This document shows positions 1 to 24,094 of a stretch of 24,094 nt of DNA, in pieces. A program made the translations under genes and the position numbers. How positions within the stretch are numbered: the first letter of the stretch is position 1; the number at the start of each line of letters is the position of its first letter. The notes under the pieces are model-generated. The model did not search any database. It was not told where the DNA came from and saw only the letters and a list, made by a program, of their open reading frames with translations. The stretch comes from a virus (Duplodnaviria; Caudoviricetes): IMG/VR virus record IMGVR_UViG_3300017909_000129, positions 1 to 24,094 of that record. One strand, 5' to 3'.

Positions 1-823
1 AAACAGTGGCAGAATCTGCATTATTTGAATTCATTGTAGGAAAATTATTCTCTGGACTATCTGGCATATCACAATCAGACGCAACTATCCCACTAGATGA
101 AAAGTGATTATCATTGCCACTAGTATCTGCACCTATTGTACTAGATGAACCACTACCAACACTTGTATTTTTAAACTCTAATCTAAAACCATTTGTTCCA
201 TAAGAGCCAGTATATGCTTTAGGAATCCATACACCATTTTTTGTTTCACCAAATGATGTTGGTGCTAACTGAGAGCCATCAACAAAATTGATTTCTGCCA
301 TATATCCATCAAAATTTGTTGTGCCACTATATAACATATCGCCTATTTCGTGTTGATTAGTATTATTAAATAAAGTATCTCCATCTTGGGTTGGATATGT
401 TTCTGTGCTAAAAGATGTTTCTTGTGAGCCATTAATATATAATTTTGCTCTATTTGATGATGTTGATTGTGTAGTATCAACTGCAACAACAATATGATAC
501 CACGAAGAAACATCTCTAAAAACTCTTGATGACCTTAAATCCATACTTATGCCAGTATCTTGAATCCTTATATTATTTGTATCTAATATTTGTACACTTG
601 TGGCTGGTGTAGCAGTAGGTCTTGCAATTATCAATGTTTGAACAGATGAAGCAAAATTTGCTCTTTTTATCCAACAACTAAATGTAAAAGTTTTTCTATT
701 ACTTGCACTTGATGGTGTTCTAGTTAAATAAGTGTTACTCCCTCTATCAAACCTTAATGACTGAGTAGCTACTGAATTATATAAACCAGTGTCTTGAAAC
801 CAATATGAATTGTTTAATGCCAT
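1..823 (-). CDS. Concanavalin A/LamG-like lectin-domain virion (fibre/receptor-binding) protein, 3'-partial
   Basis: Not in the ORF track because it runs off the window. ATG at 823 overlaps the upstream stop (TAATG). Hand translation is open for 274 codons: MALNNSYWFQDTGLYNSVATQSLRFDRGSNTYLTRTPSSASNRKTFTFSCWIKR...RVFRDVSSWYHIVVAVDTTQSTSSNRAKLYING...FDGYMAEINFVDG...DSPENNF. The FTFSCWIK, WYHIVV, LYING and FDGYMAEI motifs are LamG-like. Confidence 0.8.
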   Translation of the reverse strand, partial: MALNNSYWFQDTGLYNSVATQSLRFDRGSNTYLTRTPSSASNRKTFTFSCWIKRANFASSVQTLIIARPTATPATSVQILDTNNIRIQDTGISMDLRSSRVFRDVSSWYHIVVAVDTTQSTSSNRAKLYINGSQETSFSTETYPTQDGDTLFNNTNQHEIGDMLYSGTTNFDGYMAEINFVDGSQLAPTSFGETKNGVWIPKAYTGSYGTNGFRLEFKNTSVGSGSSSTIGADTSGNDNHFSSSGIVASDCDMPDSPENNFPTMNSNNADSATV

Positions 824-1254
824 TAACTAAATGCCTTTAATGGTTTCCCTAATAAAATTGAATTACTTGCTTTTACTATAAAAGGAACTACATCATAGGC
901 ACTATTTGCTACAGATAAACTTAAACCTCCACCATCTACTGTTTCATAATCAGTTCCTAAAGATACTGTTCCTGCACTTCCAGAGCTTGGTTGTATAAAT
1001 ATCATAATGCCAGATGAACCAACTTCTTCTGTTGTTGGATTTGCTAAAGTATTAGAGCCACTTCCTAAAGTAAGAATAAAATTATTATATGTGTCAAATT
1101 CTAAAATCTTTGAAGATGAAATAGTAGCAGTTTCAGTATTACCTTTTAATGATTTCGCTAATACTAAAGTACCATCTTTTATATTTAAAGAATCAACAGT
1201 AACCCCTGCATCTGTAACTTTTTCTGAAATCGTTCCTACTGTTAATGTACTCAT
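823..1254 (-). CDS. Small tail-fibre/adaptor-like structural protein (143 aa)
   Basis: Ser/Thr/Gly-rich beta-type sequence within the fibre cluster; coupled to both neighbours (ATGA and TAATG overlaps). Confidence 0.55.
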   Translation of the reverse strand: MSTLTVGTISEKVTDAGVTVDSLNIKDGTLVLAKSLKGNTETATISSSKILEFDTYNNFILTLGSGSNTLANPTTEEVGSSGIMIFIQPSSGSAGTVSLGTDYETVDGGGLSLSVANSAYDVVPFIVKASNSILLGKPLKAFS

Positions 1255-2210
1255 TCTGCATTCTCCAGTGCTGTAATTCTAGTTTCTAATGCTTCAATTT
1301 TAGCTATGGCTTCTTTCAATGCACCAGTTAATAATGGCACAAGTTTAGCTTGGTCAATTCCCTGCATAACTGCTTCGCCATCATCATCTACTTCATTATG
1401 AGTGCCAGTTACTGCTTCAGCAACTACAGATTGTGCTTCGTGTGCAAGAAAACCATCAACAGTTGTGTCTGCATCTGCAATAAAATTAAATCTTTTAGGC
1501 AATAACTGTTTTACTCTATCAATAGCACCAGTCATATCTTCTACATTTTCTTTTAATCTGTGGTCTGAGGAAGTAACATATGCTGTACTCGTATTCGTGG
1601 TATTTATTGCTCCAACATTACTTCCATTCCTGTTAATAACAACACAAGTTGTAGAAGTTGAACCAGTTCTTGTATCTTGAAAAAAACAAGGAGTTGTAGC
1701 ACTACCATCTGAAGCAACATGAAGTTTGCCTAAAGATGTAGTTAAACCTATTGATAAATTCCCACCGTTTAACAATCGCATACGTTCTGTATTATTAGTT
1801 GCAAATATCAAGGCTTGATTTTCATACTGCCAAACATAAGCATCTTCTGACGCACCTAACCCAACTATTAAACCATCTGTAGATGTTGCTCCAGTTGTAC
1901 TGTTTGTAACTTGAAGATAATTACCACCACTTGTAGATTCATTTAAATGTAATTTATTTGCTGGACTACTAGTACCTATGCCAACTTTGTCGTTTCCACC
2001 ATCAACAAACAACATATTAGCTTCGCCATTTGATTCTACTCTAAAATCTCTATCTGCTGAAGCATCATTAAAAACTACTCCAGTAGTATCAACTGTAGCC
2101 ACTTCTGCATTAGCTATTTTTATTCCTATTTTGTCATTAGTAGATAAATCTAATCCACTGTCATTATCTCCAGTAGAGTTTACAACACTATTTACTTTTA
2201 TTTCTGACAT
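1251..2210 (-). CDS. Tail fibre/spike protein with C-terminal intramolecular chaperone (peptidase S74-like) domain
   Basis: Fibre-type repeats (VGIGTSSPANKLH, TNNTERMRL, LSIGLTTSLGKLHV) followed by SD-x-RLK-EN (SSDHRLKENVEDM), GFLAHE, GIDQAKLVPLLTGALKE and a terminal coiled coil, the S74 auto-cleaving chaperone pattern. Confidence 0.85.
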   Translation of the reverse strand: MSEIKVNSVVNSTGDNDSGLDLSTNDKIGIKIANAEVATVDTTGVVFNDASADRDFRVESNGEANMLFVDGGNDKVGIGTSSPANKLHLNESTSGGNYLQVTNSTTGATSTDGLIVGLGASEDAYVWQYENQALIFATNNTERMRLLNGGNLSIGLTTSLGKLHVASDGSATTPCFFQDTRTGSTSTTCVVINRNGSNVGAINTTNTSTAYVTSSDHRLKENVEDMTGAIDRVKQLLPKRFNFIADADTTVDGFLAHEAQSVVAEAVTGTHNEVDDDGEAVMQGIDQAKLVPLLTGALKEAIAKIEALETRITALENAE

Positions 2211-2213
2211 ATT

Positions 2214-2498
2214 TTAAACTCCTAACAAGGCATTTATTTCATCATCAGATAAACCTAACTTTTTTAGCTTGGTTATCGCTGAAGTTTTATTATCTGCTTT
2301 TGCAGTATCTTCATCTTTTAATTCTTGTATTTTTGCATTTACTTCATCTTTTGTTGGCATTTTTGCAGTTTCATCATTAAGAATAATATTTTCATAAGAC
2401 ATTCTTTTTTCGCCAGTCCAATCTTTTCTCCAACCATACCATTGATGTTTACCGATATTGAATTTGCCTAATGCTAATTGCAAATAATCTTTAGTCAT
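2214..2498 (-). CDS. Small fibre-associated hypothetical protein, possibly a fibre assembly chaperone (94 aa)
   Basis: Charged helical C-terminus (SAITKLKKLGLSDDEINALLG); lies directly after a fibre-tip-like gene. Confidence 0.5.
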   Translation of the reverse strand: MTKDYLQLALGKFNIGKHQWYGWRKDWTGEKRMSYENIILNDETAKMPTKDEVNAKIQELKDEDTAKADNKTSAITKLKKLGLSDDEINALLGV

Positions 2499-2499
2499 T

Positions 2500-3132
2500 T
2501 TAAGTATCTCCTAATCTAATAAAAGCAAAAGAAGTAGTGTTAGCATCTGTATTACCACTCACTATTGAGTTAGTTGCCATAGAACTAGTTGTAAATTTTA
2601 CTTTTACATTAGCTGTATCTGTAACATCTACAAAACATTGACTAGCTCCACTAGCAGCAGTTGTATTAGTTGATAATCTGTTTCCATCAGAAGCATTGGC
2701 AATATTTGTAAAAGTACTATTGTTTGTGGTAACTTGAGTTCCAACATTAACTGAATTATCATCTTGTGGTGCAAGAGATGCATGAACTGTAATTTCATAT
2801 ATACCAGTTTCTGGAAAAGTAAATATACCAGAACTTTCCGACATCTGACCTCCTGCTGTAATAAAACCTGCACCAGTATGGTCTACTCTTTCTAAGTTAG
2901 ATGTTATATCGGCATTAGTTCCTGTAATACTAGCAGTCAACCTAAACTGGTCAACAACTCTTATAAATGTACCTACTGGTGGATTAGCAAAAGTTGCAAC
3001 TTGCGAACTATCAACTGTTATTGCTGTAGTATTTGCAGTTTTTAAAATTATTTGGTCATTTGTTGATAGGTCAATACCACTATCATCTCCTGCCAAATTC
3101 TTAATATTATCTACTTTTATTGTTGAACTCAT
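2500..3132 (-). CDS. Short fibre/receptor-binding protein with C1q/TNF-like beta-sandwich C-terminus (210 aa)
   Basis: N-terminal module shared with ORF 1251..2210; C-terminal GIFTFPETGIYEITV...FAFIRL pattern resembles C1q-like heads (F..P..G.Y.F). Confidence 0.6.
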   Translation of the reverse strand: MSSTIKVDNIKNLAGDDSGIDLSTNDQIILKTANTTAITVDSSQVATFANPPVGTFIRVVDQFRLTASITGTNADITSNLERVDHTGAGFITAGGQMSESSGIFTFPETGIYEITVHASLAPQDDNSVNVGTQVTTNNSTFTNIANASDGNRLSTNTTAASGASQCFVDVTDTANVKVKFTTSSMATNSIVSGNTDANTTSFAFIRLGDT

Positions 3133-3575
3133 GCTATCACCAAATTCCCTGCTACAGTTAATGTTGTACCACTTGCTACTGCAAGGCTAAAAAAACATCC
3201 ACAATTATCTCCAGATGCTATTGTCGTATCCGTATTTAATTCTTGTTCGTGTGTTCTAAAAATATCGCCTTTACCATTTGTGGTATCACCTTGATTACCA
3301 TTTTCTCCTTGAAAAAATCCTGCACCACCTCCTGCTGAAACTTCGGCAGTGTCTGTACTCTGGTTAAATGTGAATAAACTTATCCAAGCATCATTATCAG
3401 CATTTCTAATTTTTAAAATATTATTGCCACTGTCGTACCATAATTGATAAGCATAGGTTGTGCTTGGAGCAGAACTTCCACTATTTACAGAAACAATAGC
3501 CTGTAATACATTATTTATATCAGTCCTAGTATTTGGAAAAGTTTGGTTATCTATTACATAATCATGTTGTGCCAT
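3129..3575 (-). CDS. Tail-fibre anchor/adaptor protein (148 aa)
   Basis: First gene after the tail-tip protein. N-terminal MAQHDYVIDNQ...DINN.LQAI...SGSSAPS...QLWYD...LKIRN resembles fibre attachment domains; Gly linker (GGGAG) then a short beta C-terminus. SD AAGGAG upstream. Confidence 0.6.
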   Translation of the reverse strand: MAQHDYVIDNQTFPNTRTDINNVLQAIVSVNSGSSAPSTTYAYQLWYDSGNNILKIRNADNDAWISLFTFNQSTDTAEVSAGGGAGFFQGENGNQGDTTNGKGDIFRTHEQELNTDTTIASGDNCGCFFSLAVASGTTLTVAGNLVIA

Positions 3576-3586
3576 TTTTTACTCCT

Positions 3587-6475
3587 TTAAGCTGCAATTT
3601 CACCATAACCTTTTGCGACATAATCAAAAGTTCTGCTTACTATGGCATCACTACTATTATAAAAAGTAATTGTAAAACCACTAACACTTTTACTAGTTAT
3701 AACATAATAATCGCCACTCGCCAAGTTCTGAGCAGAAATTCCTACACCTTGAAGTGCTTTAAAGTTTGGAGAAAATGTAACTGCCTTTGCACTTGTACCA
3801 CTTACTATATCATTATCAGCTATAATTCTGTCTGGCATATCTATTGTAACTGATAAAGCACTAACACTTGGAGTTGCTTCTGAATCAAGAGTTGTTAATA
3901 AGGCTCTAAATTTAAATGCTCTTGCTTTATAATCCCCAACGACAAATTTTCTAAAATCTGTATATGTTGGAGAGCCTGCAGGGTCATCTTCTGTAGTTGC
4001 TACTTGCAGTTCAACATTTGTATCTCCAAATTCATTTGCATCTCCGTCAAATAAACCCTCTCTATCATCAAAGTTTCCAGTTGCATCATCAAATTGGACA
4101 CCAAAGTCAACTCTTGTCATTGTGATATTCGCAGTTACTCTACTTGTATAAACTGCACCAACATCAATATAATTATCAAAATCATAAGTTCCAGATGATG
4201 CTACCTTACCACCCCCACCATCAAATAAACCTCCAGTTGTATCAAAGTTTCCTGCTCCACTATCAAATAAAATACTTGTTCCTAACCTTAATTCATTGCC
4301 AACTACAACTGTGGTTGTTTTTGTGCCAGTAAAATTTGGATTTTGTGTAGATGTAGCAACTGAATTTAAATTTTTAATATTTTCTATAATTGCTACTGAA
4401 TTAGTTGAGTCAAGTGATTCATTACCTAATTTATCAACTGCTTTTATAAAATATGTACCAGTCATTGCAGGAACTACAGCAGTATTTGCGGGTCTTGATA
4501 CCTTCGCAATTAAATCTATAGAGTTTGCATAAGTAGCACTTGCAGAAGTATCTCTTGAGTGTCTTATTCTATAATGTGATAAATCTAAATCTGCAACTGG
4601 TGTCCAAGATAAATGTGCTTCTGTATTTACAATATTTATTGCAAAATTTGTAACATCAGCAGGGGGAGCAGTTTTACCTACAACTTGATGCTGTGCAGTT
4701 GTTACATCTGAAACTGCAAATCTTGTTAATGCTCTTGCTCTTACATCATATGTCACATTATCTTCTACGTTTAATAATTCAAATCTACCAACACTTGATT
4801 TACCCATATTTACATACACAGATTGGGTTGTTTTTTTAGCCTCAACCTCAAAATCTGTGATTTGTGATAAACCACTTGCAACATCTGCTATCAATACACT
4901 AACCGCTTCTTCATTTAGAACTCTTAATTCGTCAGAAACAGTCAATGATGGTGGAGTCACCTCAAATGGATTTGGTAATGTAGTATTATCAATTAAAAAT
5001 TGTTTTTCATCAACATTAGCATTAAAATCATAGACGGCAGAGTTTGTTTCTCTTAGTGCTAAATTTATTCCAAATGCAGGGCTTCCATTTTCTTCAATTA
5101 TAGCCATTGACCACTCTGCAACTTCAAAAACTTTATTAGAAAAACCATATCTATCTAAAGTTACATTTACAGTATCACCAACATCTAATTGAAAACCTTT
5201 AAAAGAAACAGTTGAACTTATAGTAACTTGTTGTCTATTTCTAAATAATGCAATTTTAGCTAGTCTTTGTGCAGTATTTGATTCTATAGTAAAAGGTAAA
5301 TCTAAATCAAGAAATTGTCTTTGCCCTCCATCTTCCGCTTCAAAAGTACTTGATGTGAATGCAGGGTAATCAGTAGCAATAAAATTATTTGTAGCAGGAG
5401 CAAAAATACCTTTTACTGCATTGTAATTATCTCTTTTTGATCTTTTTGTTTGAATAGTTATTCCACTTACAAAATCGCCCTCTGTAAGAGTAACTGTGGG
5501 TGTTTGATATTCTGCGACCTTCATTCTAAATTTACCATTTGAAAAAGTAACTAGACCTCCGCATGAAGTAAGTAAATTGCTCAATATTTGTTTTGGAGCA
5601 CCTTTTGTTTCAAATGTTCCATTGACTTGGTATCTATCTGTAGTATTACCATTTTCCTTTGTAACAGTTTCATCACAAGTATTTGCAGATGATATAAAAG
5701 TAGTATCATTTATTTCAGTTGATGATGCACCAAAACCATATCTTGTGTCTGTAAGATAATCTCTTATACATAATGCAGGATTTCTTGAAAATGCAGTTGT
5801 TGATGTTCTTGGATCAAAAACTTTTTTGCCTTGAACTCGTGCAGATATATTGGGAATACCTCTTGGAAAGGCATCTCTATCAAATTCAAGTCTAGCATAA
5901 ATATAAGCAATACCTCTTAATCTATGTTGATCAGTCCACTTTCCATTTGATTCTGATATAAGAGTTGCATCTGCTGATTGTGAGTCAGAACCAGTATGTT
6001 TTTTAATTCTTATTTTATTTGCATATTGTGATGGCGATGTTACGTTTCCATTACCATCAAGAGAAACTCCAGTATCATTTATAAAAATTGTGCCTATTTG
6101 ATTTACTTCATGTCCTGCTAATAAAATTATCATGTGAAGAAATTTATCATCATCTGTACTTTCAATGAATCCTAAAACCCCAGATACTCTTACTTCTCCA
6201 TAAATAACCCTTCTTGGAACAGTAGGTTGCTTAATCATTTGTGTTCTATTTTGTGCTTCTGATGTAAAATCAGAAAAACTTGGTAAATTTGGAGTTGGTG
6301 CTAGTGCTTGAAGTCCTGCTGATACTGCAGCCGTTATCGCAACTGTTGTTGCGAATGTTGCCATACTAAATGTACTTGCAAAAATACCTGCAGGTCCCAA
6401 TGCAACGATTGCTACTGCAGCTAAAATAGTCTGAGGATTTGTTATGGCTTTTACAAATTTTTTAAAAAAACCCAT
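3587..6475 (-). CDS. Tail tip / baseplate hub (lambda gpJ-like) protein with fibronectin-III-like domains (962 aa)
   Basis: Hydrophobic N-terminus, PRRVIYGEVRVSG, HRLRGIAYIY, GKKVFDPR, NPALCIRDYL, AQRLAKI; FN3-like segments (TYDVRARA, LSWTPV.D.DLSHYRIR, GTYFIKAVD..GN.S); position after tape measure and distal tail genes. Confidence 0.85.
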   Translation of the reverse strand: MGFFKKFVKAITNPQTILAAVAIVALGPAGIFASTFSMATFATTVAITAAVSAGLQALAPTPNLPSFSDFTSEAQNRTQMIKQPTVPRRVIYGEVRVSGVLGFIESTDDDKFLHMIILLAGHEVNQIGTIFINDTGVSLDGNGNVTSPSQYANKIRIKKHTGSDSQSADATLISESNGKWTDQHRLRGIAYIYARLEFDRDAFPRGIPNISARVQGKKVFDPRTSTTAFSRNPALCIRDYLTDTRYGFGASSTEINDTTFISSANTCDETVTKENGNTTDRYQVNGTFETKGAPKQILSNLLTSCGGLVTFSNGKFRMKVAEYQTPTVTLTEGDFVSGITIQTKRSKRDNYNAVKGIFAPATNNFIATDYPAFTSSTFEAEDGGQRQFLDLDLPFTIESNTAQRLAKIALFRNRQQVTISSTVSFKGFQLDVGDTVNVTLDRYGFSNKVFEVAEWSMAIIEENGSPAFGINLALRETNSAVYDFNANVDEKQFLIDNTTLPNPFEVTPPSLTVSDELRVLNEEAVSVLIADVASGLSQITDFEVEAKKTTQSVYVNMGKSSVGRFELLNVEDNVTYDVRARALTRFAVSDVTTAQHQVVGKTAPPADVTNFAINIVNTEAHLSWTPVADLDLSHYRIRHSRDTSASATYANSIDLIAKVSRPANTAVVPAMTGTYFIKAVDKLGNESLDSTNSVAIIENIKNLNSVATSTQNPNFTGTKTTTVVVGNELRLGTSILFDSGAGNFDTTGGLFDGGGGKVASSGTYDFDNYIDVGAVYTSRVTANITMTRVDFGVQFDDATGNFDDREGLFDGDANEFGDTNVELQVATTEDDPAGSPTYTDFRKFVVGDYKARAFKFRALLTTLDSEATPSVSALSVTIDMPDRIIADNDIVSGTSAKAVTFSPNFKALQGVGISAQNLASGDYYVITSKSVSGFTITFYNSSDAIVSRTFDYVAKGYGEIAA

Positions 6476-7029
6476 TAGCTACCCCAAACAACTTCCTTGT
6501 CTTGCAGATCATCTACATATTCAAGACCTTTATCATCTGGAAAATCAATCTTTTGATCCTCTGAAGTAAATCTTCTTTCTCTTGCTCTATCTAGGTCAAT
6601 AAGCCTTGATTCTGCACTTAACTTAATAACTGCTGACTCTCCGTTATCACTAATTGTCATTAAATCCATTTGACCTTGAAATATAGCATACGGATCAGCA
6701 ACTGGGCTTCCATTTGACAAAGCACCTAAGTAAACAATAGCCGTTCTGCCTTGATAAGTTTCTGACAATGCAGAAGAAACAAGATCTGTTGGAATACTTG
6801 ATAAAGTTATACTTATACCATTAGCTTGAATCTGTGCAGTTTCTTGTGGCGGACTTATAGATATGACATCACCACTTCCAACATATGTTTTGCCACCAAA
6901 TGTTATATTTCCATAACCTGTCCAAGACAAAAAATCACCACCATCAAACCCTAAATCAATAGCGATAAAAGGTTGCATTTCACTTGATGTAAATTGATTA
7001 TTTAATGCGGTAGTTAAATCTCTACTCAT
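6475..7029 (-). CDS. Minor tail / baseplate-associated protein (DUF2163-like N-domain, 184 aa)
   Basis: WTGYG.ITFGG..YVG.G, F.G.MD, RRFT..DQ...FP.DKGLEYV..LQ...V.WG pattern seen in siphophage minor tail proteins; lies between the Dit-like gene and the tail tip. Confidence 0.65.
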   Translation of the reverse strand: MSRDLTTALNNQFTSSEMQPFIAIDLGFDGGDFLSWTGYGNITFGGKTYVGSGDVISISPPQETAQIQANGISITLSSIPTDLVSSALSETYQGRTAIVYLGALSNGSPVADPYAIFQGQMDLMTISDNGESAVIKLSAESRLIDLDRARERRFTSEDQKIDFPDDKGLEYVDDLQDKEVVWGS

Positions 7030-7664
7030 GCTAAATATTCCGTAACTGCAAAAGTAATACCATAAACAGATATAGCATTAGCTTCCCATTCTGTGGCATT
7101 ATTTACAAGTCTAAATACTCCCTTTGGACTTAAAACTGTGATTGGTGTATCATCCGTAGGCGAACTTCTTAATGCAGGCTCAATTGATAATGTCGCATTT
7201 CCACTAGAGTCTGTGTCTGCATCTTCAACAATCATGTGTAACCTTGAACTTATACCAGAACCAATTTGTATATAATCTCCTGCTTTTAAATATCCAGTTT
7301 GACTTGCTGTTGCTCCATCTATTGTTAAAGAGTTACCAGTTTGGCTTCCACCATTTACTAAAGGTGTTCCTGCACTTGAAGATGCAGTTCCATTTGGAGT
7401 TCTAGCATCCCAATCACCTAAAAGCATTTGACCAGATACACCCCTTAGGGATACAAGAGATGCTACCCATTTTTTTGCAACCGCTTGTTTCATTGGAGGT
7501 AAAGTAACTTCTGCCTCCCACCATTCACCAGTATGACGAAAAGTTTGAGTTTGACCAGTAAAAGGACTTGTTGATTGACCAATAACTCTACGGATTCTAA
7601 ATGTTGTGCTTATTGGTTGTGCTATAGCATCAGTTGGTAAAGATATAGGATATGTTATTGCCAT
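7026..7664 (-). CDS. Distal tail (Dit-like) protein (212 aa)
   Basis: Immediately follows the tape measure gene; SPFTG..Q, W.A.VTLPP, LKAGDYIQIG, I.P.LR motifs; final ..F...E strand typical of Dit proteins. Confidence 0.65.
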   Translation of the reverse strand: MAITYPISLPTDAIAQPISTTFRIRRVIGQSTSPFTGQTQTFRHTGEWWEAEVTLPPMKQAVAKKWVASLVSLRGVSGQMLLGDWDARTPNGTASSSAGTPLVNGGSQTGNSLTIDGATASQTGYLKAGDYIQIGSGISSRLHMIVEDADTDSSGNATLSIEPALRSSPTDDTPITVLSPKGVFRLVNNATEWEANAISVYGITFAVTEYLA

Positions 7665-9682
7665 TAACTCATAACAGTAGCAAAAGTGCCACCCCTCTGT
7701 TTTGCATCTACTATTGCTTCCATAGTTGATGATTGTATTGTTGGAAGTAAATTAAGAACCTCTGCTCTAACAGTTTGAGCAACTCCAGTGCTTATATTTA
7801 TATTTTGATTTACAACTACTGGTTTACCACCACTCATCATTCCTTTTGTATCTGCATTATTTTTAACTACACCACTTGTATTTGGAATAAATAGTTCTGG
7901 ACCTCTTTCGCCAACCATTCTAGGAACATTTGGAGAAACTGCTCCACCTCCTGCAGTTGTTAAGCCTACTGGTGGTTGAGTACCACCTACAGAAAGTGTT
8001 GGGGCAGGTGCACCACCAAAAGCACCTATTACGGTTTGAAGAAGCATAGCACGAATTTGAGCCTTAAGAAAATCTTTCGCCATTTCTGCCATAACTTCCT
8101 TAACAACATTCCCTAAATCTCTTAATGATAATTTACCAGTTTCAATAGCATTAACAAATGTATCTGCTAATCCAGAACTAAGCGAATCCAAGCCTTGCTC
8201 AAGTATTTTACCATTTTCTCCTGCAAATAATAATTCTTCTTTTATCTTTGCTAATGATTGTTTATATTCATCTGATGTAATTTTTCCTGCACCATACGCA
8301 ACACTTAAATCATTTAGAGTTTGTTGTAATACTTCACTTTCAGTTCTATTACTTTGTACGAATGAAGTGGCATTATTTATAGATTTTTGAAATTCTTCTG
8401 TGGCTTTCTTACTTTCTAAATATGCAGGGATAATTTCTAATAATTTTTGCTTTTGTGCATCAAGACCACCACCAGATTGTATAAGAGTTTGGTTATATAG
8501 AATTTGTGCTTCAGATGCCCCTGCAATAACCATATTATTTTCTGTGGTTGTTTGGATTAATTTTTCTATTGAATCATTTAGTTTTTTATTTTCTGTAATA
8601 TTACCTTGATTTATACCTATTCGTATTATGTCTTCTTCAATTCCCATCCTTTTGGCATTATTTAACATTCTTTCAGTTTGTGTTAATAATGTCATTTGCT
8701 CTCGCATTATCTTTAAATCTCTTTCTAAGAGTTTAAACGTCTTAGTATTTTCCATATTTTTAGATTTTAATATATCCATACGAAGAACTGTCGTGCTAAT
8801 CGCTCTTTCAAGTTTCTCAATCTGTCTTGTCGTTTTTTCAAATACCTCATCTGGTGAATTTGTTACCATTTCTTTAAAGAAATTTATTACTGAAGTAATA
8901 TTTTGAACTAATAAAGATAGTGTTGGTAAAAGAGGTTTTACTGCAGTTTCATTTAACTCAATTAATGCAGCTTCCAATCCTTTTGATGTATTTGCAAAAC
9001 TATCTGCAGTTCTAATTGCATCGCCTTGAGCATCAGTTGTTCCTGCAATTATGAGATTTAACCTTGCTTGAACCTTCTCTTGTGCAGTTACAAGATTTAT
9101 ATTCTTTCTAATACCCATTCTTTGAAGTTCGGCTTTTAACTCTGTTTCAGTTATAACAATACCAAATCTTCTTACTGCTTCATGATTACCAACAAGTGCA
9201 GATTGGAAAGCTCTCATTGTATCTTCATCTAAAGCATTATTAAATGATGCTACATCTACTGCTAACTTTGTTAATTGAACTGATAGATCTGCCGCTTCTC
9301 CTCTGGCAAATCCTAATGGAACGAATGTATCTTGTACACTTGATGCCATGCCCTCTAATTGTGAAGTTGCTCTATTTACTTGATTTCCAAATTCATCAAG
9401 TTCTCTTCTAACGCTTCCCACAAATTCGCCAAAAACTACAGAGGACTTAGCTTCCATTTCCTCAACTGCAGATGCCATCTTAACCATATTCATACCAAAT
9501 CTGGCAACTTGACTTGCTATAACAACTCCAATAACACCTTTTATCGCAGTTCCAAGACCCATAAATGATTTTTTCTGTTTATCAACAGTTTGGTCAACTT
9601 GTCTTTTGGATTGATTTAGTTGTTTTCTTAGCTGACTCATATCAGCTTCAATACGAACCAATAATGTATCTACAGTTGCCAT
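7664..9682 (-). CDS. Tail tape measure protein (672 aa)
   Basis: N-terminal LLVRIEAD, long helical Ala/Gln/Leu-rich body, DVASFNN...SALVG..E..RRFGI core, C-terminal VGERGPELFIP; directly downstream of the tail chaperones. Confidence 0.92.
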   Translation of the reverse strand: MATVDTLLVRIEADMSQLRKQLNQSKRQVDQTVDKQKKSFMGLGTAIKGVIGVVIASQVARFGMNMVKMASAVEEMEAKSSVVFGEFVGSVRRELDEFGNQVNRATSQLEGMASSVQDTFVPLGFARGEAADLSVQLTKLAVDVASFNNALDEDTMRAFQSALVGNHEAVRRFGIVITETELKAELQRMGIRKNINLVTAQEKVQARLNLIIAGTTDAQGDAIRTADSFANTSKGLEAALIELNETAVKPLLPTLSLLVQNITSVINFFKEMVTNSPDEVFEKTTRQIEKLERAISTTVLRMDILKSKNMENTKTFKLLERDLKIMREQMTLLTQTERMLNNAKRMGIEEDIIRIGINQGNITENKKLNDSIEKLIQTTTENNMVIAGASEAQILYNQTLIQSGGGLDAQKQKLLEIIPAYLESKKATEEFQKSINNATSFVQSNRTESEVLQQTLNDLSVAYGAGKITSDEYKQSLAKIKEELLFAGENGKILEQGLDSLSSGLADTFVNAIETGKLSLRDLGNVVKEVMAEMAKDFLKAQIRAMLLQTVIGAFGGAPAPTLSVGGTQPPVGLTTAGGGAVSPNVPRMVGERGPELFIPNTSGVVKNNADTKGMMSGGKPVVVNQNINISTGVAQTVRAEVLNLLPTIQSSTMEAIVDAKQRGGTFATVMS

Positions 9683-10224
9683 TTAATCTGGGTACCTTTC
9701 CATTAAATCTTGTAGTTCATCTTTCATAAGTGGTGTATCTTTTTCTACTGTATTTGCCTCTACATAACCTTCAATCGCTAAATATAACTCTGGTAAACCC
9801 ATATCCCAAAATTCTTTTGGTGGTATGCCAAGAACACCTATTGCAACCTCTATGTATCTTGACCATGGGATACTAGGCTCATTTGTGTCTCTTCTGACTT
9901 TTTTTCATTTTCTCTTTGACCTCCTTGTAAAACATTTGCAAGAAGTTCTCCACAAACTCGCATACCTTCAGATATGCCAGATTCATAGATAATATGATTG
10001 ACTTTATTTTCTTCAATATTATTTCCACCACCTTTAAGTGCAGAATGGATAATAAAACCCATTTCTGTAAGCGATAGATGACCTTCTGATAACTTGGTTG
10101 TCAGTTGTACAATACTTTGCCCTAATGAAGTTTCAACTCTTATCAGAGAATCAACTGTCATTCTCGTCTTGTACTTCTGATTTCCTAGCTTTACTTCCAG
10201 TTCCCCTCTGAATGGATTTGTCAT
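9683..10224 (-). CDS. Tail assembly chaperone, long -1 frameshift product (gpGT-like, about 180 aa)
   Basis: In-frame slippery heptamer A AAA AAG at 9904..9898. The -1 frame is closed by TGA just upstream and then reads 71 codons (VRRDTNEPSIPWSRYIEVAIGVLGIPPKEFWDMGLPELYLAIEGYVEANTVEKDTPLMKDELQDLMERYPD) to TAA at 9685..9683, abutting the tape-measure ATG. Confidence 0.88.
9850..10224 (-). CDS. Tail assembly chaperone, short form (gpG-like / GTA-gp10-like, 124 aa)
   Basis: MTNPFRGE start typical of GTA-gp10-like chaperones; SD GGAG upstream; lies between tail tube and tape measure. Confidence 0.85.
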   Translation of the reverse strand: MTNPFRGELEVKLGNQKYKTRMTVDSLIRVETSLGQSIVQLTTKLSEGHLSLTEMGFIIHSALKGGGNNIEENKVNHIIYESGISEGMRVCGELLANVLQGGQRENEKKSEETQMSLVSHGQDT

Positions 10225-10432
10225 TTAATATCTCCAGTTGTAATGTTTCATTTCTTCCACCAATATCTGTAAATTTATTGATAGTCATTTTCTTTCCATT
10301 AACAGAGATATTATCCCCAACAGAGATACCTTCAATAAAGGGCATTTCTATCATAGTTTTATCGTCACTCCTATTAATGGAACACTTCATTGTAGCATCT
10401 GCTATAACGATTTCTGTATTTTCCCAAGCCAT
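10151..10432 (-). CDS. Hypothetical protein between tail tube and chaperone (93 aa)
   Basis: Starts 8 nt after the tail tube stop, on the operon strand; the last 74 nt overlap the chaperone gene. Confidence 0.6.
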   Translation of the reverse strand: MAWENTEIVIADATMKCSINRSDDKTMIEMPFIEGISVGDNISVNGKKMTINKFTDIGGRNETLQLEILNDKSIQRGTGSKARKSEVQDENDS

Positions 10433-10440
10433 TATCTAAC

Positions 10441-10857
10441 CTATACTGTTGCTATGGTTAAATCACCTGCACTTTCAAATGTAAATGAATATGTAACTTC
10501 TCCATTATACTCACCTGCATATTCAAGTGTGGTTAATTGAAATGCACCAGTTATAGTAATTAAGTCTGGAACTAGAAACTGATAGTTGGCATTTGATGAT
10601 GCATGCCACTTTCCGTATAAAGTTGTTTCTGATGCTGAATCTGTAAAAACTCCAGACCCTGACACTGTTCCACTCTTAATACCACCTTGAGCAAGTAATT
10701 CTCTTGCATTATTGGTACTATCTTTATTTGTGATATCAACTGTTTCATCATTTAACGTAATGTTAGTTGATCTCATTCCACCTATTGTTGTAAAGGTTTC
10801 TGGTGATGCACCATCTCCTATCTTCATCAATAAGGCTCGTCCTTTTTGTGCTGCCAT
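10441..10857 (-). CDS. Major tail tube protein, TP901-1 / GTA type (138 aa)
   Basis: MAAQKGRALLMKIG, TIGGMR, ETVDITNKDS, RELL..GG, SGSGVF, G.FQ...LEYAGEYNGEVTY...FESAG; SD AAGGAG. Confidence 0.93.
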   Translation of the reverse strand: MAAQKGRALLMKIGDGASPETFTTIGGMRSTNITLNDETVDITNKDSTNNARELLAQGGIKSGTVSGSGVFTDSASETTLYGKWHASSNANYQFLVPDLITITGAFQLTTLEYAGEYNGEVTYSFTFESAGDLTIATV

Positions 10858-10869
10858 ATTATTCTCCTT

Positions 10870-11271
10870 TTAGCTATCAGTTACAAAGGCTCTAAATCGC
10901 ATAACCCCATGTCTTGTTATGCCGTCATCTTCTAAAATATCAGTTGTAAATTCACATCTGCAATCTACAAATGATGCCCCAGACACAGATAGGGAACTCT
11001 CATGAAGAAGTCTGTATATTTCTTTTTGTATATTTTTTATTTCTTTCATTCCTCTATAAGCACTATAAACATCTACGTTAAAAACATAATCTCTGCCATC
11101 TAAAGTTTTACTTCCATTATCAGAAGTTGTTTGTGGACCTATAACGACAATTGGAAGACTTGTATCATCTGGTACTGAATCAAAAACTCCAGTAATAAGA
11201 TTGTTTAATGTTACATCTCCATTTAATGTACTGTATATCCTTTCCTGTAATGCAAAACTATGTAAACTCAT
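10870..11271 (-). CDS. Tail terminator / tail completion protein (DUF3168-like, 133 aa)
   Basis: ALQ..IY..L..D, VFD.VP, P.VVIG, DG.TRHGVMRFRA motifs; immediately upstream of the tail tube. Confidence 0.85.
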   Translation of the reverse strand: MSLHSFALQERIYSTLNGDVTLNNLITGVFDSVPDDTSLPIVVIGPQTTSDNGSKTLDGRDYVFNVDVYSAYRGMKEIKNIQKEIYRLLHESSLSVSGASFVDCRCEFTTDILEDDGITRHGVMRFRAFVTDS

Positions 11272-11276
11272 AATTT

Positions 11277-11305
11277 AATATACCATTTTTTAATTAAAAT
11301 CTGAA
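11277..11305 (-). promoter_or_regulatory. Candidate sigma70-type promoter giving a leaderless mRNA for the tail terminator gene
   Basis: Minus strand: TTCAGA-17 nt-TATATT with extended -10 TG, then 5 nt (AAATT) to ATG 11271; no SD in the 43-nt intergenic gap. Confidence 0.5.
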
Positions 11306-11314
11306 ATTCTATTT

Positions 11315-12070
11315 TTATTGTGAAGCATATTCTTCATCCATATAAACAATAACAAAATCACCAGATACACCATCTGTACTTGAGGAAGTTTTCGCTCTAA
11401 GCTCTATATCACTCTTTTCTGTAGCGACTATTGGCATTGATAAATCCACAAATACGTTTGTATTAGCAAAAGTTGTTATATATTTTGTTGCAAAAACACC
11501 ACCAAATTCTCTTATTGCCATTCTACCAGTAACAAATTTATTTAATGTAGAACTACCAGTTGATAATTGTAAATTATATATATAAGCAGTATGATTTCTT
11601 GGAACTGTCCATAATGCCATTAATGTTTGATTGTCGCCAATAGTAATTGTTGCATATTTATTTGCTGGGACTCCTGCAGTTACAGTACCAGTTCCTGCAT
11701 AAATAACTCCTGCGTTTTGCTCACCAGTTCCTGCAGTTTTAACAATAATACGATTAATTCTTATATATTCATTAGTCGTATTGACTGCTGTTTGTCCATT
11801 TAAGGTAACTGTTTCTGATATCTCGTCATAGTTACTATCTAAACCACTTAATAAAACTGTTCTTGCTCCAGTTCCTGCTGACGCATCATTTGTATTAGAA
11901 CTTGAAACTTTTAAAATACTTGCTGATGATAAATAGGAATAAATACCACCTTGTGACCATATTGTTTCTTCATCCGTACCTACAGTTGGATTATAGCCAA
12001 ATTTAAATAAGCCTTTTTCTTGAACTAGGCTTCTTCTTATTTGCCAACCGTATTTGGAATCAATCGTCAT
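11315..12070 (-). CDS. Uncharacterised Thr/Ser/Gly-rich putative virion protein (251 aa)
   Basis: KFGYN...ETIW...SSS..D..AGTGARTV...GLD.NY.EI.ETV.LNG pattern; beta-rich composition; coupled (ATGA) to the upstream ORF. Confidence 0.55.
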   Translation of the reverse strand: MTIDSKYGWQIRRSLVQEKGLFKFGYNPTVGTDEETIWSQGGIYSYLSSASILKVSSSNTNDASAGTGARTVLLSGLDSNYDEISETVTLNGQTAVNTTNEYIRINRIIVKTAGTGEQNAGVIYAGTGTVTAGVPANKYATITIGDNQTLMALWTVPRNHTAYIYNLQLSTGSSTLNKFVTGRMAIREFGGVFATKYITTFANTNVFVDLSMPIVATEKSDIELRAKTSSSTDGVSGDFVIVYMDEEYASQ

Positions 12071-12561
12071 TTTTTAGCCTTTAAAGGATGTCCTTCTGGC
12101 AATAAATCTCTATCAAATTTACCTTTTCTGTATTTTCCAGTTCTAACTGCAAAAAGAAAAGCATTTACACGAGCAATCGCCCATTGTTCTGGACCCATAA
12201 CTGTTCTTCTTACACTTTCTGGATTGGTTCTATAAGCACCAATGCCTCTATTAAATACTTTTTCAAGCATAGAACGAGTGACTCTTTTTCCTTTTTTATC
12301 ACCATGCTTTTCATTATGTTCTTTTACTTTATTATTTATTGTTTCTTGCATTCTTGCAGAAAGTTTCTTTTCTTCTTTTTGATTGGTTACTCTTAGATAA
12401 ACACCATGTGTCTCACAGGGCATATAATAATTTCGCTCTGGACCTTTTATAGTATGATGCCCAGAACAACCTAATTTATCTGCTCTTGCTCTTGCTTGTG
12501 ATACTGACGTAAAAACATCTCGCCCCTCCCCAAATCCTGGGTCTTGCTCCATTTCATTCAC
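12067..12561 (-). CDS. Two-module hypothetical protein (DUF3721-like Cys/His module plus basic helical module); start uncertain
   Basis: N-module FT...QA..RA..LGC.G.H......YMPC..H; C-module L..VFNRGIGAY.T.P...R.....QWA.ARVNAF. GTG start without a clear SD. Confidence 0.6.
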   Translation of the reverse strand: MNEMEQDPGFGEGRDVFTSVSQARARADKLGCSGHHTIKGPERNYYMPCETHGVYLRVTNQKEEKKLSARMQETINNKVKEHNEKHGDKKGKRVTRSMLEKVFNRGIGAYRTNPESVRRTVMGPEQWAIARVNAFLFAVRTGKYRKGKFDRDLLPEGHPLKAKK

Positions 12562-12596
12562 AATTCTTCTGAGCGTACCAACTAATTCTTTCTACA

Positions 12597-13034
12597 TTAA
12601 ATGCCGTCCTTTACGTCTTTACTAAACATATTTTTATATTTTTTTTTTCCTTGCTCTAATGCAGGCTGTAAAAAAGGTCTTGCTTGCATATGTCGTGTAC
12701 CAAATTCTAAAGCCTCTGAATATTTGGCTCTACTTTCTACTGAAGCACCTAATTGATCTGCATCTACAATAAGATGTATATTACTAGATAAAAATCCAGT
12801 ATCACTTGCAGGTGGATCGCCTTCCTTAGATATTCTTATTGTTCTTTTTGGATTATATCGTGTAACAGTATCACCTGCTCTTGGATTCTGATTTATACTT
12901 GTTATTGCTACGTTTCTTACCTCATTCGCAGAAACTCTTACTGTTTTTTTAAGATTTGAAAGTACGTTCTTAATTTTTAAATCAATCTTACCTTCAAATT
13001 CATTTTTATTAACAACTTTAAATTTAAGTGTCAT
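12597..13034 (-). CDS. HK97 gp10-like neck/tail-component protein (145 aa)
   Basis: S..G.PPASDTG.L..NI, Y...LEFGT..M.ARPFLQPALE motifs. Confidence 0.9.
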   Translation of the reverse strand: MTLKFKVVNKNEFEGKIDLKIKNVLSNLKKTVRVSANEVRNVAITSINQNPRAGDTVTRYNPKRTIRISKEGDPPASDTGFLSSNIHLIVDADQLGASVESRAKYSEALEFGTRHMQARPFLQPALEQGKKKYKNMFSKDVKDGI

Positions 13035-13392
13035 CTACTGCTCCTTCTGAACACTTAAATATAAGAAATCTATCTCGTTCACCTACATCAATTACAGACT
13101 TTACTGATAAAAACCTTGTAACACCACTATCTGACCAAGATATTCTCATTTTACCCCCACCAGATTTAAAATTTATATTTGAATAATATCTTGTATAAAC
13201 TTCATGTGTAATTGGATTTTCAAGTCTGCCTGCCTCAAAGTTTTCGTTTCCTAACTTTGGTACAACTTTAGCCATTAATGTTCGTCTGTCATTGAATGAT
13301 GAGGTATAACCTCCTCCAGTATCTGTAGAGGTTCCTCTGGTTTGTAGTGTTACAGAGTGTCTTAAATCGCCTATATATGGATATTTAGCCAT
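13024..13392 (-). CDS. Head closure / head-tail joining protein (SPP1 gp16-like, 122 aa)
   Basis: IGDLRH.VTLQ, D.GGG, THEV.TRY, MRI, V..VID..ER..FL...C.E; position after the adaptor. Confidence 0.85.
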   Translation of the reverse strand: MAKYPYIGDLRHSVTLQTRGTSTDTGGGYTSSFNDRRTLMAKVVPKLGNENFEAGRLENPITHEVYTRYYSNINFKSGGGKMRISWSDSGVTRFLSVKSVIDVGERDRFLIFKCSEGAVDDT

Positions 13393-14054
13393 TAGCCTAA
13401 GCCTATTCCAAACCTCATATTTCTAAAAGGTTTCCATAACGAATTTACAAGAGTTGGAATTGTGGTTACACTTTCTCCTCTTATTGTCATTTCTGGATTT
13501 TCAAAATAATGTGATGCTAAAACTATTATGCCTTGCTTTATAGCTGATGGTACATCACTGGCACTTGAACCATATCCTGCAACATAGGTAATTTCTATTG
13601 CATTTGCTACCCTAAGCATATCATCCCAAGTTTCTCCAGTTCTGAGAACAACTCGCCCATAATCACTAGCAGTATCTACATAATAACGACTAGATGCCAT
13701 TGTGGTTTCTGTATCGCTATCATCAAATGTTTTTACACTAGATACACTTACCAAAGGACTAAATGGCAAAGATACACTTCTCTGTCTATATTCCAAAAAG
13801 GGACCAGTAGTAATACCTTCTTTATTTGGAAGTATGGAATCAGAATAAGGTATATTATCAAGTGAAAGTTTTAAAGTTCTATTTATTAGGGATTTTTGTA
13901 AGTATTCTTTTGCCACACTTATTGATGCATCTTTACAGACACCAATTTGTGTATCGTGAGTGGTATCATCACTTGCTATTCTTAAATTTGCTTTTACTTG
14001 TGCCGTGGTTACTACATCAGTTGTTTCTGCAGTAACTACTGTGATACCAGCCAT
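13392..14054 (-). CDS. Head-tail adaptor/connector (HK97 gp6 / GTA g6-like, 220 aa)
   Basis: VK.NLRI..DD, LP.SPL.SV.SV, I.ITY.AGYG.....VP.AIKQ.I..L..HYFEN motifs. Confidence 0.88.
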   Translation of the reverse strand: MAGITVVTAETTDVVTTAQVKANLRIASDDTTHDTQIGVCKDASISVAKEYLQKSLINRTLKLSLDNIPYSDSILPNKEGITTGPFLEYRQRSVSLPFSPLVSVSSVKTFDDSDTETTMASSRYYVDTASDYGRVVLRTGETWDDMLRVANAIEITYVAGYGSSASDVPSAIKQGIIVLASHYFENPEMTIRGESVTTIPTLVNSLWKPFRNMRFGIGLG

Positions 14055-14061
14055 TTTTCAC

Positions 14062-14376
14062 CTACTTACTTTTTTTTATAGTCTTTGTAGGTGCTTTTCC
14101 ACCTTCCCATGCTTCATTTACATCTTTTGTAGCAGGGTTATCAGCTTTTAAAGTACCATCTGTATTTCTTGCTCTTTTTATTTCTGTTGGGGAATCAACT
14201 TTAGTTTCTTTTCCACCACCAATTTCTTCTGCCCAACCTTCATTAATAAATACTTTCGCAATATTTACTTGCCATAATTCATTCATCTCGTAGATTTCAC
14301 CTTGAACATAATCCATACCAATATTTCCAAGAGCATTTGAACTTGCATGGGTTGTTCTTGACATTTTTATTCTCAT
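14062..14376 (-). CDS. Hypothetical head-associated protein (104 aa)
   Basis: SD AAGGAG; short beta N-domain (G.IY.......A..FI..GWAE) then RARN.DG...ADNP.T.DVNEAW and a Lys-rich tail; lies between decoration and adaptor genes. Confidence 0.6.
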   Translation of the reverse strand: MRIKMSRTTHASSNALGNIGMDYVQGEIYEMNELWQVNIAKVFINEGWAEEIGGGKETKVDSPTEIKRARNTDGTLKADNPATKDVNEAWEGGKAPTKTIKKSK

Positions 14377-14391
14377 TAGAAACTCCTTAGA

Positions 14392-14423
14392 AAGTATGCC
14401 CTCAAATTAATGAGGGCATATTT
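14392..14423 (-). terminator. Intrinsic terminator/attenuator after the capsid and decoration genes
   Basis: Perfect 10-bp stem TATGCCCTCA (14395-14404) / TGAGGGCATA (14411-14420), 6-nt loop, followed on the minus strand by a short CTTTCT tract; usual position separating high-copy from low-copy virion genes. Confidence 0.75.
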
Positions 14424-14427
14424 AAGA

Positions 14428-14889
14428 TTAACCAGTTGAAGAACCGTTATCAGAACCACTTGCAGGTCTATGAGTTGGCATAGTAATACCAACAACCCCT
14501 ATAGGTGTTCCGTTTGTGTGAGTTCCTGTCTTGGTGCAAGCAATTCTTGCATATCTCTTAGGTCCTACATAACCTATTGGATAAGAAGCATCATCCTCTG
14601 CTGCAGCATCAATAGTCGCATATATGCCACTACTATCTACATCAGCAAAAGTAACAAACTTATTATCTGTTACTGCAGAGAAAGAAGAATTATCATCACT
14701 ATCTTGTAGGATTAAATCCCACTTAACAGAAGATGATAATGTATCTCCACTTTCACCAACTAATACATTAAACATAGCACCGTTTGTATTGGCAGTATCT
14801 AGTCCACTTGTATTTGTTGTAGCAGTTAAGGTTGCAGGGTCTAACACTTGTGTCATTGCTAGATTATTAGCTAAATCTTTTGTCGCCAT
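14428..14889 (-). CDS. Capsid decoration/cement-like protein (153 aa)
   Basis: Directly after the major capsid gene and before the terminator; LQDSDD..SF..V and IGYVG.KRY.R motifs seen in jelly-roll decoration proteins; SD AAGGGAG. Confidence 0.65.
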   Translation of the reverse strand: MATKDLANNLAMTQVLDPATLTATTNTSGLDTANTNGAMFNVLVGESGDTLSSSVKWDLILQDSDDNSSFSAVTDNKFVTFADVDSSGIYATIDAAAEDDASYPIGYVGPKRYARIACTKTGTHTNGTPIGVVGITMPTHRPASGSDNGSSTG

Positions 14890-14903
14890 ATTCTAATCTC
14901 CCT

Positions 14904-16127
14904 TTAAGCTGATACAGTTTGAGTTCTAATCGCTTCAGCAATTATTACTTGTCCACCCAATCTCTTTCTTGCTACATAACGGATTGTTCCGCTTGTTGCT
15001 TGAGTGAATGGGTCTCTAAGAATTGCTAAATTGATTCTGTCTACAATCATATAACCTCTGTTAAAATCACCAAAGGCTACTGGCTTGTTTCCTGCTCCTA
15101 CATCTGGCATATCTGTTGCCTCAATGTAAGGTTGTCCAAGAATAGTGTTTGGTACACCAACTTGTAAGCTAAATCCTGCTTGGAAAACATAAGAACCATT
15201 TGTGTCTTGTAATTGTCTTATCTTACCAAGAGTTGATCTATTGAAAACAAATACACCATTTCTGGCATACTCAGTCTTAATTGCAGAATAAAGGTCAATT
15301 AAACCATTAGCTGTTAATGCAGATGCCGCACCTGAGTTTGTAGTTGCAACATTTGAATTTGACATAAAGCCTTCTGGTCTGCCTGCACCACTTCCGTTAA
15401 CAAAAGCAGTTCCTTCAGCTACTGCAAATTGCATTGCAAATTCTGCTGAAAGTTCTGATTCCATATTGAAAGCTGAGTCCTCAACATCTTGCTCTGTAAT
15501 ATCAACAAGTGCATATAACTCATGTGCAGTAATTTCTTCCATTCCATAAGTTAAACCAGTTGTCTCTGACCTTGTGCCAGTTTCTGAAACAAATGCTGCA
15601 GAAAAAACACCAGTTCTTGTTGGTACTTGAACACTTCTGTTTGATGTTGTTCTTACTCTAGCAATAGTACGAATAGGTGACATTTCTGTAACCTTTTTCT
15701 GAATCTCAGCAACGTACTCTGGTGGAGCAAGATATCCACCACCAGTATCATTAGATACTGTGAGAACCTTATGTTCCATTTCATCTAAAGACTCCTTACC
15801 TTTTCTGAGGTATTTGTCATAGGCTTTTAATTTGAAATCAATTTCTTTTGTCTCAAATCCTGCCTCTGGTCTTTTGATTTCAGTTTCAATTTTGTCCATT
15901 CTGTCATTTAACTTCTTGGACTCCATCATCTCTTTAGTGAACTTTTGGTTCACATCCTCAAGTGCATCTAACTTTGACTCAATCTTAGATAACTTATCAT
16001 CTGTAATTGGGTCTGAAGCACCTTTGGACTCTAGTTGCTCAAGACGTTCATTATTAGCATTTTTGAAATCTTCAAATGTTGTTCCAAAATCCTCAATGAC
16101 ACCTTTAAGCTCTTGTAAATCAGCCAT
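14904..16127 (-). CDS. Major capsid protein, HK97 fold, with N-terminal delta (scaffold) domain (407 aa)
   Basis: About 120-aa coiled-coil N-terminus, GGYLAP.E, SPIR.IA, E..AFVNG.G...PEG, ILG.P.....DMPD, AFGDF.RGY.IVDR, RDPFT, KR.GG; strong SD AAGGAGG. Confidence 0.97.
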   Translation of the reverse strand: MADLQELKGVIEDFGTTFEDFKNANNERLEQLESKGASDPITDDKLSKIESKLDALEDVNQKFTKEMMESKKLNDRMDKIETEIKRPEAGFETKEIDFKLKAYDKYLRKGKESLDEMEHKVLTVSNDTGGGYLAPPEYVAEIQKKVTEMSPIRTIARVRTTSNRSVQVPTRTGVFSAAFVSETGTRSETTGLTYGMEEITAHELYALVDITEQDVEDSAFNMESELSAEFAMQFAVAEGTAFVNGSGAGRPEGFMSNSNVATTNSGAASALTANGLIDLYSAIKTEYARNGVFVFNRSTLGKIRQLQDTNGSYVFQAGFSLQVGVPNTILGQPYIEATDMPDVGAGNKPVAFGDFNRGYMIVDRINLAILRDPFTQATSGTIRYVARKRLGGQVIIAEAIRTQTVSA

Positions 16128-16139
16128 GCTGACCTCCTT

Positions 16140-17012
16140 TTACTTGTTAGGTTTAAATTTAGCCATTAAACCTTTCATTGATTCAATAGCTTCGCTTACA
16201 TCAAGGTCATCTCCAACATCTCGTTGTTTTGAGATTATATCCATTATGCCTTTGGCACAAACCTTACTTAATGAACGGCTCAACCCACAGTCCTCACGAA
16301 AATGAGTTTCCCAGTCACGAATAGTCCTTGTAAAGGCATCTTTTACTTGCTGAACCCTAGCCTTTGGGTTCATTGGAAAAGTTACAAGGCTAATTTCCAT
16401 CAAATCCACTTCTTTTAGCATTCTTCTTCTACGTCTTTCGTCATAGCTTTGCTTTTGTGGATCTGCTTTATATCCGATTGATAATCCATCTAATGCACCC
16501 ATTTTTAGTAGTTCGTATGCTTCCCTACCTTGCTGAGTGCCTAAAGCGAGTTTACCTTTTACTCTTAAACCATCGCCATCTTCTTTAATACTTTCAAAAA
16601 CTCCAATTGGCATATCTTGCTTGTGTTGCCATAATAATTTTATACCTTTAGCCTTTTTAACTCTAAGACTTTTGCTAAATGCACCATCTTCAACTACATC
16701 ATTTCCTAAATCTTTATTTCCAAAGATAGAACCATATCCTTCAAATTTTCCATAAGGCTTTTTATCATCATCATCGTCATCATCATGATATGCTTTTATT
16801 TCACAATTTGGTAAATATATATTGCCAGTATATATATCGTCTTTGGTTAATTCTTCAGTATTCATCTCTGCTCCCTTTCCACTAAATAAATTGGAGCATA
16901 CAGCAAACCTTTGTTTGGCATCTGGATATTCAGAACGACTTTTATCGTCAGACATACATCTTGACATAAAATCTTGTCTGCTCTCGTTAGCATTTGGTTT
17001 TACTAAAGGCAT
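16140..17012 (-). CDS. Prohead protease (HK97 gp4 / peptidase S78-like) with N-terminal extension (290 aa)
   Basis: FEGYGSIFG..D...D.V..GAF, LLWQH (His), GLSIGY (Ser), EISLVTFPMNP; preceded by a two-Cys module and an Asp7 linker; second SD+ATG at codon 50. Confidence 0.95.
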   Translation of the reverse strand: MPLVKPNANESRQDFMSRCMSDDKSRSEYPDAKQRFAVCSNLFSGKGAEMNTEELTKDDIYTGNIYLPNCEIKAYHDDDDDDDKKPYGKFEGYGSIFGNKDLGNDVVEDGAFSKSLRVKKAKGIKLLWQHKQDMPIGVFESIKEDGDGLRVKGKLALGTQQGREAYELLKMGALDGLSIGYKADPQKQSYDERRRRRMLKEVDLMEISLVTFPMNPKARVQQVKDAFTRTIRDWETHFREDCGLSRSLSKVCAKGIMDIISKQRDVGDDLDVSEAIESMKGLMAKFKPNK

Positions 17013-17017
17013 TCCTT

Positions 17018-17046
17018 ATAATATATGCTAATTTATTTTATGTAAA
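17018..17046 (-). promoter_or_regulatory. Candidate sigma70-type promoter giving a leaderless mRNA for the protease-capsid operon
   Basis: Minus strand: TTTACA (17046-17041)-17 nt-TATTAT (17023-17018)-AAGGA-ATG (17012). Confidence 0.6.
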
Positions 17047-17099
17047 TAGAAAAAGACGACAAAAAATATGGTTTTGACCATAAAAAACTCTTTTAAGTA

Positions 17100-17129
17100 G
17101 TTTACTTCTTCATTTAGATAGTATATAAT
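17100..17129 (+). promoter_or_regulatory. Strong sigma70-type (early-like) promoter of the plus-strand cassette
   Basis: G-TTTACT (17101-17106)-17 nt-TATAAT (17124-17129, perfect -10); A-tracts upstream; SD GGAG at 17154-17157 before ATG 17165. Confidence 0.8.
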
Positions 17130-17164
17130 GAAAGTATAAATATATTTTTAAACGGAGAAACAAA

Positions 17165-17524
17165 ATGAAAACACAATTATCAAAGAACATAACTGGTAGA
17201 GGTTTCTACAGAGATTATGTAAACAAAGCACCTCACCCAACAAATATACATTTTATATTTGAAAGAGGTCTTTCTAAGTCACATTTTTATGGTTGGAATA
17301 CAGATGTACCAGCTTGGGATATCAAGTTTACTCTTGATGGTTCTAATTATGAAAATGTTGGGGTTATAACAGTATTTGCAGATGGTGTTAAAGGTTCACT
17401 AGATGATACTACAGACACATTGTTAGATGTTTCTGGTAAAGACCCATTTGAGTTATTTGTAGAATTAGTAAACAAAGCTGATTTTGCAAAGTTGGAAGAT
17501 AAATTTTTTCATAAGTTTTATTAA
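17165..17524 (+). CDS. Hypothetical protein, first gene of the inverted cassette (119 aa)
   Basis: Promoter and SD upstream; no family recognised. Confidence 0.75.
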   Translation: MKTQLSKNITGRGFYRDYVNKAPHPTNIHFIFERGLSKSHFYGWNTDVPAWDIKFTLDGSNYENVGVITVFADGVKGSLDDTTDTLLDVSGKDPFELFVELVNKADFAKLEDKFFHKFY

Positions 17525-17536
17525 TAGGGGGCAAAA

Positions 17537-17926
17537 ATGATAAACTTTACAACACAAACTGAATATCAAGGTTCAAATGTAGCAGAATTATTAGCTGAAG
17601 GCTTTCCAATGGGTTCAGAGTTTTGTACTTTTAAGCAAGCAGTACAATATTACAACCTTACTGGTAAAGAATTAGCAGGTGCTAAATCATGTGCTACACT
17701 TAGAAAGTTGGTAACTAAAGATGAAATCAAAGATGGTAAGAAAATTAAAAAGCAAGTAATGAGAGCATTTCGTGTTTTTGAAAAGAACCATCTTATAGAA
17801 ACTATGCTTAAAAATGGTCATGCACCTTTTGAGGGTACAGACGAGCAAGAGTATAATGCAGACATTGAAGCATACGATATTGGTAGTTACTACTGTAATC
17901 AACTTCTAGGAAAGGGTGGGGTTTAA
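17537..17926 (+). CDS. ArdC-N (DUF1738)-like ssDNA-binding domain protein with acidic tail (129 aa)
   Basis: N.TT...YQG.N...L, F.TFKQA, G.K, F.VF motifs in the order seen in ArdC N-terminal domains; SD AGGGGG. Confidence 0.65.
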   Translation: MINFTTQTEYQGSNVAELLAEGFPMGSEFCTFKQAVQYYNLTGKELAGAKSCATLRKLVTKDEIKDGKKIKKQVMRAFRVFEKNHLIETMLKNGHAPFEGTDEQEYNADIEAYDIGSYYCNQLLGKGGV

Positions 17927-17935
17927 CCCCTCCCT
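17913..17935 (+). other. GC-rich RNA hairpin over the stop codon of 17537..17926
   Basis: AGGGTGGGG-TTTAA-CCCCTCCCT (8 pairs, one mismatch), immediately followed by SD AAGGAG of the next gene; no U-tract on the plus strand. Confidence 0.5.
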
Positions 17936-17946
17936 AAGGAGTTATT

Positions 17947-18138
17947 ATGGATAATTTATACACAAGAAAAATAATGCTTAATACTGCAAGACACTACAAC
18001 GTAATGAAAGAATATTGGGGTATATATAGAGAACTCAAAGAGATTTACGGAGATAGTGATTCTGATGCATTTGTTAATGCTATGAAACCAAGATTAAGAA
18101 AAGTAATAGAAAAACAAATAGAAAGAGAAAGAAGATGA
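17947..18138 (+). CDS. Small hypothetical protein (63 aa)
   Basis: SD AAGGAG; ATGA overlap with the next gene. Confidence 0.7.
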   Translation: MDNLYTRKIMLNTARHYNVMKEYWGIYRELKEIYGDSDSDAFVNAMKPRLRKVIEKQIERERR

Positions 18139-18368
18139 CAAAAGAAAAAATTACAAGAGCAGAGGCAGAAAACCTTGTTTCAACAAGAGGTTTTACTTGG
18201 GAGCAGATAAATGAGATGTTTGATGTTACCAGTAATCCACGCAGTTATACATTTACTGTAGAGAAAGAAAGGCAGTTTGCCATAAAAGTATTAAATGTAA
18301 TTTCTAATCTATCTTTAAGGGAAAGAGAAAGAGTATTGCAAAGAGCCATTAAAGTTAATAAAGTTTAA
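18135..18368 (+). CDS. Small basic hypothetical protein (77 aa)
   Basis: Coupled to the upstream gene (ATGA); ends just before the convergent hairpin. Confidence 0.7.
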   Translation: MTKEKITRAEAENLVSTRGFTWEQINEMFDVTSNPRSYTFTVEKERQFAIKVLNVISNLSLRERERVLQRAIKVNKV

Positions 18369-18382
18369 TTATACTCCCCTTG

Positions 18383-18412
18383 TAACCCTCATTATTTATT
18401 TGGTGGGGGTTA
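18383..18412 (+). terminator. Hairpin between convergent transcription units
   Basis: TAACCCTCATTA-TTTATT-TGGTGGGGGTTA: 12-pair stem including three G-U pairs that form only in plus-strand RNA; weak U-tract. Confidence 0.6.
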
Positions 18413-18661
18413 ATATATTCTTGCTTCTACATTATTAAGCATATCCAAAATATCTTCAGTAAATAATTTTCTTTCTTGTCTTAGTGCAGTTTTAAGCAAT
18501 ACCTCATAATTAGAAAGTATATTTCCTTTTGTATAATCTACATTAATTGGTAAAAGTTCATAAGCATTTTTATATTTCTTATTATATGTATTTAATAGTT
18601 CGTTAACTGCTTTATCATCTATAAATTCTTGCTCTAAATAAAACTCTGGGTTAGTTGCCAT
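18410..18661 (-). CDS. Small protein downstream of MuF-peptidase; candidate immunity/partner protein (83 aa)
   Basis: Overlaps the MuF 3' end by 11 nt; GGAG and AAGG elements upstream; helical, no known motif. Confidence 0.55.
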   Translation of the reverse strand: MATNPEFYLEQEFIDDKAVNELLNTYNKKYKNAYELLPINVDYTKGNILSNYEVLLKTALRQERKLFTEDILDMLNNVEARIY

Positions 18662-20507
18662 CTACCTTACTCCTTAATAATTCTGCCATACCATCAATAT
18701 CATTTCTTTGATATAGCTCAAATAATTCATCAAACGATTTGGTCATATTAGGTGCATACATTTTCATTAGTTTTTTAAATACTTTGGCTCTTTTACCTCC
18801 TATAAGTGCTGTATAATTTGCCATTGCTTCAGTTGTATGACCTATGCTTACACCTCTTTCAACTTTATAAAACTGACCATAATACGATTTACCATGACCA
18901 AAACCAATCTTTGCATTTGATATTGCTTCAAGATAATCAGAAAAATAAAGCATATCATCATTAAAAAGATTTACACCTCTTGTTTCAGTTAAGAAACTTT
19001 TAATATCATTATTTCTCAAGTATATTGCCATTCTTTTGAGCTTTATTTGTTTCATTTGACCTAACTGCATCTGATTCAATAATTGCCCATCTGCTAATTC
19101 ATTTAAATCATCAAAATCTAATCCAGTTCCTTTAAATTCTTTATTAATTATATCTTTTGTTTCCATATCGTAATCTGCTTTTCTAAGCTGACCAGTTGAT
19201 ACAAATTCTAACTTTCCATTTTTATCTCTTTTAACTCCAGTTAAACCAAATTTTGACATATCTCTATTTACATTTTTACCGATATCGTCCTTATCAAATT
19301 TCTTTTGGAATTTTCTATCTTTTAAAACATCTTTACTTAAATACCCAGAAATGTAATCAAGACCCTTATATTTATCTGGCATATCAAAATAAATGCCTTT
19401 ATCTTGCATTTTAGTCATAATATTACTTGAATTATCTGTATCCATAACATGACCCACTTCATGTCGCCATGTAGTTTTTCTATTTCCAACATCTAAATGT
19501 TCCAATATATCTGATTGTGATGCACTTCTGGCACCCATACCTATTTCGTTTCTGTCAGCATATGCTCTGCCAACTCCATATTTAACTTTTATTGGTTGTA
19601 TATATTTAATTGTTTTAAATGGTGTTGATGAACGATTCCAATCAGCATTTTCTTGAAATAATAATTCATCTTTATTTGTTTGACCAAAAGGATTAACTGG
19701 CTCTGGTATTGGTTTTTGTGCAGTATTTTCATCCACAACAAAATCTTCTGGCTCTATATATACAACTACACATCTACAATTTATAACTTCAGATGCTCCA
19801 CCTTTTGGGTCTCCTGCATACTGCATCTCTTTTCCACCAACTATAAATGGGTCATCTATAGATACAGTTTGCCCATTTGCTTGATTATGTGTGCTTCTTG
19901 TTCTTGGGTCATTACTTGAAACCCATCTTTTCTGCATACTAGGTTCTTCAAAGTTTCTGGCTTGAGCATGAATTGCAAAAGATGATACTGTATGTGTTTC
20001 TGTTCGTGCAATAGTATTTGCCCTAGCTCTCGTAAACCGTGGACTCATTCTTTCATTAATTGCATTAGCAATAGCACCTACACCTTCATCTCTATTGGCA
20101 AGTATTGTATTAGCTATTATTTCTCTGGTTGTTTCTGATATCCCTACTATTCTTACACCACCAAGTGTTTTCATATATTGCGAGTAGATGAGGTCGTAAT
20201 CTTGTGTCGCTTTCTGTGCCATTCTCTGAGTGAACATTCTCTGGGCAAATGTTTTGATGCAGTCCATATAAAATGGCTCAAGAACGGACTGAATATTAGG
20301 CAATATACGTCTACTATAGACTTCAAAGCCTTGTAGACCACCGTTAATATACGAATTACTGGCATCAGAGCCAATTTGTGAAAAAGTGCGAATTAACCTA
20401 AAGTTAAGATTCCTTTCGTACCCTTTTCTGAGTCTGTTTACCTCTCTGTATTCCTTCCTCACAGAGATTTTTTTCATTCGTTGTTTGAATTGTAGATTTG
20501 TTTTCAT
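18651..20507 (-). CDS. MuF / SPP1 gp7-like minor head protein fused to a C-terminal zincin-like metallopeptidase (618 aa)
   Basis: MuF motifs RA.TIARTET, K.W....D.RTR.TH...NGQ, F.VGG, P.G...EVINCRC (to about residue 250); then HEVGH (349-353), GHG.SYY and TEAMAN (E560). Confidence 0.88.
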   Translation of the reverse strand: MKTNLQFKQRMKKISVRKEYREVNRLRKGYERNLNFRLIRTFSQIGSDASNSYINGGLQGFEVYSRRILPNIQSVLEPFYMDCIKTFAQRMFTQRMAQKATQDYDLIYSQYMKTLGGVRIVGISETTREIIANTILANRDEGVGAIANAINERMSPRFTRARANTIARTETHTVSSFAIHAQARNFEEPSMQKRWVSSNDPRTRSTHNQANGQTVSIDDPFIVGGKEMQYAGDPKGGASEVINCRCVVVYIEPEDFVVDENTAQKPIPEPVNPFGQTNKDELLFQENADWNRSSTPFKTIKYIQPIKVKYGVGRAYADRNEIGMGARSASQSDILEHLDVGNRKTTWRHEVGHVMDTDNSSNIMTKMQDKGIYFDMPDKYKGLDYISGYLSKDVLKDRKFQKKFDKDDIGKNVNRDMSKFGLTGVKRDKNGKLEFVSTGQLRKADYDMETKDIINKEFKGTGLDFDDLNELADGQLLNQMQLGQMKQIKLKRMAIYLRNNDIKSFLTETRGVNLFNDDMLYFSDYLEAISNAKIGFGHGKSYYGQFYKVERGVSIGHTTEAMANYTALIGGKRAKVFKKLMKMYAPNMTKSFDELFELYQRNDIDGMAELLRSKVDGN

Positions 20508-22395
20508 CTCTTGCTTTCATAATCTGATCTCGCTTTCTTTTAGAGAATGCAAAACCTTCATCTCCACCCCATAAATCCCAAGCGATTCTCCCATTACTAG
20601 GAAAACCTTTTTCTCCTTGTCTAAAGCCTTCTGCTCTTTTATCTACCTCGTGTCTTGAAAAAAAGGAATACATTCTTAATATTGTTGATTCTGATAAATT
20701 TTCCTTATTTACGAGTTGTCTTGCTCTGGCTAAACCAACAGCAGTTCCCCCTCTTTTAAATTCTTTTCTCCATTCTAATGCCCTCCTTGCATTATCAGCC
20801 ATCGCTGATGTAGGTTGAAATGTTAATCTTTTTTCCTCTTTAGAGAAATTAAGTGATTCACCTTCTGGCATAGCTTCCCACTTTAAACACCAATATTCGC
20901 CTCTTACTATTGCATCAAACTTTGTACAATATAGTTCTTTATGGTCTTTAAATTCACTCTGCATCTCTTGTTCTTCTTCTGGTTTACCCAATCTTACATA
21001 TTTACAGTTTTGGCATTTATATGTATTTGTAGAATAAGAATAGGCAGGTGGTAAATTACTGTCCACTTCTTCTCCATCTGGATATGTATCCAATTTACTC
21101 CCATAAGCATCTTCGTATAATCTTTTGGCTACATCATCATTATTAGATGTTGGTGGCTCAGGAACCTCGCTTCCAAGTGGAAATAGATTTGCACCAATAT
21201 AAACTTCATCACCACCTTTAATTGGCTCAAGACCTAATCTTTCTCTTGCTTCATTTCTAGTTATAATACCTTTATCAACTGCTGTAATTACATTATCGTA
21301 TATCATTCTACGTCTTTCAGTAATCGCAGGGATATTATCTATATCATATTTTAACTCTAAATCCTCTCCATACATTGGTACAAGCCATTCATTTAAATCA
21401 CTTTGTATATGCTTTAATAGAGGAATAATAGTTTCTTCATATAATGCTAATCTTGCTTCTGCCATATTAGAATATGTTTGACTGTCTGGAATACCTACTA
21501 ATTGTGCAGGAACCCCAAAACATAAAGCAATATCTCTTGCACTAAAGTTTTTCATAGATGCAAAATCCATATCTTTAGGTGTAAGACCCATTTCCTTATA
21601 GTCAAAATCACCTTCAAGAATTAATGTTCTGCCACTATTGTTACTACCTTCAAATCTATGTTTTAAATCTGCTCTGAGCATTTCTCTCTGACTATCTGAA
21701 AGCATAGTCATATTTCCTGCTTCATCTTTTGGTTTATAGACAACTGCACCACTTGGTCTTGCACCATTCATAAGTAACATAACATTATGTCTGTTGGATA
21801 AATTATGTTGGTCAATATCAGTAGATGCTGCCTTTAAAGGACTTAATCCATAATAATCATCTAAAGGATTAAATAGTTTTATTTGCTTTACATCACTTTC
21901 GCCAGTACTGGTATTAACTTCATATTTTGCACTTACTTGCCCATTTACAACATATTCATAAGCCATTGGTATCATTCGTTGACTTGGGACAATTCTCATT
22001 CTATCTGGTCTCATAGTGTACAACTCTTGTGGCATACCTTCGTCCGGACCAGTTTTAAGCAAATAACTATTTCCACTTAATAAAAGATAAGAATAAACAA
22101 TCTGAAAAAACTCTGATTGACTACACATTGGATTAGGTCGCTCTAATAAATCCAAAAGTGGGCTATCTTCTATTGGTTGGTCACCTCTAAATAAATTAAA
22201 TTTTACTGCAGATGCTCCGTTAGCAATTTCATTAACACATCTAAAAACAATTGCATTATCTTGGTAACCATCTTTGGCTAAATCGCTATAACTCATTTTT
22301 GGTTGTGTTTGTGTGCCAACATTAGAATATGCGATCATTGGACTTTGCTTTACTTGGTTAATAAACAAAGCCTTCCATGCTTCTTTAAATCCCAT
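20404..22395 (-). CDS. HK97-family portal protein with long modular C-terminal extension (663 aa)
   Basis: N.IVFRCV..IA, LL.RPNP, LL.GN.Y, D.YGLSPL, NGARPSG, GLTPKDMDF, IA..FGVP, TYSN, IT.NEAR..LGL.P..GGD (core ends near residue 400); SD AGGAG. Confidence 0.95.
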   Translation of the reverse strand: MGFKEAWKALFINQVKQSPMIAYSNVGTQTQPKMSYSDLAKDGYQDNAIVFRCVNEIANGASAVKFNLFRGDQPIEDSPLLDLLERPNPMCSQSEFFQIVYSYLLLSGNSYLLKTGPDEGMPQELYTMRPDRMRIVPSQRMIPMAYEYVVNGQVSAKYEVNTSTGESDVKQIKLFNPLDDYYGLSPLKAASTDIDQHNLSNRHNVMLLMNGARPSGAVVYKPKDEAGNMTMLSDSQREMLRADLKHRFEGSNNSGRTLILEGDFDYKEMGLTPKDMDFASMKNFSARDIALCFGVPAQLVGIPDSQTYSNMAEARLALYEETIIPLLKHIQSDLNEWLVPMYGEDLELKYDIDNIPAITERRRMIYDNVITAVDKGIITRNEARERLGLEPIKGGDEVYIGANLFPLGSEVPEPPTSNNDDVAKRLYEDAYGSKLDTYPDGEEVDSNLPPAYSYSTNTYKCQNCKYVRLGKPEEEQEMQSEFKDHKELYCTKFDAIVRGEYWCLKWEAMPEGESLNFSKEEKRLTFQPTSAMADNARRALEWRKEFKRGGTAVGLARARQLVNKENLSESTILRMYSFFSRHEVDKRAEGFRQGEKGFPSNGRIAWDLWGGDEGFAFSKRKRDQIMKARDENKSTIQTTNEKNLCEEGIQRGKQTQKRVRKES

Positions 22396-22404
22396 TTAGG
22401 TCTC

Positions 22405-23706
22405 CTATGTAACTCTCCATATCGCTTGACCAGACGATTTGCTGAGTTCAGTCAACCCCCACACTAGGGCATCAAGCCTATCTGGTGAACTTCTACTGTC
22501 AATAGTAAAAGAACACATTTGGTCTTCAAGTTTGGCAAAATAACCAATATGGCTTACTTTACCTTGCTCATATAATGCAGAGATTGGTTCTGCTCTTACC
22601 AACTTACCTTTAGATGCTCTTACTGCCCTGTAAGGAATACTTGCATCTACAGTTCTAAGCAATCGCTCCACCAAATCGCCACCATTATTCACTTCTGCAA
22701 TAACTCTATCTGCTTCATACTTATAAAAAGCCTCTACAACAGTTTTTGCCCAAGTATCTGCACTCATTCTAGCAGATAAATCTTCTAAAATATAGTACCT
22801 ATTATCAAATCCTTTTCCACTAACAATTATACCAGTTTCATCTGAGCCTTCATTATTGGTAACTGCAGGGTCAACACTTATAATAATTCTCTGCATTTTG
22901 TCTGGTATTTCTTTCAATCTCTTATCTTCTATAAGTTTTGGATTCCATAAAGCACCTTCAACTTCAGTTAGAACCTCTGCAAATAGTTCTTGTCTACCTA
23001 GAGTTGTACCTTCATATTTATCTCTTAATTGTTGTAATGCACTTTCTGCAAGATTTGCTTCATTATCAAATGTACTACCAGTTTGCACAAATACATCTTT
23101 ACCTTTTCTTTCAATCAAATCAGTAATTATCTTTGTTGGTCTAGGTGTAGTTGTAATTACAAGTTTTGGATTATCTCCAAGTCGTAATCCAAACATCATC
23201 TGGTCAAATGACTCTGCATATCGCCAAGCTGCCATTTCATCTGCCCATATTCTATGAAATTGTGGTCCTCTTAATCTGTCTGGCTCTATTGCAGCATATC
23301 CTTGTATTACTGAACCATTCCATAATCTTAATTCCATAGCACTTCTATTATAGGCTTTTCCAGTATCAATTAAGCATTCTTTAGGAACTAATTTTAATAA
23401 GCCAGATGGTCCTTCAAAACAGACTCGTCTTAGGTCACCACTAGTAGGTGCAACCACTCCACAAATAGAATTTGGTCTTTGCATAGCATATGTGAGTATG
23501 TTTTCTGCACCAGTTCTGGTCTTTCCCCAACCTCTTCCTGCTAATATTAACCAAATTGCCCAATCACCTAATGGCTCTATCTGAGTTGGTCTGGCTTGTT
23601 GTGACCATATAGTTCTATTATAAAAGGCAACGGTTTCTTGTTCTTCAAAATCCTGTGTGAGTTTTTCAAGATAATTATAATCTATATTTTCTGCAAGGTT
23701 ATTCAT
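22405..23706 (-). CDS. terL: Terminase large subunit (433 aa)
   Basis: Walker A AGRGWGKT, LRGPQFH and Walker B IWADE, coupling motif TTTP, RNase H-like nuclease ISVDPA...DETGI...E.NNGG...DRLDA. Confidence 0.97.
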   Translation of the reverse strand: MNNLAENIDYNYLEKLTQDFEEQETVAFYNRTIWSQQARPTQIEPLGDWAIWLILAGRGWGKTRTGAENILTYAMQRPNSICGVVAPTSGDLRRVCFEGPSGLLKLVPKECLIDTGKAYNRSAMELRLWNGSVIQGYAAIEPDRLRGPQFHRIWADEMAAWRYAESFDQMMFGLRLGDNPKLVITTTPRPTKIITDLIERKGKDVFVQTGSTFDNEANLAESALQQLRDKYEGTTLGRQELFAEVLTEVEGALWNPKLIEDKRLKEIPDKMQRIIISVDPAVTNNEGSDETGIIVSGKGFDNRYYILEDLSARMSADTWAKTVVEAFYKYEADRVIAEVNNGGDLVERLLRTVDASIPYRAVRASKGKLVRAEPISALYEQGKVSHIGYFAKLEDQMCSFTIDSRSSPDRLDALVWGLTELSKSSGQAIWRVT

Positions 23707-24089
23707 TTATTCTTATTTCTTGCCATTTCTTGTACTATTTGTAATGCCTCAGATAGTTTTGTTTCGCCTTTATCTTCTGTAACTATGTCGTGTTTATCTC
23801 TCTGCCCTAACAACTGCTTTCCTAACCATATAGCCATAGTAGCATTATTTGTTTCATCCATAATCTGTAGTTGCTTTCTTCTAACTGATAATTTACCTTG
23901 TGCCCTACCTTTTTCTATTGCAGTTCTTACCTCTTGATCATTTTTAAATCTATCTTCAAGAGTTCTTAAAGGAATATCAAAGAAATGTGCTATTTCTGGC
24001 ATTGTACAGTTTAAAGTGCAAAGTTTTTGCAACTCTGGGATATTAATATCTACCTTTGGTCTGCCAACTTTTTTAATTTCTTTTGCCAT
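23703..24089 (-). CDS. terS: Terminase small subunit (128 aa)
   Basis: GRP start, HTH-like CT..EIA.FF.I..RTL, oligomerisation M.IWLGKQ.LGQ.D; ATGA overlap with terL. Confidence 0.85.
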   Translation of the reverse strand: MAKEIKKVGRPKVDINIPELQKLCTLNCTMPEIAHFFDIPLRTLEDRFKNDQEVRTAIEKGRAQGKLSVRRKQLQIMDETNNATMAIWLGKQLLGQRDKHDIVTEDKGETKLSEALQIVQEMARNKNK

Positions 24090-24094
24090 TCTTT

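What the first reader, a model, noticed from the sequence alone, without database searches (positions are those of the whole stretch)
12067..22395. Candidate system: small cargo modules appended to head proteins and released by the prohead protease at E-x-K sites
Seen: non-core modules are attached to the portal (two), MuF (peptidase), the protease (N-terminal two-Cys module) and two small neck-region ORFs. The capsid delta domain has seven E-x-K motifs in residues 1-120 (K8, 35, 52, 71, 85, 94, 120, ending MEHK|VL) and I find none in residues 121-407. The same motif sits at module boundaries: portal KEEK522|RL and DENK|S, 164-aa ORF KEEK65|KL, protease CEIK|AY, 104-aa ORF KETK|VD and TEIK|RARN. 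Established: the HK97 protease cleaves after Lys to remove the delta domain, and MuF-fused polyvalent proteins are proposed to deliver effectors. Inference: this phage loads several mini-proteins (Fe-S-like, metal-binding, DNA-binding) into the head as fusions and frees them at maturation for DNA condensation or injection. Caveats: E/K-rich linkers give E-x-K by chance, one site lies in the portal core (ELK) and one inside the HiPIP-like loop.
Basis: partly seen in the sequence, partly recalled or inferred. Interest (0 to 1): 0.85.

Follow-up and report, generated by a model that had tools for sequence, protein, structure and literature searches.

The report
Protease-matched cargo modules in phage heads
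In this marine phage and many relatives, small swappable protein modules are fused to the portal, head protease or capsid protein at joints carrying lysine or arginine to match each phage's predicted capsid cut site, so the head protease likely frees them as mini-proteins inside the capsid; no cut has been measured and their job is untested.

Summary
This is an HK97-type head (S78 protease). E-x-K is enriched in the capsid delta domain and marks the delta/mature junction in 27 of 27 relatives. The same modules (unnamed helical 'P2', DUF5824-like, DUF3721, HiPIP-like, Tudor) move among portal, protease, capsid, MuF and free genes. New test: the residue at a module joint follows the phage's own capsid-junction residue. 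Before the DUF5824-like module it is Lys in 36 of 37 Lys-type and Arg in 25 of 25 Arg-type phages; control windows show no such match. Supported trees give only one independent contrast, though several modules show the switch. Corrections: the rule is Lys with a loose acidic preference, not strict E-x-K; the MuF-peptidase joint has no site; twelve portal-borne copies cannot condense a genome. Best reading: the protease frees folded mini-proteins in the prohead (about 0.75), and the basic ones likely travel with and guard the DNA (about 0.3). No cut is shown, and no fold match was found. T4/SPN3US head processing and polyvalent proteins are the known kind. The scan noted similar cleavage codes, and one similar module chain, on other DNA.

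The parts
20404..22395 (-). Portal protein, 663 aa: short leader ending at K16, HK97-type core, two C-terminal modules, and a 30-aa tail overlapping the MuF start
   Evidence: PF04860 E 5e-78; TIGR01537 200 bits vs cut-off 112; module-free relative L040 ends at the same boundary
20830..21093 (-). HiPIP-like four-Cys module (portal residues 435-522), after joint K434; predicted released piece
   Evidence: 4 Cys; no Pfam or PHROG hit itself; a similar module in phiPsal1 scores 16 bits on PF01355, below the cut-off of 22; relatives L215 and L224 have E-x-K at this joint; DUF3721 takes its place in L006 and L017
20497..20829 (-). 'P2' module (portal residues 523-633): unnamed basic five-helix domain between K522 and K633; predicted released piece
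   Evidence: phrog_2859 segment E 3e-31; model pLDDT 96.7; 3,896 clusters at 50% identity with E<=1e-3; joints
18651..20507 (-). MuF protein with a C-terminal HExxH domain; no Lys site at the joint, so likely outside the cleavage code
   Evidence: PF04233 residues 145-248; HExxH in 14 of 15 phmmer-listed homologues, the other being a truncated piece; joints
16140..17012 (-). Prohead protease, family S78, with an N-terminal two-Cys module (16875-17012), joint K73 and a C-terminal amphipathic helix
   Evidence: PF04586 E 5e-32; TIGR01543 120 bits vs cut-off 59; basic residue before the core follows the capsid type, read by eye
15768..16127 (-). Capsid delta (scaffold) domain, residues 1-120, with seven E-x-K, ending at the predicted maturation site K120
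   Evidence: aligns with E-G-K of the RcGTA capsid, PDB 6tb9
14904..15767 (-). Mature HK97-fold capsid protein
   Evidence: PF05065 E 6e-74; TIGR01554
14062..14376 (-). 104-aa ORF: small N-terminal domain, two E-x-K, optional short module and a Lys-rich tail; possible protease substrate
   Evidence: E-x-K within 26 aa of the domain end in 53 of 54 homologues; 97 vs 58 expected in the tails; no Arg-type homologue found, so the switch test was not possible
12547..12597 (-). Leader of the free-standing cargo gene; resembles the protease C-terminal helix; interrupted by TAG at 12592-12594 in the window only
   Evidence: all 3 laid runs that cover 12592 lack the stop
12382..12546 (-). DUF3721 Cys/His module
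   Evidence: PF12518 28.5 bits vs cut-off 27; invariant Cys and His
12070..12363 (-). DUF5824-like basic three-helix module, after joint K65/K66
   Evidence: PF19141 31.8 bits vs cut-off 25; model pLDDT 90.8; joint test

Best explanation
Small folded modules are fused to the portal, the protease and a leader-bearing free gene, so they likely enter the prohead with their carriers, and the S78 protease is predicted to cut them free after Lys at the same time as it would digest the capsid scaffold. The predicted rule is P1 Lys, often Glu or Asp at P3, and often Ala, Gln or Ser at P1'. Related phages whose capsid junction is Arg carry Arg at the same joints. The freed modules are 5-13 kDa and compactly folded, unlike the scaffold, which is cut at many sites; they likely stay in the head. 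The two basic ones (P2, DUF5824-like) likely bind the packaged DNA and go in with it to protect it early in infection, as T4 internal proteins do. Shown here: fusions, swapping and junction matching. Inferred: cleavage (about 0.75), retention (about 0.5), DNA-guarding role (about 0.3).
For: Capsid junction is E-x-K in 27 of 27 representatives, and delta domains hold 154 E-x-K vs 61.6 expected. Lys-type scaffolds: E-x-K 188 vs 95, E-x-R 7 vs 25 (n=51); unfused Arg-type: E-x-R 23 vs 8 (n=5). DUF5824-like joint: Lys in 36 of 37 Lys-type, Arg in 25 of 25 Arg-type (Fisher p 1e-17); the upstream control window shows no match (p 0.48). P2 N-side: Lys in 42 of 44 (control 12 of 44). P2 C-side: Lys 22, Arg 2, none 14 of 38, against Arg 25, Lys 1, none 6 of 32. 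Tudor: 2 of 2 and 5 of 5. Linkers vs shuffles: E-x-K 85 vs 63+-7 in Lys-type, E-x-R 37 vs 18.5+-4 in Arg-type; reversed motifs not enriched. Matching holds in 37 of 38 rows across divergent capsid lineages. HK97 gp4 and T5 pb11 (S78) cut after Lys (PMC13517437, passages); the HK97 site is K103/S104 (PMC10275583, passages). Of 8 leaders of free cargo genes, 7 score in the top 5% of 1,185 background N-termini on a profile of protease C-terminal helices. Median net charge is +6 for P2 and +11 for DUF5824-like. P2 also exists as a free bacterial gene, so it works without a carrier.
Against: No cleavage or virion proteome was seen. Independent contrasts are few: 1 on supported branches in both the module tree and the capsid tree (5 and 2 on the best trees), and one Lys clade is not rejected (AU p 0.078). 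Arg-type loci are richer in G+C (median 0.475 vs 0.378), although K/(K+R) inside the module is equal. The capsid-typing rule was revised twice and the DUF3721 window was moved after a first null result; its control window is also Lys-rich (37 of 52), so that test is weak. One E-x-K lies inside P2 (K547) and one inside the Cys module (K483). In SPN3US most cleaved propeptides leave the head (PMC10052503, passages). The leader resemblance was noticed by eye before it was scored. Copy number would range from 12 (portal) to about 415 (protease-capsid fusions, if T=7), which no single stoichiometric role explains.
Confidence: 0.6

Rival explanations
1. The modules act during prohead assembly (nucleation, core or tether) and are then cut off and expelled like scaffold.
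For: They sit on the parts that start assembly. Sites lie between neighbouring modules as well as at the carrier, which would make pieces small enough to leave. SPN3US propeptides, including a 254-residue portal one, are mostly cleared.
Against: Modules are optional and interchangeable among close relatives: L040 has none. P2 exists as a free chromosomal gene without head genes nearby. The modules are well folded and poor in internal sites (19 vs 28 expected), though terminase shows a similar shortfall (23 vs 37).
Confidence: 0.2
2. The modules act in the infected cell (for example against host stress or defence) and only borrow the strong late expression of head genes; the sites exist so that portal and protease are trimmed clean.
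For: PaBG carries P2 as a free gene among replication genes. Bacteria carry it beside a Tudor gene in 19 of 80 loci.
Against: 102 of 133 dereplicated viral P2 copies are fused to a recognised head protein. Free cargo genes often carry a leader like the protease's C-terminal helix. An S78 protease is thought to act inside proheads (recalled).
Confidence: 0.1
3. There is no cleavage: the Lys or Arg at the joints reflects shared ancestry, helix capping or base composition.
For: Few independent contrasts; G+C differs between the types; whole-protein counts in the window are at chance.
Against: Control windows 2 residues away show no match, and Arg-type controls hold more Lys than Arg (12 vs 8). 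The same module N-terminus follows Lys or Arg according to the host phage. In phages with other protease or portal types the residue is neither (read by eye).
Confidence: 0.1
4. The freed basic modules condense the genome, as nucleocapsid-like proteins (one half of the first reader's proposal).
For: Basic charge; hundreds of copies in protease-capsid fusions such as CRP-701 and S-CBS3.
Against: Twelve copies of an 11-13 kDa protein on the portal, as in this window, cover a negligible part of a genome of tens of kb. DUF3721 and the Cys module are acidic.
Confidence: 0.05

Closest known systems
HK97 gp4 / T5 pb11 (S78) head maturation; RcGTA capsid (PDB 6tb9) as closest solved capsid
   Same: Same portal, protease and delta-domain capsid families; cleavage after Lys (PMC13517437, PMC10275583, passages). 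T5 trimming of its portal is recalled, not read.
   Different: There the protease removes scaffold and short leaders; here conserved folded modules lie between the sites and swap carriers, and an Arg-type counterpart exists.
T4 gp21 with internal proteins IPI-III and Alt; SPN3US gp245
   Same: One protease motif marks many head proteins, including the portal (PMC10052503, passages); small basic proteins are packaged and injected (T4, partly recalled; PMC5512222, passages).
   Different: Glu-specific proteases of another family; they mostly remove N-terminal propeptides from separately encoded proteins, whereas these are chains of modules on structural proteins.
Polyvalent proteins and MuF/portal effector fusions (Iyer et al. 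2017, PMC5512222)
   Same: Variable domains fused to MuF or portal; release by peptidases, including assemblin-like ones, was proposed (passages). The window's MuF-HExxH fusion fits this kind.
   Different: Those carry enzymatic effectors; the passages seen give no cleavage code and do not name these small modules (whole text and supplements not read).

Membership tests
HK97-type head maturation system | S78 prohead protease beside the capsid gene | tested here: met
   PF04586 and TIGR01543 above cut-off
HK97-type head maturation system | Capsid protein with an N-terminal delta domain; HK97-family portal | tested here: met
   PF05065 starts at residue 130; TIGR01554 and TIGR01537
HK97-type head maturation system | Cleavage after Lys at the delta junction | not testable with these tools
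   Sequence fits in 27 of 27; no experiment
T4-type internal proteins | gp21-type protease cutting after Glu | tested here: not met
   The protease is S78; joints carry Lys
T4-type internal proteins | Removable N-terminal capsid-targeting leader | tested here: inconclusive
   Free cargo genes have a leader like the protease C-terminal helix, followed by Lys; targeting untested
T4-type internal proteins | Retained in the mature head and injected | not testable with these tools
   No proteome found for CRP-type phages; the PaBG paper does not name gp148
Polyvalent proteins (Iyer 2017) | Several variable domains in one virion-linked polypeptide | tested here: met
   More than 60 architectures
Polyvalent proteins (Iyer 2017) | Known effector or LPD domains (MPTase, ART, PBECR) | tested here: inconclusive
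   The MuF C-terminal domain has HExxH but no Pfam, PHROG or named Atlas match
HiPIP (PF01355) | Four-Cys pattern C-x2-C...C...W-C | tested here: met
   Portal residues 435-522
HiPIP (PF01355) | Pfam gathering score | tested here: not met
   No hit in the window; 16.1 vs 22 bits in phiPsal1
HiPIP (PF01355) | Bound 4Fe-4S cluster | not testable with these tools
   None
DUF3721 (PF12518) and DUF5824 (PF19141) | Pfam gathering score | tested here: met
   28.5 vs 27 and 31.8 vs 25 bits

The most novel reading that the evidence does not exclude
Tailed phages of bacteria and archaea share a mobile pool of nucleic-acid- and metal-binding mini-proteins that are plugged into any head protein and re-fitted with the local protease's cut residue. 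P2, with its Tudor partner, is a DNA-protecting stress protein shared with bacteria, which phages load into the capsid to shield the genome in the particle or on entry.
Probability: 0.25. Interest if true: 0.85.

Novelty: new variant of a known kind. Interest (0 to 1): 0.6.

Why it matters
P2 alone is estimated in about 14,000 stored viral stretches and 3,896 protein clusters, yet it has no Pfam family, no solved relative and no function. If the code holds, virion cargo and protease specificity can be read from sequence for small HK97-type phages, where internal proteins are usually not expected. Trypsin cuts at Lys and Arg, so routine virion proteomics would miss these sites. Cultured Arg-type phages (CRP-701, S-CBS3, phiPsal1) make the claim directly testable.

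Tried and rejected
Whole-protein E-x-K counts: at chance except for the capsid. Fold searches: DUF5824-like against pdb gave no match at E<=0.001; P2 against pdb_via_wide gave best Z 5.5, generic helical bundles. The other fold libraries were not obtained, and no family is thereby excluded. PDB sequence searches with both profiles: 0 hits. Atlas: unnamed clusters only. Cys module and protease N-module against GenBank phages: no match. A first DUF3721 window gave no match (Lys 18, Arg 34 of 52) because it fell inside the module. Unbiased motif discovery in single polyproteins found nothing usable. Bacterial P2 neighbourhoods: topoisomerase IB near 3 of 23 loci and scattered stress or repair genes (91 proteins scanned, 90 of them from 134 candidates), too weak to call. 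Paper searches: 0 hits (DUF5824); nothing on these modules in the listings; DUF3721 was not searched alone. Duda 2013 is not held. The RcGTA structure paper has no passage on cleavage; passages of PMC4205034 and PMC10644984 were of no use. No complex was predicted, as binding is not claimed.
Full report
WHAT THE LOCUS IS. The window is a whole 24-kb contig of a 34% G+C siphophage-like head-tail operon on the minus strand; its best holders are seawater and salt-marsh runs. Portal, protease and capsid belong to the HK97 families. The closest solved capsid is that of RcGTA, whose E-G-K aligns with the window's E-H-K120. That RcGTA's mature capsid starts just after this Lys is recalled; the structure paper has no passage on it (PMC7296036, passages). 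HK97 gp4 and T5 pb11 cut after Lys (PMC13517437, passages), HK97 at K103/S104 (PMC10275583, passages).

THE OBSERVATION. Every listed site exists. Only the delta-domain count exceeds chance within the window (7 vs 2.8, p about 0.009); the absence in the mature capsid is uninformative, and the other proteins are at chance. Among 27 capsids under 90% identity (from 76 complete ones in 80 loci plus the window) the junction is E-x-K in all 27. Delta domains hold 154 E-x-K against 61.6 expected; other spacings give 64, 103, 85, 45 and 35, and K-x-E gives 51.

MODULES SWAP. In 461 loci plus the window, profile searches found more than 60 architectures. Dereplicated copies in viral and phage loci: P2, 133 (portal 64, protease-capsid fusion 19, protease 10, MuF 9, none recognised 31); DUF5824-like, 112 (49, 23, 6, 6, 28); DUF3721, 131 (portal 75, protease 38, fusion 4, none 14). 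'None' is overcounted, because Mu-type portals escape my profile, and the sample leans towards window-like queries. Cultured phages carry P2 on the protease-capsid fusion (CRP-701, S-CBS3), on the protease (phiPsal1, HGTV-1), in a head-region protein (DSL-LC01, Vibrio 1.214.O) or free (PaBG). The protease's two-Cys module is nearly fixed to the protease (45 of 47).

THE DECISIVE COMPARISON. Capsid junctions fall into Lys and Arg types (162 and 71 loci, 1 untyped). If the joints are protease sites, the same module should follow Lys in one type and Arg in the other. DUF5824-like: Lys in 36 of 37 Lys-type, Arg in 25 of 25 Arg-type; an equal window just upstream shows no match (p 0.48). Under an earlier typing rule that misread Lys-Arg junctions, the table was 36 Lys, 4 Arg, 1 none against 21 of 21. 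P2 N-side: Lys in 42 of 44, control 12 of 44, and Arg in the single Arg-type case. P2 C-side: 22 Lys, 2 Arg, 14 none against 25 Arg, 1 Lys, 6 none. Tudor: 2 of 2 and 5 of 5. DUF3721: 42 of 52 and 3 of 3, but on a window moved after a null result and with a Lys-rich control. Scaffolds switch too (E-x-K 188 vs 95 and E-x-R 7 vs 25 in 51 Lys-type; E-x-R 23 vs 8 in 5 unfused and 47 vs 28 in 22 fused Arg-type). Linkers are enriched over shuffles only for the matching motif. By eye, phages with other proteases have neither residue before P2: DSL-LC01 has Val-Ala-Ser as at its capsid junction, HGTV-1 has Glu, and three Mu-type portals have no basic residue in the six positions before it.

LIMITS. Kin share labels. 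The DUF5824-like tree needs 5 changes (bootstrap range 5-7), but supported branches force one, and a single Lys clade is not rejected. The capsid tree needs 2 changes; 37 of 38 rows match, across at least three divergent Lys and two Arg lineages. The Fisher p-values therefore overstate the evidence. The argument rests on several unrelated modules each having crossed between types with the joint changed, and on the null controls. Arg-type loci are richer in G+C, but K/(K+R) inside the module is the same (0.50 and 0.53).

The rule is Lys at P1, with Glu or Asp at P3 in 32 of 36 DUF5824-like joints but only 18 of 42 P2 joints, and Ala, Gln or Ser mostly at P1'. The window has further likely sites at portal K16 and K434. 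MuF extensions start after an acidic linker with no conserved Lys (read by eye); the HExxH domain is conserved but unnamed. The 104-aa family keeps E-x-K behind its domain (53 of 54; 97 vs 58), but a charge gradient may contribute (K-x-E 23 vs 59), and no Arg-type member was found.

A TARGETING LEAD. The 164-aa ORF is 176 aa in L001, with a helical leader ending in E-M-K. In the window, codon 2 is TAG and the Lys is Glu. All 3 laid runs that cover the stop lack it, and all 4 have the Lys codon, so the window copy is a variant or an error. Of 8 such leaders, 7 score in the top 5% of 1,185 N-termini on a profile of 48 protease C-terminal helices, and 6 beat their own shuffles at p<=0.005. That the HK97 protease's C-terminal part directs its uptake is recalled (paper not held). 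The free cargo gene may thus copy the protease's entry signal. Some relatives lack the leader.

WHAT THE MODULES DO. P2 and DUF5824-like fold confidently into compact helical domains with no recognisable match and are basic. GenBank labels the PaBG copy 'putative DNA-binding protein'. P2 also occurs as a 100-120-aa bacterial gene, beside a free Hva1 Tudor gene in 19 of 80 genome loci, while phages fuse the two. I commit to retention and DNA guarding as the most likely role, at low odds; assembly aid followed by expulsion is the main rival. Bulk condensation is unlikely at 12 copies.

NOVELTY. Protease motifs that mark many head proteins are established for T4 and SPN3US (PMC10052503, passages). 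Effector fusions to MuF and portal with peptidase release were proposed in PMC5512222 (passages; supplements not seen and may list such domains). The CRP-phage paper has no occurrence of 'protease', 'fused' or 'mass spectrometry' (PMC12629253). Ten searches showed no description of these modules or of Lys/Arg matching; subscription papers are not covered. Earlier scan notes report comparable codes in other phages and one similar module chain; my covariation test was planned before I read them (note). Verdict: a new variant of a known kind, interest 0.6.

Noticed in passing
window 12526-12594: A cluster of about nine substitutions relative to near-identical populations, including a stop in codon 2 and loss of the leader's Lys; variant strain or read error.
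   Followed up: partly
window 17165-18368 (+) and 18410-18661 (-): Four small opposite-strand ORFs and one 83-aa ORF lie between MuF and protease; the 129-aa ORF has a weak ArdC N-terminal hit (E 0.004, below cut-off), a possible anti-restriction moron.
   Followed up: no
window 20404-20507: Portal and MuF overlap by 104 bases; similar overlaps occur in L006 and L017, and a fused portal-MuF in L075.
   Followed up: no
L275-L320, e.g. L292:9989-10554: Free P2 and Hva1 Tudor genes form a two-gene unit in bacterial chromosomes (19 of 80 loci); topoisomerase IB is nearby in L292, L303 and L305.
   Followed up: partly
L069:7306-7734; L082:4816-5046: Two more unnamed modules of the same pool (about 140 aa and 75 aa), flanked by matching Lys or Arg.
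   Followed up: partly
L081:4518-7142: Cultured roseophage CRP-701 encodes P2, DUF5824-like, protease, scaffold and capsid as one 874-aa polyprotein with Arg at the joints, annotated only as major capsid protein.
   Followed up: partly
L123; P0047; P0083: Mu-type portals carry the same P2 and DUF5824-like modules with non-basic joints, often near Tyr-Ser or Asn.
   Followed up: partly
window 14062-14210: The Lys-rich C-terminal tail of the 104-aa family resembles a histone-H1-like basic tail in many relatives.
   Followed up: no
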